Shown here: piece by piece, positions 1-64,000 of the stretch
How the letters are laid out: each line of letters opens with the position of its first letter
How positions within the stretch are numbered: position 1 is the stretch's first letter
Assembly: GCA_040219255.1 (NCBI GenBank)
Contig: JAVJSW010000008.1
Coordinates: 45,344-109,343 of the forward strand
Direction: 5' to 3'
DNA: 64,000 nucleotides
DNA from: Sumerlaeia bacterium
GTDB taxonomy: Bacteria; Sumerlaeota; Sumerlaeia; SLMS01; JAHLLQ01
Made by a program: the position numbers and the translations under genes
The notes under the pieces: model-generated
The model's database searches: none
Seen by the model: only the letters and a program-made list of their open reading frames with translations
What the model was told of the DNA's origin: nothing

Positions 1-691
1 CGATGGGAATGACTTCGGCAAGGCGCTCGCTGGCTTCGGCGCTGCCGGTTTCCGGGTCGGTCTGGACGACCGAGACGGTGGCCGGTTGGTCGATCACGAA
101 TTCGTAGAGGCCGTGAACGAGATCGTTGTAGTTGGCGATGCGGCTCTCCATGTCCGAGTCCAGCGGCGCGGATTCCCCCGGGGCCAAGGTCATGGTGCGG
201 TCGAGGCCTTCGGACGCGAAGTAATCGCGCAGGCCATTCTTGCCCACGCCGTGGTAATTGCCCGAGGGCGGTTGGGACGAGAAGTGCAGGAAGCGCAGGT
301 TCAGGTCCTCGCCGCCCTCGTTGCGGATGACAGCGTTGATGCGGCGGGGCATTTGCTCCGGTTCTTTGACGCCATTGACGTTATACATGTAGAGGCGCAC
401 CGCGCCGGGTTCGACCGGCTCGCGCATGGCGACGCCTTCCGGAACGCGGATGTATTCTGGTTCGTCGGAAAACAGGAACTGGGGCCCAGGCAGGATCACC
501 TGCTCGTAATCCATGGCCGGGATGCTCTTGAAGGGGAAATCGGGGACATTGACCGCATGACCGGGAGCGGCGGAGAGGAGGATTTCGCTGGTGCTGGAAG
601 TCGGCTGATCGGCCGTCGTGGTCTCGTCGGCGGCGAGCGCCAAGGGCGAGAGCAGGATGGGGAGGGCCAGAAGGGAAAGGGATGAACGCAT
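1..691 (-). CDS. Secreted conserved hypothetical protein, runs off the window at its 3' end
   Basis: Not in the ORF track. Manual translation from ATG at 691: MRSSLSLLALPILLSPLALAADETTT...PGPQFLFSDEPEYIRVPEGVAMREPVEPGAVRLYMYNVNGVKEP..., open to the window edge, with a signal peptide ending ALA. Confidence 0.75.
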   Translation of the reverse strand, partial: MRSSLSLLALPILLSPLALAADETTTADQPTSSTSEILLSAAPGHAVNVPDFPFKSIPAMDYEQVILPGPQFLFSDEPEYIRVPEGVAMREPVEPGAVRLYMYNVNGVKEPEQMPRRINAVIRNEGGEDLNLRFLHFSSQPPSGNYHGVGKNGLRDYFASEGLDRTMTLAPGESAPLDSDMESRIANYNDLVHGLYEFVIDQPATVSVVQTDPETGSAEASERLAEVIPI

Positions 692-802
692 TCGGAGAGA
701 GGTATCCTCTGCAACTAGTTTCAGGCATTGTCCCGGTTCGACTCAAAAAGGGCAACGGGAAATTCAAACCACTGAGAATACAGAAGAAAGCTCTGTCCTG
801 AT

Positions 803-2206
803 TTACGACTCTTCCGGAGCCACGCTCTGGGTCGCGGTCTGGCTCTTCAGCGCCGCCAACGCGAACAGCCCGAGCGCCGGCCACAGCTTGAGCGACATCG
901 CCAGCCAGCCCACGCCCCGGTCGGCCGGGAAGGTGACGAGCGGGCGCGAGAGCTGGGCGAGGGCGGCAAGGCCCTCTCCCCCGCCACCGGTCCACTCGGC
1001 GATGGCCGCCGCGAACCGCCCAGGCCACGCCCACCCCACGATCAGGCGCCCCTCGACAACCACGAAGTTGATACAGAAAACGGCCACAGCCAAGACGATG
1101 GCAGCCCGGCCCTTGGCGCCGCAGATGGGCCAGAGCAGCGCGGCCGCCACAAGCGCCTGCACCAGGTAATGGTCCCACATGATCGAGGGCACGAGCAGGC
1201 TCGTCAGGATCGCGAGGGCAAAAGTGGCGCGCTGGCGGGGGCCGAAACCAGTTCCACGGTTCTTCCAGGTGACAAAGACGAAGACACCGAGGAGGGCGAG
1301 GCTCACCAGCCAGGTCAAGCCGTTGGCGGCTGCGGGGCCGAGGTCCGCCCAGGGACGCCCACTCTCCGCCGCCACGAACAGGTGGTGCATCAGCGAATTG
1401 ACCGACTGGTTCATGGGATCGCGCCAGAAGGTCATGCCCTCAGCGGCCCAGGTGGACTTGCCATAGCCCATGTCGGCCAGCACCGGCAGGAATTCCAGAT
1501 GGGTCCCGAAGCCGGCGATCAGGGCGCTCAGCAGCGTCAGCCCCACCGCCCAGCCAACCATCCAGGCCGCGCAGCGCCAGCGCCCGGCGAGCAGGAACCA
1601 GATCAGGAAAATCCCCGGCGTGATCTTGAACAGCATCAGCGCCGCCGCGATGCCGCCCAGCGCCATCGGCTTCCAACCGCGCGCCAACCCCACCGCCAGC
1701 AGCCCGCTGCCGAAGAGCAGCGCCGCGTTGAGTTGACCCGCATTGTTCTGGCGGTAAAGCGTGGCGTTGACGACCACCGCCCCGCCGACCAGGAGGACGC
1801 TCTTCCAATGCCATCGCCATCCGCCGGCGCACGCCGCCAACGCAAGCCCCGCCGCAACGAACAGATGATTGCAAAGCTGCCACACCACCGCCGCCACGTG
1901 GAACGGCAGAAGGCTCAGCGGCCAGAGCACCATGCCGGTGAAGGGCAGGTAAACGTAGGGCAGGATGCTGCGGAAGCGCGGATCCTCGGCGGCGAAGACG
2001 AAGGCCGTCTCCTTCATCAGCTCCGCGTCGTAAGGGCTGGCGCCCTGGCCCATCAGCACGGCGCCGAGGTAGATGTGCTTGAAGTCGTTCTGCTGGCTGT
2101 TGGCCAGCAGCGGCACGACCTGAAAGACCACATAGAGCGCCACCATCGCGGCCATGGCGACGAGTGCCTTGGTGCACTCCGGGCGATGCGGGCCGGTCGT
2201 GTTCAC
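803..2206 (-). CDS. Glycosyltransferase family 87 (DUF2029) membrane protein
   Basis: DFKHIY, PYVYLPF, GQLN, KITPG, NQS and WDHY motifs with many TM helices; GTG at 2206 overlaps the upstream stop (GTGA). Confidence 0.8.
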   Translation of the reverse strand: MNTTGPHRPECTKALVAMAAMVALYVVFQVVPLLANSQQNDFKHIYLGAVLMGQGASPYDAELMKETAFVFAAEDPRFRSILPYVYLPFTGMVLWPLSLLPFHVAAVVWQLCNHLFVAAGLALAACAGGWRWHWKSVLLVGGAVVVNATLYRQNNAGQLNAALLFGSGLLAVGLARGWKPMALGGIAAALMLFKITPGIFLIWFLLAGRWRCAAWMVGWAVGLTLLSALIAGFGTHLEFLPVLADMGYGKSTWAAEGMTFWRDPMNQSVNSLMHHLFVAAESGRPWADLGPAAANGLTWLVSLALLGVFVFVTWKNRGTGFGPRQRATFALAILTSLLVPSIMWDHYLVQALVAAALLWPICGAKGRAAIVLAVAVFCINFVVVEGRLIVGWAWPGRFAAAIAEWTGGGGEGLAALAQLSRPLVTFPADRGVGWLAMSLKLWPALGLFALAALKSQTATQSVAPEES

Positions 2207-3951
2207 GGCTGCGGTGTCCCGTACTGGGCCGAGTAAATCCGGCGGGCGCGGTCGATGCTGTCCTGCATTTCCGCCGAGTCCCGCATCCAGAGCGAAAACG
2301 CCGACCGCCCGACGGGAAAGGTGCCAATCCGCTCCCAGTCCGGGCTCTGGCGCAGGCGGGCCGAGAGACCGGTGAATTCGCCGGTCTGGCTGTCCTGGCG
2401 CACGGCGGTTACGATCCAAGTGACGCCGTACTCGTCGAGGTGTTCCTGCCATTCGGGAGCGCCAGCCAGGATTGACTGCTCCACGCGCCAGATGTCGGCA
2501 CCGAAGATGTCGAAACGCGGATCGGTGAAGACTTTGTGTTCCTCGGGCGAGAGTCGCCAGATGAGATAACCGGCGAACCAGTTTTCGTTGAACATGCGGC
2601 CTTTCGGCTGGGCCAGTTCGACGAAATCGGCGATGTTCGAGGGGAAGGCGCTCTTCACATACCCATCCCGATTCTGGAAGAAAGCGACGTTTCGCCGCGG
2701 GTAGTTATCCAGCCGCGCCGGGTCGAACTCCCAGGGAAACCAGTTCGTCAGCGCCAGATACGCCACCAGCAGAATCGGTAAGGCTCCGATCACGACGCGG
2801 CCCTGGCGGCAGGGCACGCACGCCTGAAAACGCGCCCAAAGAAGCGTACTGGTGCGGGCGAGGAGCGGCGCGGCGGCAACGCTGAGGAGCAGGAGATGGC
2901 GCACGTGTTTGAGGCCCTGCCACGCGAAGAAGGCCGCGATGACGGCTTCGGCGGAAAGGGGCAGGCGCTCTTCGTCGCGCCGCCGGATACCGGAGACGAC
3001 TTGCCAGATTACGAGCCCCGCGAGGAAGAAAACCGTGAAGTGGGAGATGATCGTGAAGCGAAACTCGGGGGGCTTCAATTCGCCGATCTGGGCGACCAAG
3101 TCGGTGTTACCGAGCACCCGCCCCGGCAGCGCGTACAGATGCCAACCGTAGGGGTTCGCAAAGGTGGCCAGGACGATCGCCGGGGCGAACGCCAGCCAGA
3201 AAACCGGCGGGCCGATCGAGGGCGGTTTCCGGAAAATGCGATGGAGCATGCCGGCCCAGCGATAGCGCTCGGCCAGCGAGGCCGCAAGGTCGCTGGCGCA
3301 GAACGCCGCCAGAATCACCGCCCCCGCCATCCAGGCCCCGTGCAGGTTCGTCCAGAGAGCGAAGAGCGGCACGAACACCCAGAGCCATCGCCTCCGCCAC
3401 CAGCCCTGCTGGACGCCCACAAGCATCAGGATTTCGAAGGCCAGCAACAGGTTGGAGACAACTGGCGGACGCGGAAAAAAGGTCCTTCGCCCGATGGCGC
3501 AGCACAGCATCGCCACAAAAAGCGCGATCCACCAGTTGCGCGAGATGCGTCCCGCCAGATACCAGACCAGAAGGTACGCCCCGCAGAGGACGAGCGCCTT
3601 CGCCAGGATCACCGCCCGCCAGCCGCCGAGCGTCGTGCCTTCGCCGGCCTGCCAGATTTTCCAGGCGATCAATTGGGTCAGCCATTCGTGGTTGTGCCAT
3701 TCGTAACTCTCGGCGGTATAGGCGAACACGTCGTAGGTGGGCAGGCCTTGTTCGGCGATGACCTTGCCCGCCTTCACATGCCACCAGGCGTCGTTATCGG
3801 CGCGGATGGGAACGAGGGACAGGGACATGCAGAAAAGCACGAGCAGAAGTGCGCTGGCGGCGGCCTGCCAGCGCTGGGGCCACGGCGAGGAAGCATCGCC
3901 GGGCGGATTCGGAGTCTGCTCTTCTGGCAATTCGTCGGCGGTCGGGGTCAC
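2203..3951 (-). CDS. Multi-pass membrane protein, probable GT-C fold glycosyltransferase
   Basis: DNDAWWHVKAG, HEWL, RP, LWTNLHG, NPYG, GYLIW and DPRFD motifs; GTG at 3951 overlaps the stop of the DUF151 gene. Confidence 0.7.
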   Translation of the reverse strand: MTPTADELPEEQTPNPPGDASSPWPQRWQAAASALLLVLFCMSLSLVPIRADNDAWWHVKAGKVIAEQGLPTYDVFAYTAESYEWHNHEWLTQLIAWKIWQAGEGTTLGGWRAVILAKALVLCGAYLLVWYLAGRISRNWWIALFVAMLCCAIGRRTFFPRPPVVSNLLLAFEILMLVGVQQGWWRRRWLWVFVPLFALWTNLHGAWMAGAVILAAFCASDLAASLAERYRWAGMLHRIFRKPPSIGPPVFWLAFAPAIVLATFANPYGWHLYALPGRVLGNTDLVAQIGELKPPEFRFTIISHFTVFFLAGLVIWQVVSGIRRRDEERLPLSAEAVIAAFFAWQGLKHVRHLLLLSVAAAPLLARTSTLLWARFQACVPCRQGRVVIGALPILLVAYLALTNWFPWEFDPARLDNYPRRNVAFFQNRDGYVKSAFPSNIADFVELAQPKGRMFNENWFAGYLIWRLSPEEHKVFTDPRFDIFGADIWRVEQSILAGAPEWQEHLDEYGVTWIVTAVRQDSQTGEFTGLSARLRQSPDWERIGTFPVGRSAFSLWMRDSAEMQDSIDRARRIYSAQYGTPQP

Positions 3952-4352
3952 TCGTCTTCGTTCATGACGTGGTCGAGCACATCGTCGGCCACGAAAATCG
4001 GGACATCCGCCTTGGCGGAAAGGACGACGGCGTCGCTGGGGCGGCAGTCGATCTTGACCATTTCGCCAGTTTCCAGACGCACCATGAGCTTTCCGTGAAA
4101 GGTGTCGTTGGTCAGGCTGTCGACGACCACGCCTTCCAGGGCGCCGTTCATGCCCTCGATCACGTTGAGGATCAGGTCGTGGGTCAGGGGCCGTGCGGCT
4201 TTGCGCCGGCGGACCGCGTCGTCGGCCTGACTGGCTTCGTAGAGGCCGATAAAAATAGGGAAGGAGCGCGCGCCGTCTTTTTCCTCCAGCACGATGATCT
4301 GGTGGGGAGAGACATGGCTGATCTGGATTTCCCGGAGTTCCATCTCGACCAT
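3948..4352 (-). CDS. Bifunctional nuclease family protein (DUF151)
   Basis: PIFIG.YEA, RPLTHDL and IDCRPSDAV motifs. Confidence 0.9.
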   Translation of the reverse strand: MVEMELREIQISHVSPHQIIVLEEKDGARSFPIFIGLYEASQADDAVRRRKAARPLTHDLILNVIEGMNGALEGVVVDSLTNDTFHGKLMVRLETGEMVKIDCRPSDAVVLSAKADVPIFVADDVLDHVMNEDE

Positions 4353-4466
4353 GAAGTGCTATCCTTTGAGGGGGAAAATGAGTCTCGCACGGGGCCATCC
4401 CAGCCACGAACCCCACAATGGAAATCGGGCGGGAAGCGGGCAACGGTTTTCATACAAGAGTCGCGC

Positions 4467-5405
4467 CTAAGGCGTGGCGCTCTCGTGCTCTTTTGTGGCC
4501 GAGAGGCATTCACAGGTGGCGGGAACCAGAAAGCGCAGGGCGTGGGGAAAGACCTCGAAGCGGAACAGGTCAGAGCGCATCGGTTCGCCGTCGGCGTTGA
4601 CCTGTAGGCCGCCGGGGGTATGCACCTCGATCCAGGGGAGTTTCTTGTAGAGGATGGCCGGGTTGTTGATTTCGCGGTGATTGAGTATCCGGGCGACGGC
4701 GGCGAAGCGTTCCTCGAAGGGCATGTCCGGAATGACCAGCACGTCCAGCAAGCCATCGTCGATGCGGGCGTCGTAGGCGACTTCGAAGCCGCCGCCGGAA
4801 GTGCGGCCGTTCTGAACACAAAGGCCCGCCAGGGGGCCCCGCCATTCGAAGTCATCGCTGACCAGGTGGGCTTCGAAGGGAACTTCCTGGAAGAGTTTCA
4901 TGAAGCCGGAAACATGGTAGGACGCGCCGCCGAGGAGGCGTTTGAGGGACGGCGGGGTGCCGGTGGTGATTTCCGCCGCCAGCCCACCGGTGGCGGAGTT
5001 GACGAAGAGACGGTCGTTGATGCGGCCGACATCGATGGGAACGGGGTCGATCTCGCAGAGGAGTTTCAGGTCTTCGCTGGGCGCGTCGTCCTGGAGCCCG
5101 ATGGCCCGGGCGAAGTCGTTGCCTGTGCCATAAGGCAACACACCCACGGCACAATCGGGGTGCGCGGAATTCAAGACGCCATTCACAACTTCGTTCAAGG
5201 TGCCGTCGCCGCCGGCTGCGATCACGGCACGGGCACCTTCCTCGACGGAGCGAGCGGCCCATCGCTCGGCTTCGCCGGGTTCCCAGAGCGCGTGCACCAG
5301 GATGTCGTGGCCCAGGGCCCGAAGGTGGTAAACGGCTTCGCGGAGAAACTCGTCCTGGGCGGCCCGGGGGTTCAAGAAAATGACAATGGGTTGGGGGGTG
5401 GTCAT
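4467..5405 (-). CDS. YegS/diacylglycerol kinase family lipid kinase
   Basis: LNP, AGGDGTLNEVVNG, PYGTGNDFAR, DDGLLDV and NADGE motifs. Confidence 0.9.
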   Translation of the reverse strand: MTTPQPIVIFLNPRAAQDEFLREAVYHLRALGHDILVHALWEPGEAERWAARSVEEGARAVIAAGGDGTLNEVVNGVLNSAHPDCAVGVLPYGTGNDFARAIGLQDDAPSEDLKLLCEIDPVPIDVGRINDRLFVNSATGGLAAEITTGTPPSLKRLLGGASYHVSGFMKLFQEVPFEAHLVSDDFEWRGPLAGLCVQNGRTSGGGFEVAYDARIDDGLLDVLVIPDMPFEERFAAVARILNHREINNPAILYKKLPWIEVHTPGGLQVNADGEPMRSDLFRFEVFPHALRFLVPATCECLSATKEHESATP

Positions 5406-5472
5406 GGGGTCCGGCTCTCGCGAAATCCTGTTCGCGTAGAGATAGCCAACTCCAGACCAGGAGGCCGCCGCG

Positions 5473-5895
5473 TCAGTGGACGGAATGAATGGCCCGGCCC
5501 ACCGCCAGACCGACGATCTGCTGGGCCTCGACGCGGCTCTGCACGAGGGGCACCTGGCGGAAATCGACCCAGCGGCGCTCGCGGTCGTCTCTCTCCGGCC
5601 AATCGTCGAGGACCTCCTCGACCCGCAGCAGGAATGTGCGAACCTGGTGCAAGGTGCCCCACTTCATATACTCCCACTCGCCCACTTCCGGCAGCAGGAT
5701 TTCGCCGCGGACGCCCGCTTCCTCGTAGGCTTCCTGGGCAGCCTGGGCGGGCGCGTCCCTGCCGGGATCGATGTCGCCCTTGGGAAAGATCCACTGGCGG
5801 GTGGTGCTGCTGGTGACGAGAAGGAACTCGAGTTCGCCATCCGCCGCGATGCGAAAGGGAATCGCGCCGGCTTGCTTCTGCAACTCGTAAAGCAT
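5473..5895 (-). CDS. NUDIX hydrolase
   Basis: QAGAIP, WIFPKG, Nudix box (AAQEAYEEAGV) and WPE...RERRW. Confidence 0.85.
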   Translation of the reverse strand: MLYELQKQAGAIPFRIAADGELEFLLVTSSTTRQWIFPKGDIDPGRDAPAQAAQEAYEEAGVRGEILLPEVGEWEYMKWGTLHQVRTFLLRVEEVLDDWPERDDRERRWVDFRQVPLVQSRVEAQQIVGLAVGRAIHSVH

Positions 5896-6022
5896 GAGCA
5901 ATCAATCCTTGCCGCTTGGCGGTCGGTTGCCTCAAAAATTCTTCGACGTTTTTTCTTGCCGTTCATAGCGGCGCAACGCATTCCTGCCCGAAAGATTCGC
6001 GTCGAGAGGCTCACCCAATTCT

Positions 6023-7159
6023 ATGTTCGATAACCTCGGACCCACCGCCCCGCGAAAAGTGCTCCTGCTCTGTGGAGGCCCCTCCGCGGAATACGTCGTT
6101 TCCCTCACCAGCGCCCGATGCGCGGCCCACGCCCTGGACCGCCATCGCTATCAGCTTCGGGTGGCTTGCGTGACAGACGACGGTTCCTGGATTGTTCCCG
6201 ACGAAAACTGGTCGTCGGATACGCCCCCTTCGCGCGTGGAAAAGTTCTTCGATCTGCTCGACATGCCCGAGCTTTGCCCCCGCGGCTACCTGACCCGCAG
6301 GGCCGCTGGCGAGGCGATCACCCGCATCCTGGCCTGGCGCCCCGACATCGTTCTGCCGATCATGCACGGTGCCTACGGCGAAGACGGCCGCCTTCAGGGC
6401 ATGCTCGATTTCCTGAACATCCCCTACGTGGGCAGCGGCGTTCTCGCCAGCTCGCTCTCCATGGACAAGAAACGCACCAAGGACTTCCTGGCCGCCAACG
6501 GCATCCGCGTCGCCCCTCACGTCCTGATCCAATCCGCTTCATCGCAGATGCTCAAAGAAGATCAGATGGCGGCGGCGGGAAACCTGATGGGCTGGCCGCT
6601 GGTGGTGAAGCCCAATCGCGGCGGCTCGTCCATCGCCTCCGGCATCGCCCGCGGCGAAGAGGAACTGCGCTCGCTGGTGCTGCGCGCCACCGACGCCGAT
6701 TCGGAAATCCTGATCGAGCAATACGTCGCCGGGCGGGAAGTGACCTGCGGCATTTTGGACATGGCCGAAAGTTTCGGCGGACGAGTGCTTTGCCCGCCGA
6801 CGGAAATCCGCCCCAAGTCTTCCCACTTCTTCGATTTCGATGCCAAGTACCGCCCCGGCGCCAGCGAGGAAATCACCCCCGCTCCCCTGCCCGACGAAGT
6901 GACCAACCGCATCCACGCGATGGCGGAAAAAGCCCATGACCTCCTGGGCTGCAAAGGCATGAGCCGCAGCGACTTCATGGTCAAAGACAACGGCCAGCCA
7001 ATCTATCTGGAAACCAACACGATCCCCGGGCTCACCTCCACATCCCTCCTGCCGCAAGGCGCGGCGGCCCTCGGAATCAACATGACGACCCTGCTCACGG
7101 GGCTCATCGAAGGCGCCTTCGAGCGCTTGATCGAACAACAAACCCGGCGCCACGCCTGA
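6023..7159 (+). CDS. ddl: D-alanine--D-alanine ligase
   Basis: GGPSAEYVVS, HGAYGEDG, SMDK, GSSI, FDFDAKY and LETNTIPGLT motifs. Confidence 0.93.
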   Translation: MFDNLGPTAPRKVLLLCGGPSAEYVVSLTSARCAAHALDRHRYQLRVACVTDDGSWIVPDENWSSDTPPSRVEKFFDLLDMPELCPRGYLTRRAAGEAITRILAWRPDIVLPIMHGAYGEDGRLQGMLDFLNIPYVGSGVLASSLSMDKKRTKDFLAANGIRVAPHVLIQSASSQMLKEDQMAAAGNLMGWPLVVKPNRGGSSIASGIARGEEELRSLVLRATDADSEILIEQYVAGREVTCGILDMAESFGGRVLCPPTEIRPKSSHFFDFDAKYRPGASEEITPAPLPDEVTNRIHAMAEKAHDLLGCKGMSRSDFMVKDNGQPIYLETNTIPGLTSTSLLPQGAAALGINMTTLLTGLIEGAFERLIEQQTRRHA

Positions 7160-7208
7160 TCCCCGGTCGGCAGCGTCTGAATCAGCCGGACGAACACCGC
7201 CCGGCAAG

Positions 7209-7237
7209 TTGACGTTTTGGGCCAAACAGACAAAACT
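7209..7237 (+). promoter_or_regulatory. Putative sigma70-type promoter for the small ORF
   Basis: TTGACG-N17-AAAACT followed by an AT-rich stretch. Confidence 0.35.
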
Positions 7238-7281
7238 TAATTTCAAATTTGTCTCTTCGCAAAAGAGAAAAGGACCCTGCC

Positions 7282-7374
7282 ATGGCAACACTGACCATTC
7301 CGCTCATCCTCGGACTCATCCTGCTGAGCATCGGCCTCGATCACTACGATGAGTTCATGCAGCGCAATCACTAG
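7282..7374 (+). CDS. Small 30-aa single-TM protein MATLTIPLILGLILLSIGLDHYDEFMQRNH
   Basis: AAAGGA RBS upstream of ATG, hydrophobic helix, GC3-rich codons; stop overlaps the convergent gene's stop (CTAG). Confidence 0.55.
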   Translation: MATLTIPLILGLILLSIGLDHYDEFMQRNH

Positions 7375-7889
7375 GCGGGGGGATCGAGTTTCCGCAGCAC
7401 CCGCGCCGGGTTGCCACCGATCACCTGCCACCCATCCGGGAAGGACTTGGTGACGACGGCTCCGGCGCCGACGATGGTGTTCTCGCCCAGTTCCACACCG
7501 GGCAAAATCACCGCGTTCATGCCGATCCAGGTGCGGGCGCCGAGCCGAATCGGCGGGGCCTCCAGATGGCGGCTGTTGTCGTAGAGGTCGTGGTTGGCGC
7601 TGATCAGCCCAACCCCAGGCGCCAGGTTGCAATCATCGCCGACTATGATTCCGTTGTGGCCGTTGATGTAGCAATGGGGCGAATCGCCGGGAAAAGTGCG
7701 GGCGCCGAGTTGGACCTTCTGGCCGTTGATAACGATGCTGGTCCAATGCACGGGCCAAGGCGCGCGGCGGTTGAGGCCGGCGATCTGCCCGAGGCGGAAC
7801 AGGACGTAAAACTTGGTTCCGCAACCCTCCGGAACGCGCAGGACGCGTTTGAGCCAGCCGGGCGCGGGGCGGGGAGCGGGGTCGGTCAT
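7371..7889 (-). CDS. Hexapeptide-repeat (LbH) sugar O-acetyltransferase
   Basis: ISANHD, WIGMNAVILPGVELGENTIVGAGAVVTKSFP, GGNPAR; ATG at 7889 overlaps the upstream stop. Confidence 0.88.
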   Translation of the reverse strand: MTDPAPRPAPGWLKRVLRVPEGCGTKFYVLFRLGQIAGLNRRAPWPVHWTSIVINGQKVQLGARTFPGDSPHCYINGHNGIIVGDDCNLAPGVGLISANHDLYDNSRHLEAPPIRLGARTWIGMNAVILPGVELGENTIVGAGAVVTKSFPDGWQVIGGNPARVLRKLDPPA

Positions 7890-8467
7890 CGGCGCTTTTT
7901 CTTTTTCGGTTTCGCGGATTTTTTGGCGGCCTTGCGGGGCGACTCGATCTCGACGAGACGGACGCCTTCGTCGACGATGGTGATATAGGACGGCAACGGA
8001 AAGCCCATGACAAAGCCAACGAAGTCGATGGCCTTCGCGATGGGGCCGCCGCTGACCACGGCCACCCGGCAGCAGTCTTTCGCGTCGTAAACGCGGACGC
8101 CCTTGAGGCGCATTTCGAGGAGCGCCTGACCGATCATTTCGCCGAAGACGAGAGGTTCCTGGAGCACGACGCCGAAGGGCCGTTCCCACCGCCCACCCTC
8201 GCCCTCAAGACACTTCCCGGCCAGCACCAGGTCCTCGTCCGGCGGCGCGCCGAGACGCACCAGTTGCTCCCGGAAACGGGCACTGCAAATCTCCAGACCC
8301 TCCTGCGAATTGGCGCTCAGAACCACCTTGCGCTTGAGCCAGTCGAAGTCGAAGTCGGGCGCGAAGTCTCGCTGCGCCGGGTGCTCGCAGACGATCTTGA
8401 GGGCTTTCAGGACCTGGCTGGGGCCGATGCGGGCTTCGAGGCGAAAGGAACGGGTTTCGATGGGCAT
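7886..8467 (-). CDS. Hypothetical protein, possibly a divergent YajQ-family protein
   Basis: Fills the gap between co-oriented genes; pattern resembles YajQ (see findings). Confidence 0.55.
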   Translation of the reverse strand: MPIETRSFRLEARIGPSQVLKALKIVCEHPAQRDFAPDFDFDWLKRKVVLSANSQEGLEICSARFREQLVRLGAPPDEDLVLAGKCLEGEGGRWERPFGVVLQEPLVFGEMIGQALLEMRLKGVRVYDAKDCCRVAVVSGGPIAKAIDFVGFVMGFPLPSYITIVDEGVRLVEIESPRKAAKKSAKPKKKKRR

Positions 8468-8594
8468 GGACGAAGGCGGTGGAGGGTGGGGTGGTTTCCT
8501 CGTCAGCTAAGAATCTGGAGGTCTTCCGGGCAAGCCATTCCAGAGGGCCTGGTCCTTGGGTGCGATTGGGAGCGCATGCGGTGGGGCCGTGAGG

Positions 8595-9635
8595 TCAGGC
8601 CGGTTTGATGGGATGCTGCGAATCGACGATCTGGTAGGGCACGGGTTCGCCGCAGCCGGGGCAGGCTTTCCCGTCCTGAAGCTCGGTCAGGATCGTTCCC
8701 GCTGTGCCGCGCCGAACCAGCGGCCGATGACATTTGAGGCAACGCGTGTCCATCAGGCCCAGGTCTGGATCGTCGACGTAGACGACGGGCACGTGCTCGG
8801 AGAGGAGGCCATGGGCGGTGGCGAGGGCTTCGCGGCTGGTTTCCTCGCCCTGCCATTGGAAGCGCTTGCGCAGGCCGAGGAGCAGAACGGGAACCCGCCC
8901 TTGAGAGACTTCGGCGAGCCAGGTGCCGAATTGCAGCAGTTCCTCCATCCAACGGTCGTGTTCCTCGATGACGAGGTAGGTGGCTTCGACGTGCTTCTCG
9001 GCGGTCAGGGAGACTTCGAGATTCCGCATGGCGGTGCGCAAGTTGCCGCCGGCGGTGCGTGAGAGGAATTCGGCGTCGAAGCCCTTGAAGCCGAAGGTCA
9101 CGGCGGAGGTGACTTCGAGCATGTCGCGGAAGGGTTCGCGGCACCACATGCCGGAGGTGGCGAGGTGGGTTTTTAGGCTTTGCTCCTTGGCCTGCTCAAA
9201 GACGTCGAAGACGAATTCGTGGGCGGGGGCCGGTTCGTTGACCCCAAAGGCCACGCCGAGGGCGCCGTTTTCTTTGGCCGACAGGACGGCTTCGCCGGGA
9301 GTGAGGGGCGAGGTCTGGGTGCCGCCGAGTTGACTGAACTTGGCGGTGTTACAGAAGGTGCAGCGCATCGTGCAGCCGCGCTGGGCTAAGAGGAGCCACT
9401 TGCCTCCCGGCGCGTAATGATACAGCGGTAAGGCGTCCGAGGCGGCCAGGAACCGGCCCGCCACCCGGCCATAGTTGTCGCAGTAGAGCACCCCCCCCCG
9501 ATTGGTGCGCACGCCGCAATTGCCCGACCGCGAGGGCGCTACGCTGCACAGGTGGGGACAGAGGCGGCAGTTGACCGTTTCCCATTCGGCGCAATCGCCG
9601 TATCGGGACTTGGCTGCTTCGGGATAGGAGGACAT
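8595..9635 (-). CDS. Radical SAM protein, AmmeMemoRadiSam (AmrS)/PflA-like
   Basis: N-terminal CRLCPHLC...GNCGVR, CTMRCTFC radical SAM motif, NEP, C-terminal CxxC pairs; start at 9635 or 9692. Confidence 0.8.
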   Translation of the reverse strand: MSSYPEAAKSRYGDCAEWETVNCRLCPHLCSVAPSRSGNCGVRTNRGGVLYCDNYGRVAGRFLAASDALPLYHYAPGGKWLLLAQRGCTMRCTFCNTAKFSQLGGTQTSPLTPGEAVLSAKENGALGVAFGVNEPAPAHEFVFDVFEQAKEQSLKTHLATSGMWCREPFRDMLEVTSAVTFGFKGFDAEFLSRTAGGNLRTAMRNLEVSLTAEKHVEATYLVIEEHDRWMEELLQFGTWLAEVSQGRVPVLLLGLRKRFQWQGEETSREALATAHGLLSEHVPVVYVDDPDLGLMDTRCLKCHRPLVRRGTAGTILTELQDGKACPGCGEPVPYQIVDSQHPIKPA

Positions 9636-9771
9636 GCGGACTCGATCGTGGGGCGGCGAACCGCCGGGGGTGGAACGCTCAATGTCCGTCAAGAAGCGGA
9701 AAAAGTCAAGGTGACGACCGCGAAAGCACGCCTAAATGAAAACCCGAAGTTGCCGATGGAAACTGGCTCGA

Positions 9772-11040
9772 TCAGATCGTATGAACCATCATGGCGTCGC
9801 GCAACTTGGGCTCGAACCAGGTGGACTTGGGCGGCATGATGCCCCCTTCGTCGGCGATGGCCATCAGGTCCTCGACCGAAGTGGGGAACATGGCGAAGGC
9901 AACGGCGTACTGGCCGCCGTCGACCAGCTTGACGAGTTCCCGGGGGCCGCGGATGCCGCCGATGAACGCGATGCGGTCGCTCGTGCGGGGGTCGTCGATG
10001 CCCAGCAGCGGGGTCAGGACATGGCGCTGCAAGACGGCGACATCGAGCCGGTCGGCCTCCGTGGCAGCCTTGGCCGCGTCTTCCGACCATCGCACCGTGT
10101 ACCACTTGCCGGCAAAATACATCGTCATCTCGCCCTTTTCCGTGGGGAGCAACGAGTCGTCCGGGGTGCCTTCTTCGACTTCGGCGACGCCTTCGAGCTT
10201 CTTCATGAAGACTTCCGGCGTGAGTCCGTTCAGGTTCTTGACGACGCGGTTGTAGCCGAGGATCTGCATTTGGTTGTGGGGAAAGGTGACGGTGAGAAAG
10301 TAGGCGACGGCGTCTTTGGCGACGAGATCGCGCGAGCCGCCGGATTCCTCCTGTGTGGCGGTCTTGGCGCGCTGGCGGAAGACACGGGCGGCGGCGGCGC
10401 TGCGGTGGTGGCCGTCGGCGATATAGAGAGCCGGAACGCGTTGAAAGGCGCTTTCGATTTTCTTGACCTCCGCCGGATCGGAAATCACCCAGGCGGTGTG
10501 GCGGATGCCGTCGTTGGCGGTGAAGTCCACAACCGGATTGTCGGCGGCGGCTTCGGCCAGGAGCAGGTCGGTTTCGGGCGTGGAACGGAAGGTGAGGAAG
10601 ACGGGGCCGGTCTGGGCGCCGGTGATTTCGATGTGGCGGGTGCGGTCGTCTTCCTTATCGGGGCGCGTCAACTCGTGCTTCTTGACGATGCCCCGGTCGT
10701 ATTCGGTGCAGCTCGCGACAGCGACGAGGCCAAGCTGTTCATGTGAACCCATAACAAGGCGGTAGAGGTAATAGCAGGGCTTCTCCTCGCGGAGGAGCGC
10801 GCCGTTGGCGATGAGTTCCTTCAGGTTGCGGGCGGCCAGCTCGTACGCCTCGTCGGAGTGTGCGTCGGCGCCTTCGGGCATTTCGATTTCCGGGCGGGTG
10901 ACGCGCAGGAACGAGAGCGGATTGCCCTCGGCCATGACGCGAGCCTCGTCGGCGCTCATGACGTCGTAAGGAGGGGTGCAGATCTGTTGCGCTTTCGCGG
11001 GATCGGGACGCAGGGCGCGGAAAGGTTTGAGAGTGGCCAC
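9772..11040 (-). CDS. DUF1015 family protein
   Basis: PFRALRP, PPYDV, KKHELT, YIADGHHR and MPPKSTWFEPK; GTG start with GGAAGG RBS. Confidence 0.92.
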   Translation of the reverse strand: MATLKPFRALRPDPAKAQQICTPPYDVMSADEARVMAEGNPLSFLRVTRPEIEMPEGADAHSDEAYELAARNLKELIANGALLREEKPCYYLYRLVMGSHEQLGLVAVASCTEYDRGIVKKHELTRPDKEDDRTRHIEITGAQTGPVFLTFRSTPETDLLLAEAAADNPVVDFTANDGIRHTAWVISDPAEVKKIESAFQRVPALYIADGHHRSAAAARVFRQRAKTATQEESGGSRDLVAKDAVAYFLTVTFPHNQMQILGYNRVVKNLNGLTPEVFMKKLEGVAEVEEGTPDDSLLPTEKGEMTMYFAGKWYTVRWSEDAAKAATEADRLDVAVLQRHVLTPLLGIDDPRTSDRIAFIGGIRGPRELVKLVDGGQYAVAFAMFPTSVEDLMAIADEGGIMPPKSTWFEPKLRDAMMVHTI

Positions 11041-11194
11041 GGCGAAGAGAGTCCTTCCGGAGTGTGACTTGCCCATTCGGTGTGGTTTGGTAAGCACCGG
11101 CCCCGTCAGGCGGCAAGGGAGAATCGCGGGGGAGAAATGCCGGATCGGTAAAACAAAAGAGAAACTGGGGGCTGAGGCGGACGAAACATCAAGC

Positions 11195-12175
11195 TCAGGC
11201 GACAGGTCCACGCAAAATTTTATCGGCGAAGTCCTCAATCAGAGACTCGATTTCCGCCCGCCGCGCCAGAACGGCCAGCCAATCGGCGGGCAATCCACCT
11301 TCGCCATAAAAGGCTCCGGCCAGCCCGCCCGCCACCGTTCCCGTGGTGTCCGTGTCCTCGCCCAGGTTCACGGCGCGCAGCACGCACTCGGCATAACCGC
11401 CAGTGGTCAAAAAGCACCACAGGGCTGCCTCCAGCGTGTGCATCACATAGCCGCCGGACCCGATGTGGCTCTCTGGCAGGGCCAGCCACTGGGCCAACGA
11501 ACGCTCGAGCCGCGGACGAAAGTGGGTGTCCTCCCCGGGGCAGTGCTGCTCGATCCAGGCGAGTCCATCGGCCCGGGCGCGATCCCACGCGGCTTCCTTG
11601 CCCTCGCCCGCAAGCAGAGCCCGCACCATGGCGCAGTAAACCACGCAGGCTCCGACCGAGCGCGGGTGCGCGTGGGTCAGGCGGGAGGCGACGGAGGCAG
11701 CCTGTGCCAAATCGGCGAAGGATCCATGATGCCAGAAAAGCGCCACCGGCATCGTCCGCATCAGCGAGCCGTTGCCGTTGCTGTGTTGGTCCGTGGCCCC
11801 CGCTTCGCGCGGGTCCGCGACGGACCCGTATCGCCGAAGCGCCCCCGCCGTCGTGACGCCGATGTCGAAGACTTCGCCGTGCGGAGTCCAGAGGGCCTCG
11901 TCATACCAGGCGCGGAATAGATCGGCGGCCCGGCGCCACCACTCACCCGCGCCGCCGGTCTCAGTGAGGGCCTGAGTCAGGCAGAGCATCATCGACGTGT
12001 CGTCGGACCACGTACCGGCGGGCTGGTCGTGTGTACCGAAGGCGCGCATGCTGGTGACGGGATTTCGCTGGACCGCGGCACGGGATTGAAACTCGACGGG
12101 AACGCCGAGCGCATCGCCGAGGGCGGCTCCAAGGATGGCCGCCCGAAGGCGTTCGGTGAGGTGCGAGTGGGACAT
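11195..12175 (-). CDS. ADP-ribosylglycohydrolase family protein
   Basis: GDALGVPVEF, WSDDT, GNGSLMR, TH and NLGEDTDT motifs. Confidence 0.92.
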   Translation of the reverse strand: MSHSHLTERLRAAILGAALGDALGVPVEFQSRAAVQRNPVTSMRAFGTHDQPAGTWSDDTSMMLCLTQALTETGGAGEWWRRAADLFRAWYDEALWTPHGEVFDIGVTTAGALRRYGSVADPREAGATDQHSNGNGSLMRTMPVALFWHHGSFADLAQAASVASRLTHAHPRSVGACVVYCAMVRALLAGEGKEAAWDRARADGLAWIEQHCPGEDTHFRPRLERSLAQWLALPESHIGSGGYVMHTLEAALWCFLTTGGYAECVLRAVNLGEDTDTTGTVAGGLAGAFYGEGGLPADWLAVLARRAEIESLIEDFADKILRGPVA

Positions 12176-12326
12176 GGCGGAGAAGCCCTCTTCCTTCACA
12201 GTGTACCTATTACACCGTATTTCGGTCCGCCTGTCAATCGCCTTCAACCTTGCCCTCCATCAGGTCCTGGCCAGAGGCTTGGTGGTTGATTGCTGCACTG
12301 AGGGGGCTCGGTTTCCCGTTCCTGTG

Positions 12327-13322
12327 ATGAAAAAGCACCGCAAGAAGTTACTCTCGCTCCTGGTTTCCGCAACCCTGTTGGGGCTGCTCATATCCAGTGT
12401 GGACCGGGGCGCGCTGCTCCAGGTGATCGGGGGGGCGAACCTGTGGTGGTTCGCGCTGGCGCTGGCGATGTTCATTCCGCAGACGCTGGCCATCGCGCAC
12501 CGGTGGAGCCTGATCGTCGAACCGATCGCGCCCATTTCCGAGCGGGAAGCGGGACGGCAGGTCCTGGCGTCGTCGTGCCTGAATCTGGTGCTGCCGAGCA
12601 AACTGGGAGATCTGGCGAAGGGGGTCTTCCTGTATCGCCAGGGCCGTTGCCGTTTCGAGGACGGGTTGCAGATCGTGGTGTTCGAGAAGTTGCTGGATTT
12701 GGCGGCGCTGTCGGGTCTGATGGTCATTGGGTGGCTCATCGCGCCGCGGAGCGACTGGTGGGTGCTGGCGACGCTGGGGCTGGGCCTGGTGGTGATGGGG
12801 GCGGTCTGGACGATTTACTTCGTCAAGCGAGGCGGTAGCGTGGTGGAGGGTGTTCTGCCGGGGTTTGTGACAAAGCACCCGAAATTCGGCAAACTCGATG
12901 GTCTCCTCAAGGCGGGACCGCGTGTGATGGCGCTGATCCACGGCGACGCCCGGCGCAAGTGGAGCATCGTGGCCTGGAGCTTCACCATCTGGCTGCTGCA
13001 CCTGGCGCAGATCGCGTTCTTCTTTTTCTGCCTGAGGGCGGACGCCGGGTTCTTCGAAGTGCTGGCGCGGGTTCCCATCGCGATTTTCGCGGGTCTGTTG
13101 CCCCTGGCCATCGCGGGGGTGGGCGTGCGGGACTGGGCCATCGTGGCGATCTTCGGCTCGGCCACGAATCCGAGGGCGGTGCTGGTCGGCGTGGGATTGC
13201 TGGTCTCGCTCCGCTATGTGATTCCCGCGGCGGCGGGGCTCTTGTTTTTCAACCGCTATCTGGGCGCGGCGCGGGAAGCCCAGGAGAAGCTGAGCGATTC
13301 GCCGTCGAAGGAGCCCACCTGA
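12327..13322 (+). CDS. Lysylphosphatidylglycerol synthase TM / UPF0104 flippase-like membrane protein
   Basis: RW, NLVLPSKLGDLAK, EKLLD and LPLAIAGVGVRD motifs with multiple TM helices. Confidence 0.85.
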   Translation: MKKHRKKLLSLLVSATLLGLLISSVDRGALLQVIGGANLWWFALALAMFIPQTLAIAHRWSLIVEPIAPISEREAGRQVLASSCLNLVLPSKLGDLAKGVFLYRQGRCRFEDGLQIVVFEKLLDLAALSGLMVIGWLIAPRSDWWVLATLGLGLVVMGAVWTIYFVKRGGSVVEGVLPGFVTKHPKFGKLDGLLKAGPRVMALIHGDARRKWSIVAWSFTIWLLHLAQIAFFFFCLRADAGFFEVLARVPIAIFAGLLPLAIAGVGVRDWAIVAIFGSATNPRAVLVGVGLLVSLRYVIPAAAGLLFFNRYLGAAREAQEKLSDSPSKEPT

Positions 13323-13329
13323 TCGTCCC

Positions 13330-15309
13330 ATGCCCGACTTCCCCAAGCACAGCACGCTCTGGGCGCGATTCCTTGTCTTCCTCGGGTTGGCCGGACTGGG
13401 CCTGTTCTGGCTCCTGACAATTCCCGAGGACTCCTTCATTTTCCGGTGGGACCGGGCGATATTCCAGCTCATCAACGCGGCCGTCGGCCGCAGCGCCGTG
13501 CTCGACTGGTCGCTGCTGGTGACCGGCAGCCGGGGGTGGTACTACGGGTCGCTGGGGGCCATGCTGGCCTTTGCCATGTATCAGGCGTGGCGAACGCGGG
13601 CGCGGCATCATGGCCGGCGTTTCGGTTACCTGCTTTGCGCCGGGCTGCTGGCATTGGCGGCCGAGGAAATCGCCGATGAAGCGAGCGACCTCTTTCCCCG
13701 GCCAGCGCCATGGGTCGCGCAGGCGGAGACCTGGAACGAAGTCGCCGTCCGCGCGGAAATGAAGGATTTCCTCGATTATGGCCCCACCGACCGGGTGCCG
13801 GATGAAAACTTCGTGGCGTGGTTTTTCGTCGTGCTCATGCTGCTGCCGCGCATGCCCCGCACCGCATCCATCACGTTGGGCCTGCTGGCGTTGTACACGG
13901 CCAGTCACCTGATCCTGGGCACGGAGTGGACGACCACGTTCGTCAGCTCCGTGTTCTTCGCGTCGGCCCTGACGGGCGTGATTCTGTTTCTCCTGGGCGG
14001 CCCCATCGAATGGACCGAGCGCAAAGCGGAGAAGCTGTTCGCCGCCGCGCTGCCGAGCGAGCTGCTGCGCAGCGATCTGCGCAAAGCGCTGGAGGCCCGA
14101 GACGCGGAATGGCAAGCGGCGCTCCGTGTGGCCTATCAGTCCCAGGACCGGCAGAAAATCCGGCGCAAGGAACGTTTCTGGCACGAGTTGGTTGGCGGCC
14201 GTGTCCTCCCGCTGCTGGGCCATTCGGGGGAACCGTTCACCCTTTCGAACAAACCACCGGGTCCGAAACGGGAGGGCATGCAGCCGAGCCGCTACGTTCG
14301 GTTCTTGACCTATGGCGAAGAAAAGCAGACGGTCGTTGTCAAGGCGGCGGCGGCGGCGCGGCTGCCTTGGTCCCGGCCGTCGCGCCTGGCGCGCTACCTG
14401 CGCAGCGTGGAGAGTCAACTTTATCTCGAGCGCCTCGGATTCCCAGTGGCCCGGACGTATTTCTGCGAGGACATGATGAGCCGCTTCGGGCTGCGCGAGT
14501 CGGTCCTGATCATCGAGGACTACCTGTCCGGCTCACACCTGCCGCTCGAAGACTTCGAGACGAAGCGGGAGGCGATCCGGCTTCTGGCCCGCATGCACCA
14601 GGTGCGGCGGCAGAACTGGGGCGCCCTCTCGGCCGGCCCGGAGGAAGAACTGACCCGCGCCAGCTATGTGTCGATTTTTCTGCGGCGAGAAGTCATCTAC
14701 GCCCTGCGGCGGATGGAGCGGCACTTTGGCGTCTCGCTGGATGGCGAAACGCGCGAGGAAATCTGGCACTTGTTCGAAGGCGAAGCGGGGGCGTTGCTCT
14801 CCGAACCGGACTTGGCGTTCCGGCTGATCCACGGTGATGTGAGTGTCCGCAATTTCTTGAAGAGCACCGACGGGACGGTGCGCATGATTGACTTCGTGAC
14901 GGTCGCATTCGACCTGCCGGGCATTGAAATCGTGCGGGCGCCGCTCGTTTTCACCGAGGCGAAGAGCAAAAAGAAAGGCCGCCCCAAAGAGTTGTCCCCG
15001 CTGTGGACGGCCTATTTCGAGGAGGCGGGCGCGCAAGCCTACGAGCGTTTCACCCGCCAGTCGCGGCTGGCGCTGGCGAGGTTTTCGCTGCGGGAACTGG
15101 CTTGGGGACGGGCCCGCCTTGAGGAAGAAAAGCCGGATGCGGCGACCCTTGTCTCCTGGATCCGCCAACTGTTCGCCGCCGATCCGCGTAGTCTCTGGGG
15201 CGGCCAACCGGAAGAAGCGGACTGGTCAGCCGTTCTGCGGATTCTGGGATGGAACCGGGAAGAACCTTCCACGTCAAAAACTATCCGCCCCGCGCCATTA
15301 CCCGATTGA
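13330..15309 (+). CDS. Fusion of a PAP2-like membrane domain and an APH/LPS-kinase-like phosphotransferase
   Basis: N-terminal DRAIFQLIN and PRP with TM helices; C-terminal VVVK, LARMH, IHGDVSVRNFL and IDF kinase motifs. Confidence 0.72.
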   Translation: MPDFPKHSTLWARFLVFLGLAGLGLFWLLTIPEDSFIFRWDRAIFQLINAAVGRSAVLDWSLLVTGSRGWYYGSLGAMLAFAMYQAWRTRARHHGRRFGYLLCAGLLALAAEEIADEASDLFPRPAPWVAQAETWNEVAVRAEMKDFLDYGPTDRVPDENFVAWFFVVLMLLPRMPRTASITLGLLALYTASHLILGTEWTTTFVSSVFFASALTGVILFLLGGPIEWTERKAEKLFAAALPSELLRSDLRKALEARDAEWQAALRVAYQSQDRQKIRRKERFWHELVGGRVLPLLGHSGEPFTLSNKPPGPKREGMQPSRYVRFLTYGEEKQTVVVKAAAAARLPWSRPSRLARYLRSVESQLYLERLGFPVARTYFCEDMMSRFGLRESVLIIEDYLSGSHLPLEDFETKREAIRLLARMHQVRRQNWGALSAGPEEELTRASYVSIFLRREVIYALRRMERHFGVSLDGETREEIWHLFEGEAGALLSEPDLAFRLIHGDVSVRNFLKSTDGTVRMIDFVTVAFDLPGIEIVRAPLVFTEAKSKKKGRPKELSPLWTAYFEEAGAQAYERFTRQSRLALARFSLRELAWGRARLEEEKPDAATLVSWIRQLFAADPRSLWGGQPEEADWSAVLRILGWNREEPSTSKTIRPAPLPD

Positions 15310-15321
15310 GGTTCTATCACA

Positions 15322-16314
15322 ATGATTGCCAGCGTTCCCGACACATCGAATCGATTCGACCGAAAGCTCCGTGGACATGGTCTGAGTCTGGAGAGAGCCA
15401 GACTCGAGGTGCTGCAAGTCAACGTCGGGCGGCTCTGCAATCAGACCTGCCGCCATTGCCACGTCAACGCCGGACCAACGCGTACCGAACTGATGAGCAT
15501 GGAGGTGGCGGAGGCGGCCATTGCCTGGCTGGACAAAGTGCCGACGATCCACACGCTGGACATCACCGGCGGAGCGCCGGAGATGGCTCCGTGCTTTCGC
15601 CGGCTGGCGGAAGCCGGGGCGGAGCGCGGCAAGAAAGTGATCGACCGCTGCAACCTGACGATCCTGACGGAGCCCGGATACGAGGATCTGGCGGATTTCC
15701 TCGCCCGCCATCGAGTCGCCGTGATCGCCTCCCTCCCCTGCTATTCGGCGGCGAACGTGGATAAGCAGCGGGGTGACGGGGTGTTCGAGCGCTCGATCGC
15801 CGGGCTGCGGACGCTCAACGCCCTCGGCTATGGTCAGGCGGAGGGCGAGCCGGGGCAGGGCGCTCTGCGGTTGGATCTCGTTTACAACCCCATCGGGCCG
15901 AAACTTCCGCCGAGCCAGAAGGCCCTGGAGGCGGCCTATCGGCAGAAACTGAAGGCGGACTTCGGCATCGTCTTCGACCGATTGCTGACGATTACCAACC
16001 TGCCCGTGGGCCGGTTCCGCAGCGCCCTGCACCGCAGCGGCGAGTTGGAGGGATACGTCGATCTCCTCGACGACAACTTCAACCCCTGCGCCGTGGCGGG
16101 GTTGATGTGCCGCAATCACCTGTCGGTGGATTATCGGGGCTATCTGTACGATTGCGATTTCAATCAGATGACGGACCTGCCGATCGGCGGGTCGCCGCTG
16201 AATATTCTAGAAACGACACCCGAGGAGGTGGCCCGGCGCCGGATCGCGACGGCGGACCACTGTCTCGGTTGCACCTCGGGCGCCGGTTCGTCCTGTGGGG
16301 GTTCTCTGGCCTAG
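15322..16314 (+). CDS. arsS: ArsS-like radical SAM protein (DUF3641 C-terminus)
   Basis: LQVNVGRLCNQTCRHCHV, DITGGAPE, SLPCY, YDCDFNQM, C-terminal HCLGCTSGAGSSCGG. Confidence 0.88.
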   Translation: MIASVPDTSNRFDRKLRGHGLSLERARLEVLQVNVGRLCNQTCRHCHVNAGPTRTELMSMEVAEAAIAWLDKVPTIHTLDITGGAPEMAPCFRRLAEAGAERGKKVIDRCNLTILTEPGYEDLADFLARHRVAVIASLPCYSAANVDKQRGDGVFERSIAGLRTLNALGYGQAEGEPGQGALRLDLVYNPIGPKLPPSQKALEAAYRQKLKADFGIVFDRLLTITNLPVGRFRSALHRSGELEGYVDLLDDNFNPCAVAGLMCRNHLSVDYRGYLYDCDFNQMTDLPIGGSPLNILETTPEEVARRRIATADHCLGCTSGAGSSCGGSLA

Positions 16315-16357
16315 AGTCTTATCGGAGGCTTGCCCGCTCCATGATTCTTCAAGGAAA

Positions 16358-16661
16358 TCACCGCAGAGGCGCAGAGAACGCAGAGAAGATTGGTGCCTTT
16401 GAAGGTGACTGGAACAATGGGAATGCTCCGATTCCTGGCTGGGCAACTGGGATATCGCAGCCGGTTCTCTTGAAACAGGGACCAAGGACAAGAAAAGACG
16501 ACAGATTCTCCGCCACTTCGCAAGGTATTGCAGAAATCAGGGTTTGGGAGTTGGCGACAGATTGCCTATTTCTATGGAGTTGGCCCAACAGGCCATCCAT
16601 TTCTGCCACTCCTTTTGAATGATCTCTGTGGAACTTCTGTCTTCCGTGCCCATTGTGGTGA
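16358..16661. repeat. Degenerate inverted repeat pair (MITE/REP-like) between convergent genes
   Basis: TCACCGCAGAGGCGCAGAGAACGCAGAG at 16358 and inverted CTCTGTGG...TTGTGGTGA ending at 16661, enclosing an AT-richer spacer. Confidence 0.55.
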
Positions 16662-16673
16662 AGGATCGCGGGC

Positions 16674-17954
16674 CTACTTCATCGGCAGCGTCTGCTCGCG
16701 GTCCGGGCCGATGCTGACCATCGAGATGGGCGTGTCGAGGGCATGCGAAACCCTGTCGAGGTAGCGAAGAGCCTCAACCGGCAGATCTTCCGTCGTCTTG
16801 GCGTTACTCGTCTGGCATTTCCAGCCCTGGTGCGTTTCGTAGGAGGGACGGGAAGCCTCGACGGCGTCGGCGCCGAAGGGGATCAGTTCGGCTTCCGAGG
16901 CGTCGGCCAGGATGTATCTGTCGCAGACTTCAACAGTATCGAAGTCGTCGAGAACATCGAGTTTCGTGACGACCATTTCGGTGCAACCACAGATCTGGAC
17001 GGCGCGACGGACGACCGGCAGGTCGAGCCAGCCGCAGCGGCGGGCGCGGCCCGTGGTAGCGCCGTATTCGCCGCCGGCTTCGCGCAGGCGTTCGCCTTCG
17101 GCGCCGAGCAGTTCGGTGGGGAAGGGGCCTTCGCCGACGCGGGTGGTGTAGGCTTTGAAAACGCCGACGACGCGTTCGATGTGGCGGGGCGAAATTCCCA
17201 AGCCGGTGCAGGCGCCGCCGGGAGTGGGGCTCGACGATGTGACATAGGGATAGGTCCCATGGTCGATGTCGAGCATGACGCCCTGGGCGCCCTCGCAGAG
17301 GACGTTTTCGCCGCGGGCGAGGGACTCGTTCACAAGGGCCACGGTATCGCCCACCAGGGGCGCCAGGCGGTCGGCGCAGGCGGTCAGTTGCTCGAGGGCC
17401 TGCTCCGTATTGGCGGGCTGGATTTCATAGACTTTGCGAAGAAATTCGCCGTGGAACTCGGCGAGGGCGCGATACTTCTTCACGAATTGATCGCGCCTGC
17501 GCAAGTCGCCGAGGCGCAGGCCGACGCGGCGGAATTTGTCGGAGTAGGTCTGACCGATGCCGCGCAGAGTGGTGCCGATCTTACGGCCGCCCTTCTGGTG
17601 TTCGGCGGCATGGTCGAGTTCCTTGTGGAGAGGCAGGACCATATGAGCCTGCTCGGAGAGCGTAAGACGGTCGGCGATATCCATGCCCTGCTCGAGAAGT
17701 TTGTCGATCTCGCCCGCGAGGCCGAGGACATCGACGACCATGCCGTTGCCGACGATATTGCGCACGCCGGGGCGCAGCACGCCGGAGGGCAAGGCGTGGA
17801 GGACGAACTTTTTGCCGTTCACGATCACGGTGTGTCCGGCGTTGCTGCCTCCCTGGAATCGGGCGACGACGTCGCTGTCGGCGGCGAGGAAGTCAACGAT
17901 CTTGCCTTTTCCTTCGTCGCCCCATTGGCATCCGATGACCACTGTCGCGGGCAT
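16674..17954 (-). CDS. purA: Adenylosuccinate synthetase
   Basis: QWGDEGKGK, GGSNAGHT, EGAQG, GTYPYVTSS and TTGRARRCGWLD. Confidence 0.97.
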   Translation of the reverse strand: MPATVVIGCQWGDEGKGKIVDFLAADSDVVARFQGGSNAGHTVIVNGKKFVLHALPSGVLRPGVRNIVGNGMVVDVLGLAGEIDKLLEQGMDIADRLTLSEQAHMVLPLHKELDHAAEHQKGGRKIGTTLRGIGQTYSDKFRRVGLRLGDLRRRDQFVKKYRALAEFHGEFLRKVYEIQPANTEQALEQLTACADRLAPLVGDTVALVNESLARGENVLCEGAQGVMLDIDHGTYPYVTSSSPTPGGACTGLGISPRHIERVVGVFKAYTTRVGEGPFPTELLGAEGERLREAGGEYGATTGRARRCGWLDLPVVRRAVQICGCTEMVVTKLDVLDDFDTVEVCDRYILADASEAELIPFGADAVEASRPSYETHQGWKCQTSNAKTTEDLPVEALRYLDRVSHALDTPISMVSIGPDREQTLPMK

Positions 17955-18129
17955 GGTTACGGTTCCTTCGGTAAATAAGCTCGGGCCGCTCAAAGAGAAG
18001 CGCCCCAGCGCAGGGCCGGGGCGAGGGACTCGATGCACAGCGCGGCGGGAGTTCGGGGTGTCTGTCGATAAACGTGAGAAGAGCTATGGAGGGTTTTCCA
18101 CGGCCACCTGCGGCTTGAGGCCTCAGGCC

Positions 18130-18828
18130 TTACTTCTTCTTTTTCTCGTCCTTGTCCTGCGGTTCGTCTTCTCCGGCGGGCTCGTCCGCCGGTTTATCCT
18201 CGGCTGGCGCCTCGTCTTTGGTGGCGGCTTTGGACTTGGGGTCCGTGATCACTTCGGCGTTGTCGTCTTCGAAGTCTTCCTCGTCATCGAAGCCGAAATC
18301 GTCGTCGAAGGTCGAGAAATCGTCGTCCTCATCGTCCTCAAAGGGTTTGGGACGCAGGAGGAGATAGAGGATGGCCACGACGACGAAGAGGAGCAGGATG
18401 ATGACAACGTAGTTGAAGGCGTTGCTCTCGTTTTCCTGGGAGGGCTCGGCGCTGGAGGAGGGGGCGGAAGCGGGGGCGGCGGTGTCGCGGGCGAGGCCCG
18501 GTTTGTCGGCGAGGATGTTCTCGAGAACGCCCCGCTGCTTTTCGATCTGGTTGCGCAGCGTGGTCGCTTCGCGGCCCAGCGGGCTGTCGCGCAGCAGTTC
18601 GTTGTCCGCGTATTGGGAGATCTGCTCGGCGGTGCGTTGCAGTTCGCGGTTGGACTGGCGGAGTTCGTAGACTTCTTCGCGCAGGTCGTTCATGACCTCT
18701 TCACGAAGTTGAGCCTTGGCGCGGGCTTGGGTGGCCCCGCGGCTTTCCGCCGAATCGCTGGAACAACCGGTGACCAGCAGAAGGCAGATGAGAGAGGTGT
18801 ACAGGAACGGACGCAGCAGAGTTTTCAC
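18130..18828 (-). CDS. Hypothetical lipoprotein with coiled coil, TM helix and acidic tail
   Basis: GTG start, lipobox LVTG-C, helical region, YVVIILLLFVVVAILYLLL TM helix, D/E-rich C-terminus. Confidence 0.7.
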   Translation of the reverse strand: MKTLLRPFLYTSLICLLLVTGCSSDSAESRGATQARAKAQLREEVMNDLREEVYELRQSNRELQRTAEQISQYADNELLRDSPLGREATTLRNQIEKQRGVLENILADKPGLARDTAAPASAPSSSAEPSQENESNAFNYVVIILLLFVVVAILYLLLRPKPFEDDEDDDFSTFDDDFGFDDEEDFEDDNAEVITDPKSKAATKDEAPAEDKPADEPAGEDEPQDKDEKKKK

Positions 18829-19004
18829 TCTCGAATCCTTTATCGGTGGCAATTTGGGAGCTCGATTCAGGCCGCAAAAGCAGACCGCAACCCGCACTCC
18901 CGTCTGACACCATCGGAAGTCGGACCCGGGCGCAAGAAAAACATAAGGAGTCTTGACCCTGCCCGAGTTGCGATTTGCAGCGGGAAATGTGAGAAGAGAA
19001 AGAA

Positions 19005-19080
19005 TGGTGGGCACGGGCAGGATCGAACTGCCGACACCAGGATTTTCAGTCCTGTGCTCTACCGACTGAGCTACATGCCC
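19005..19080 (-). tRNA. tRNA-Phe (GAA)
   Basis: Reverse complement GGGCATGTAGCTCAGTCGGTAGAGCACAGGACTGAAAATCCTGGTGTCGGCAGTTCGATCCTGCCCGTGCCCACCA: 76-nt cloverleaf, GAA anticodon, encoded CCA. Confidence 0.97.
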
Positions 19081-19200
19081 ACGAGGGGAAAGGCGCCGGG
19101 CGATGTTCTCGCCGCGAGCGGAGGGAGAACGTGCCGCTTTCCCCGTCACGAGTCAAGGGTCAATTGCGCCCTTTTTGGCCCATTTCGAAGTCCGGTCGAA

Positions 19201-19905
19201 TCAGTAGTCGGACCATCCGGGAATGCCGGCCTGAGGCGTGAACTCGATCTCGAGGACCGGGCGTCCCGAAGCGGCCTCGGCGGAAGCGATGCTGCGCGCC
19301 GTCCCGTTGGTTCCTTCGGCGGTGGAGATGAGAATCCAGCCGTTGTTCGCGCCCGGATTGTCGATCCAGTCCTGCAGATCGGCCACCATTCCGGCGCCGA
19401 TGAAGACGACCGGACCGATGGAGCCGCCGAAATTCGTCGTGGCGCTGGCCGTGGTGGCGAAGTCTCCGCCGCCGGTTGTCCAGGCGAGGCTGTTATGAAC
19501 GCGGCTGTTCCAGGACGTGGAACCGTTTTCGACGGTGCCGCCCCCGCCGGTGGAGGCGCCCGTACCCGGCACCCAGGAGGCGGTGATAGGGTGAAGGCCG
19601 AAATCGCTGTTTACGGAGCCGGTCTGGGGAACGCGGTCGATTTCGAGGCGCAGAGTGGCCGAGGTAATGGTCGCGCCGGAGTCGATGGCGCTGAGGTCGA
19701 ACTGGAACAAGGCGCGCCGAAGGCCCGAGCCATTGCGGATACGGCCGGAGAATACCGACGTCCCGGCGCCCCCGTTGCTGTCCGGCGCGTCGTCGAAGAT
19801 TGCCGTGTCCTGTGCGCTGGCGGGTCCGGTCAGGGTCAATAGGTCGGCAATGGCAACCGCCGGGAGAAGGGCTGCCGCGGCGAGGAGGGATACGGTGTAC
19901 TTCAT
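19201..19905 (-). CDS. Secreted DNRLRE/CBM96-like domain protein
   Basis: Signal peptide, QDTAI..D.P..N, RRALFQFDLS, ITSATLRL, NNGWIL, RPVLEI; ends AGIPGWSDY. Confidence 0.75.
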   Translation of the reverse strand: MKYTVSLLAAAALLPAVAIADLLTLTGPASAQDTAIFDDAPDSNGGAGTSVFSGRIRNGSGLRRALFQFDLSAIDSGATITSATLRLEIDRVPQTGSVNSDFGLHPITASWVPGTGASTGGGGTVENGSTSWNSRVHNSLAWTTGGGDFATTASATTNFGGSIGPVVFIGAGMVADLQDWIDNPGANNGWILISTAEGTNGTARSIASAEAASGRPVLEIEFTPQAGIPGWSDY

Positions 19906-20130
19906 AGAGAACCTTTGTTGAATATGGGAGTGGAAACGTGTCGATGCGTTTGCTTCAGATATGAAATATCCAATGAAGCCGCTGATTTCCAGTCTAATTC
20001 CTGGACAGTCCGCTGGCGGACGAAAGGTTTCGATCCGGCAAAAATGGGGGGTGGTGGCGTGACACGCGCGGCTGCCCGCCGCCGGGTTGGGACGGCAGCA
20101 TCGGGCGACGCGGCTGGGAGGGCTCGGGAT

Positions 20131-20832
20131 TTACTGGAAGACGAAGAATTCGACGCGGCGGTTGCGGGCCCAGGTTTCGGGCGACGGTTCGGCGTCGAAG
20201 TCCAGGGGCATCATTTCCCCGTAGCTGACGGTTTCCAGGCGGTCGGGCGCGATGCCGCGCTCGATCAGGTATTGACGGACCGCCATGGCGCGACGGCTGC
20301 CGAGGGCAAGGTTGTATTCTTCGGTGCCGCGCTCGTCGGTGTGACCGCGGACGATGACCCGCATATCGAGCAGGCGGCCGAGAAAGTCGACGTGAAGATC
20401 GAGGATTTGACGCGCTTCGTCCGTCAGGTCGGAATTGTCGAATTCGAAGTAAACCATCGGCAGTTCCGGCACTTCGACGCCCAGAGGATGCACTTCGCGG
20501 TCGAGCGCGACTTCGGTGGTCAGACCGGTGGGCGGGTCGATCGTGGCCTTGGCCACGGAGCGCACCACATTGGAGGAGTCGCGCCGGGGAACCGGCAGGG
20601 GCTTGGGCGGTTCGGGAATGATTTCGACGGTGGGGCTGCTGAGGCGATCGGGGGCGGGGGGGCCGAAGGTGACGCGTTGGAGTGCGGGCTCCGCGCTGGC
20701 CGAGGGTTGGGCCGGCGGGAGGGGTTGGGCGATTTGTGCATGAATGGGCTTCTTGCCACAACCGGCGGCGAAAGCCGCCAGGACTAATGTGGCCGAGCCG
20801 GCCGCGATGAAGGTGCGAATCCGTCGAGACAT
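20131..20832 (-). CDS. OmpA-family peptidoglycan-associated lipoprotein (Pal-like paralog 2)
   Basis: Lipobox AAG-C, YFEFDNS, GHTDERGTEEYNLALGSRRA, SYGE and NRRVEF. Confidence 0.88.
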   Translation of the reverse strand: MSRRIRTFIAAGSATLVLAAFAAGCGKKPIHAQIAQPLPPAQPSASAEPALQRVTFGPPAPDRLSSPTVEIIPEPPKPLPVPRRDSSNVVRSVAKATIDPPTGLTTEVALDREVHPLGVEVPELPMVYFEFDNSDLTDEARQILDLHVDFLGRLLDMRVIVRGHTDERGTEEYNLALGSRRAMAVRQYLIERGIAPDRLETVSYGEMMPLDFDAEPSPETWARNRRVEFFVFQ

Positions 20833-20974
20833 CACGCGGGCGTGCTCCCTGGCAGAAGATCGAGAAGAGAGCGTTGGGGGGCGAATGGGAGGGGAGTAAG
20901 GAAGCGGGCTCGATGGACAGCCGTGCACCGGATGGCGACGGGGGAAGCCCGATCGAGCCCGCGATATTCAACGA

Positions 20975-21709
20975 TTAGTAGGCAGCGGCTGTTTCCGGAG
21001 CCGGTTCGTAAACCAGGAACATCGCGCGGCGATTGAGGTTATGACCCTGTTCGCCCCCCTCGAAGGTCAGGGGACGCATTTTGCCGTAGCTGATGGTCGA
21101 GATGCGCTCGGGAGCGACGCCTTGACCGACCAGGTATTCGCGGACGGTGTCGGCGCGGCGCTGGCCGAGGGCGATGTTGTACTCTTCCGTGCCGCGTTCG
21201 TCGCAGTGGCCTTCGACCTGAACGTGGACGAAGGGATTACTGCCGAGCCAAGTGGCGTGGCGATCGAGGGTCTGCTGCCACTCGGGCTTGATGTCGGCCT
21301 GATCGTACTCGAAATGGACCATTTCCAGGTCGGCGATTTCCATGGCGGCGCCGACGTTGGAGGTGTCGGCGTTGTTGAGGATGGAACCGGTGGCTTCATC
21401 GGTGCTCATGGCGTCGAGACCGCCGTCAGAGGTGCTGGCGACGACCTGGATGCCGTTGCCGCTGGCGGGCGGGGCGCCATCGGGAGACCAGGCGTTGCGA
21501 CGCGGCGCGGAGGTTTCCGCGGCGGGCTCGTAGGTCACTTCGACGGGGGCGATGTCTTCTTCGATCAGAGAGTTGACCGGCGGGTTGTGCTCGGGATGAG
21601 CGGTCATCTTGCTCTTTTTCTTGGAGCAACCGGTGGCGGAGACGGCCACCAGGACAAGAACGGCGGCGACGAGGGGGAGACGGGTCAGGGTGATGGGGCT
21701 GCGGAACAT
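20975..21709 (-). CDS. pal: Peptidoglycan-associated lipoprotein Pal
   Basis: Lipobox ATG-C, HFEYD, EGHCDERGTEEYNIALGQRRA, SYGK and NRRA. Confidence 0.88.
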   Translation of the reverse strand: MFRSPITLTRLPLVAAVLVLVAVSATGCSKKKSKMTAHPEHNPPVNSLIEEDIAPVEVTYEPAAETSAPRRNAWSPDGAPPASGNGIQVVASTSDGGLDAMSTDEATGSILNNADTSNVGAAMEIADLEMVHFEYDQADIKPEWQQTLDRHATWLGSNPFVHVQVEGHCDERGTEEYNIALGQRRADTVREYLVGQGVAPERISTISYGKMRPLTFEGGEQGHNLNRRAMFLVYEPAPETAAAY

Positions 21710-21936
21710 GGGAAAAGGACCTCCTGGGAGCGGGTAACGGGAACGCAGCGTTGTCGGCTGTGTGTTGGTTCGCCGATGGGAGTTCGCGAGGAATCTCCCG
21801 CAGCACTCGGCGATTTCCAGCGAGTCCTAGAAAGGTGGGGAACACCGCATCAAGAACTTTCTGGATTTCTTTTTAGAAAAACGCGATGGCCCGGGTCTTG
21901 CACGACCGGCGGCCACTTCCCCCAGGAGCCCTCCGC

Positions 21937-23406
21937 TTGCCCCCTCAGACCGCTTCCCTGCTCCAAGGTTTTCTGATCGTTTTCGCCGTGGTCTTCGTCG
22001 CCGGCATCACCATCGCCACGGCTTTTCGAATCCTGGAGGTGAAGAAGGACCCGACGGACGCGCTGACCTGGATCTTCGCGGCCTTTATGTTTCCGCTGCT
22101 AGGATCGGTGGCGTTCTTTGTGATGGGCGACCCGATCGTTCGCAAGACCATGCGGCGCCTTCGCCAGGACCACATCCGCCGCCGCGATCTTCCCAATCCG
22201 AAGGTCGAGGAGTACGACGGGTTTTTCGAATTCCCCCAGTTGCTGACGCGCTTGGGGGCTTTTCCTTCCACCTTTGGAAACGACATCCACGTTTTCAGCG
22301 AGTGCATCGACACCTATCGCGCCATGCTGCGCGACCTGCGCAAAGCGGAGCAGGAGATCTGCTTCGAGTTCTACACCGTGCGCGACGATGCCACCGGGAT
22401 GGTTTTCCTGCGCGAGTTGGTGCGCAAGGCGCGCGAGGGCGTGCGGGTGTATTTTCTCTACGACGCGATGGGCTCGGGGTCGCTCAAGAAGCGCACTCTG
22501 GAACGTCTCGAGCGCGAAGGCATCGTCGTGGTGCCGTTTATGGAGTTGAACCTGTTCCGCAAGCGCATCCAGATCAATTTCCGCAACCACCGCAAATTGC
22601 TCATCATCGATCGCAAGGTCGCCTACACCGGCGGCACCAACATCGGCGACGAACACCTGGGCAAGAACCGTGAGGTGGTGGATCAGGATTACTGGTTCGA
22701 TTGCCAGATTCGGATCGAAGGCCCGGCGGTGATGCAGCTCCTGGAGGAGTTCGCCGCGGATTGGGATTTCGCCACGGATTCGGGAACGAAGACGGAAGCG
22801 ATCATCCGGGACGCCAATTACCCCGGGCGAATTTTCGAGGGAAACGACCCGAAGGACACGGGCTGGCTCCAGGTGATCCACTCCGGCCCCGATCAGGTCA
22901 TCAACCACACGCGGTACGCGCTGTTCTACGCCGTGACGCACGCACGCAAGCGGCTGTGGATTTCGACGCCCTACTTCGCGCCGGATCAGGCTCTGCTGGC
23001 CGCCCTGGTGACGAGCGCCATGTCGGGCGTTGACGTTCGCATCCTGACGACGAACGACAAACCGGACATCATGCTGTCCTATTGGGCGGGACGCTATTTC
23101 TGGGAGCCGGTGCTCAAGGCGGGCGGACGCATCTTTCAATTCCAGCCGGGTATGCTCCATGCAAAGCTGTTGTTGGCCGATGAGGATCTGGCCACCGTCG
23201 GCTCGGCCAATCTGGACATCCGGAGCCTGGGTCTGAATTTCGAGCTGACGACCTGCTTCTACTCGCGGCGCGACATCGCAGAGGTGGAGGCGATTTTCGA
23301 GCGCCGCATCGGCGAGTCCATCGAGGTGGGCGAGGAGTATCTGAACCGGCCCTGGCGCACCCGTCTGAAGGAAAACCTGGCGCGCATGTTCGCGCCAATG
23401 CTGTAA
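21937..23406 (+). CDS. cls: Cardiolipin synthase
   Basis: Two N-terminal TM helices and two HKD motifs (NHRKLLIID, LHAKLLLAD); TTG at 21937 follows AGGAG (ORF-track start is 21886). Confidence 0.92.
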   Translation: MPPQTASLLQGFLIVFAVVFVAGITIATAFRILEVKKDPTDALTWIFAAFMFPLLGSVAFFVMGDPIVRKTMRRLRQDHIRRRDLPNPKVEEYDGFFEFPQLLTRLGAFPSTFGNDIHVFSECIDTYRAMLRDLRKAEQEICFEFYTVRDDATGMVFLRELVRKAREGVRVYFLYDAMGSGSLKKRTLERLEREGIVVVPFMELNLFRKRIQINFRNHRKLLIIDRKVAYTGGTNIGDEHLGKNREVVDQDYWFDCQIRIEGPAVMQLLEEFAADWDFATDSGTKTEAIIRDANYPGRIFEGNDPKDTGWLQVIHSGPDQVINHTRYALFYAVTHARKRLWISTPYFAPDQALLAALVTSAMSGVDVRILTTNDKPDIMLSYWAGRYFWEPVLKAGGRIFQFQPGMLHAKLLLADEDLATVGSANLDIRSLGLNFELTTCFYSRRDIAEVEAIFERRIGESIEVGEEYLNRPWRTRLKENLARMFAPML

Positions 23407-23419
23407 GGTAATACCGGCG

Positions 23420-23851
23420 ATGAAAGTGGGCGAAATCCAATTTCCCGTGCTGGTTTTCGACGGCGAGTGCCCGCTGTGCCGCTGGTGGGTGAACCGTTGG
23501 CGGCATCTGACTTGTGGCTCCGTGCGCTACGTGCCGTTCCAGGACCTGGGCCAGCGCGGCTTCCTGGGCGTCGCGCCGGAAGCCTTCGCCAAAGCGGTGC
23601 ACTACATCGAGTCCCCGAGGCAGATCAGCACCGGCGCGGAAGCGGCCTTCCGGCTTCTGAACGGTGTGGGGGGCTGGCGGCGGACGCCGTTGTGGCTCTA
23701 TCGGCGGGTGCCGGGGGTGGCACCCTTCTGCGAGGCGATGTACCGCCATGTGAGCCGCCACCGTCCCGCCTTGGACCGCGTGCGGAGAGCCATCGTGGGC
23801 GACCGGACGACGGTGCTGCTGCGGTGCCGATGCGGCGATGGGGAAGGATGA
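23420..23851 (+). CDS. DCC1-like thiol-disulfide oxidoreductase (DUF393)
   Basis: VLVFDGECPLC motif and Y..VSRHR. Confidence 0.85.
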   Translation: MKVGEIQFPVLVFDGECPLCRWWVNRWRHLTCGSVRYVPFQDLGQRGFLGVAPEAFAKAVHYIESPRQISTGAEAAFRLLNGVGGWRRTPLWLYRRVPGVAPFCEAMYRHVSRHRPALDRVRRAIVGDRTTVLLRCRCGDGEG

Positions 23852-23939
23852 TCTTGCCTCGCGGGCGGGTTTCGTGCAATCGGATAGGCTGAGGATGATT
23901 TCATAAGAAACCGGTACGAACCGAAAGGACCCGCGAACG

Positions 23940-24398
23940 ATGAAAAAAACCGAATACCGCCTCGGCGCCGATGCCCTCGATTGGAAGCAGCTCAATTACA
24001 TCCTGGCGGAAGTGGACGTGCTCCACAACTACGCCCAGCGCGAGCAGTTCGAGAAAATCCACCACGGCTTTTCCAGCAGCTACAAAGTCGTTTCGGCCTG
24101 GAAAGACGAAGCCATCCTGGTGGGGGCGGCCCGCATGGTCAGCGACGGCTATGTCCTGGGCGTGATCTGCGATATCGCCATCCACCCGGACCACACGGGC
24201 GAAGGCATCCGCCGCGAGATGATCCAGCGCCTGATGGAGGACGAGCGGGGCATGGCATTCGTGCTGATGGCAACCTTCGACAACGAAGAGGTTTACACCG
24301 AGTTGGGATACCGCCCGCACAAGGCGGTCTACGGCAAGTACCCCTTCAAGACCCCGTACCTGGATTACACGGTCGGCGATCCATTCGACGAATTCTGA
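23940..24398 (+). CDS. GNAT family N-acetyltransferase
   Basis: LVGAARMVSDG, DIAIHPDHTGEGI and YTELGY. Confidence 0.8.
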   Translation: MKKTEYRLGADALDWKQLNYILAEVDVLHNYAQREQFEKIHHGFSSSYKVVSAWKDEAILVGAARMVSDGYVLGVICDIAIHPDHTGEGIRREMIQRLMEDERGMAFVLMATFDNEEVYTELGYRPHKAVYGKYPFKTPYLDYTVGDPFDEF

Positions 24399-24419
24399 AG
24401 AGAAAAATCTTTCTGCGGC

Positions 24420-24447
24420 TGTAACCCGCGGAGGCGAACCGCGTAAA
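24420..24447 (+). promoter_or_regulatory. ECF sigma-type promoter
   Basis: TGTAAC-N16-CGTAAA upstream of the operon that contains the ECF sigma gene. Confidence 0.6.
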
Positions 24448-24525
24448 GAGTGGCGAAGGAAGCGGGGCCAAGGCCCGGCGCTTCCCAGACACCTGACCCT
24501 GACGCTCTTGAAGGAATTCGCCCCC

Positions 24526-25458
24526 ATGATTCGCAACGCCCGTAACGCCACCCCCCTGGCCGCCGCCGGGGCCATCGCCGCCACCCTCTTCACCGCCACA
24601 GCCTCCGCCGACATGGAAAGCCTCCTGGCTTATGTGCCCAGCCAGGCGGAAGTCGTCATCTACGTCGACGGCGACAAAATCACCGACTCGCACCTGATGA
24701 CCCTGATCCGGCAAGGCAAAGCCGGGTTCGAGATGCCGGAAAAGGAGATCGAAGCCATCAAGGCCCTGACCGGCGTGGACATCTACGAAAGCATTCACGA
24801 CATCGTTCTGGCGGCTGTGGTGGACGACGACAAAGCCTTCCTGATCGCCGTGGATGGCGATCTCGAGCAAGATCGCCTGACAGCGCTGTTGAAGTTCAAC
24901 GAGACCTACGAAGTGATCGAAGAAGGCGGCCTGACAGTGCATCACTGGGACGACGACGGCGGCAACTACGCAACGTTCGTGGACGCCGACACGCTGCTCT
25001 TCGCCAAGTCGGCGGATGTTCTCAAGCAGGCCATGACCGCCAAAGGCAAGAAATCCCAGTCGTTCCTAAGCTCGGAGACATATAAGGGCTTTGGCGGTGA
25101 ACAGAAGGAAGAAGCGGCCGCCTGGATCTCCATCACCAAACCCGGCGGCGACCTGGAGCACGTCTGGTACAGCCTTCAGCTCGACGCGATGCTGATGGAG
25201 CTTTACCTGGAAGATGAGGAATGCACGCTGACTTCGACATCGACGCTGAAGAGCGAGGAGTCGGCGGAGCTGTGGGCGGAAATGGCCCGGGGCTTTGCCT
25301 CCTTCGTCCAACTTCAGCGCTTCGCGCCGGAATTCCAGGAACTGGCGGAAGACCTGGACATCGGCGAGGCCGAAGGCCAATCCGTCGAGACGTCGCTGAC
25401 GCTGCCGACGGAGCGGGCGCTGGAGCTGTTCCAGGTCCTCGCGGACAATGCCAAGTAA
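24526..25458 (+). CDS. Secreted hypothetical protein
   Basis: AAGGA RBS, signal peptide ending ASA, host-like codon usage. Confidence 0.75.
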   Translation: MIRNARNATPLAAAGAIAATLFTATASADMESLLAYVPSQAEVVIYVDGDKITDSHLMTLIRQGKAGFEMPEKEIEAIKALTGVDIYESIHDIVLAAVVDDDKAFLIAVDGDLEQDRLTALLKFNETYEVIEEGGLTVHHWDDDGGNYATFVDADTLLFAKSADVLKQAMTAKGKKSQSFLSSETYKGFGGEQKEEAAAWISITKPGGDLEHVWYSLQLDAMLMELYLEDEECTLTSTSTLKSEESAELWAEMARGFASFVQLQRFAPEFQELAEDLDIGEAEGQSVETSLTLPTERALELFQVLADNAK

Positions 25459-26095
25459 GGCGGCCACCCTTTCGATGTCGCGGATCGACTCCATGACGAC
25501 TTCTCCCCCGCCGCAGCCCGTGATCGCGTGGAATTCGACCATCGAAGTGGCGGACGAGGACCTGGTCGAGCGGGTGTTGGCGGGGGAACGGGCCGTTTTC
25601 GAAACCCTGGTGACGCGCCACGAGCGCGGCGTTTACGCGCTGATGATGCGGATGACGCGATCGCGCGAGGACGCCGAGGACTTGACGCAGGAGGCTTTCC
25701 TGAAAGCCTTCGAGAACCTCGGGAGCTTTCGCCGGGGCGCCCGGTTCCGGCCGTGGCTCTACCGGATCGCCTCCAACGCGGCGGTTTCCACCCTGCGCAA
25801 ACGCAAGCCCCAGGCGGATTTCGATCCGGACTGGAATGCGGATCCGGCGCCTGGCGCGGACGATCTGATCGCCGAGGACGAGTTACGCGCGGTGCTGGCG
25901 GAAGCCATCGAGGCTTTGCCTGCGGCGGCGAGGGCACTGGTTCATCTGCGATACCGCGAGGAAATGGAGATTGCGGAGATCGCCGAGATTGTGGGAAAAA
26001 CGCCCAGCGCCGCGAAAGTGGCCCTGCATCGGGCGCGGGAAACTTTGAAGGCGCTGGCGGGACAACGGCTCGATCCCCGAGGAGGAACGCGATGA
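25448..26095 (+). CDS. ECF RNA polymerase sigma factor
   Basis: DAEDLTQEAFLKA, FRPWLYRIASN, region-4 EIAEIVG...KVALHRAR; true start may be 25475 or 25493. Confidence 0.92.
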   Translation: MPSKAATLSMSRIDSMTTSPPPQPVIAWNSTIEVADEDLVERVLAGERAVFETLVTRHERGVYALMMRMTRSREDAEDLTQEAFLKAFENLGSFRRGARFRPWLYRIASNAAVSTLRKRKPQADFDPDWNADPAPGADDLIAEDELRAVLAEAIEALPAAARALVHLRYREEMEIAEIAEIVGKTPSAAKVALHRARETLKALAGQRLDPRGGTR

Positions 26096-26595
26096 ACGGC
26101 TCGAACTTTGACGACAAACGCTTTGACGAGGCGATGCGCGGGGCGCTGCGGGACAGCGAGCCGGAAGCCCCGGAGTCGCTGCACGGCGGTATCATGGCGC
26201 GGCTCGAAAGCGCCGAAACCCCGCAACGGCGGCGCCTGACCCCGGTCATCATGATCGCAGCCGGTCTGGCTGCGGCGGTGCTGGCGCTCGGGATCTTACT
26301 GCGGCCTGCGCCCACGCCGGTCAGCCAGCCAACACCCTCGCCGGAAATCGCCACGGACCCGCCCCCGCCGGGACTGCCGGACTTCGACCTGCCGGCGCTG
26401 ACGGTGAAGACTCCAGAAGTCTTAGCCGGCGCGCGCGACGACATCCGCGGGACGGCGCTCCAGTTCTCGGAGAACACGGCGAGCGCCCTCCGGCTCTTCG
26501 CCGACGCTGCGAAACGGTCCTCCGCCACCCCCGCCACGCCGATCCCGGCGGAGTTCACCGGAGAGCAAATCGAAGACGAACCGGCGAGTTCTTAA
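26092..26595 (+). CDS. Putative anti-sigma factor (single TM)
   Basis: ATGA overlap with the sigma gene; AP.SL...IM..L motif, then a TM helix and a Pro-rich extracytoplasmic tail. Confidence 0.7.
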   Translation: MNGSNFDDKRFDEAMRGALRDSEPEAPESLHGGIMARLESAETPQRRRLTPVIMIAAGLAAAVLALGILLRPAPTPVSQPTPSPEIATDPPPPGLPDFDLPALTVKTPEVLAGARDDIRGTALQFSENTASALRLFADAAKRSSATPATPIPAEFTGEQIEDEPASS

Positions 26596-26597
26596 AG

Positions 26598-26743
26598 ATA
26601 GCACGGTCCGTCTCGGCCGTGGACCAACCCCTACGAGCCTACGCCCATAGTTGAGGCCAAGGCGCGGCTTTTCGATTGGCGTGGATATGAGTGAGTTTTC
26701 TGCGTCAAAGCGCTGCTGGTCATGGGCGAGACGCCCATGCTAC
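26598..26743. repeat. Inverted pair of GTAG-type REP palindromes (REPIN-like)
   Basis: ATAGCACGGTCCGTCTCGGCCGTG (26598-26621) and, on the minus strand, GTAGCATGGGCGTCTCGCCCATG (26721-26743). Confidence 0.65.
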
Positions 26744-26744
26744 C

Positions 26745-28040
26745 TTATAAATCCCGCTGATTCAGCAATTTGACAGGTTCCCTCAGCAAAGTCGGCGCCG
26801 CGAAGGCCACCGCGGGCAGGGCCACCAGCAGCACCGTCAGGCCCGCCATGGTCGCGAGGGCACTGGGCCGCGGGGCGAAGGGCTCGCCGGGGATGGTGGC
26901 GACCTGCGCGAGGGTTTCGCCGAAGGCGGCGTCGAGTTGGCCCATGACCAGCAGATAAATTCCGCCCCCGATGGCCGCCGCTACCGCCGCCATCAGCAGG
27001 CTTTGCATCAGTACCACTGCGAGCAACCGCCCTGGGCTCAGGCCCGTAGCGCGATGCAGCCCCCACACCGCGACGCGGTCGCGCATCGCGGCGCCGACAG
27101 TGGTGACGATGCCGACCGCCGCAAGGGCCAGAATCAGCGCCACCGCCACGCGCAACGCCCACTCGGCGGCCGTGACGTAGCGCACGACTTTGTCGAGATT
27201 TTCGGACGCCAGTTCGGCCCGCAGACCCATTTCGCCGATGGCAGTTTGGACGGCGAGGGCTTCCTCCGGGCCGGTGGCATCGACGTGCAGGATCTTGTAG
27301 GCGCCGGCTTTGCGCGGGGCGAATTCTTCGTTCCAGGCGGCGACGGTTTCCAGCGGCGCCGCGAGACCCACCACCAGCGGATTGCGCGTCAAGCCGACGA
27401 CCTTGCCTTTGATGGTGCGGGGTTTGCCCGCCGAGGCCAAGCCCATGGTGGAGGCGCCGAGCTCCAAATCGAAAACACGGCCGATGGCGGCGGCTTCCGA
27501 GAGCTTCGGCAGACCCGCGCCCTCCGCCAGACCAAGATTGTACAGGTCGAGAAAGTAAGCGGAAACGGCGATGGGAACAGACTCGCCGCTGTCCGGCTCC
27601 CAAGTCCAATCGGTGCCCGGCGGCAAGTCCTGCGCCACCAATTCAGGCGGCACGCCGTGAATCACCACGTCGGTCGCCAGACCGTCTCCGAGGCTGCCAA
27701 TGGTGACCGTGGCTGACGCGGGGAATTGGGCCGCCATCTGGGGATAGACGGCTTCGACGCCTTCGATGGCGCGAACCTGATCGACGATGCGATCGTCGAT
27801 GCGGCCGAAGTTGAACCGCAGGATGGAAATATCGAGGTCCGGCTGGCGGACGATGAGGCGGCTTTCGGGGAAAAGCGAGCGGATTTCGGGACGGACTTCT
27901 TCCTGAATGTAGCCCAAAATCCCGAAGACGAAAGCCGCGATGGCGGCGCTGACGGTGGCGGCGAAAACGATCAATGCCGCGCGCCCCGGCTGGGACCGCA
28001 GCTCGCTCCAGAGCAACCACCGCCACGCACTCAGTTTCAA
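26745..28040 (-). CDS. ABC transporter permease (MacB/FtsX-like)
   Basis: N-terminal TM helix, large periplasmic domain, C-terminal FtsX-type helices (R...GL.RATG). Confidence 0.75.
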   Translation of the reverse strand: MKLSAWRWLLWSELRSQPGRAALIVFAATVSAAIAAFVFGILGYIQEEVRPEIRSLFPESRLIVRQPDLDISILRFNFGRIDDRIVDQVRAIEGVEAVYPQMAAQFPASATVTIGSLGDGLATDVVIHGVPPELVAQDLPPGTDWTWEPDSGESVPIAVSAYFLDLYNLGLAEGAGLPKLSEAAAIGRVFDLELGASTMGLASAGKPRTIKGKVVGLTRNPLVVGLAAPLETVAAWNEEFAPRKAGAYKILHVDATGPEEALAVQTAIGEMGLRAELASENLDKVVRYVTAAEWALRVAVALILALAAVGIVTTVGAAMRDRVAVWGLHRATGLSPGRLLAVVLMQSLLMAAVAAAIGGGIYLLVMGQLDAAFGETLAQVATIPGEPFAPRPSALATMAGLTVLLVALPAVAFAAPTLLREPVKLLNQRDL

Positions 28041-28936
28041 GCCGGGGCGGCCTTTCGGTCGTGCAGGCGGGCGCTGTCGAGCGTGTTCGAGAGCAGCATC
28101 GCGATGGTCATGGGTCCGACGCCGCCGGGGACGGGCGTAATGCGCGAGGCGACCTGGCGGACGGCCTCGAAATCGACGTCGCCGACGAGGCGGTAGCCCT
28201 TGGCCGCGGCGGGGTCGTCGAGGCGATTGATACCCACGTCGATCACCACGGCGCCGGGCTTGACCATGTTGGCGGTCACGAATTCGCCTCGGCCAATAGC
28301 GGCCACCAGGATGTCGGCCTGGCGGCAGCGCTCGACCAGGTCACGGCTGCGGCTGTGGCAGACGGTAACGGTGGCGTCGCCGCCTTCCGCGCGGCGCATC
28401 AGGAGCAGGGCCATGGGCCGGCCGACGAGATCGCTGCGGCCGAGCACGACGGCGGAGGCACCAGCCGTCTGGACGCCGCTGCGCAGGAGCAACTCGCGCA
28501 CGCCCAATGGCGTACACGGCCAGAATCCGCCGCGCCCGGAAGACGTCATGCCGACGTTGACCGGGTGCAGCCCATCGACATCCTTCTCCGGCGTCACGTT
28601 ATCGAGCACGACCTGGACGTCCATGTGACCGGGTAGAGGAAGCTGGACCAGGATGCCGTGGATCGCGGGATCGGCGTTGAAGCGGCGGATTTCCTGAATC
28701 ACGTCGTCCTGGGATACCGAGGAGTCGAGATCGATTTGCTCGCTGTGGAAACCGGCTTCGGCACAGGCGCGCGTTTTCATACGGACGTAGGCGGCGGAGG
28801 CCACGTTGTCGCCGACGAGGAGCACGCCCAAACCGGGGCGGGGCAGGCCCTGGGCGACGCGCTGATCCACCTCGGCCTTGATTTCATCGCGAATGGCTTG
28901 GGCGATGGCTTTTCCATCGATCAATTCGGCGGTCAT
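28037..28936 (-). CDS. folD: Methylenetetrahydrofolate dehydrogenase/cyclohydrolase
   Basis: IDGK, YVRMK, GILVQLPLP, KDVDG, PCTP and TPVPGGVGPMT. Confidence 0.97.
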   Translation of the reverse strand: MTAELIDGKAIAQAIRDEIKAEVDQRVAQGLPRPGLGVLLVGDNVASAAYVRMKTRACAEAGFHSEQIDLDSSVSQDDVIQEIRRFNADPAIHGILVQLPLPGHMDVQVVLDNVTPEKDVDGLHPVNVGMTSSGRGGFWPCTPLGVRELLLRSGVQTAGASAVVLGRSDLVGRPMALLLMRRAEGGDATVTVCHSRSRDLVERCRQADILVAAIGRGEFVTANMVKPGAVVIDVGINRLDDPAAAKGYRLVGDVDFEAVRQVASRITPVPGGVGPMTIAMLLSNTLDSARLHDRKAAPA

Positions 28937-29077
28937 GGAAAGGAGGTTCCCCTCGGCAAAATGATGGAGGACGTTTGCGCGGTCGGCGCGGCCGGTGCTA
29001 CTGTTTTTCACGCGGGCTGGCTTGACAGGACGCCGCCCCCGGGCGTCCCATGCGCACCAGCTTTCCAAGGAGCCCCG

Positions 29078-30802
29078 ATGGCCCGCAATCGCTCGCCCCG
29101 CCAACCCGATCAACGCGACATCCTGCGCGCTCTCGCCGCCGACGAAATCGGCGCCACCGCCAAGCCTTTCGGCTCGGTCTGGCCGATCGCGTTCTGCTAT
29201 CCAAACACGTACCATGTCGGGATGAGCGCCCTTGGGTTCCAAACGCTGATCTCACGAGTGAACGAGCACCCCGATGCCGCCGTCGAGCGCTTCTTCTGGA
29301 ACGTCTCGCACCCGGACGCCCTCGGCGGGCGGCACCGGCGGCCCCATCTGGCGTCGAGCGACCTGGACAACGCGGGCGAGGACCTAGCCGACGCCACCCC
29401 GGCCCACTGGCCCACGGACCCGCCCCTGTCCGTGGAGAACCAGCGGCGGCTGGACGAATGCCCCATCGTCTGTTTTTCCATCCCGTTCGAGATGGATGAC
29501 CTGCACATCATCGACATGCTCGAGCGATCCAACATCCGCGCCTGGGCGGCACTGCGAGGGCCGAACGATCCTCTGATCGTGATCGGCGGCGCCACGGTGA
29601 CGATGAATCGGCTGCCGCTGTACGATTTCGCCGACGTGATCGTCCACGGCGACGGCGAAAGCGCCATGGACCGGCTGGTGGAGGTGCTGGAGGAAACAGG
29701 CCCGGGCCGGGCTGGCCTGCGCGAGGCCCTCCGCCATGAGCCCGGCTTTGAAATCACCAACCCCCGCCACCCTGACGACCAGGACTTCGACCCCGCCCCG
29801 CCGGTGCCCGTTTCGCGGCTGAGTCTGGCCGACCGGCTGGCGGACATCCCGACCTACACGCGCATCCTGACACCCCACACCGAGTTCTCGAACCGGGGAC
29901 TGGTCGAGCTGTCGCGCGGCTGTCCGTACAAATGCAACTTCTGCATCATGGGCTATCAGCCCTATAACTACAAATGGCGCAGCCCAGAAGACATCGAACG
30001 CCAGGCGCGAACCTTTCTCCCGCACACGAAGCGCATCGGCCTCGTGGCGAGCGCCGTGGGCATTCACAAACAGATCGAGGAAATCACCGAGCGGCTGATG
30101 CGGCTGGAGATGGAGATCAGCTTCAGCAGCCTCCGGGTCGAAGACGTGAAGCCGGTGATGATCGACGCGCTGCTGGCGAGCGGCCAGAAAACGCTGACCA
30201 TCGCGCCGGAAGCGGGCAACGACCGGCTGCGGATTCAGATGCGCAAGCGCCTGCACAACGACCGCATCGCTCAATTCGCGCACGAAACCATCGCGCGCGG
30301 CATGCGGAACCTAAAGCTGTATTTCATGGTAGGCGTGATGAACGAAACCGACGACGACGTGGTCAGCATCGCTGAGCTGACAGAGCGCCTCCACGGCGAA
30401 CAAGTCTCGGCCGCCCGCGCCCACGGGCACCTGGGGCACCTGGCGCTGAACGTCGGCGTGTTCGTGCCCAAGCCGGGCACGCCCCAGCGGGCCGGGGGGT
30501 TTGTCGGAGTCGGCGAAGCGCGGCGGCGGCTGAAGCTGCTGCGCAAGGGATTGAAGCGCATTCCGAACCTGAAAGTCCACTTCTCGAACCCGCACCTGGC
30601 GGCAGCGCAGACGATCCTGTCCTGTGGCGACCGGCGGGCGGCGGATTTTCTGTGGTGGGCTTGGCGCCACGCCAAGGGTGACTGGCCCCGGGCGACGCGG
30701 GAGTTCGAGGGTTTGCTGGAGGAATTCGGGGCGCCCCTGCCCGTCGGCGCAGACCCGAGCGGCGCCATGGGTGCGCGGGATCTGCTGGCGGTGGAAGCCT
30801 GA
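29078..30802 (+). CDS. Radical SAM protein (TIGR03960-like)
   Basis: YPNTYHVGMSALGFQ, ELSRGCPYKCNFC, TIAPEAG, KLYFMVG and FVPKPGTP. Confidence 0.85.
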   Translation: MARNRSPRQPDQRDILRALAADEIGATAKPFGSVWPIAFCYPNTYHVGMSALGFQTLISRVNEHPDAAVERFFWNVSHPDALGGRHRRPHLASSDLDNAGEDLADATPAHWPTDPPLSVENQRRLDECPIVCFSIPFEMDDLHIIDMLERSNIRAWAALRGPNDPLIVIGGATVTMNRLPLYDFADVIVHGDGESAMDRLVEVLEETGPGRAGLREALRHEPGFEITNPRHPDDQDFDPAPPVPVSRLSLADRLADIPTYTRILTPHTEFSNRGLVELSRGCPYKCNFCIMGYQPYNYKWRSPEDIERQARTFLPHTKRIGLVASAVGIHKQIEEITERLMRLEMEISFSSLRVEDVKPVMIDALLASGQKTLTIAPEAGNDRLRIQMRKRLHNDRIAQFAHETIARGMRNLKLYFMVGVMNETDDDVVSIAELTERLHGEQVSAARAHGHLGHLALNVGVFVPKPGTPQRAGGFVGVGEARRRLKLLRKGLKRIPNLKVHFSNPHLAAAQTILSCGDRRAADFLWWAWRHAKGDWPRATREFEGLLEEFGAPLPVGADPSGAMGARDLLAVEA

Positions 30803-30885
30803 GCGGAAGGCGGAAAAGATTCCGCTATCCCACAGACCACCGCCGTGGCGCGTTCGGGGCAAATCGCCCCGCAAAGGACAATGCC

Positions 30886-31407
30886 ATGGACATTCTCTCC
30901 AAAATCCGCAACATCCCCGACTTCCCGAAACCGGGTATTCAGTTCAAGGATATCACGACGCTGCTGGCGGATCCGGAGGGATTCAACGCGGTGATCTTCA
31001 ACTTGGCGAAGCGCTACCATGACGCCGGGCTGACGAAGATCGTGGGCGTGGAATCGCGGGGGTTCATCTTCGGCGCCGCCTTGGCGCACGCCCTGGGGCT
31101 GGGCTTCGTGCCGGTGCGCAAGGAAGGCAAGCTGCCCCACGAAACGCTCGGCAAGTCCTACGAACTCGAGTATGGTTCGGCCACCATCGAGATCCACAAG
31201 GACGCCCTGACGCCCGACGACCGGGTGGTGATCATCGACGACCTGATGGCGACGGGCGGGACGCTGGAGGCGACGGTGCATCTGGTGGAGCAATTGGGCG
31301 CCGAAATCGCGGAGGTCTGGGTGCTGATGGAGTTGAGTTTCCTGAACGGGAAAGGCAAACTGGGCGGCGTGCCCTACCACGCGGAGATCAGCATCGGGGA
31401 AGAATGA
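30886..31407 (+). CDS. apt: Adenine phosphoribosyltransferase
   Basis: IPDFPKPGIQFKDIT, ESRGF, YELEYG and IDDLMATGGT. Confidence 0.97.
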   Translation: MDILSKIRNIPDFPKPGIQFKDITTLLADPEGFNAVIFNLAKRYHDAGLTKIVGVESRGFIFGAALAHALGLGFVPVRKEGKLPHETLGKSYELEYGSATIEIHKDALTPDDRVVIIDDLMATGGTLEATVHLVEQLGAEIAEVWVLMELSFLNGKGKLGGVPYHAEISIGEE

Positions 31408-32028
31408 TCAAACGGTAAGATAGGCTTTGTCGAGATAGACTTCGACCTGGCTCGAGTTGACGAACTTGAACAGCAGCGCGGGATACCAGGCGGCGCAACA
31501 GCCTGAGCAGAGGGCTCCGAAGACCGCGCCGGACTCGATGGTGGCTGGGATTTCGTAGCCTTCGGGGATGTAGGCACTCATCATGGTGGGGAAAATCCCC
31601 GTCAGGTTCACGATGATCTGCACGATGATCAGCAGAATCATAAAGGTGGCGTAGAAGCTGGAGAGCGTTTGCCCCCACTTTTGCTCGCAGAGAAGTCCGA
31701 TTCCCCCCACGATCAACATCAGACCCAGGAATGCCTGAATAGCGATTGTGGTAACGAAATAGACGGTGAGGATAGTGCTGTCGGCGATCACGGCCATGAA
31801 GTCCGTCTTTTCCACCGTGGGCAGGAGCTGGACGAGTGGGATGGGACTGCAAACCGAATAGCAGAGGCCGACGATCAGGTTCATGACGCCGAAGAAGGTG
31901 ATGGCGCCCGGGCGCTGCGGCTTATAGATCGTCTCCTTCGACCCCGTACGGAAATCGTAGTCGGGCCGGGCCGGAACGGGGACGGATTGTTCGCCGGGCA
32001 ATTCGGGCGGGGGGGGCGGTTGTTTCAC
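31408..32028 (-). CDS. Hypothetical membrane protein (4 TM, Pro-rich N-terminus)
   Basis: Hydrophobic helices; fills the gap downstream of the UbiD-family gene. Confidence 0.7.
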   Translation of the reverse strand: MKQPPPPPELPGEQSVPVPARPDYDFRTGSKETIYKPQRPGAITFFGVMNLIVGLCYSVCSPIPLVQLLPTVEKTDFMAVIADSTILTVYFVTTIAIQAFLGLMLIVGGIGLLCEQKWGQTLSSFYATFMILLIIVQIIVNLTGIFPTMMSAYIPEGYEIPATIESGAVFGALCSGCCAAWYPALLFKFVNSSQVEVYLDKAYLTV

Positions 32029-32059
32029 CGGGTTTTGGCCTGGTCGGGACGAATCGGAT

Positions 32060-33883
32060 CTAGCTTGTCAGATGACCCAAGTCGCTATCACCCATTTCGA
32101 CGCCGCCGCGAGGGAAATATTCCTTCCAGCGGCGGGTCACTGTGTCAGCGATTTCCCGGTCCGCGAAAACCTCCTTCGGGTACCAGGGCTTGACGCGCGC
32201 GTCGATCACGACGGGGCCACTGTGGGCGACGTGGTTGCGGACGATGCGCTGCTCGCGCGAGTGAATGTCGGCCGCCGGTTCGAAGCGCGTGAACGTGGTC
32301 CAGAGGAAGTTGATGGCGCTGGCGACGGCTTGCTCCGGGCCGTCGCACAGCACCACCAGCGGCCAATCGGCCAGCGCCGGGTCCTGGGCCACAATCCCCG
32401 CAAAGTCGCTGTCGGCCCCGAAATCCGGCCCGCCCACGACCAGGCACCCAGCGCAGAAGGGCCGCGCGTCGCGAATGGCGGAGTTGGGTTCGCCGCGAAA
32501 TTCGCGGGGCAGTTCGCGCACCGCCTGGCCCAACCCGATCAGCACCCCCTTGCTGCCCTTGTTCACCTGGGGCCCGGCATAATCGAGCGTGTCCATGCTG
32601 AGGTTGGCGAAGACAAACAGGTCCGTCTCGAACTGGCACCGCGCCAGGATGTGCTCGAGTACCGCCGGGAAATCGCGCAGGTCCACCGCGCCATCGGTCA
32701 GCAGCAGGAACTTGGTCAGGGACAATTGTCCTTCGCCTAGAATGCGGAAGGCGCTGGCCATCGCTTCGCGGTGGTAGCGGTCCTTGACCACCGCCGCCGC
32801 CAGCGAATGGAACCCGGTCTCGCCATAGCTCCAGAGGTCCACCACGCTTGGCATCACAAGAGGGAAGAGGGGGCTGAGGAGTTCCTGCAAATAATCGCCG
32901 ATGAAGAAATCTTCCTGGCGCGGTTTGCCCACCACGGTGGCGGGATAGACGGCGTTCTGGCGGTGCAGGACGCGCTCGCAGTGGAAGACCGGGTAGTCGT
33001 GGGTCAGGCTGTAGTAGCCGTAGTGATCGCCGAAGGGGCCCTCGGGCCGGCGCTCGCGGGGCGGGACGTGGCCCAGGAGGGCGAACTCACATTCCGCCAC
33101 CAAGTCGTGTGGCCAGTCGCCACGCCGAACGACGGGGAGGCGTTCGCCGAGGAGCAGCGAGGCGAGCAGGATTTCCGGGACGTTCTCGGGCAGCGGCGCG
33201 ATGGCCGACAGGATCAGCGCGGGCGGACCGCCGATGCTGATGGTGACGGGCAGGGACTCGCCCCGCTCCTCCGCCAGGTGGTAATGAAATCCGCCGCCCT
33301 TGCCGATTTGCCAATGGATGCCGGTGGTGGCGTCGTCGTATCGCTGGATGCGATACATGCCCAGGTTCGGCGAATGATCCTCCGGATGCTGTGTGGTGAC
33401 CAGAGGCAGAGTCACGAAATGACCGCCGTCTTCGGGCCAGAGCTTGAGAAGCGGCAAATCCCCGAGACCCGGCGGGTCGCGGAGCACCTGGCTCACGGGG
33501 CCCGAGCGGCGGCCCTTGAGGCCGATCTTGAGACCCTGGCCGATGAGGCCGCGCGCCTGCCAGAGGTTGGCGGGCGTTGGCGGCATACCGTGCTGAACGA
33601 AATGGACCGCGTCCTGAACGAACTTCTGGGGCCGGGTGCCGAAGGCGCGCTCGACTCTGCCCAAGGTTCCGAACAGATTTGTGGCGACGGGGAAGGGGCT
33701 TTTGCGGCCGGCGGGGTCGATCGGGTTCGTGAAGAGGAGGGCCGGCCCCCCGGCGGCGATGACTCGGCGGTGGATTTCGGCGATTTCCTGATCGGTGGCG
33801 ACAGGGGCGTCGATCTGGGCGAGTCCGCCCTCGGCGCGCAGGATGTCGAGGAACTGGGGGATGGATCGGACGGGGGCGGTCAT
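32060..33883 (-). CDS. UbiD-family decarboxylase (menaquinone futalosine-pathway type)
   Basis: GPALLF, NLFGT, NLGMYR, EGPFGDHYGYY and DTLDY motifs. Confidence 0.9.
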   Translation of the reverse strand: MTAPVRSIPQFLDILRAEGGLAQIDAPVATDQEIAEIHRRVIAAGGPALLFTNPIDPAGRKSPFPVATNLFGTLGRVERAFGTRPQKFVQDAVHFVQHGMPPTPANLWQARGLIGQGLKIGLKGRRSGPVSQVLRDPPGLGDLPLLKLWPEDGGHFVTLPLVTTQHPEDHSPNLGMYRIQRYDDATTGIHWQIGKGGGFHYHLAEERGESLPVTISIGGPPALILSAIAPLPENVPEILLASLLLGERLPVVRRGDWPHDLVAECEFALLGHVPPRERRPEGPFGDHYGYYSLTHDYPVFHCERVLHRQNAVYPATVVGKPRQEDFFIGDYLQELLSPLFPLVMPSVVDLWSYGETGFHSLAAAVVKDRYHREAMASAFRILGEGQLSLTKFLLLTDGAVDLRDFPAVLEHILARCQFETDLFVFANLSMDTLDYAGPQVNKGSKGVLIGLGQAVRELPREFRGEPNSAIRDARPFCAGCLVVGGPDFGADSDFAGIVAQDPALADWPLVVLCDGPEQAVASAINFLWTTFTRFEPAADIHSREQRIVRNHVAHSGPVVIDARVKPWYPKEVFADREIADTVTRRWKEYFPRGGVEMGDSDLGHLTS

Positions 33884-34086
33884 GTTGCGAGTTTTCGAAC
33901 GAGGGTGTGTGGCGCGAAGCCGAGGAGCAAGATGGCGGCCACGGTTGGCGTGACAAGTGCGAGCTGAAACCAGGAAAAGGCTTGCCGCAGTCCCCGGGCA
34001 TTTTTATCGTGCCTGGACATGCCTTGGCTATCGGCCGAGGGATGGAATTCCTGGCATGTTTGTCACCCGGAGCACGCGACGCGTCC

Positions 34087-35439
34087 ATGGCCCGCTTCGA
34101 TCTCAAGGACTCGGACTATTCCTTCAACGCTTCGTTGGACCCCTTCCTCGTGCTCAAGCGCATGGGTTTCACCGAGCAGTCGATCTATCAGGAAGGCAGC
34201 ATCATCCGGATTCACTGCCCGATTCACCGGGATCTGGTTCGCAAGTCGCTCATCATCGACATCGAGGAAAAGACGTTCAAGTGCCAGTATTCGATGTGCG
34301 AGGCCCACGAAGGGGGCCTGCTCCTCGAGTTGGTGGCGATGTACTACGACTGCGAGATCGCCGAGGTCGGGAAGAACCTCTTCGGCGACGAAGACAAGTC
34401 CACCGACCTGCTGTTCCGCGGTGAAATGTACATCAACAAGGGCATGCACTTGGAAGCGCTCCCCTATCTGGAGCAGGCGGCCCAGCTGAACGAGCGCAAC
34501 GAGATCACGCTCTGCAAGCTGGCGGCGCTCTACCTGGAGCTTAACCGCAAGGACGACGCTTACCGCGAGTATATGAAGGCGGCCGAGTCCTACGCGGTGC
34601 GCGGCGAGTTGGAAAAGACGCTTTCCATCTACAACATCCTGATCATGCTCCAGCCCGGGGCCGTGAAGGCGCGCAAGGAACTCTCCTACCTCTTCGCGCG
34701 CATGGGCCGGCCTGACGCCTCTGCCGAGCAGCTCAAGTGGGTGGTGGATTTCTATGTCCAGTACGGCCAGACCAAGGCCGCGGCGGACGCGATCAAGTCG
34801 CTGCTTGAGCTGGATCCGGAAAATCCCATGGCATTCCTGCTGAGCGCCCGCATCAACCAGGAAACAGGCAAGCGCGTGCCCGCCATGCAGGCCTACGAGA
34901 AGGCTCTGCGGTTGTTCCTGGCGAAGGAAGAAGTGGTGCATGGGAGGACCGCCTTCGATGAAGCGATCGCAATCGCCCCCGGCAACCCCCGATTGCGGGA
35001 ACTGCAAACGCAGTTGGAAGCCCTGGAAGACAGATTGGCGGCGGAAGCGGCGGCGGCGGGCGACAGACCCTCCGAACCGGGCCAGGATTTCGAGGGCCAA
35101 CTGATGGACTGGCTCGAAGAATCGACCGACCTCGACGTGCCCCAGAGCGAATTCCGGGAGGCGGCGAGCAACCTGAACAAGGAAATCTCGCGCGCGCCCA
35201 CCGATACCGTCGAAATCCCGCCGGACGATCTGCGGGTGGCCATGTGCCTGGACGACATGAAGAACATGACGGCGCAGCAGATCGAAGCGATGCGCAATCA
35301 GATCTTCACGATGTTCACCGATGTGCGCAAGACCTACGAAGACGGGCTGATTTCCGAATGGGAAATGCGCACCATCAAGGATTTCTACAAATCGTTCTGC
35401 GTGGCGATGGACAAGTACCGCGAAGAATCGGCCGTCTAG
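34087..35439 (+). CDS. TPR protein with an N-terminal primase-type (CHC2-like) zinc finger
   Basis: CPIH...S...FKCQYSMC...GG followed by several TPR-like repeats and an acidic C-terminal helical domain. Confidence 0.75.
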   Translation: MARFDLKDSDYSFNASLDPFLVLKRMGFTEQSIYQEGSIIRIHCPIHRDLVRKSLIIDIEEKTFKCQYSMCEAHEGGLLLELVAMYYDCEIAEVGKNLFGDEDKSTDLLFRGEMYINKGMHLEALPYLEQAAQLNERNEITLCKLAALYLELNRKDDAYREYMKAAESYAVRGELEKTLSIYNILIMLQPGAVKARKELSYLFARMGRPDASAEQLKWVVDFYVQYGQTKAAADAIKSLLELDPENPMAFLLSARINQETGKRVPAMQAYEKALRLFLAKEEVVHGRTAFDEAIAIAPGNPRLRELQTQLEALEDRLAAEAAAAGDRPSEPGQDFEGQLMDWLEESTDLDVPQSEFREAASNLNKEISRAPTDTVEIPPDDLRVAMCLDDMKNMTAQQIEAMRNQIFTMFTDVRKTYEDGLISEWEMRTIKDFYKSFCVAMDKYREESAV

Positions 35440-35499
35440 AGGCACGATCCGCCCCACCGGCTCCTCCCCGCCGGTCCCATTCCCTGACCAGGACCCATC

Positions 35500-36996
35500 G
35501 TGAGCGACCCGAACATTCTTCTCGAAGCCGCCCTCGGGGCCCGGCTCATCACGCGCAAACAGCTCGATCACATCCAGGAGGAAATGGCGGCCTTTCCCGG
35601 TCAGGACGCGGCCCAACTGCTGATCCGCAAGCACTTCCTTACGGTCGCCCAACTCGAACGGCTGAAAACCCAGATGGCGGCCCAGGAAACCCAGAAGCTG
35701 GCGGACCCGGACGAGTCCCGCCCCATCCCCGCGATGCGGGTGGATGCTCCGGCCGAGGACGAAGAAACTCACCAAATCTCATCCGTTACCACCCCAAGAC
35801 CGGTTCCTTCCGCCCAGCCCACCTCCCAGCCACAGCCGCGGCCCCAGCCACCCGCGCCGAGTCCAGCCGTCCCCGAACCAGAGCCGCCGTCACCCCGGTA
35901 CCAGGACGACGAAGTCCAGGACGTCCGGCTTCCCAAGACTCTCAAGAACATGCTACAACTGGCGCGCCACTGGGGTTGCTCCGACCTGCACATCAGCACC
36001 GGCCGCCCGCCGTTCGTCCGCATGAAGGGCGAAATCCGCTATATGGAAATGGAGCCTCTGACGCCGGAGCAGTCCTACAAACTCAACTTTCAACTCCTCG
36101 GCGAAGAGCAGCGCGAGGTGCTGGCGAAGGACATGACTCTGGACTTCGCGCTCGAACTGCCGGGGACCGGACGCCATCGCTGCAACGTTTTCAAGCAGCG
36201 ATTGGGTTGGGACGGTTCCTACCGCATCATTTCCAACGATATTCCAACCCTGGATCAGCTTGGCATGCCCGAGGTGCTGAAAACCCTGACGGAGTACCAG
36301 CAGGGCATGGTGATGGTGACGGGGCCGGGCCGGTCGGGTAAGACCACGACGGTCGCCGCGATGATCGATTACGTCAACCGCACGCGCGAAGACCACGTGA
36401 TCACGGTCGAGGACCCGATCGAATACGTCCATCCGTCGCTGGGGTGCCAAGTGACGCAGCGCGAAATCGGTCCCCACTCCGAGTCTTTCGGAATGGCCCT
36501 GAGGGCGGCCCTGCGCGAGGATCCGGACATTATTTTCGTGGGCGAGTTGCGCGATCTGGAGACGATTTCCATCGCCATCACGGCGGCGGAGACGGGCCAC
36601 CTGGTGTTCGGGACGCTGCACACCAGCAGCGCCGGCCGCACCATCAACCGGCTGCTCGACGTGTACCCGCCCAGCCAGCAGCAGCAAATCCGAACGATGG
36701 TCAGCGAGTCGCTCCGCGGCGTGATCTGTCAGAAGCTGCTTCCACGCAAAGGCGCGACCGACCAGGTGCTTTGCCTGGAGGTGCTGGTGGTCAATTCCGC
36801 GGTAGCGCAGTTGATCCGCGACAAGAAGCTGCACCAGTTGGCGAGCGCCATGCAGGCGGGCAAACGGCTTGGCATGATCAGCATGGACGATTCGCTGATG
36901 ATCCTCTACCAGCAGGGTTTCGTCACCGGTGCGGAAGCCTATCGCCACTCGGAAAACAAATCGGCCTTCGAACCTTATCGCAACGACACGACTTAA
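35500..36996 (+). CDS. pilT: PilT/PilU family ATPase with an N-terminal extension
   Basis: SDLH, Walker A GPGRSGKTT, EDPIE, LREDPD, GELRD and AETGHLVFGTLHT. Confidence 0.88.
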   Translation: MSDPNILLEAALGARLITRKQLDHIQEEMAAFPGQDAAQLLIRKHFLTVAQLERLKTQMAAQETQKLADPDESRPIPAMRVDAPAEDEETHQISSVTTPRPVPSAQPTSQPQPRPQPPAPSPAVPEPEPPSPRYQDDEVQDVRLPKTLKNMLQLARHWGCSDLHISTGRPPFVRMKGEIRYMEMEPLTPEQSYKLNFQLLGEEQREVLAKDMTLDFALELPGTGRHRCNVFKQRLGWDGSYRIISNDIPTLDQLGMPEVLKTLTEYQQGMVMVTGPGRSGKTTTVAAMIDYVNRTREDHVITVEDPIEYVHPSLGCQVTQREIGPHSESFGMALRAALREDPDIIFVGELRDLETISIAITAAETGHLVFGTLHTSSAGRTINRLLDVYPPSQQQQIRTMVSESLRGVICQKLLPRKGATDQVLCLEVLVVNSAVAQLIRDKKLHQLASAMQAGKRLGMISMDDSLMILYQQGFVTGAEAYRHSENKSAFEPYRNDTT

Positions 36997-37020
36997 ACCT
37001 GCCAGGAGTCGCCGGTCATC

Positions 37021-38103
37021 ATGGCGGTTATCGATCAACTTTTCGACATCATGCTCGCGCACGGCGCCTCGGACTTGCACCTCGCGGAGGACAAGCCGCC
37101 CAAGCTGCGCCTGCACGGCCGGGTGGAAGTCATCCAGAACTGGCCCGCGCTCGAGCGTGAGCGGCTGCGCGGAATGCTGGAGGAAATCTGCGACGAGCCC
37201 CGCTGGGAGTCTTTCGAGCGCACCGGCGACATGGACTTCGCCTACTCCTACCCGGGCAAGGCGCGCTTCCGGTGCAATTTCAACAAGCAGTACACCGGCT
37301 ATGGAGCCGTCTTCCGCGTCATTCCTTCGCGGATTCTGACGCTGGCCGAACTCAGGGCTCCGGAAGTCCTCAAGTCCTTCGGCGACTACGCCGCCGGCCT
37401 GGTCCTGATCACCGGACCCACCGGCAGCGGCAAGAGCACGACCCTTGCCGGCATCATCGATCACATCAACTCGACTTACGCCAAGCATATCCTGACCATC
37501 GAAGAGCCGATCGAATTCGTCCATCCGGTCAAGAAATCGACCATCGCGCAGCGAGAAGTCCACATCGACACGCCAAGCTTCAGCGAAGCTCTGCGCACCG
37601 CTTCGCGGCAAGACGTGGACGTGATCCTGGTGGGCGAAATGCGCGATCTGGAGACGATCAACCTGGCGGTGACGGCGGCGGAAACGGGCGCGCTGGTCTT
37701 CGGCACGCTCCACACCAACAACGCCATCAAGACCATCGACCGGATCATCGACGTGTTTCCGAGCGATCAGCAGGAGCAAATCCGGTCGACCATCGCGGAG
37801 TCGCTCCGCGCCATCTGCGCCCAGTTGCTGCTACGCACCGCCGACGGCAAGGGCCGCCGCGCGGCGCAGGAAATCCTGCTCCAGACCCGCGCCGTGGCGA
37901 ACTACATCCGCGAGAAGAAGGTTTCCCAAATCAACCAGGTCATCATGTCGAACAAGAACATGGGCATGCAGCTCATGGACGACTGCATCGAGGGGTTCCT
38001 GAACGAGGGCGTCGTGGACCCGCAGGAAGCGTATATGAAGGCCATCGACAAGGAACGTTTTCGCGGCCGCCTGACCGACCCCAACCTGAAGGCGCTCGGT
38101 TGA
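37021..38103 (+). CDS. pilT: Type IV pilus retraction ATPase PilT
   Basis: ASDLHL, GPTGSGKSTT, EEPIEF, GEMRD and GTLHT. Confidence 0.92.
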   Translation: MAVIDQLFDIMLAHGASDLHLAEDKPPKLRLHGRVEVIQNWPALERERLRGMLEEICDEPRWESFERTGDMDFAYSYPGKARFRCNFNKQYTGYGAVFRVIPSRILTLAELRAPEVLKSFGDYAAGLVLITGPTGSGKSTTLAGIIDHINSTYAKHILTIEEPIEFVHPVKKSTIAQREVHIDTPSFSEALRTASRQDVDVILVGEMRDLETINLAVTAAETGALVFGTLHTNNAIKTIDRIIDVFPSDQQEQIRSTIAESLRAICAQLLLRTADGKGRRAAQEILLQTRAVANYIREKKVSQINQVIMSNKNMGMQLMDDCIEGFLNEGVVDPQEAYMKAIDKERFRGRLTDPNLKALG

Positions 38104-39272
38104 CGGCGCCTCCGGCCAAGCTCCGCCGCGAGCCGGTGCCGGGCGGATTCGCCATCCATTCCGACAACCTGCCCGCCCTGCTGGACCTGGCGAAGGAATC
38201 GCCCTCCGCTTTCGATCTCATCTACATTGATCCGCCTTATAACACAGGCGATCCTCAGGTCGCCTACCCGGATCGGATCTCCCATCCCCAATGGGTCGCC
38301 ATGATGCGCGACCGGCTGGCGGCAGCCTTGCCGCTGCTGGCGCCGGGGGGGGCGCTGGCTATCAGCATCAACGAGGAAATGCTGGCCCGGCTCAAGATCC
38401 TCCTCGACGATGAATTCTCGCCGCCGCTGCGCTTTCGGCTCCTGCAAACGGTGCAGGTCCGTCACCCCGACCGCATTCTCAAGGCGGACAAGGCCTTTCG
38501 CGAAGTCACCGAATTCCTTCTGCTCTACGGAATGCCTCGATTTCTGCCAGGCCGCATGGACGTTCCGGCCGAATCCGACGAGCGCTACCTCTGGAGTATC
38601 GAAGCAAAGGGTCCACCCGCCTGGGCGCGGGAGATGGGCGGCCGGGCGGTGGAGGCTTTCGCTCCCGGTTCCTTCACGATCCGCCGCGCCGCCCCCGCCC
38701 CGGATAAGCTCAAACGAATCAACATTCGAGGAACGCTTCGGGAAGGCAATTCGAGCGGGCGCTTCTTCGTTCGTTGGCTGGAAGACGATTTCGAAAAACA
38801 CCGGGACTGGCTGTTCCGGGCCGAGGGAATCGGGGCGGACGGGCTGGGCTTTCGATGGTTCCACATTCCCCCCGCCGGCCGGCGCAAGAATGGGGATTAT
38901 TTCCAGGGCTTGCCGCTTCGGCCGCCGAGCCGCGCCGGTTTGCCCTTTTCCAACTTGGTCGATTTCACGGATGAATTCAATCGCGTCGGTTACGAGGGCG
39001 GCGTGCGCTTTCGCTGGGGCAAGAAGCCTCTCGCGTTCCTGCACCACGTCTTCGACATGGCGGGTTTGCGCGACAAGCCCCAAGCGCGCGTGCTGGATTT
39101 TTTCGCCGGCAGCGGCAGCACGGGCCACGCCGTCGTTGCCTACAACGCCCGCCACGGCGGCGGCCGCTCGCATATCTTGATCGAGCAGGCGGATTACTTC
39201 GACGACGTCTTGCTCAAGCGCCTCCGGGCTTTGGAGGGCCAAGGAGTACCTAACGGTTCCGCGGAGCCGTGA
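38100..39272 (+). CDS. Site-specific DNA methyltransferase (N6A/N4C, beta class, Mod-like)
   Basis: IYIDPPYNTG before GKKP and VLDFFAGSGSTGHA; TTG at 38100 overlaps the pilT stop. Confidence 0.87.
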   Translation: MTAPPAKLRREPVPGGFAIHSDNLPALLDLAKESPSAFDLIYIDPPYNTGDPQVAYPDRISHPQWVAMMRDRLAAALPLLAPGGALAISINEEMLARLKILLDDEFSPPLRFRLLQTVQVRHPDRILKADKAFREVTEFLLLYGMPRFLPGRMDVPAESDERYLWSIEAKGPPAWAREMGGRAVEAFAPGSFTIRRAAPAPDKLKRINIRGTLREGNSSGRFFVRWLEDDFEKHRDWLFRAEGIGADGLGFRWFHIPPAGRRKNGDYFQGLPLRPPSRAGLPFSNLVDFTDEFNRVGYEGGVRFRWGKKPLAFLHHVFDMAGLRDKPQARVLDFFAGSGSTGHAVVAYNARHGGGRSHILIEQADYFDDVLLKRLRALEGQGVPNGSAEP

Positions 39273-39334
39273 GTCCCCTACTATGGCGCGGGCCCTGGTT
39301 GGCGGGTCCGGCTGGATTTCTTCAAGGACGACTT

Positions 39335-42300
39335 ATGGTCTTTCCCCGATCGCTTCCGCTGATTCTTGCCGCTGTCTGGCACGCCTTATCGATCGTGCCC
39401 GGCTTCGCGCAGGCAGCTCCGTTGCCGCCGGGGGGTCTGCTCTCGCCCAGCCGTCCGGCCCTCTTGCTGCCCGTGACAGAGGTCCGCAGCCATCCGGACC
39501 GAGTGGCGTTTTCCCTTACCGTTCCGGCAAGCGAGCGGAACGAGAAGAGTGTCGCGGCTCTCTTCGCCACGCCGCCGGGCAGCGTGACCCTGCATGTGGA
39601 GTCGGTGACACTGGCCCATTTCCGCACAGCGAACCGCGTGACCCTGACGGATCGGGAGAAGCTGCGTCCGTTGCTGGAGCAGCCGCGCTTCAAGCAAGCC
39701 GTCAACGCGAAGGTCCTGGGGGATTTGCGCGGCGTGCAGTTGACGCGCCTGCTGCTCGACCCCCGCGCCCACTTCGTCCACGAGAGCGACCGCTATGAGT
39801 TGATCGCTCTGGAAGCGGAATTGCGCTTTCAGACTTGGGAACCGCGGGAGCTGGCGGACTCGGCGCTGACGGACCCGGCCAGCCCGATGCGGCTCTTGCT
39901 GGACAAGGCGGTCGTGAACCCGGAGGCGATCCCGGCCTATGCCCGGAACACAGCGGCGGCGCCCGCGAAGGATTTCCCCCAAGCCGCCACCTGGCAGCCG
40001 CTGCCTGGAGAATCGGCGGCGGAGTTTCCCTGGCGCAAGATTCCCGTCGCGGCCAACGACCTCTATATCATCGACGGCCGCTGGCTGAGCCAGGAAGGCC
40101 TGGACCCGGCCGCGGTGGCGCCGGAGCGGCTGCGGCTCGTGTCGCGGGGCGAATCCGTGGAACTGTTTCGCCTCGGCGGAGAGACCTTCTCGCGGGGCGC
40201 ACGGTTGGTCTTCGCCGGCCAAGGCAGCGACTCCGAGCACACGACCGAGCGCATGTACTGGCTCGGCATGGCCCCCGACGAAGCGACGACGGCGGCGCTG
40301 ATCGCCGAGCGGCCGGAACCGCCGGCGGACACCGGCGCTTACCTGCCGGTCCAGACGACCCGCCGCCGCCTCGTTGTGGAGGAAGACCTGGAAATGAAGA
40401 CGCGGGTGGGCAATTTCCTCAGCATCCGCGAGCTGACCTGGGTCTGGCGCCAACTGCCCTGGCAAACGAGAGAAAGCTTCGAATTCTACGCGCCCGGGCT
40501 GGCCTTTCCCGCACCGCCGGCCACCGGACAAATCGACTTCTATTTCGCCGGAACGGGCCTGCGCCGCGTGGTGCGGCTGGACGGTTATCTGAACGGCGAA
40601 AAGGTGATTTCCGCCGCGAACGTGCATCCGCGGATCGATACGCTGGAGTTTAACATTCCGGCGGGCGTCCTGAAGAACGATCGGAACGTGTTGGAACTCG
40701 AGATTCTCGATAAGGAAAGCGGCAATCAGCCCTCGCCGGTGTACCTCAATCGCTTCGCGCTGCGTTACGAGAGTCTGATCAAGGCCACGGCGGGGCGAAT
40801 GGCCCTGAATTTCGAGGACGACACGGCGACCAGCGGGCCTGTCATGCTGGAGGCGATCGGCTTCCGGAGGGGCCGCATGCTGGCGCTGGACTTGACGGAT
40901 CCGTCCCGGCCCGAACTTCTGCCCTCGGTGCCGGAACGAAGCCAGACCCACGTTTACGCCGATGTGACATCTCGAACGCGATTGCTCCTGGTGGAGGACG
41001 ACTCTCTGACGCGGGCGCCACAGTCGCGGCCTTCGGATTGGGCCGCGGTGCGCGAGGAGAACCAGAGCGCCGACGTGCTGCTGATCGCCCATAACGAGTT
41101 CCGCGAGGCCGCCGAACGATTGGCGGCGGACCTGCGCAGCGCGGGGCGGGAAACCCGGCTCGTGGACGTGGCCTCGCTCTACGACGCCTACAGCCATGGT
41201 GAAGTCTCCCCCGCCGCCATCCGGCTTTATATCCGCGACGCAGTGACGCGGTGGACGGGCCGGCGCCCCGCGGCGGCGATCCTGATCGGCGATTGCACCA
41301 GCGACGGGCGCAACCGGTCGCGCACCGGAGTGCGCAATTACCTGCCGACGATTTCCCTCAGCAAGGGCAGCCGTGAAAACCTCGACACCTTCGCATCCGA
41401 CCACGTTTACGCCCAGGTCATGGGCGAAGACGAATTGGGCGATTTGCTGATTGGCCGCCTGTCGGTCGCCACCCCGGAAGACGCCGCCACCGTGGTCGAC
41501 AAGATCGTGGCCTACCGGCGACTGAGCCACGAAGACTGGGCCGGTGCGTTCTTGAGTCTGGCCGATGGCGAGGAATTCCAGGAAACGGCGGAGATCGTTG
41601 CGGAGAAAGCCATGTCTCCCCGCCTGTTTCACCGGCACATTTCCCTCGCCGAGATGCAGTGGGAGGAAAACTACTACCTCCTGCCCCAGTACATCAGCGG
41701 ACTCGAAGCGCGCGTCTCCTCGCACGCGACGGACCTCCTGGAGGCGGCGGTCGAAGAGGGCCTCGGAATGGTCACGTTCTATGGCCACGGCTCGCCCAAC
41801 ATCTGGTCGAATCAGCGCATCTGGTTCGGCGGCGACAGCGCCAACAGCGACAACCTGCGCTTGGACAACGGGAGCAAACTCCCCTACTTCGTCTCCTACA
41901 CATGTAACAATGGAGCCATCGATTATCCGCTGCCGCGCTGGAACGTCAACATCGCCGAGGACGCCATGCGGGTCCAGGGCGGCGGTTTCATCGGCTGCTG
42001 GGTTCCTTCCGGGCCGGGATTCAGTTACCGGCACCGGTACATTTCCCAGGGACTCAATCAGGCGATCAGCCACCTGGACGTGCGCAATGTGGCGGTTGCG
42101 GCGGAGCTGGGCCGATTGTCCTATCAGGCGACTCTGGGGCCGGACGATCATTCGCAAATGTACATCTTCCTGGGTGATCCGACGCTGGAATTGCCCATGC
42201 CCGAGATGCCGGAAGAGGGACTTCGGGCTCAAATTCTGAGAACTACGCCGCGTGTCCTGAAGCTCGAGCTGTATGGTGCGGAATGGAAGGAAGCGGTCGG

Positions 42301-43846
42301 GACGCTGAGGACGGAAACTGGCGTCCTGATCGGTACGACACGGCTCCACCCGGCCGGCCCGCGCGCCATGCAGGGCGAAATCGCGCTGCCCATGGACGTG
42401 CCCGGCGGGGTTTTGAACGCCACCGTGCAAGCCAAGAATGCCGACGGCATCCCCCATCAGTTCGGTCAGATCTTCCCCGTGGAAGCCCCCGACATCGTGG
42501 TGACGGACTTGCGCCGCGCCACCGACCGGCCGACGACGGCGCCTCTCCAGCGGATCGAAGCGCTAATCGAGAACCGGGGACGGTTCGAGGCGGAGTCGGA
42601 AATCATCCTGTCACGATGGACGGCGGATGGCCCGGTGCGGCTGACGAACGAACGAATTCGCCTGTCGCCTGGCGAGTTCCTCGTCTGGGGCTGGGAGGCC
42701 GAGCTGCCGCCGGGCGCTCATGTGTACCAGGCCGAACTGACCCCCGCCCGGTCGGAGAATAACCGAGCCGGTTTTCCGACTGCGGACGCCTACGCCGCAC
42801 TGGTGACCGGCGAGGCGGATGCGGAGCAGGCGCGCTTCGCGGTGCCGGCGCAACCGTTCCTCTTCCGCCCCAGCCAAGAAGGCAGCCAAATGACGCTTGA
42901 ATTCCATTTGGCGAACACCGGCTCGGCGGACGATTACGCGACGCTGAACTACGCGGTGGAGGGGCCCGGCGTAACGAGCTTTGACGGGAAGAAAAGCATC
43001 GGTCATATGCCCGCCCAGAGCGGTGCCTACGCCCTGGTGGTACCGCGCATCGAAGAAAGGGTCTGGTCCGAAGGTGCGCGGATGCGTCTCTCCGCGTCGC
43101 CGACGAACGACGCGCTGGCGATCGCGCCAACTGGAAGACTCACGGCGGAGATTTCTCCCATCGATCTGCCCGATCTGCGCTTTCGACCCGAGTCAGTGAA
43201 GCTGCAAACGCCCGCCGTTGGCCAAGGGCAGACGGTCCTGGTGGAGGGCATCGTGGAAAACGCGGGCGGCGGCATCGCCCCGGCAACGGAAGTTCAACTC
43301 TATCCCGGATCGGAAATGAAAGGTCCAGGGACGCGGAAGCTGTTTTCGGCGATCACCCACCCCGGAGCGGCGATCCCGCCCCTGCAGCCAGGCGAGTCGT
43401 ACAAATTCCGGGCGCGCTGGGATCCGGACAAGGACCTCGGCAAGCAGTCGTTCCATGTGGTGGTGGGCGAAAATCGCAACGTGGTGGAGCGTGATTGGGA
43501 AAACAACTCCGCCCCCCTCACGGTGGAAATCCGCAAGCTGTGGGAGTTGAGCCCGTTGCCCCTGCGGTTCGCCAAGGGCTCCGAGCCGGGGACGGCCCTG
43601 CTCCTGGCGGAGGTCGCCAACACCGGCGAAACGGACGCTGAGCTGGTCGTTGTGGAGTTCTACGGGGACAAGGAAACGACGGCGGAAAATAGCCTGGGAA
43701 CGGTGACAATCCCAATCGTTCCGGCGGGTCAACAGCGGCTGGCGCAATTTGAGTGGGACCTGCGCGGGCTCGATCCGTCGATTCCCCGGGAACCGTCCTA
43801 CAGTGTGGGCTTAAGAGGGAGCATGCGGCGCTACGCCCCGAAGTGA
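39335..43846 (+). CDS. Secreted C25 (gingipain/PorU-like) cysteine peptidase with C-terminal CARDB/Ig-like domains
   Basis: Signal peptide, ILIGD, DLLIGRL, catalytic YGHG and YTCN, FLGDP, then PDL...VEN.G...E..WENN CARDB-like repeats. Confidence 0.85.
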   Translation: MVFPRSLPLILAAVWHALSIVPGFAQAAPLPPGGLLSPSRPALLLPVTEVRSHPDRVAFSLTVPASERNEKSVAALFATPPGSVTLHVESVTLAHFRTANRVTLTDREKLRPLLEQPRFKQAVNAKVLGDLRGVQLTRLLLDPRAHFVHESDRYELIALEAELRFQTWEPRELADSALTDPASPMRLLLDKAVVNPEAIPAYARNTAAAPAKDFPQAATWQPLPGESAAEFPWRKIPVAANDLYIIDGRWLSQEGLDPAAVAPERLRLVSRGESVELFRLGGETFSRGARLVFAGQGSDSEHTTERMYWLGMAPDEATTAALIAERPEPPADTGAYLPVQTTRRRLVVEEDLEMKTRVGNFLSIRELTWVWRQLPWQTRESFEFYAPGLAFPAPPATGQIDFYFAGTGLRRVVRLDGYLNGEKVISAANVHPRIDTLEFNIPAGVLKNDRNVLELEILDKESGNQPSPVYLNRFALRYESLIKATAGRMALNFEDDTATSGPVMLEAIGFRRGRMLALDLTDPSRPELLPSVPERSQTHVYADVTSRTRLLLVEDDSLTRAPQSRPSDWAAVREENQSADVLLIAHNEFREAAERLAADLRSAGRETRLVDVASLYDAYSHGEVSPAAIRLYIRDAVTRWTGRRPAAAILIGDCTSDGRNRSRTGVRNYLPTISLSKGSRENLDTFASDHVYAQVMGEDELGDLLIGRLSVATPEDAATVVDKIVAYRRLSHEDWAGAFLSLADGEEFQETAEIVAEKAMSPRLFHRHISLAEMQWEENYYLLPQYISGLEARVSSHATDLLEAAVEEGLGMVTFYGHGSPNIWSNQRIWFGGDSANSDNLRLDNGSKLPYFVSYTCNNGAIDYPLPRWNVNIAEDAMRVQGGGFIGCWVPSGPGFSYRHRYISQGLNQAISHLDVRNVAVAAELGRLSYQATLGPDDHSQMYIFLGDPTLELPMPEMPEEGLRAQILRTTPRVLKLELYGAEWKEAVGTLRTETGVLIGTTRLHPAGPRAMQGEIALPMDVPGGVLNATVQAKNADGIPHQFGQIFPVEAPDIVVTDLRRATDRPTTAPLQRIEALIENRGRFEAESEIILSRWTADGPVRLTNERIRLSPGEFLVWGWEAELPPGAHVYQAELTPARSENNRAGFPTADAYAALVTGEADAEQARFAVPAQPFLFRPSQEGSQMTLEFHLANTGSADDYATLNYAVEGPGVTSFDGKKSIGHMPAQSGAYALVVPRIEERVWSEGARMRLSASPTNDALAIAPTGRLTAEISPIDLPDLRFRPESVKLQTPAVGQGQTVLVEGIVENAGGGIAPATEVQLYPGSEMKGPGTRKLFSAITHPGAAIPPLQPGESYKFRARWDPDKDLGKQSFHVVVGENRNVVERDWENNSAPLTVEIRKLWELSPLPLRFAKGSEPGTALLLAEVANTGETDAELVVVEFYGDKETTAENSLGTVTIPIVPAGQQRLAQFEWDLRGLDPSIPREPSYSVGLRGSMRRYAPK

Positions 43847-43868
43847 GGCGCGTCGCGACAAAGAAGGA

Positions 43869-43888
43869 GGCCGCCTTGCGAAGGCGGC
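43869..43888. terminator. Hairpin between convergent genes, probable terminator
   Basis: GGCCGCCTT-GCG-AAGGCGGCC stem-loop. Confidence 0.6.
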
Positions 43889-43896
43889 CGGACCGA

Positions 43897-44190
43897 TTAT
43901 TGGGCGGGCGGGATGATCTTGATTTCTTTGCCCGGCTTGAAGGTCACGACCTTGTGCGCGGGAATAGGATATTCCTTGCGGTTCTTCGGGTTACGGCCGA
44001 TGCGGGCCTTGCGGGTCTTGATCTGGAAAACACCGAAGTCACGCACTTCCAGCCTCTGGTCGCGGACCACGATCTCCTTGATCGACTCGATGATGGTGTC
44101 GACGAGTTCGAGCGCTTCTTTGTCCTTCAACGGCTGCTCTTCCGTGGAAAGTTCTTCGGCGACGCGTTTGACGATATCCGCTTTAATCAT
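43897..44190 (-). CDS. HU/IHF family DNA-binding protein
   Basis: MIKADIV, EVRDFGVF, ARIGRNPK and FKPGK. Confidence 0.93.
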   Translation of the reverse strand: MIKADIVKRVAEELSTEEQPLKDKEALELVDTIIESIKEIVVRDQRLEVRDFGVFQIKTRKARIGRNPKNRKEYPIPAHKVVTFKPGKEIKIIPPAQ

Positions 44191-44315
44191 GATGAAACCA
44201 GTGTTCCGCTCGGAGTGTTCGGTTTTCGTATTCCTTCGATAAGCCCAAAGGACCCCCCCGCCGCAAGACCTTTTCTGCAACAGATTTCCCCTGCCCCGGT
44301 TTGAGAATAGGAGGG

Positions 44316-45356
44316 TTATTCCGGTTCGATGCCGTATTCCCGGCACACCGCCAGGAAATCTTCGGGAAGCTCATCCCTAAAGGTGAGCCAGCGACTCGCT
44401 TTGTTGGGATGCTGGAACTTCAGCCGCACCGCGTGAAGCATCATGCGGTGCGTGTTCTTGCGCTTCGCCACGCTTTTCTTTTTTCCCGATGGCCGCTCTT
44501 TCGGGTCGCGCGCCGCGGGAACGATCTTCCAGTACACCGGATCGCCCAGCACCGGGCAACCGGCGGCGGCGCAATGGATGCGAATCTGGTGCTGGCGGCC
44601 CGTTTCGAGCCGTAGCTCGAGGAGCGAGACGCCATTCTTGCGCTGCTTCACCCGAAAGTGAGTGATGGCTTCCCGCTCCTCGCCCTTCAGGGCGACCTTG
44701 CCCGCCTCGGGCATCGGGCCCACCACCCGCCGCACGCCGTCGGCGCCGATACCCAAGACGTTGTGCCACGTGCCTGTGTCGCTCGACGGACCGCCCTGCA
44801 CCAAAGCGAAGTAGCGGCGCTCCATGGTGCGGCCGGCCGCCTGCTTCTGAAGGATTCTTCCCGCGTCGACGGTCTTGCCGAGAACCATGACGCCGCTGGT
44901 CAGTTTGTCGAGGCGCTGCACGACGACCGGGTTGATGACGGGCTGTTTCTTGGCACGCCAGTAGTGCTTGACGATTTCGACGACGGGCTGGCCCCCCTGC
45001 TCGTCCTGAGTGGGTTGCACCAGAACTCCGGCGGCCTTTGAAACCACCACCAGGTCGTCGTCGTCGTGGAGAACGCGAACCCGCTCGGCGAGGGACTTCC
45101 GCTTGGGGGTGCCTTCGCCTCGCAGCCCATGCCGCAAATCGACCGCGAGGTCCTGGCCGGGCTCGAGGATCGTGTCCAGATCGGTCAGCGGCTCGCCGCC
45201 GGTGGTGACGAGGTTGTTGTTGACCATGAGCACGTAGGTGCGGCTGGGCAGGCCCGGCAAGAGCCGTTCGAGGAGCTGGCGCAATCGAAGCTCCGCCCAA
45301 CGGTCTTCGTAGGGAAATTCGTAGAGCTTCTGGGGAAGAGAGAGTTTCTTGGACAT
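44316..45356 (-). CDS. RluA/RluD family pseudouridine synthase
   Basis: VVSKAAG, QRLDKLTSG, TGRQHQIRIH, GDPVY and MLHA. Confidence 0.9.
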   Translation of the reverse strand: MSKKLSLPQKLYEFPYEDRWAELRLRQLLERLLPGLPSRTYVLMVNNNLVTTGGEPLTDLDTILEPGQDLAVDLRHGLRGEGTPKRKSLAERVRVLHDDDDLVVVSKAAGVLVQPTQDEQGGQPVVEIVKHYWRAKKQPVINPVVVQRLDKLTSGVMVLGKTVDAGRILQKQAAGRTMERRYFALVQGGPSSDTGTWHNVLGIGADGVRRVVGPMPEAGKVALKGEEREAITHFRVKQRKNGVSLLELRLETGRQHQIRIHCAAAGCPVLGDPVYWKIVPAARDPKERPSGKKKSVAKRKNTHRMMLHAVRLKFQHPNKASRWLTFRDELPEDFLAVCREYGIEPE

Positions 45357-45530
45357 CAGGGGCGGCAGCGTACCCGCCGCCGCCCGCCGCGCAAGGGCAG
45401 ATCGCTGTGGAGCGGAAAGAGAATCGCCGGCTGCTCCTCCAGAGTCCGATCGGGCACGTTGGCGGCAAGCGAATCGGACTTGGCGCCGGGGCGCCCTCGC
45501 GCACACGATGGGGACTCAGGAAAGCGGGCC

Positions 45531-45561
45531 TTGACGTATCGCCTACCAAGTTAGTAGGAAT
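45531..45561 (+). promoter_or_regulatory. Sulfite reductase promoter with an overlapping palindromic operator
   Basis: TTGACG at 45531 followed by CCTAC-N7-GTAGG (45542-45558). Confidence 0.5.
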
Positions 45562-45591
45562 TCGGCCGCACAACACGACCACGGAAGGTTT

Positions 45592-47346
45592 TTGACCGTG
45601 ACTTCTCCCTCGGGCAATAGCGAGACTCCTCTCAAGAAAAGCAAAGTCGAAGAAATCAAGGAGGCCAGCAGCGGCCTCTATGGCACGATTCCCGACGAAA
45701 TCGGCGCCGAGCACGTTTGCTTCAGCGAGACGAGCATCCAGGTCCTCAAGCACCACGGCACCTATCAGCAAGACAACCGCGACCTGCGTAGCGAGCGCCG
45801 CAAAGCCGGTCTCGACAAGGACTACCGCATGATGGTCCGCACCAAGACGCCCGGCGGCCTGATGACCGCTGAAGGCTATCTGGCCTGCGACGATCTCGCC
45901 AGCAAGTACGGCCAGGACGACCTGCGCATCACCAGCCGCCAGGGCTTCCAGTTCCACGGCGTTCTCAAGGGCAACCTGCGCGCCCTGATCAAGGACCTGA
46001 ACACCTTCGCCCAGATGCACACCAAGGGCGCCTGTGGCGACGTGGTGCGCAACGTGACGTGCAGCAACGTGGTGGATATCGACCCCGCCTACGCGAAGCT
46101 CGGCGCCGACCTCTTCGCGCTCTCCACGAAGATCAGCGACCACTTCCTGCCCCAGTCCAGGAGCTACTACGACCTGTGGCTGGACGACGAGAAGGTCTCG
46201 ATCGATGCCGATGGCAACGTGTCCTACAAGGCCAAACACGCGGCGAAGCCCGAGGACGAACCGATCTACAAGCAAGCCTACCTGCCCCGCAAGTTCAAGA
46301 TCGGCGTCGCCACGGATTTCGATAACTCGATCGATGTCTATACGAACGATCTGGGCGTGATCGCCTGCACCAAAGACGGTAAGATCACCGGCTACGAGAT
46401 TCTGATCGGCGGCGGCCTGGGGCACAGCCACTCCAAACAGGACACCTACGCCCGTCTCGGCTCGGCCATCGCCAACGTCGCCGAATCGGAAATCATTCCC
46501 GTCATCGAAGCCGTCGTCGGCGTGCAGCGCGATTTCGGCAACCGCGAGCAGCGCCATCAGGCCCGCATGAAATACACCATCGACGGCATGGGCCTGGAAG
46601 CCTTCCGCGAGAAGGTGCAGGAATATTACGGCAAGCCCCTGCCCGCGGCCACCGGCATCGCGCCCAGCGCCCAGCCGGATTATTTGGGCTGGCACAAGGA
46701 AATCACTCCGGGCCTGAACTATGTCGGTATCTGGGTCGAGAACGGCCGCATCCGCGATTTCGCCGATGGCATCAAGTTCCGCACCGGCCTGCGGAAAATC
46801 ATCGAAACCTATAAGCCATCCGTGCGCCTGACCGCCCACCACAACATTGTCCTCTCGGGCATCGGCGACGCGGACGTGGATGCCGTGAAGGCCATCATGG
46901 CCGAGTACGGTCTGCCCACGCAGGACAGCATCAGCCCCCTGCGCCGGATGGAAATGGCCTGCCCCGCGCTGCCCCTCTGCGGTCTGGCGCTGGCTGAGGC
47001 GGAGCGCGAGATGCCCCGCCTCCTCAAGCAGGTCGAAGACCTGGGCCACGGCGACGCGGACGTCATCATCCGTATGACCGGCTGCCCGAATAACTGCGCC
47101 CGGCCCGCCTCGGCGGAAATCGGCATCATTGGCCGCGGACCCAACAAGTACAACGTCTATGTGGGCGGCAACCGCACCGGCACACGCCTGAACACGTTGG
47201 TCAAGGACACCATCACGGTGGAAGACCTGCCGGCGACGCTCGGCAAACTTCTGGGCGACTGGAAGGCGGAACGCGAGGACGGCGAGGCCTTTGGCGACTG
47301 GGCCCACCGCGTGGGATACGAAGAGCTGACGGCGCGGCTGGCGTAA
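45592..47346 (+). CDS. cysI: Sulfite reductase hemoprotein (siroheme/4Fe-4S)
   Basis: HGTYQQDNRD, TSRQGFQFHG, ACGDVVRN, YLPRKFK, ACPALPLCGLA and TGCPNNC. Confidence 0.9.
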   Translation: MTVTSPSGNSETPLKKSKVEEIKEASSGLYGTIPDEIGAEHVCFSETSIQVLKHHGTYQQDNRDLRSERRKAGLDKDYRMMVRTKTPGGLMTAEGYLACDDLASKYGQDDLRITSRQGFQFHGVLKGNLRALIKDLNTFAQMHTKGACGDVVRNVTCSNVVDIDPAYAKLGADLFALSTKISDHFLPQSRSYYDLWLDDEKVSIDADGNVSYKAKHAAKPEDEPIYKQAYLPRKFKIGVATDFDNSIDVYTNDLGVIACTKDGKITGYEILIGGGLGHSHSKQDTYARLGSAIANVAESEIIPVIEAVVGVQRDFGNREQRHQARMKYTIDGMGLEAFREKVQEYYGKPLPAATGIAPSAQPDYLGWHKEITPGLNYVGIWVENGRIRDFADGIKFRTGLRKIIETYKPSVRLTAHHNIVLSGIGDADVDAVKAIMAEYGLPTQDSISPLRRMEMACPALPLCGLALAEAEREMPRLLKQVEDLGHGDADVIIRMTGCPNNCARPASAEIGIIGRGPNKYNVYVGGNRTGTRLNTLVKDTITVEDLPATLGKLLGDWKAEREDGEAFGDWAHRVGYEELTARLA

Positions 47347-47354
47347 GGTTCCGG

Positions 47355-47388
47355 GAGGCGGCCCGATGGGGGCCGCCTCCATGCTTTT
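47355..47388 (+). terminator. Rho-independent terminator after sulfite reductase
   Basis: GGAGGCGGCCC...GGGCCGCCTCC stem followed by T-rich runs. Confidence 0.7.
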
Positions 47389-47646
47389 CCCCAACTTTTT
47401 CCATTTTTTCGGACATCAAGGTTTAAGTCCGTGACTTTTGCCCTTGACGTTGTGGGTGGTTATTTGTGCCCGTAAGGGCGGATGCCGAAATACACTTTCG
47501 AAACTGGCTTCCCACTCCCCTCCAAACGAAACGCTGCCCGCCGGGTTTTCCCGCCCGAGGGGTTTGGTTTGGCCGGGTTGTGTTCCTTCTCCCGCTCGCG
47601 TTGATGAACGCTGCAATTCGAACCCCGCTCCGAAGAGGTACCAGCA

Positions 47647-49200
47647 ATGCCCGAGTTTGTTCTCGATGACGATCCCACCGGATTCGCCAAAATTAAAGTC
47701 GTCGGTGTCGGCGGCGGTGGCTGCAATGCCGTCGACTCCATGTTCGACCTGGGTCTCCAGAATGTCGAATTCTATGTGGTCAACTCCGACCTCCAGGCCC
47801 TCAAGCGCACCAAGTGCCCCAACCGCATCCAGATCGGTGCGGAACTGACCCAAGGCCGTGGCTGCGGCGCCGACCCGAACCTGGGCGCGCAGTGCATGGA
47901 AGACGCCCGCGACATGATGGTCGAGACGCTCCAGGGCGCCGACATCGTCTTCATCACCGCCGGCCTCGGCGGCGGCACCGGCACCGGCGCCGCTCCTGTC
48001 TGCGCGTCTATCGCCAAGGAAATGGGCATCCTGACCGTTTCCGTCGTGACCAAGCCCTTCAAATTCGAAGGCCCCCGCCGCAACAAGTCCGCCACCGGCG
48101 GCCTCGACCGCATGCGCGACGCCAGCGACACCGTCATCGTCATCAACAACGAGCGCCTCCTTGACGTCGTCGGCCCCAAAGTTCCGATGAAGGAAGCTTT
48201 CCAGACCGCCGACCGCGTTCTTTCCCAGGCCGTATCGAGCATCGCCGACCTCGTCGCGACGCCGGGCCTGATCAACGTGGACTTCAACGACATCCGCACC
48301 ATCATGGGCGGCAAGGGCGGCGCCGTGATGGGCGTCGGCGTCGGCAAGGGCGAATCCCGCGCCACCGAAGCCGTCCGCAAGGCCACCAGCAGCCCCCTCC
48401 TCGACAAAGTCGTCATCGACGGCGCCACCGGCGTGCTCATCTGCATCACCGGCGGCCCCGACATGACTCTGCAGGAAGTCAGCGAAGCCACCGAACTCGT
48501 TCAGGCCTCCGCCGATCCGGAAGCGGAAATCATCTTTGGCGCCGTGATCGACGAGTCGCTCAACGACACCATGCGCGTGACCCTGATCGCCACCGGCTTC
48601 AGCGACGAACTGCACCGCAAGCGCGAGTTGGAGAAAGCCTTCCACAGCGCCCCCACCTATCCCGCTCACAGCCAGCAGCAGCCCAACTACGGCCCCGCGC
48701 CGGGCCGCCAGCCCGGCGCCCAGCCCCGCCAGGAATCACACGGCGGCTACTATGACGAACCCCAGGCCTCCCGCGCTCCGCAGGCGCCTCGCGCCTCTTC
48801 GAGCCTGCGCGAGTCCTTCGAAAACCTGGTCGAAGGGCCCGCCTTCGGCGGCGCCAAGGGCCAGCCGGCTCCCGCCCCCAAAGCCGAAGCGCCCCAGCCC
48901 CAGGTGATGGAAGCCCCCATCTTCGACGAAATGCCCGACGTGGCCCCGCATCAGCACGACCCCTCGGGCCCGCAGATCCGCGTCGCGCCTTCACAGCGCA
49001 CGGGCGCGCCGAACACCAACGGCACCAACGGCGGCCCCCGCATCCGCCCCGCCGGTTCGAGCGATCAGAACCACGTGAACCACGGCTCCGGTTCGTCCGC
49101 CTCCGTGCCGCAGTACAACCCGGATCAGGAAGAGCAGGAAGACCTGGACAAGCCGGCCTTCATGCGCCGCAACCGCCGTCCCCGCAACCTGTTCGATTGA
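47647..49200 (+). CDS. ftsZ: Cell division protein FtsZ with a long C-terminal linker
   Basis: IKVVGVGGGGCNAV, GLGGGTGTG, NVDFND, C-terminal DLDKPAFMRR. Confidence 0.97.
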   Translation: MPEFVLDDDPTGFAKIKVVGVGGGGCNAVDSMFDLGLQNVEFYVVNSDLQALKRTKCPNRIQIGAELTQGRGCGADPNLGAQCMEDARDMMVETLQGADIVFITAGLGGGTGTGAAPVCASIAKEMGILTVSVVTKPFKFEGPRRNKSATGGLDRMRDASDTVIVINNERLLDVVGPKVPMKEAFQTADRVLSQAVSSIADLVATPGLINVDFNDIRTIMGGKGGAVMGVGVGKGESRATEAVRKATSSPLLDKVVIDGATGVLICITGGPDMTLQEVSEATELVQASADPEAEIIFGAVIDESLNDTMRVTLIATGFSDELHRKRELEKAFHSAPTYPAHSQQQPNYGPAPGRQPGAQPRQESHGGYYDEPQASRAPQAPRASSSLRESFENLVEGPAFGGAKGQPAPAPKAEAPQPQVMEAPIFDEMPDVAPHQHDPSGPQIRVAPSQRTGAPNTNGTNGGPRIRPAGSSDQNHVNHGSGSSASVPQYNPDQEEQEDLDKPAFMRRNRRPRNLFD

Positions 49201-49245
49201 TAGCACCCGATCATCAGCGCGAGTAATCGAGAGTCCCCTGACCGC

Positions 49246-49270
49246 TCCCCCGGCCGGGGGATTTTTCTTT
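49246..49270 (+). terminator. Rho-independent terminator after ftsZ
   Basis: TCCCCCGGCCGGGGGA followed by TTTTTCTTT. Confidence 0.65.
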
Positions 49271-49317
49271 GCCCCTCGCGCGAATAAGTCGAATCCCTCG
49301 GCCGTAGGAACAGAGCC

Positions 49318-49893
49318 ATGAAAACCCTCCACCTCACCTGCAACCACTGCGGCGCGCCGCTCGATGTGGCGGAAAACGCCAACTTCGTGACCTGCGGCCA
49401 TTGCGGGTCGCGGCTGAAGGTGGAGCGCACCGAGTCGTCCTACTCCACCTCGGTTCTGGAGAGCATCGACCGCCGCACCCAAGACATCCAGGAAGACCTG
49501 GAAAAGATCCGCCTTCATCACGAGCTGGAGCGCCTGGACCGGGAATGGGAGCGGAGCGGAGGGACGCCGCAAACCGCTCGCGACAAACTCCATGAGCCCA
49601 CCCGGTCCAAGCCTGGAGGGCTCATCGCAGGCGCGGTGATTCTGTCGCTGACTTTTTCGGGAATGTTCGGCATTCTGCAGAAGGCGTTGTGGAGCGGGAG
49701 TTCGTTGTGGGCTGCTTTGGTGTCGGGCGTGTTTATCCTGATCGTGGTGGGCTTGGTGGTCTTGATCGGAAAAGAATTCTTCACTCACGTCCTCGACGGA
49801 TACCACAACCCAACTCCGGAAGAAATCTACCGGAACCGCCGCGAGGAATTGCTGAAGCAATTGAGCGAACGCGAGAATAAGCGCGGCCGCTGA
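49318..49893 (+). CDS. Zinc-ribbon + coiled-coil + 2-TM protein, paralog A
   Basis: CNHCG...CGHCG, then LERLDREW, then two TM helices. Confidence 0.8.
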   Translation: MKTLHLTCNHCGAPLDVAENANFVTCGHCGSRLKVERTESSYSTSVLESIDRRTQDIQEDLEKIRLHHELERLDREWERSGGTPQTARDKLHEPTRSKPGGLIAGAVILSLTFSGMFGILQKALWSGSSLWAALVSGVFILIVVGLVVLIGKEFFTHVLDGYHNPTPEEIYRNRREELLKQLSERENKRGR

Positions 49894-49929
49894 CCGTAAG
49901 GTTACCTAGCGAAAGGGCTCGCCTCTGTG

Positions 49930-50502
49930 ATGAAGACCCTCCACCTCACCTGCAACCACTGCGGCGCACCGCTCGATGTGGCGGAAAACGCCAACTTCGT
50001 GACCTGCGGCCACTGCGGGTCGCGGCTGAAGATCGAGCGCACCGAGTCGTCCTACTCCACCTCGGTTCTGGAGAGCATCGACCGCCGCACCCAGGACATC
50101 CAGGAAGACATCGAAGTCCTGCACTTGCAGAACGACCTGGAACGCCTGGATCGCGAGTGGGAGCACGAGCGTGAGTCGCTTCTGATGTACGACAAACATG
50201 GGCGGGCGCATGAGCCGTCGAAGGCCACGACCATCGCTCAGGCAATCTTTGGCGTGGTGTTCTTGGTCGTCGCGTTCACTCTGGTGACAGGCGGAAATGC
50301 CTTCCGAACTTTTGGTTCGGCGCTGCCCAGCATGCTCTTCATGGTTGTGGCTGCCATCGTGGTTTTGGGACTCGTGGCCGGTCTCTTCAGGTCTTTCGGC
50401 AAAGCTGGCCACTACGCCACCCGCCAATCGGATTATCATGCACGAAGGCATCGACTGCTCGCGCAGATGGAGCGCAAGCGCCGGCGCGGCTCCCGGCCGT
50501 GA
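49930..50502 (+). CDS. Zinc-ribbon + coiled-coil + 2-TM protein, paralog B
   Basis: Same N-terminus as paralog A with a different TM region. Confidence 0.8.
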   Translation: MKTLHLTCNHCGAPLDVAENANFVTCGHCGSRLKIERTESSYSTSVLESIDRRTQDIQEDIEVLHLQNDLERLDREWEHERESLLMYDKHGRAHEPSKATTIAQAIFGVVFLVVAFTLVTGGNAFRTFGSALPSMLFMVVAAIVVLGLVAGLFRSFGKAGHYATRQSDYHARRHRLLAQMERKRRRGSRP

Positions 50503-50543
50503 ACTCGCTGCCAGATCGGAGAAATGCCGCTCCATTCCACAAC

Positions 50544-50580
50544 CTCTCTGCAACCTCTGTCCTCTGTGCCCTCTGCGGTA
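50544..50580 (-). repeat. Copy of the CAGAG-periodic intergenic repeat
   Basis: Reverse complement TACCGCAGAGGGCACAGAGGACAGAGGTTGCAGAGAG, similar to the copy at 16358. Confidence 0.55.
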
Positions 50581-50693
50581 GAATATCTTCTCTGAACCCT
50601 CCGTCGCCGATTTCACTTGAAAGCTTCCCGTCCGTATCCTATGACAGTGGCAATGAACCAACCTCCATCCCAGCCGCTGGAAAGGACACGATC

Positions 50694-51134
50694 ATGGAAT
50701 TCAGGAAGGCTTATTCGTCCCGACTCGAGAACCATCCCCTGTGGGATTTGTCGCTCCGCCTGATTGCCGCCTGGGCGGGCATCATGATCGTGCTCAGTTT
50801 GCTACACACGGCCAACGTGGGCCGCGAACTGGTGGCCGCTCTGCCGCTGATCGAGATCACGCTGATCGTCTTCGTGGCGGGCCTGACGATGTACCTGATG
50901 CGGGCTCTGTTGTGGGCGCGGCACTATGGAACGCTCTCGCCTGACGCGTCGAAGACGATAACCGGCTTGATCCGGTCCGGCCAGTTCCCGTTCAAGAGTA
51001 GCCGGAGGCATCACACCACCCATGGCACCTTCTTCGGCTCCTCGCAAGAAACCCCCAACCGCAAGCGCGACCACCGTTCATCTGGTTTCTGTCGGCGTCA
51101 GCCATGCCCCAGCGGGCTCCGCGGACGTCGTTGA
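50694..51134 (+). CDS. Small 2-TM membrane protein
   Basis: GAAAGGA RBS and two hydrophobic helices; 3' end overlaps the next gene by about 110 nt. Confidence 0.55.
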   Translation: MEFRKAYSSRLENHPLWDLSLRLIAAWAGIMIVLSLLHTANVGRELVAALPLIEITLIVFVAGLTMYLMRALLWARHYGTLSPDASKTITGLIRSGQFPFKSSRRHHTTHGTFFGSSQETPNRKRDHRSSGFCRRQPCPSGLRGRR

Positions 51135-52434
51135 CGCCCTCTCGAAAGACATCAAGTCCCAGTCCCCCGATCGCTTGATCGCCATCGGGACGGAGGAGGG
51201 CCGGGAAAACGCCGAGCGGCTGGTCAAGCTCGTCGGCCTGAAACGGGGCGCCTCCGAGGTCGTCCAACTCGAGTCGGCTCAAAGTCTCGAGGAAGCCTAT
51301 CGGGCGGCGAACGATTTGCTGCGGCGCCTGGACGAGGAGGGCGTCCCGCCGGAAAACATCGTGATTCACTACACCGCCGGGACCAAGGTCATGTCCGCCG
51401 GTCTGGTGCTGGCGGGTGTGGGCCATGGTTGCCGCTGCCTGCGCTATCTCTTTTCCGCCGGTCCGGGCAGTGGCGCCTCCAGCCCGGTGAACGTCTCCTC
51501 TGCCGCCGTGCGGGCCGAGGGCGACATCCGCCGCGCCACTTTGCTGCTGCGGGATTTCCGCTTTCGCAGCGCCGCCGATCTGTTGCGAACGGTAGACCCC
51601 AGCCTTCTTTCCGACAAATCCATCGATCGCTGGAAGTCCCTCAAGGTCCTTTCGGGGGCCTACGCCGCCTGGGACAATTTCCGCGTCCGGCGCTTCCTGC
51701 GGGATTATCGGTCCCTGCGGGGGAAAATCGAGGCCGCCAGGGAACTGACCCTGGCGCCGGAAACACTCAAGGCCCTCGACCGCATCGCCAAGGTGGATCG
51801 CAGCGTCGGCACCTATCCGGTCGAGTTGATCTATGACCTGTATAACAACGCGGTGCGGCGCCTGATGGAGCGCCGCACCGACGACGCGGTGGTGCGCCTG
51901 TGCCGCGCCGGGGAACTTTTCGCGCAGAATCTCCTGATGGCGAACTTCCGCATCCGCACCGACGACGTGGAAATCCGCAAAGTTCCGCCCCGCCAGCGTG
52001 TGCTTTTCGAGGCGTTGCGGCGCCTCGACGACGCGAAGATCAAAATCGGACTGCGCAAATCCTACGAACTGCTCTCGTACCTCGGTCATCCGGTGGGCCA
52101 GGCCTTTGTTCAGAACGACGCTCTGAGCGGCATCCTGGCCGAGCGGCGCCACGTGGTGCTCTTCCATGGCACCCAGCCCGCGCAGACCCGCGTGGCAATG
52201 GAGCTTCACGACGAGTTGCTGGCGCTCTTCCGGCTCGAAATCTCGGACTTCTCCGGAGCCGCCGCGCGCCAGCAATTTCCCTGGATCGACAACGCGGATG
52301 TCTTGACACGGTTGCGAGCGGTCAAGGAAGAGGACACGCCGGTCACGTCCCAGGAGCAGCCCCAAAAGGCGCCCGCGGCGAGCGACCGGCCCCGAAACGC
52401 AAGTCCCCGCAAAGGCAGGAAGACGGCGCGATGA
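51022..52434 (+). CDS. CARF-HEPN protein, TIGR02710-like (CRISPR-associated family)
   Basis: SVG, HYTAGTKVMSAGL (CARF), Y..WDNF, DLYNNAVRR...DDAVVRLCRAGEL, HEPN-like RRHVVLFHG. Confidence 0.8.
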   Translation: MAPSSAPRKKPPTASATTVHLVSVGVSHAPAGSADVVDALSKDIKSQSPDRLIAIGTEEGRENAERLVKLVGLKRGASEVVQLESAQSLEEAYRAANDLLRRLDEEGVPPENIVIHYTAGTKVMSAGLVLAGVGHGCRCLRYLFSAGPGSGASSPVNVSSAAVRAEGDIRRATLLLRDFRFRSAADLLRTVDPSLLSDKSIDRWKSLKVLSGAYAAWDNFRVRRFLRDYRSLRGKIEAARELTLAPETLKALDRIAKVDRSVGTYPVELIYDLYNNAVRRLMERRTDDAVVRLCRAGELFAQNLLMANFRIRTDDVEIRKVPPRQRVLFEALRRLDDAKIKIGLRKSYELLSYLGHPVGQAFVQNDALSGILAERRHVVLFHGTQPAQTRVAMELHDELLALFRLEISDFSGAAARQQFPWIDNADVLTRLRAVKEEDTPVTSQEQPQKAPAASDRPRNASPRKGRKTAR

Positions 52435-52949
52435 CGAAACAAATCTCCGCGAAGGAAATCATCGACGGGCTCAAACTGATGCCCCATCCGGAAGGCGGTT
52501 TCTTTCGCGAGGTCCATCGCTCGCCCATGACCGTCAAGCACCCGAGTCCGCCGGCCAACGAAACCCCGACCCGCGCGGCGATGACGAGTATCTACTTCCT
52601 GCTCGAAGGCAGCGACTTCTCCGCCTTTCATCGCGTCCGCAGCGACGAGACCTGGCATCTCTACGGCGGAGGGCCTCTCGAGTTGCATATGCTGTCTCAG
52701 AAGGGCGAATACGAAAGGCGCATTCTCGGCTTCGACCTCGGCGCCGGCTACACGCCCCAGATCACCATTCCCGCCATGTCCTGGCAGGCCGCCTGCCCCG
52801 CACCAAACGTGTCTTACGCGCTCTGCGGATGCACCGTGGCGCCGGGGTTCGATTTCGTGGATTTCAAAATGGTGAGCTTCCGCGAGCTGAGCCTCAGTTA
52901 TCCGCAGCACGAAGACCTGATCCGCCGCTTCACCCGAGGGCCGCGGTAG
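52431..52949 (+). CDS. Cupin DUF985 family protein
   Basis: PHPEGGFFRE, TSIYFLL, HRVRSDETWH, WQAA and GCTVAPGFDF; ATGA overlap with the CARF gene. Confidence 0.92.
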   Translation: MTKQISAKEIIDGLKLMPHPEGGFFREVHRSPMTVKHPSPPANETPTRAAMTSIYFLLEGSDFSAFHRVRSDETWHLYGGGPLELHMLSQKGEYERRILGFDLGAGYTPQITIPAMSWQAACPAPNVSYALCGCTVAPGFDFVDFKMVSFRELSLSYPQHEDLIRRFTRGPR

Positions 52950-52956
52950 GCGTTGG

Positions 52957-53169
52957 GAACCACGGAGAGCGGTGAGTACAGAGGTTTCATAGAGGGAAGA
53001 TCAGCCGCAGATGAATAGGATGAATGGGATTTTCTTTTTCCGACAATGAGGGATAGCTTATCCCTCTTCCTCAAATCGCTCTGAAAAAAAAGTTGCTTCT
53101 AATCATCCTTTTCATTCTATTGCTCTGCGACTTTAGCCTTCTCTGTGAAGCCTCCAACTTCTGTGGTTC
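52957..53169. repeat. Nested inverted repeats between convergent genes
   Basis: Outer GAACCACGGAG / CTTCTGTGGTTC, inner GATGAATAGGATGAAT / ATCATCCTTTTCATT, central GAGGGATA-GCT-TATCCCTC hairpin. Confidence 0.6.
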
Positions 53170-53175
53170 ATCAAC

Positions 53176-54783
53176 TCACGGCTTGCGCGCCCGCTCCTCG
53201 GTGGACTGGTCTTTGATGAAGCCCTCGGCCAGCGCCTTTTGCTCGGGATGGCGTTCGAAAAGGAGCACCTGGTTCAGGATTTTCTTCGCCAGGGCCTTGC
53301 TCGCATGGCCCTTCTTCAGGCGCCATTGCCAGTTGCCCGCTTCACGGCCGGGGAAGTTCATGCGGGCTTCGCCACCCAGGCCGAGGAAGTCCTGCATCGG
53401 AATGATCGTGGTGTTGCCCACACTGGCCAGAGCCGCCCGGATCAGGGTTTCGTGCGCCTGCTTGCCATCGGTGTCGAAGTACGCCTTGAAGAGCGCCTTG
53501 TCGCTCGGCGTGGCATCGTCCTTCCACCAGCCGGCGGTCGTATTGTTATCATGCGTGCCGGTGTAAACGGTGCTGGTGACTTCGACCTTATGGGGCTGGA
53601 AATCGCATCCCGGGTCCGGAACGGGGGGCTTGGTGCTGGCGGCGGTCCAGCCGAACTGGAGAACCTTCATGCCGGGCAGGTTGAATTCGTGGCGCAGCGC
53701 TTCCACTTCGGCGGTGATGACGCCGAGGTTTTCGGCGATAATCGGCAGGTCCTTGCCGACGCCCTTTTGAAGCGCCTTGAACAGCTTGTTGCCGGGGCCG
53801 GGGATCCACTTGCCGTTGATGGCGGTTTCTTCGCCGAAAGGCACGGACCAGTAGGCTTCGAAGCCGCGGAAGTGATCGAGCCGGATCACGTCCACCAGTT
53901 CCAGGATGCCCTTCATGCGGGTGATCCACCACTTGTAGCCGTTCTTGTCCATCAAATCCCAGTCATAGAGCGGGTTGCCCCAGAGCTGACCGGTTTCGCT
54001 GAAGTAATCGGGCGGCACGCCCGCGACGGCCTTCGGGTTGCCCTTCTTGTCGATCTGGAACAGGTTCTGATTGGCCCAGGTGTCGGCGCTGTCGAAGGCC
54101 ACGTAAATCGGCATGTCGCCGACGATGGCGATGTTGCGTTCGCGGGCGGCGGCGCGCACCGTTTCCCACTGATCGAAAAACAGGAACTGGAGGAAAACCT
54201 GGTATTCGATCTGCTCCGCGTGCTCCTTGCGGGCTTTCGCCACGGCGGCTTCATCGCAGACGCGCAGTCCTTTGGCCCACGTGTTCCAGACCCGGCCGTT
54301 GTGCGCGTCCTTGAGGGCGATGAAGAGCGCGTAGTCTTCCAGCCACACCTTGGTCATCTTCTTTTTGCGCCAAGCGTCCAGGCGCTTGGCCACGTCGTCG
54401 AACTTGCCTTTTGCGCGACCCGCCTGGTAGCGGTCGTAGGTCTTGCGCAGCAGCGCGTTTTTCCACTCGATCACCGGACCGTAGTCCACCTTGTCTTCCG
54501 GAAAGGAGACACCCTTCAGGTCGGCGGCGGTCAGGAGACCCTCCTTCTTGAGAAGGTCCGGGCTGATCAGGAAGGTGTTGCCGGCGAAGGCGGAGAAGCA
54601 CTGATAGGGCGAGTCGGCGAAGCCCGTGGGGCCCAGGGGAAGCACCTGCCAAATGCCGATGCCGGCCTCCTTCATCCAATCGAGGAACTTGATGCATTCC
54701 GGCCCCAGGTCGCCAATTCCATAAGCTCCGGGCAGGGACGTGGGATGGAGCAAGACTCCGGCAAGACGGCGATCTAGGGTCAC
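53176..54783 (-). CDS. malQ: 4-alpha-glucanotransferase (amylomaltase, GH77)
   Basis: GVLLHPTSLPG, WQVLPL, GVPPDYFSETGQLWGNPLY, RLDHFRG and YTGTHDN. Confidence 0.96.
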   Translation of the reverse strand: MTLDRRLAGVLLHPTSLPGAYGIGDLGPECIKFLDWMKEAGIGIWQVLPLGPTGFADSPYQCFSAFAGNTFLISPDLLKKEGLLTAADLKGVSFPEDKVDYGPVIEWKNALLRKTYDRYQAGRAKGKFDDVAKRLDAWRKKKMTKVWLEDYALFIALKDAHNGRVWNTWAKGLRVCDEAAVAKARKEHAEQIEYQVFLQFLFFDQWETVRAAARERNIAIVGDMPIYVAFDSADTWANQNLFQIDKKGNPKAVAGVPPDYFSETGQLWGNPLYDWDLMDKNGYKWWITRMKGILELVDVIRLDHFRGFEAYWSVPFGEETAINGKWIPGPGNKLFKALQKGVGKDLPIIAENLGVITAEVEALRHEFNLPGMKVLQFGWTAASTKPPVPDPGCDFQPHKVEVTSTVYTGTHDNNTTAGWWKDDATPSDKALFKAYFDTDGKQAHETLIRAALASVGNTTIIPMQDFLGLGGEARMNFPGREAGNWQWRLKKGHASKALAKKILNQVLLFERHPEQKALAEGFIKDQSTEERARKP

Positions 54784-55098
54784 AGGGAAACCTCCAAAGG
54801 GGGGAGAAAGATTGGCCACTCCAGACGGGGACTCCACGTTCGGACTCCTGACTGGGGCACAGAACGTAGCCTATGAGGGATTGAAGCGGTGCGGCGCAAG
54901 TCTGGACCAATTCAATGACGGAACGGAATGACATTTTTCCGCCGGGCTGCTTTTCCGTTGCCCGCAACGCCAGAGTTTGTGGGACTTTCCCCTGATTCCA
55001 TCGGCAGTCCACACGTTCGCCCGCCGCACTGGCTCGCCTGACTCTGGCCCTCATCCTGCGTTGGACGTTCCCCAGCTCCTTACCGGAAAGGTTCACCC

Positions 55099-56190
55099 GT
55101 GCAACGAGAAGTCCTCCGCGACCGCTTCCTAGGCACCATCACCGGTCTGGCCATCGGCGAAGCGCTGGGGGCGCAGTTCGAAGGGCGCAGCGCCACCGAT
55201 ATCCAGATGTCCCTGGGCAACGCGCCCACCAAAATGGAAGGCGGCGGCCGATACAAGCTCAAGCCCGGTGAAAACACCGACGACGCCCAGCAGGTCATCC
55301 TCATGATGGACTCGCTGAACACGATGGACAATTTCGACGGGCCCGACATCGCCCTGCGCCTGGTGAACTGGGCCACGACCCGTCCCAAAGGGCTCGGTCC
55401 CCACAGCGAAGAAATCCTCAACCGCCTCAAGCGCAAGCTCGACGATTGGACCGAACCGGCGCACCGCGTCTGGTACCGCAGCAGCGGCACCGCGGCCGGC
55501 AACGGCGCCTTCGCCCGGGCTCTCGTGGTCGGACTCTTCTATTGGAACGACATCGACGAAATGGTGGAGAACACCATCCGCGCCTGCCAGATCACCCACT
55601 GGGATCCGCGCACCATCGAATCCGCCCTCGTTCTCAATTTCCTTCTGGTGCAGTGCCTGCACCAACGGTTCTCGCCGGACCTCTACCATCAGGCGATCAT
55701 GTTCCTGGAGGCGACGCGCCGTTCGCCCAAGTTCGAGAAAATGGTCCTCGACGTCGATTTCGAGAAACTCCACGAGTACTCCAACTTCACTCCATACGCC
55801 CCCTATGACACGGAACCGGAAGTGGTGCTGACAGCTCTCAAGCGCGTCCCGAACATGCAACTCATGGACCTGCGCACCACCGGCTTCTCGGTCCACACGA
55901 TGCAGTTGGCGGTCTGGATTCTGTTCAATTCGCGCAACTTCCAGGACGCCATCAGCCGCGCCGTGCGGCTCGGAGGCGACTCGGACACGCAAGGGGCGGT
56001 CGTCGGCGCCCTGATGGGCGCCCGCGTCGGATTGGCGCAGATCCCCGGCTATTGGCGCGCGCCCCTCATCAGCCACGCCGACATCACCCGCAAGGCGGAA
56101 GTGCTCCTGGACCGGTCCCTCGAAGCCGAGGAGAAGCAGTTCCAGGAGGGCAAGCGCGCACCCACCAAGGAACCGCCGCGAGTTCTCTAG
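55099..56190 (+). CDS. ADP-ribosylglycohydrolase family protein (divergent)
   Basis: GEALG, TDD, GNGA, ITH and GGDSDT motifs. Confidence 0.85.
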   Translation: MQREVLRDRFLGTITGLAIGEALGAQFEGRSATDIQMSLGNAPTKMEGGGRYKLKPGENTDDAQQVILMMDSLNTMDNFDGPDIALRLVNWATTRPKGLGPHSEEILNRLKRKLDDWTEPAHRVWYRSSGTAAGNGAFARALVVGLFYWNDIDEMVENTIRACQITHWDPRTIESALVLNFLLVQCLHQRFSPDLYHQAIMFLEATRRSPKFEKMVLDVDFEKLHEYSNFTPYAPYDTEPEVVLTALKRVPNMQLMDLRTTGFSVHTMQLAVWILFNSRNFQDAISRAVRLGGDSDTQGAVVGALMGARVGLAQIPGYWRAPLISHADITRKAEVLLDRSLEAEEKQFQEGKRAPTKEPPRVL

Positions 56191-56247
56191 CGCCGCCAAG
56201 GCGGAAGCTTTTCGCGCGCGAACCCCATTCGAATCCACATCCCCCCG

Positions 56248-56832
56248 CTACCCCTTCGGTTCCGGACTCCAGGCATTGAAAATCGCCATCGCCTTGTCGA
56301 GGCCGCTGGCCAGGATTTCTTCCAGGCAGTCAGCGGAAACCTCCACCGAAAGTGGCCCCAGCTCCTTGCCCTCGCCCCACATCGGCGAGAGCACATAATC
56401 GGCCATGCTATTGACCGGCCGCGGAGGCTGGCAACCGATCCGCAGACGGGGGAAGTCCTGTGTTTTCAGGTGCTGGATCAGGCTCCGCAGGCCATTGTGG
56501 CTGCCATGACTGCCCTTGGCCCGCAGGCGGATTTTTCCGTACGGCAGCGCGATGTCGTCGCAAACCGCCACGACACGATCCGGCGCCACGTCGTAATAGT
56601 CGCAGAACGGCCGGACCGCTTCGCCGCTCACGTTCATGAACGTCATGGGTTTCATCAGGACGACCTTTTCGCCCTGGAAGTTGGCGACGGCGAGGCGCGC
56701 CTTGAACTTCTTGGCGTCTTCCCACTCGAGGCCGTGCCGCCTCGCCAGCACGTCCACCACGTCGAAACCCAGGTTGTGTGGCGTGCGTTCGTATTTCGAG
56801 CCCGGATTTCCCAAACCGCAAATCAACCACAT
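56248..56832 (-). CDS. pth: Peptidyl-tRNA hydrolase
   Basis: GLGNPG, TPHNLGF, KPMTFMN.SG, HNGL and RLRIG. Confidence 0.96.
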   Translation of the reverse strand: MWLICGLGNPGSKYERTPHNLGFDVVDVLARRHGLEWEDAKKFKARLAVANFQGEKVVLMKPMTFMNVSGEAVRPFCDYYDVAPDRVVAVCDDIALPYGKIRLRAKGSHGSHNGLRSLIQHLKTQDFPRLRIGCQPPRPVNSMADYVLSPMWGEGKELGPLSVEVSADCLEEILASGLDKAMAIFNAWSPEPKG

Positions 56833-56942
56833 CGCGCCGTTCTCCTGGTGCCTGGAATGCAAAATCCCGCCACGCGGGCGGGGCGGAGACTGCGGGCCAA
56901 GGTCGGTCCGGCCAAGGGAAAAGTCCCGGCCGGGGCCTATGA

Positions 56943-57671
56943 CTACTTGCGATAGCGGATCAGATCGCCATCGCTGACCGTGCCGTTCGTCGGGTCGTAA
57001 GTCAGATCGGCGAGCGCCAGGTCCAAGCTGTTGAATTGCGTATCGACAGCCGTGGTGACGGCGGTATCGGTCTGCTCGATGTAGTGAATGACGGCGCGTT
57101 CATTCACATCGCCCAGGCGCGCCGGACTGCCGGTGTCGCTGGCGGTGGAGAGCGGATTGGTGTTCGTCGTTCCGATGCCGCCCGGATCGAGGACGTCGGC
57201 GTCGGGGCCGAAGCTGGTCATGATCCAGCCGTTCTGCAAATCCTTGGCATTGCGGAACTGATAGGTCAGGGGGCCGCCCACCTGCTCGGCGAAAACATCG
57301 CGCGGCACCGTCGTCACATACGCGATGGGAGTGGTCAAGGAGGCGAAATCGGACCCGGCAGTCAGCGCCCCGTTGCGCAGCGCGAAGGTATAGTAGCCCG
57401 CCGTCAGGCCATACTGATCCAGGAAGGCGATGGCGTCGAGGGGCTGCTTGCTGGCGCTGTCGGAGCCCTCCGGGTACTTGTTGAAGTCGACGCGATAGGA
57501 TTCGACGGCGGTTTCGATGGTGCGCATGTCCGAGAGGGCGCGACTGACCTTGGCGCGGATTTGCGCCTCCAGGAAGTTGGGTACGGCGATCGCCGCCAGA
57601 ATGGCGATAATGGCGACAACAATCAGCAGTTCAATCAACGTGAAGGCGCGAGACGGCGCGGAACGGAACAT
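56943..57671 (-). CDS. Prepilin-type N-terminal cleavage/methylation domain protein
   Basis: RAFTLIELLIVVAIIAILAAIAVPNF, LTTPIAY, SFGPD and YDPTNGTVSDGD. Confidence 0.88.
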   Translation of the reverse strand: MFRSAPSRAFTLIELLIVVAIIAILAAIAVPNFLEAQIRAKVSRALSDMRTIETAVESYRVDFNKYPEGSDSASKQPLDAIAFLDQYGLTAGYYTFALRNGALTAGSDFASLTTPIAYVTTVPRDVFAEQVGGPLTYQFRNAKDLQNGWIMTSFGPDADVLDPGGIGTTNTNPLSTASDTGSPARLGDVNERAVIHYIEQTDTAVTTAVDTQFNSLDLALADLTYDPTNGTVSDGDLIRYRK

Positions 57672-57906
57672 TAAGGGAAAACCTTCTGGGAGAGATGGCG
57701 GAGGAAACTGTCCGCTTGGGAGGCAGCGTCGCCCGGGGAAGAGGTTGGTAGGGCGGACATATTGGGCGGCGCAACCGCTTTTTAGGCATACCAAACTTCT
57801 TCTTGAGTGACATACTTTTTCTTAGTCTCTCGGAATTACCCGCTCGTCTTTTCCCTTGATTTCCCGGGCTGGCCCTGCTCACTTATCCCCAGCTTGTGCG
57901 AAATCC

Positions 57907-57944
57907 GCTTGGGCCGCCCCGCTTGGGGCGGCCCAAGCTGTTTT
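57907..57944 (+). terminator. Leader hairpin (attenuator-like) upstream of nusA
   Basis: Perfect 14-bp stem GCTTGGGCCGCCCC-GCTT-GGGGCGGCCCAAGC followed by TGTTTT, about 70 nt before the nusA start. Confidence 0.6.
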
Positions 57945-58010
57945 CCGCCAAGTCCCTCACCCACAAACAAGCCCCAGCGCCCATAGCGCGCGCAGACAGG
58001 ATCGCGGACC

Positions 58011-59843
<1,833 letters not shown>

Positions 59844-59846
59844 CCC

Positions 59847-60701
59847 ATGGGACTGGAGCCATCGGCGGAATTCCCCAGTCCGGAAGCGGCGGTGGACGTC
59901 ATGGGACGCTTGCTCGACGAGGGCAAGGCCCAGGAGGCCCTCGCCTTCGTCGACCCCATCGCCGCGCAATTTCCCGATAGCCCGGTGGCTCAGCATCTTT
60001 GCGGCCTCGTCTGCGAGCGGACCTATATTGAACTGACCGCTCTCGGCAAGGCCGCCGATTTCAATCTCTATCGCCAGGCGGAACACTTCTATCGCCGCGC
60101 CGCCGCCCTGGAAACCGACGAAGGCGCCCAGAACGTCCATCGCGAACGCCTTTACGCCGCCGTGTTCGTCATCGGGACGCAGCAAAGCGACCCGGAGCGA
60201 TTGCGCGAGGCTTACGACCTGGCGCTCGAACTGGCCGATACGTCGGAGGAAGTCACCATCCGCGAAAAGTACGGCCGCGAAGCCGCCATCGTCGCCACCG
60301 CCATGGCGCGCGTCAGCCGCCAGGACGCCGACTGGCGCCGGGCCGAGCGCCTGTTCTCCGAATCGAAGGCTCCTTTCGACGAGCGCGAGACCTACTTTTT
60401 TCACTACTATCAGGGACTGGTGGCGCGCGAGTTGGGTCAGCGGCTCGAGGACGAGGCGCGTCTCGCCTCGGCGGCGGACCGCTTTCGGCGAGCCTCTTCC
60501 ATTCAGACAAGCCGCGGCGTGGATTATTTGCTCGCCGACTGCCTCATTCAGCTTTCCTCGCCCAACCCGGAAGACCTATCGGACATGGATCGGATCGTGG
60601 CGGAATTGATGGCGGCCAACCCCGACGATCCCCTTGTCGCGAGCCTGAAGAAGCGCTACGAACTTCGCAAACGCCTCCTGGAAGGGGAAACCGACGCGTG
60701 A
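59847..60701 (+). CDS. Hypothetical TPR-like protein
   Basis: Helical repeat pattern; tightly coupled to nusA and the amidotransferase gene. Confidence 0.7.
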   Translation: MGLEPSAEFPSPEAAVDVMGRLLDEGKAQEALAFVDPIAAQFPDSPVAQHLCGLVCERTYIELTALGKAADFNLYRQAEHFYRRAAALETDEGAQNVHRERLYAAVFVIGTQQSDPERLREAYDLALELADTSEEVTIREKYGREAAIVATAMARVSRQDADWRRAERLFSESKAPFDERETYFFHYYQGLVARELGQRLEDEARLASAADRFRRASSIQTSRGVDYLLADCLIQLSSPNPEDLSDMDRIVAELMAANPDDPLVASLKKRYELRKRLLEGETDA

Positions 60702-61291
60702 TTCTCGTTGTCGACAACTACGATTCCTTTACTTACAACCTGGTCCAGTACCTCGGTGAACTCGGTGCCACCCTGGAAGTGGTCCGCAACGACAAGATCA
60801 CCGCAGCCCTGATGGACCGGCTCCAACCCACGCGCATCGTCATCTCCCCGGGCCCCGGCACACCCGACGACGCCGGCGAGTCCTGCAACGTTCTCAGCAA
60901 ACATGCCCAGCGCATCCCCACCCTCGGCGTCTGCCTCGGCCACCAATGCATCGGCCAGGTCTTCGGCGGTATCGTGAGCCGAGCGCCCCGCCTGATGCAC
61001 GGCAAGACCAGCCCCATCACCCACGACAACGAGGGCGTCTTCGAAGGCCTCTCGAACCCCTTCACGGCAACGCGTTACCACTCGCTCATCATCGAGGACA
61101 AGGACGTCCCGGACGACCTGGAAATCTGCGCCCGCAGCCAGGACGACAACTGCATCATGGGCGTCCGCCACAAGCTCTACCCGATCCACGGCGTCCAATT
61201 CCACCCCGAGTCGATCCTGACGACGGAAGGCAAGAAGCTGCTAAAGAATTTCCTGGAGTTGGCCAACACATCGGAAACGATTGGGGTGTAG
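60698..61291 (+). CDS. trpG: Anthranilate synthase component II / PabA glutamine amidotransferase
   Basis: DNYDSFTYNL, SPGPG, GVCLGHQ, RYHSL and QFHPES. Confidence 0.92.
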   Translation: MILVVDNYDSFTYNLVQYLGELGATLEVVRNDKITAALMDRLQPTRIVISPGPGTPDDAGESCNVLSKHAQRIPTLGVCLGHQCIGQVFGGIVSRAPRLMHGKTSPITHDNEGVFEGLSNPFTATRYHSLIIEDKDVPDDLEICARSQDDNCIMGVRHKLYPIHGVQFHPESILTTEGKKLLKNFLELANTSETIGV

Positions 61292-61341
61292 GGGCGCCGA
61301 GGACTGTAGTTCACAACGGCATGAGTCACGGGGTTCAATCG

Positions 61342-62382
61342 CTAGGAATCGACGACGGCGAGCAGCGGCACATGGCATCGATAGTTACCTGTCGGTGCTC
61401 GAATTTCGACCTCGACCTCGCTTCGAACGTACCCTCTGACCTTGTCAGAGTCTGAAATGATAATATTCCATTCAAGAAAAAAGGCGGCCGGACCGTGCGG
61501 TTCCGTCTCGACCACTTCAATGTTCAAATTGGGCTCCTGTGTGGCGAGTCCAATACTCCCGACTTGAAGGTCTGGAAGGGCGCTTACGATTTCAAATTTC
61601 CTTCTGTGCTGTTTCTGCTCCGCATGGGGAACAAAGAAACTTGCCGGTTGGATCGTCACGGGCTCAACGAGGTTACCTTTGATGGCCAGCCCCACTTTGT
61701 CGTCGCTCTCCAACCAAACATAATCTCTGAACAGACCCTCTTCACCTGCAACCGGTGCATAGATAAACTCAATATCGTTTCTCCATAGCCCGAGTTTGTC
61801 ATCTTCGTATGGGCCGGAAGCGCTAACGGAAATGACTTCGCTTCGCAATCCCTTGAACCGCGGTGAATCCATCAGGTAGTCCGGGGCCGCGGCATGGATA
61901 GAGAATTCGAGTTCGACGGGCTCATGCCGAAGCACATCTCCCACCCAGATGCTTTGGGGATGGATGCGAAGAGCGACATCCGTGTGCAATTCAATTTGCA
62001 GCTTCGCCGGGTCTTCTGGGAATTTGTCCGCGTAGAGCAATACCGTTTGCAGCGAAAGGCCGCACACGCTGGCTGCCTCGACGGAAACCATTATCGTCCC
62101 CGATTCGTTCGGTGCGTACGTATCGTCCGGCAATTCGACAGCGATGCACTTGCAGGAGGCTTCATATTTGTCGACACGAATAGCTCGCGAACTCGTGTTG
62201 ACAAATTCCACTTCCAAGACCTTGGTCTGTCCGGGACGAAGGGTCCCAGTCTGTACAAGATCCCGGGGCAATGAAAGAGAGGCTTCAGCTTCCCGAACCC
62301 ATTTGGTCCGCGTAATGAAGATATAGACTGCGGGGACAAAAACAATGATTAGGAGGATCAGGTAATTATTTCGCTTTTTCAT
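61342..62382 (-). CDS. DUF1573 domain (Ig-like) membrane-anchored protein
   Basis: N-terminal TM helix, F.N......I...ASCKC motif, repeated Ig-like segments; AT-richer codon usage. Confidence 0.7.
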   Translation of the reverse strand: MKKRNNYLILLIIVFVPAVYIFITRTKWVREAEASLSLPRDLVQTGTLRPGQTKVLEVEFVNTSSRAIRVDKYEASCKCIAVELPDDTYAPNESGTIMVSVEAASVCGLSLQTVLLYADKFPEDPAKLQIELHTDVALRIHPQSIWVGDVLRHEPVELEFSIHAAAPDYLMDSPRFKGLRSEVISVSASGPYEDDKLGLWRNDIEFIYAPVAGEEGLFRDYVWLESDDKVGLAIKGNLVEPVTIQPASFFVPHAEQKQHRRKFEIVSALPDLQVGSIGLATQEPNLNIEVVETEPHGPAAFFLEWNIIISDSDKVRGYVRSEVEVEIRAPTGNYRCHVPLLAVVDS

Positions 62383-63706
62383 TGCGCCTATACCAGAAAA
62401 ACATGCAAGTTAAAGCGGCGATGAAAACTCCTCCGGCGAGCAAGAATCGCACTACGTTCGGTGTTTCAGAGTCCGGAGTGGCGGATGACGCGGCCATTTC
62501 CCCTTCTACTTTACCCGCCTCGACACGTATGGTGGCGGGGGAGGGAGAAGCCAGCTCCGCTTCCGGCTCCATCGTCAGGGCATCCATGTCCAGTTGACGA
62601 ACCATCTTTTCGATCATTTGTGGGGACGGTGCTAAATTCTCTACGAGACCAGAGATCATCAATTCGTAAATCGTGCCAGAGAGCTTATCGTGGACCACCG
62701 TATCCGGCCGCATGTCAAAGTCTTCAAGTGTCAGCTTTTCCAGTACCTGATCACGATCAAGTTTCAATGGACGTGATGTCAATTTCCTCTTGAAGCTGTA
62801 GAGGATTTCCTCCTGGAAATCTTTTTGGACCCATTCGTAGTCAACCCCTTCCAAGAAGGGACTTCCATGGTGAGTCGCCCATACATAGTCAACTGTTAGC
62901 TGTTCATGGCCGCCATCTGAAAAGGTCGTAATTGCTGAGCGATAACGCAGTGGAAGATAATTATTTTCCATGGAAAACGAGAGTGCTATATCAGCCGTGA
63001 AAGAGGAAGTACTGCCCTTCATGCTGAATTCTATTCCCGACTGATTTTCATTGACCTCAAGCCTGATGAGTGACTGAACTTCCGCGCTTGACCAGAATCT
63101 TAGCGTTTCGTAGACAGGCTCTTCTTTGTACTCAATCAGGCGGATCGGGTTGATGTTCTCACCCCAAGACGCCTTTTTAAACTCTTGCCGATCATCGACC
63201 GTTAGGATGGGGGAATTCTCTTGGGACACAGGGTGCATATTGTAGTGAAAGAACCGGGCATCCGCCACAAGCACTTTTGAATTTATAAGTATCGGCTGAT
63301 AGTCATCCGCTGGATAGGAATAGTCGTTAAATTGTCGGCTTCTCATGTCGATGTCCAGTCGAATTCCCAATGACTCCGCATCGTATGCGAAGAAGCATCT
63401 CATTTCCGAAATGTCCGTTACGAAATCATCTTCACTGCTGATCACGTCGTTACCAATCAGTCGTAGCAAGAGGGATTCGGACAAGAGACTCGCTTGATAG
63501 TAGGCTTCATCTTCAACTTGCAATTCGGCGCAATAGAACTCTTGCTCATCGAGATAATTTTGAATTGCGCCTTCAACAATGAGTATAGCCTCCTCGACTT
63601 TAAGACGAGGAGGCATCCCTGCTTCTTGACCTATGACACGGTGAGTCGCGCCTATTACAGTCGCGACGACCAGGAACGTTCCACTAATAACAAGACGTGC
63701 CCTCAA
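62366..63706 (-). CDS. Hypothetical exported protein with a C-terminal TM anchor; 5' end abuts IS66
   Basis: Signal-like LVISGTFLVVATVIG, C-terminal FLLAGGVFIAALTCMFFWYRR; TTG at 63706 is the first plausible start outside the IS; AT-richer. Confidence 0.65.
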   Translation of the reverse strand: MRARLVISGTFLVVATVIGATHRVIGQEAGMPPRLKVEEAILIVEGAIQNYLDEQEFYCAELQVEDEAYYQASLLSESLLLRLIGNDVISSEDDFVTDISEMRCFFAYDAESLGIRLDIDMRSRQFNDYSYPADDYQPILINSKVLVADARFFHYNMHPVSQENSPILTVDDRQEFKKASWGENINPIRLIEYKEEPVYETLRFWSSAEVQSLIRLEVNENQSGIEFSMKGSTSSFTADIALSFSMENNYLPLRYRSAITTFSDGGHEQLTVDYVWATHHGSPFLEGVDYEWVQKDFQEEILYSFKRKLTSRPLKLDRDQVLEKLTLEDFDMRPDTVVHDKLSGTIYELMISGLVENLAPSPQMIEKMVRQLDMDALTMEPEAELASPSPATIRVEAGKVEGEMAASSATPDSETPNVVRFLLAGGVFIAALTCMFFWYRRNEKAK

Positions 63707-63709
63707 GAC

Positions 63710-64000
63710 GTAAGCGTCAGTTGAGCCACGTCCCCGGCGGCCTTGCCATCGTCCGTGGCGGGGCGTAGCGTCTCCACGAGCCTCGAGCCCGCTTGGCCTG
63801 AGGAACCACCGTTTCGCTCGCGTTGGTCTTTTGCGGATGTTAACTGCTGTCGAATATTTAGCCGATTTCGGCCCCACCCTCGGTTGCAGCCCGAGCCGCC
63901 GCCCAGCGGTCCGGCAACCATTGAGCCAATTGGCTTTGCGGCGAGTCCGGCAGTTCTGTGAAGAGAGCCTGCAGGTACTCGAGGGGGTTGGCGCCGGCCC
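63710..64000 (-). mobile_element. IS66-family insertion sequence, right end (partial)
   Basis: Terminus GTAAGCGTC at 63710 matches the GTAA-starting IS66 inverted repeat; GC content rises here and a transposase C-terminus follows. Confidence 0.8.
63858..64000 (-). CDS. tnpC: IS66 transposase TnpC, C-terminal fragment
   Basis: Manual translation AGANPLEYLQALFTELPDSPQSQLAQWLPDRWAAARAATEGGAEIG* fits the IS66 C-terminal pattern NP..YL...L..LP......LLP..W. Confidence 0.8.
   Translation of the reverse strand, partial: AGANPLEYLQALFTELPDSPQSQLAQWLPDRWAAARAATEGGAEIG

Follow-up and report, generated by a model that had tools for sequence, protein, structure and literature searches.

A Csm6-family gene detached from CRISPR loci, vertically inherited and altered in its HEPN motif, in Candidatus Sumerlaeota

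Csm6/Csx1 RNases are understood as effectors of the cyclic oligoadenylates made by Cas10. A gene of this type lies in a stretch of 64,000 nucleotides from a Sumerlaeia bacterium, the whole of which was analysed and is hereafter called the window. Its position there raises the questions of what such a protein does away from CRISPR-Cas genes and whether the two genes packed against it are its partners. The original prediction described a 2-TM ORF overlapping a TIGR02710-like CARF-HEPN gene, which is in turn ATGA-coupled to a gene for a DUF985 cupin, and proposed the three as a candidate undescribed system. The arrangement itself is borne out by the ORFs and the family models, and the CARF-HEPN gene is referred to here as csm6h. 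The features of the locus are the following:

50617..50645, + strand: candidate promoter hexamers TTGAAA-N17-TATGAC, within the 191-nt gap that follows the upstream gene; weak, and excluded from the finding
50694..51134, + strand: 2-TM ORF, 146 aa, delimited by the ORF and its GC3
51022..52434, + strand: csm6h, encoding a 470-aa TIGR02710/TtCsm6-type CARF-6H-HEPN protein, assigned by family models and fold
51070..51501, + strand: CARF domain, residues about 17–160 of the csm6h protein, placed by secondary structure and motif conservation
51502..51807, + strand: helical middle domain (6H/HTH), residues about 161–262, placed by PF22205 (Csm6_6H) and the structural model
51808..52326, + strand: HEPN domain, residues about 263–435, placed by PF09670 (residues 268–401) and its motif
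52431..52949, + strand: DUF985 cupin, 172 aa, assigned by PF06172; ATGA overlap with csm6h

The 2-TM ORF overlaps the start of csm6h by 113 nt, and the ATGA shared by csm6h and the cupin gene, which couples their translation, occupies positions 52431–52434. The start of csm6h is the ATG at 51022, with GGAGG 13 nt upstream. The database gene call of 419 aa (P0001) truncates the protein, because conservation in the alignment begins at about residue 17. Long N-terminal extensions seen in two homologues (L009 and L015) were dismissed as low-complexity read-through 5' of the real start. The composition of the locus is host-like, as had been predicted, its GC content being 63.5%, the window's 63.0% and the genome's 63.6%. 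The proposed promoter is present in the sequence as letters, but it carries no weight, since a consensus scan of positions 50300–53300 returned no promoter-like site.

The 470-aa gene product is a member of the Thermus-type Csm6 family (TIGR02710, CARF-6H-HEPN). It scores 127.4 bits against TIGR02710 (curated cut-off 83.9; E 6.4e-37; model positions 5–381 of 384), 80 bits against PF09670, the "Csm6 HEPN domain" (cut-off 27; E 2e-22), and 195 bits against the PADLOC model CARF1--CARF_HEPN. The match to PF22205 is below the cut-off in the csm6h protein (19.2 bits) and above it in the homologue L009. The AF2 model (pLDDT 84.2) begins with a Rossmann-like fold at the N-terminus and is helical throughout the remainder. 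A Foldseek search of the PDB with this model returned, as its top eight matches, chains of Thermus thermophilus Csm6 (TtCsm6, TTHB152; PDB codes 5FSH, 8JBB, 8JBC and 8JH1), with E values from 1.2e-10 (8jh1_A, the best) to 1.5e-9; the best folds (8jh1, 8jbb and 5fsh) match at about 1e-10 over about 440 columns. The csm6h protein thus has the CARF-6H-HEPN architecture and fold of TtCsm6-type proteins, and exceeds the cut-off of the same family model, at about 20% identity to TtCsm6. This relationship requires profiles to be detected by sequence: a profile search of the PDB found TtCsm6 at E 3e-17, and a single-sequence phmmer search gave nothing relevant.

Orthologues of csm6h were found in 32 of the 75 genomes of Candidatus Sumerlaeota, and in 21 of the 43 high-quality ones; the family model recovers the same 32 carriers. 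The gene is dispensable, being missing from the other 43 of the 75. All 30 genome-derived sequences fall into one clade of the tree (SH-aLRT 99), which follows taxonomy: families cluster, and families f1, f3 and f4 together form a clade with a support of 100. Protein identity is 56% within a family, 44–47% within an order and 33–40% within the class. The clade is inherited vertically within Candidatus Sumerlaeota. The portions of the literature that were available on TIGR02710, on CARF/Csm6 proteins outside CRISPR and on CRISPR in Sumerlaeota contain no description of the clade that we could find, and one may still exist.

The ORF list gives the 2-TM ORF as a 211-aa GTG ORF from 50499, of which the portion 50499–50693 shows no sign of being coding, with a GC3 of 0.55 as against 0.83 in 50694–51020, the latter value being like that of the neighbouring genes. 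The ORF is probably a real lineage-specific gene. It found only itself among 5.8 billion proteins, belongs to no Pfam, NCBIfam or PADLOC family, and is missing upstream of the orthologue in the nearest relative, a member of another genus of the same family (G036). It is not a conserved partner of csm6h. The cupin is matched by PF06172 (Cupin_5/DUF985) at 170.2 bits (cut-off 25; E 3.4e-50; model positions 1–138 of 139). It is a core gene of the family, present in 10 of the 10 other genomes, only one of which has csm6h, and its adjacency to csm6h is specific to the lineage, occurring in 2 of the 32 carriers. The csm6h–cupin order is kept in G036, with a gap of 12 nt.

A defence operon made up of the 2-TM protein, the CARF-HEPN protein and the cupin would agree with the tight packing of the three genes, with the order kept in G036 and with the coding-like GC3 of the first. 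We nevertheless regard such an operon as very improbable. In addition to the missing 2-TM ORF in G036 and the family-wide cupin, no remnant of csm6h was found within 1.5 kb upstream of the cupin at nine family loci of csm6h-free genomes, and the five f4 genomes that have both genes carry them on different contigs. PADLOC has no match for either neighbour, and at the other 27 loci csm6h is flanked by unrelated housekeeping genes. The three-gene system that had been proposed is therefore unsupported, the 2-TM ORF being an ORFan and the cupin standing beside csm6h in two genomes only; orthologues do not keep the same neighbours. Both genes would be co-transcribed neighbours of csm6h in this lineage and not its functional partners.

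With the neighbours set aside, the question becomes where a ligand for csm6h could come from. The window contains no CRISPR-like array, and 24 Cas queries (phmmer) found no match in it, in agreement with the original prediction; its wording "without CRISPR-Cas" applies to the window but not to the genome, which has two type I-C loci, both outside the window. In the genome (92% complete, 83 contigs), no Cas10 was detected: TIGR02578 reached only 16.2 and 14.4 bits, over the first 90 model positions, and TIGR02577 and PF22335 gave no match. Profile searches of the same genome found no RAMPs, no mCpol and no CD-NTase (SMODS, PF18144). Thus, no type III locus was found beside the gene or elsewhere in its genome, nor any synthase of an mCpol–CARF-HEPN or CBASS-like module adjacent to it or elsewhere in the genome. 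TtCsm6, by contrast, is linked to type III. The gaps of this assembly could hide a type III locus on unassembled DNA, and divergent forms of Cas10 could escape the two TIGRFAM models.

CARF-HEPN effectors outside CRISPR-Cas have a precedent in two-gene modules with mCpol, a minimal Cas10 polymerase, which are reported as predicted abortive-infection systems (PMC8730458). In those modules mCpol is adjacent to the effector, whereas csm6h has housekeeping neighbours, and PF18182 (mCpol) matches in the 75 genomes only inside the Cas10 genes of G027 and G063. SMODS occurs in two of the 75, both non-carriers. A 310-aa upstream ORF that is ATGA-coupled to the gene at two loci (L006 and L007) was considered as an mCpol and rejected, as it is signal-peptide/TPR-like, belongs to no Pfam family and is confined to one genus.

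The separation from CRISPR extends to the entire clade. Using phmmer with the 24 Cas queries, cas genes were found at none of 29 Sumerlaeota loci (the whole window included). In the sister groups, 50 of 80 loci gave cas hits; where the flanks reached 6 kb or more, as at 42 of these loci, 37 have cas genes and 34 have type III genes. A Pfam scan of 208 neighbouring ORFs at 22 loci found no cas family; loci L046, L047 and L052–L054, outside that scan, are covered by the phmmer test. Genes of the clade stand singly among housekeeping genes. One genome (G050) provides an internal control: its clade-type gene is surrounded by housekeeping genes, and another TIGR02710 gene, with the motif RNNSILVHG, is located between Cmr2 and Cmr4. 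Orthologues are, then, never embedded in cas loci at the 29 loci compared, and the prediction of an orphan gene holds on both counts, that of location and that of a missing signal maker in its own genome.

The presence of the clade is also independent of type III CRISPR-Cas. No Cas10 match (E<=1e-5) was found in 26 of the 32 carriers, among them the single-contig genome G066 and the 10-contig genome G036, and none over the curated cut-off in 28. Six of the 32 carriers and six of the 43 non-carriers have Cas10 matches, none of them on the contig of the RNase gene. The gene could still belong to the core genome as a type III effector acting in trans, used whenever a mobile type III module that produces cA4 is in the cell. 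Type III loci do exist in the phylum (10 genomes over the curated cut-off, with both genes in four to six carriers), and the CARF motifs for binding and cleaving cA4 are intact. Moreover, the genome G063 has a III-A operon (cas6-cas10-csm2-5-cas1) without a CARF effector on a 12.5-kb contig, with csm6h elsewhere. This explanation is nonetheless unlikely, in view of the Cas10-free carriers and the lack of Cas10 enrichment; the III-B loci of G063 and G050 have CARF effectors of their own, and occasional use explains poorly the conservation of the gene at the level of the class without a signal maker. Of the two roles originally suggested, a trans-acting defence effector and a domesticated nucleotide-sensing RNase, the second fits best, because the clade descends vertically and does not track Cas10.

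The ligand-binding and catalytic motifs were compared across the clade and with TtCsm6. Both motifs named in the original prediction, HYTAGTK and RRHVVLFHG, are found in the csm6h protein. CARF motif I, which follows strand 1 with the pattern G-T-S/T, reads G25-V26-S27 in the csm6h protein, whereas most clade members have G-T-T. Motif II, with the pattern T-x-G-x-K behind strand 4, is T118-A-G120-T121-K122, encoded at 51373–51387. The T-x-G-T-K of TtCsm6 is the same, the lysine included: K122 aligns with K137 of TtCsm6 in the profile alignment. That lysine is reported as essential for cA4 binding in TtCsm6 (PMC10897365), and motif I and the lysine of motif II are reported to act in the binding and cleavage of cA4 by TtCsm6 and Crn1 (PMC6599890, PMC10897365). 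Crn1 (Sso2081) is the best PDB sequence match of the profile of the close clade (A1), at E 5.6e-4; it has no HEPN domain, unlike the csm6h protein, and its motif I has threonine where the window protein has valine. By residue identity, the clade keeps the positions known in Crn1 for binding and cleaving cA4.

The HEPN motif, R375-R376-H-V-V-L-F-H382-G383 (52144–52170), has the R-x6-H spacing of TtCsm6, and R375, position 376 and H382 align with R415, N416 and H422 of that protein. Eight residues (G25, G120, T121, K122, Y142, R375, H382 and G383) do not vary among the 30 clade members aligned. The full motif R-N-x-S-I-L-A-H-G is not present: the arginine and the histidine are invariant, and the asparagine position is arginine in the window protein. 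Across the clade it is Arg in 17 members, Ser in 6, Gly in 5, Thr in 1 and Asp in 1, and Asn in none of the 30; of 116 representatives from other parts of the family, 114 have Asn. The change of this active-site residue coincides with the exit of the gene from CRISPR loci. In TtCsm6, Arg, Asn and His are each reported to be needed, and N416A to abolish RNase activity (PMC10897365). Because the clade lacks this asparagine, its RNase activity may be lost or changed.

The substitution, together with the ring-nuclease motifs that are kept, could mean that the protein cleaves no RNA at all and instead soaks up the ligand as a sponge, degrades it as a ring nuclease or regulates by binding RNA. We consider this improbable: unless the site is in use, R375, H382 and G383 would not be expected to stay invariant over deep divergence, and it is hard to see what a cell would gain from a sponge for a ligand it is unable to produce. 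Slightly better than even, in our assessment, is the case for csm6h encoding a ligand-gated RNase that acts as a dimer away from CRISPR, has a remodelled active site and takes its activator from outside Cas10, mCpol and CD-NTase, the term ligand-gated being suggested by residue conservation. In such an RNase, the CARF pocket, which keeps the cA4-binding and -cleaving residues of TtCsm6 and Crn1, would bind a small adenylate-type ligand. Binding would gate a composite HEPN site that retains the catalytic Arg and His and that would be remodelled by the replacement of the near-universal Asn after the Arg with Arg, Ser or Gly. Something other than Cas10, mCpol or a CD-NTase would supply the activating ligand.

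As a tentative possibility, this could amount to a CRISPR-independent second-messenger pathway of Sumerlaeota, in which a cA4-like ligand gates a domesticated Csm6 with Arg, Ser or Gly in place of the HEPN Asn. The protein would then belong to the core genome as a switch thrown by stress or infection and would not be an accessory of adaptive immunity; the ligand might come from an unrecognised enzyme, or from RNA damage that yields A-rich oligonucleotides with 2',3'-cyclic phosphates. The clade keeps its ligand pocket and catalytic Arg and His throughout the phylum, yet most carriers lack any known oligoadenylate synthase. An active protein would require these bacteria to have another source of the signal, and an inactive one would represent a clean exaptation of a CRISPR effector. 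The clade-wide loss of the HEPN Asn, coinciding with the lost linkage to cas genes, emerges from the present comparison. The family name alone is insufficient to call such genes CRISPR-associated. The clade provides a defined sequence set for biochemistry, and its natural replacement of the Asn may guide the engineering of Csm6 reporters.

TtCsm6 is a head-to-head dimer, and the csm6h protein would still act as one, as its predicted structure suggests. The homodimer model scores 0.80 against 0.00 for the best control, a value that may reflect the solved TtCsm6 dimer and not the csm6h protein; in the benchmark, 20 of 30 proteins solved as pairs of one chain reached that mark, as did 1 of 23 with single-chain structures. 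At least 78% of the contacts agree between the runs, with a partner pLDDT of at least 81. The modelled interface takes in residues 117–123, 142 and 376–387. A conserved basic segment of the HEPN domain, residues 311–351, lies in this interface together with the HEPN motif; it was considered as a clade-specific insertion, which was ruled out, as the whole family has the segment. Within it, R345 is invariant in the clade and located in the modelled interface, where G343 touches H382' of the opposite monomer.

The gene for the CARF-6H-HEPN protein, hereafter csm6h, belongs to three closely packed ORFs on the + strand that follow two paralogous zinc-ribbon membrane genes at a spacing of 191 nt:

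50694-51134, + strand: 2-TM ORF, 146 aa, two hydrophobic helices, GC3 0.83 in its non-overlapping part
51022-52434, + strand: csm6h, 470 aa, ATG start with GGAGG 13 nt upstream
52431-52949, + strand: DUF985 cupin, 172 aa, start inside an ATGA overlap with csm6h

This is the layout of the original prediction, with the start of csm6h overlapping the 2-TM ORF by 113 nt and ATGA coupling to the cupin, and the composition is host-like as had been claimed (GC 63.5%, with 63.0% in the window and 63.6% genome-wide). The GC3 of neighbouring genes (0.78-0.86) is matched by the non-overlapping part of the 2-TM ORF; the stretch 50499-50693, with a GC3 of 0.55, is intergenic. The hexamers of the proposed promoter TTGAAA-N17-TATGAC were found in the sequence, but a consensus scan gave no promoter-like site. 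The shorter database gene call for csm6h (P0001, 419 aa) was rejected, as it would lose the first conserved strand, the alignment being conserved from about residue 17. The tandem zinc-ribbon paralogues (49318-49893 and 49927-50502, + strand, 191 aa each) combine an N-terminal CxxC...CxxC zinc ribbon with C-terminal TM helices; the two agree at 59 of the first 60 positions and have diverged over the remainder, which suggests a recent duplication or gene conversion.

The csm6h protein belongs to the Csm6 fold and family. The TIGR02710-like identity first proposed for it was borne out by a match of 127.4 bits (cut-off 83.9), together with matches to the PF09670 'Csm6 HEPN domain' (E 2e-22) and to the PADLOC model 'CARF1--CARF_HEPN' (195 bits); the Csm6_6H and CARF Pfam matches were sub-threshold. 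The closest PDB structures to an AlphaFold2 model built from 29 sequences (mean pLDDT 84.2) are chains 8jh1, 8jbb and 5fsh of Thermus thermophilus Csm6 (TtCsm6; E about 1e-10, about 20% identity over about 440 columns). TtCsm6 was also matched, at E 3e-17, by a profile built from 27 diverse members of the family, which places K122 opposite K137, R375 opposite R415, residue 376 opposite N416 and H382 opposite H422. The close-clade profile alone matches the Crn1 ring nuclease Sso2081, in keeping with the resemblance of the TtCsm6 CARF domain to Crn1 (PMC10897365). The homodimer was modelled with a score of 0.80 (best control 0.00), a mark attained by 20 of 30 proteins whose solved structures are pairs of one chain and by 1 of 23 whose solved structures are single chains; across runs the contact agreement was at least 78% and the partner pLDDT at least 81. 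The modelled interface (residues 117-123, 142, 327-345 and 376-387) would form composite CARF and HEPN arrangements as in TtCsm6. Because the TtCsm6 dimer has already been solved, this result is a likeness and not a proof.

Orthologues are spread widely in the phylum, which we take to be Sumerlaeota. A word-indexed search returned 28 proteins 44-57% identical to csm6h, after which identity falls to 28-32%; among contigs from one genome per species, 9 of the 10 csm6h loci are titled Candidatus Sumerlaeota or Sumerlaeia. The gene is present in 32 of 75 phylum genomes, 21 of 43 high-quality genomes and 26 of 59 genera, and the TIGR02710 model returns the same 32 carriers. Identity follows rank, from 56% in the sole other carrier of the same family to 44-47% within the order and 33-40% within the class. 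A maximum-likelihood tree was computed from 30 genome-derived sequences and 45 representatives, leaving out G042 and two genomes with genes split at contig ends (G012 and G019); the thirtieth sequence, L012 from a Candidatus Sumerlaeia MAG, groups with G041 of family f3. All 30 fall in a single clade (SH-aLRT 99), with tight family groups (f1 99, f15 100, f13 100, f11 99) and an order-level clade of f1, f3 and f4 (support 100). The window's own family has kept the gene in just 1 of 10 other genomes. The pattern is that of old vertical descent plus losses.

The gene has no cas linkage and no known synthase at hand. In the window, neither a CRISPR-like array nor a match to 24 Cas queries was found, in line with the original prediction. 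The genome assembly (5.35 Mb, 83 contigs, 92.08% complete, 3.32% contamination) gave just two matches to the Cas10/Csm1 model, of 14-16 bits and both in the N-terminal 90 positions; beyond these, the suggested search for cas10 and CD-NTase found none, the Cmr2, Cas10 palm domain, RAMP and SMODS CD-NTase models all being without a match. Outside the window the genome does carry CRISPR-Cas, in the form of two type I-C loci (cas3-cas5c-cas8c-cas7-cas4-cas1), a complete pair at contig starts:

C49:1-9612: type I-C locus L037
C10:1-9421: type I-C locus L038, with an array of 32-nt repeat GTTTCAATCCACGCCTCCGCGAGGGAGGCGAC

Across the phylum, either TIGRFAM model gave a Cas10 match in 12 of 75 genomes at E<=1e-5 (10 of 75 over the curated cut-off). 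Such matches occur in 6 of 32 carriers (G004, G012, G018, G050, G052 and G063, that of G012 being a 28-bit HD-region match) versus 6 of 43 non-carriers. The expectation that orthologues occur in genomes lacking type III CRISPR was thus upheld: 26 of 32 carriers, including the single-contig G066 and the 10-contig G036, have no Cas10 match at E<=1e-5, a count that rises to 28 of 32 when the curated cut-off is applied. Wherever a genome has both genes, they lie on different contigs. In the 75 genomes, the only mCpol (PF18182) matches fell within Cmr2 genes, in G027 and G063, and SMODS was found in two genomes, both non-carriers.

The loci themselves were compared by running 24 Cas proteins as queries against every ORF of 80 codons or more; the queries were taken from the type I-C loci of the window's genome and from type III loci in three other genomes (G006, G052 and G063). 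Orthologues are not normally cas-embedded: none of 29 Sumerlaeota csm6h loci matched, the whole 64-kb window included, versus 50 of 80 metagenome loci of the nearest non-clade relatives. Flanks of 6 kb or more are available for 42 of the latter; 37 of these have cas genes and 34 type III genes, usually ordered cas6-cas10-csm2-5, then the Csm6 gene, then cas1. G050 provides an internal control, with a clade-type csm6h in a housekeeping neighbourhood and another TIGR02710 gene between Cmr2 and Cmr4. No cas family turned up in Pfam scans of 105 ORFs (10 loci) and 103 ORFs (12 further loci) around csm6h. Housekeeping genes surround it, in lineage-specific synteny: pilQPONM, pta, csm6h, membrane protein and trpF in f3 and f4, deacetylase, csm6h and murC in f15, icd and mdh adjoining in f13 and f8, and, in L043 (G064:C3, 45-7212), csm6h at the end of the ribosomal-protein operon, directly after rplE...rplR-rpsE-rplO-secY-map and co-oriented with it. 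The downstream protein of f3/f4 is conserved and membrane-anchored (L006:3084-4118, - strand; counterparts in L007, L008, L010, L011 and L015), and its L006 copy has a C-terminal ribosomal L7/L12 domain (PF00542, E 1.9e-25), an odd fusion.

A rival reading would make csm6h an effector held in reserve for transient type III modules. One carrier, G063, leaves room for this with a III-A operon that has no CARF gene on its contig, but counts against it with a III-B locus that brings a Card1-like effector of its own. The III-A operon in question (L068, G063:C76, 574-10355; cas6-cas10-csm2-csm3-csm4-csm5-cas1, no CARF effector on the 12.5-kb contig) directly adjoins ftsZ, a gene that in the window is found 1.8 kb upstream of csm6h; this shared vicinity is probably a coincidence.

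The suggested check of whether orthologues keep the neighbours seen in the window went against both of them. Pfam, NCBIfam and PADLOC assign no family to the 2-TM ORF, which matched only itself among 5.8 billion proteins. The ORF is missing in G036 (same family, other genus, 57% identity), where the genes upstream of csm6h are those of a histidine kinase and sigma-54 regulator on the opposite strand; the zinc-ribbon paralogues are also missing upstream of csm6h there. The cupin (PF06172, E 3.4e-50) follows csm6h in G036 after 12 nt, an adjacency seen in just two genera. It occurs in 22 of 75 genomes, including all 10 other family genomes, of which G036 alone has csm6h; the nine family loci from csm6h-less genomes have no csm6h remnant within 1.5 kb upstream of it, and five f4 genomes carry both genes on separate contigs. 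The cupin is thus a family core gene to which csm6h is merely adjacent in two genera.

The ligand-pocket residues and the HEPN Arg and His are conserved in the alignment, G25, G120, T121, K122, Y142, R375, H382 and G383 being invariant in 30 of 30 clade sequences; CARF motif I is mostly G-T-T across the clade and G-V-S in the window protein. In TtCsm6, K137 is reported as essential for cA4 binding, T59/S60 as required for cleavage and activation and Y161 for cA4 cleavage (PMC10897365), and TTHB144 follows the same logic with K94, T10/T11 and H368 (PMC6599890). The most likely mechanism is accordingly a csm6h homodimer whose CARF pocket takes up an adenylate-type ligand, upon which a remodelled HEPN site would open.

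The single systematic difference from relatives is the Asn at the N416-equivalent position. Inside the clade (n=30) it is replaced by R (17), S (6), G (5), T (1) or D (1), with Asn in none; outside, Asn is found in 114 and Asp in 2 of 116 representatives, most of which are absent from the tree and from which 18 tree-placed clade members had been removed. Of the 80 metagenome loci, 73 gave a readable HEPN motif, with Asn in 69 (46 of them with cas matches); the four others (RSKSILAHG three times, RDLSILAHG once) have no cas match. RSK also occurs in Sumerlaeota members related at class level. Replacement of the Asn thus goes together with departure from CRISPR loci. The same position allows a rival reading, a protein that has been disarmed and has taken on another role, R415A, N416A or H422A having each singly abolished the RNase activity of TtCsm6 (PMC10897365); the equivalents of R415 and H422 are among the invariant residues, as the ligand-responsive nuclease proposed here would have them.

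CARF genes outside CRISPR-Cas are described as abundant (PMC12669027), mCpol+CARF-HEPN modules have been predicted (PMC8730458), and the largest clusters of type III accessory proteins include those of TIGR02710 type (PMC6546367). Literature searches found no paper describing the Sumerlaeota clade; new here are the phylum-wide tally of csm6h versus Cas10, mCpol and SMODS, the same-method contrast between csm6h loci and cas-embedded sister groups, and the clade-wide replacement of the HEPN Asn.

Elsewhere in the window, very long antisense ORFs, such as 44377-47394 (- strand, 1005 aa), were rejected as artefacts of the 63% GC; this one faces ftsZ and what we take, from its translation, to be a sulfite reductase-like ORF. 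The ORF at 55099-56190 (+ strand), presumably ADP-ribosylglycohydrolase-like from its translation, had no match in PADLOC. The ORF at 56943-57794 (- strand), with a prepilin-type N-terminus (FTLIELLIVVAIIAILAAIA), is from its translation presumably a pseudopilin-like protein.
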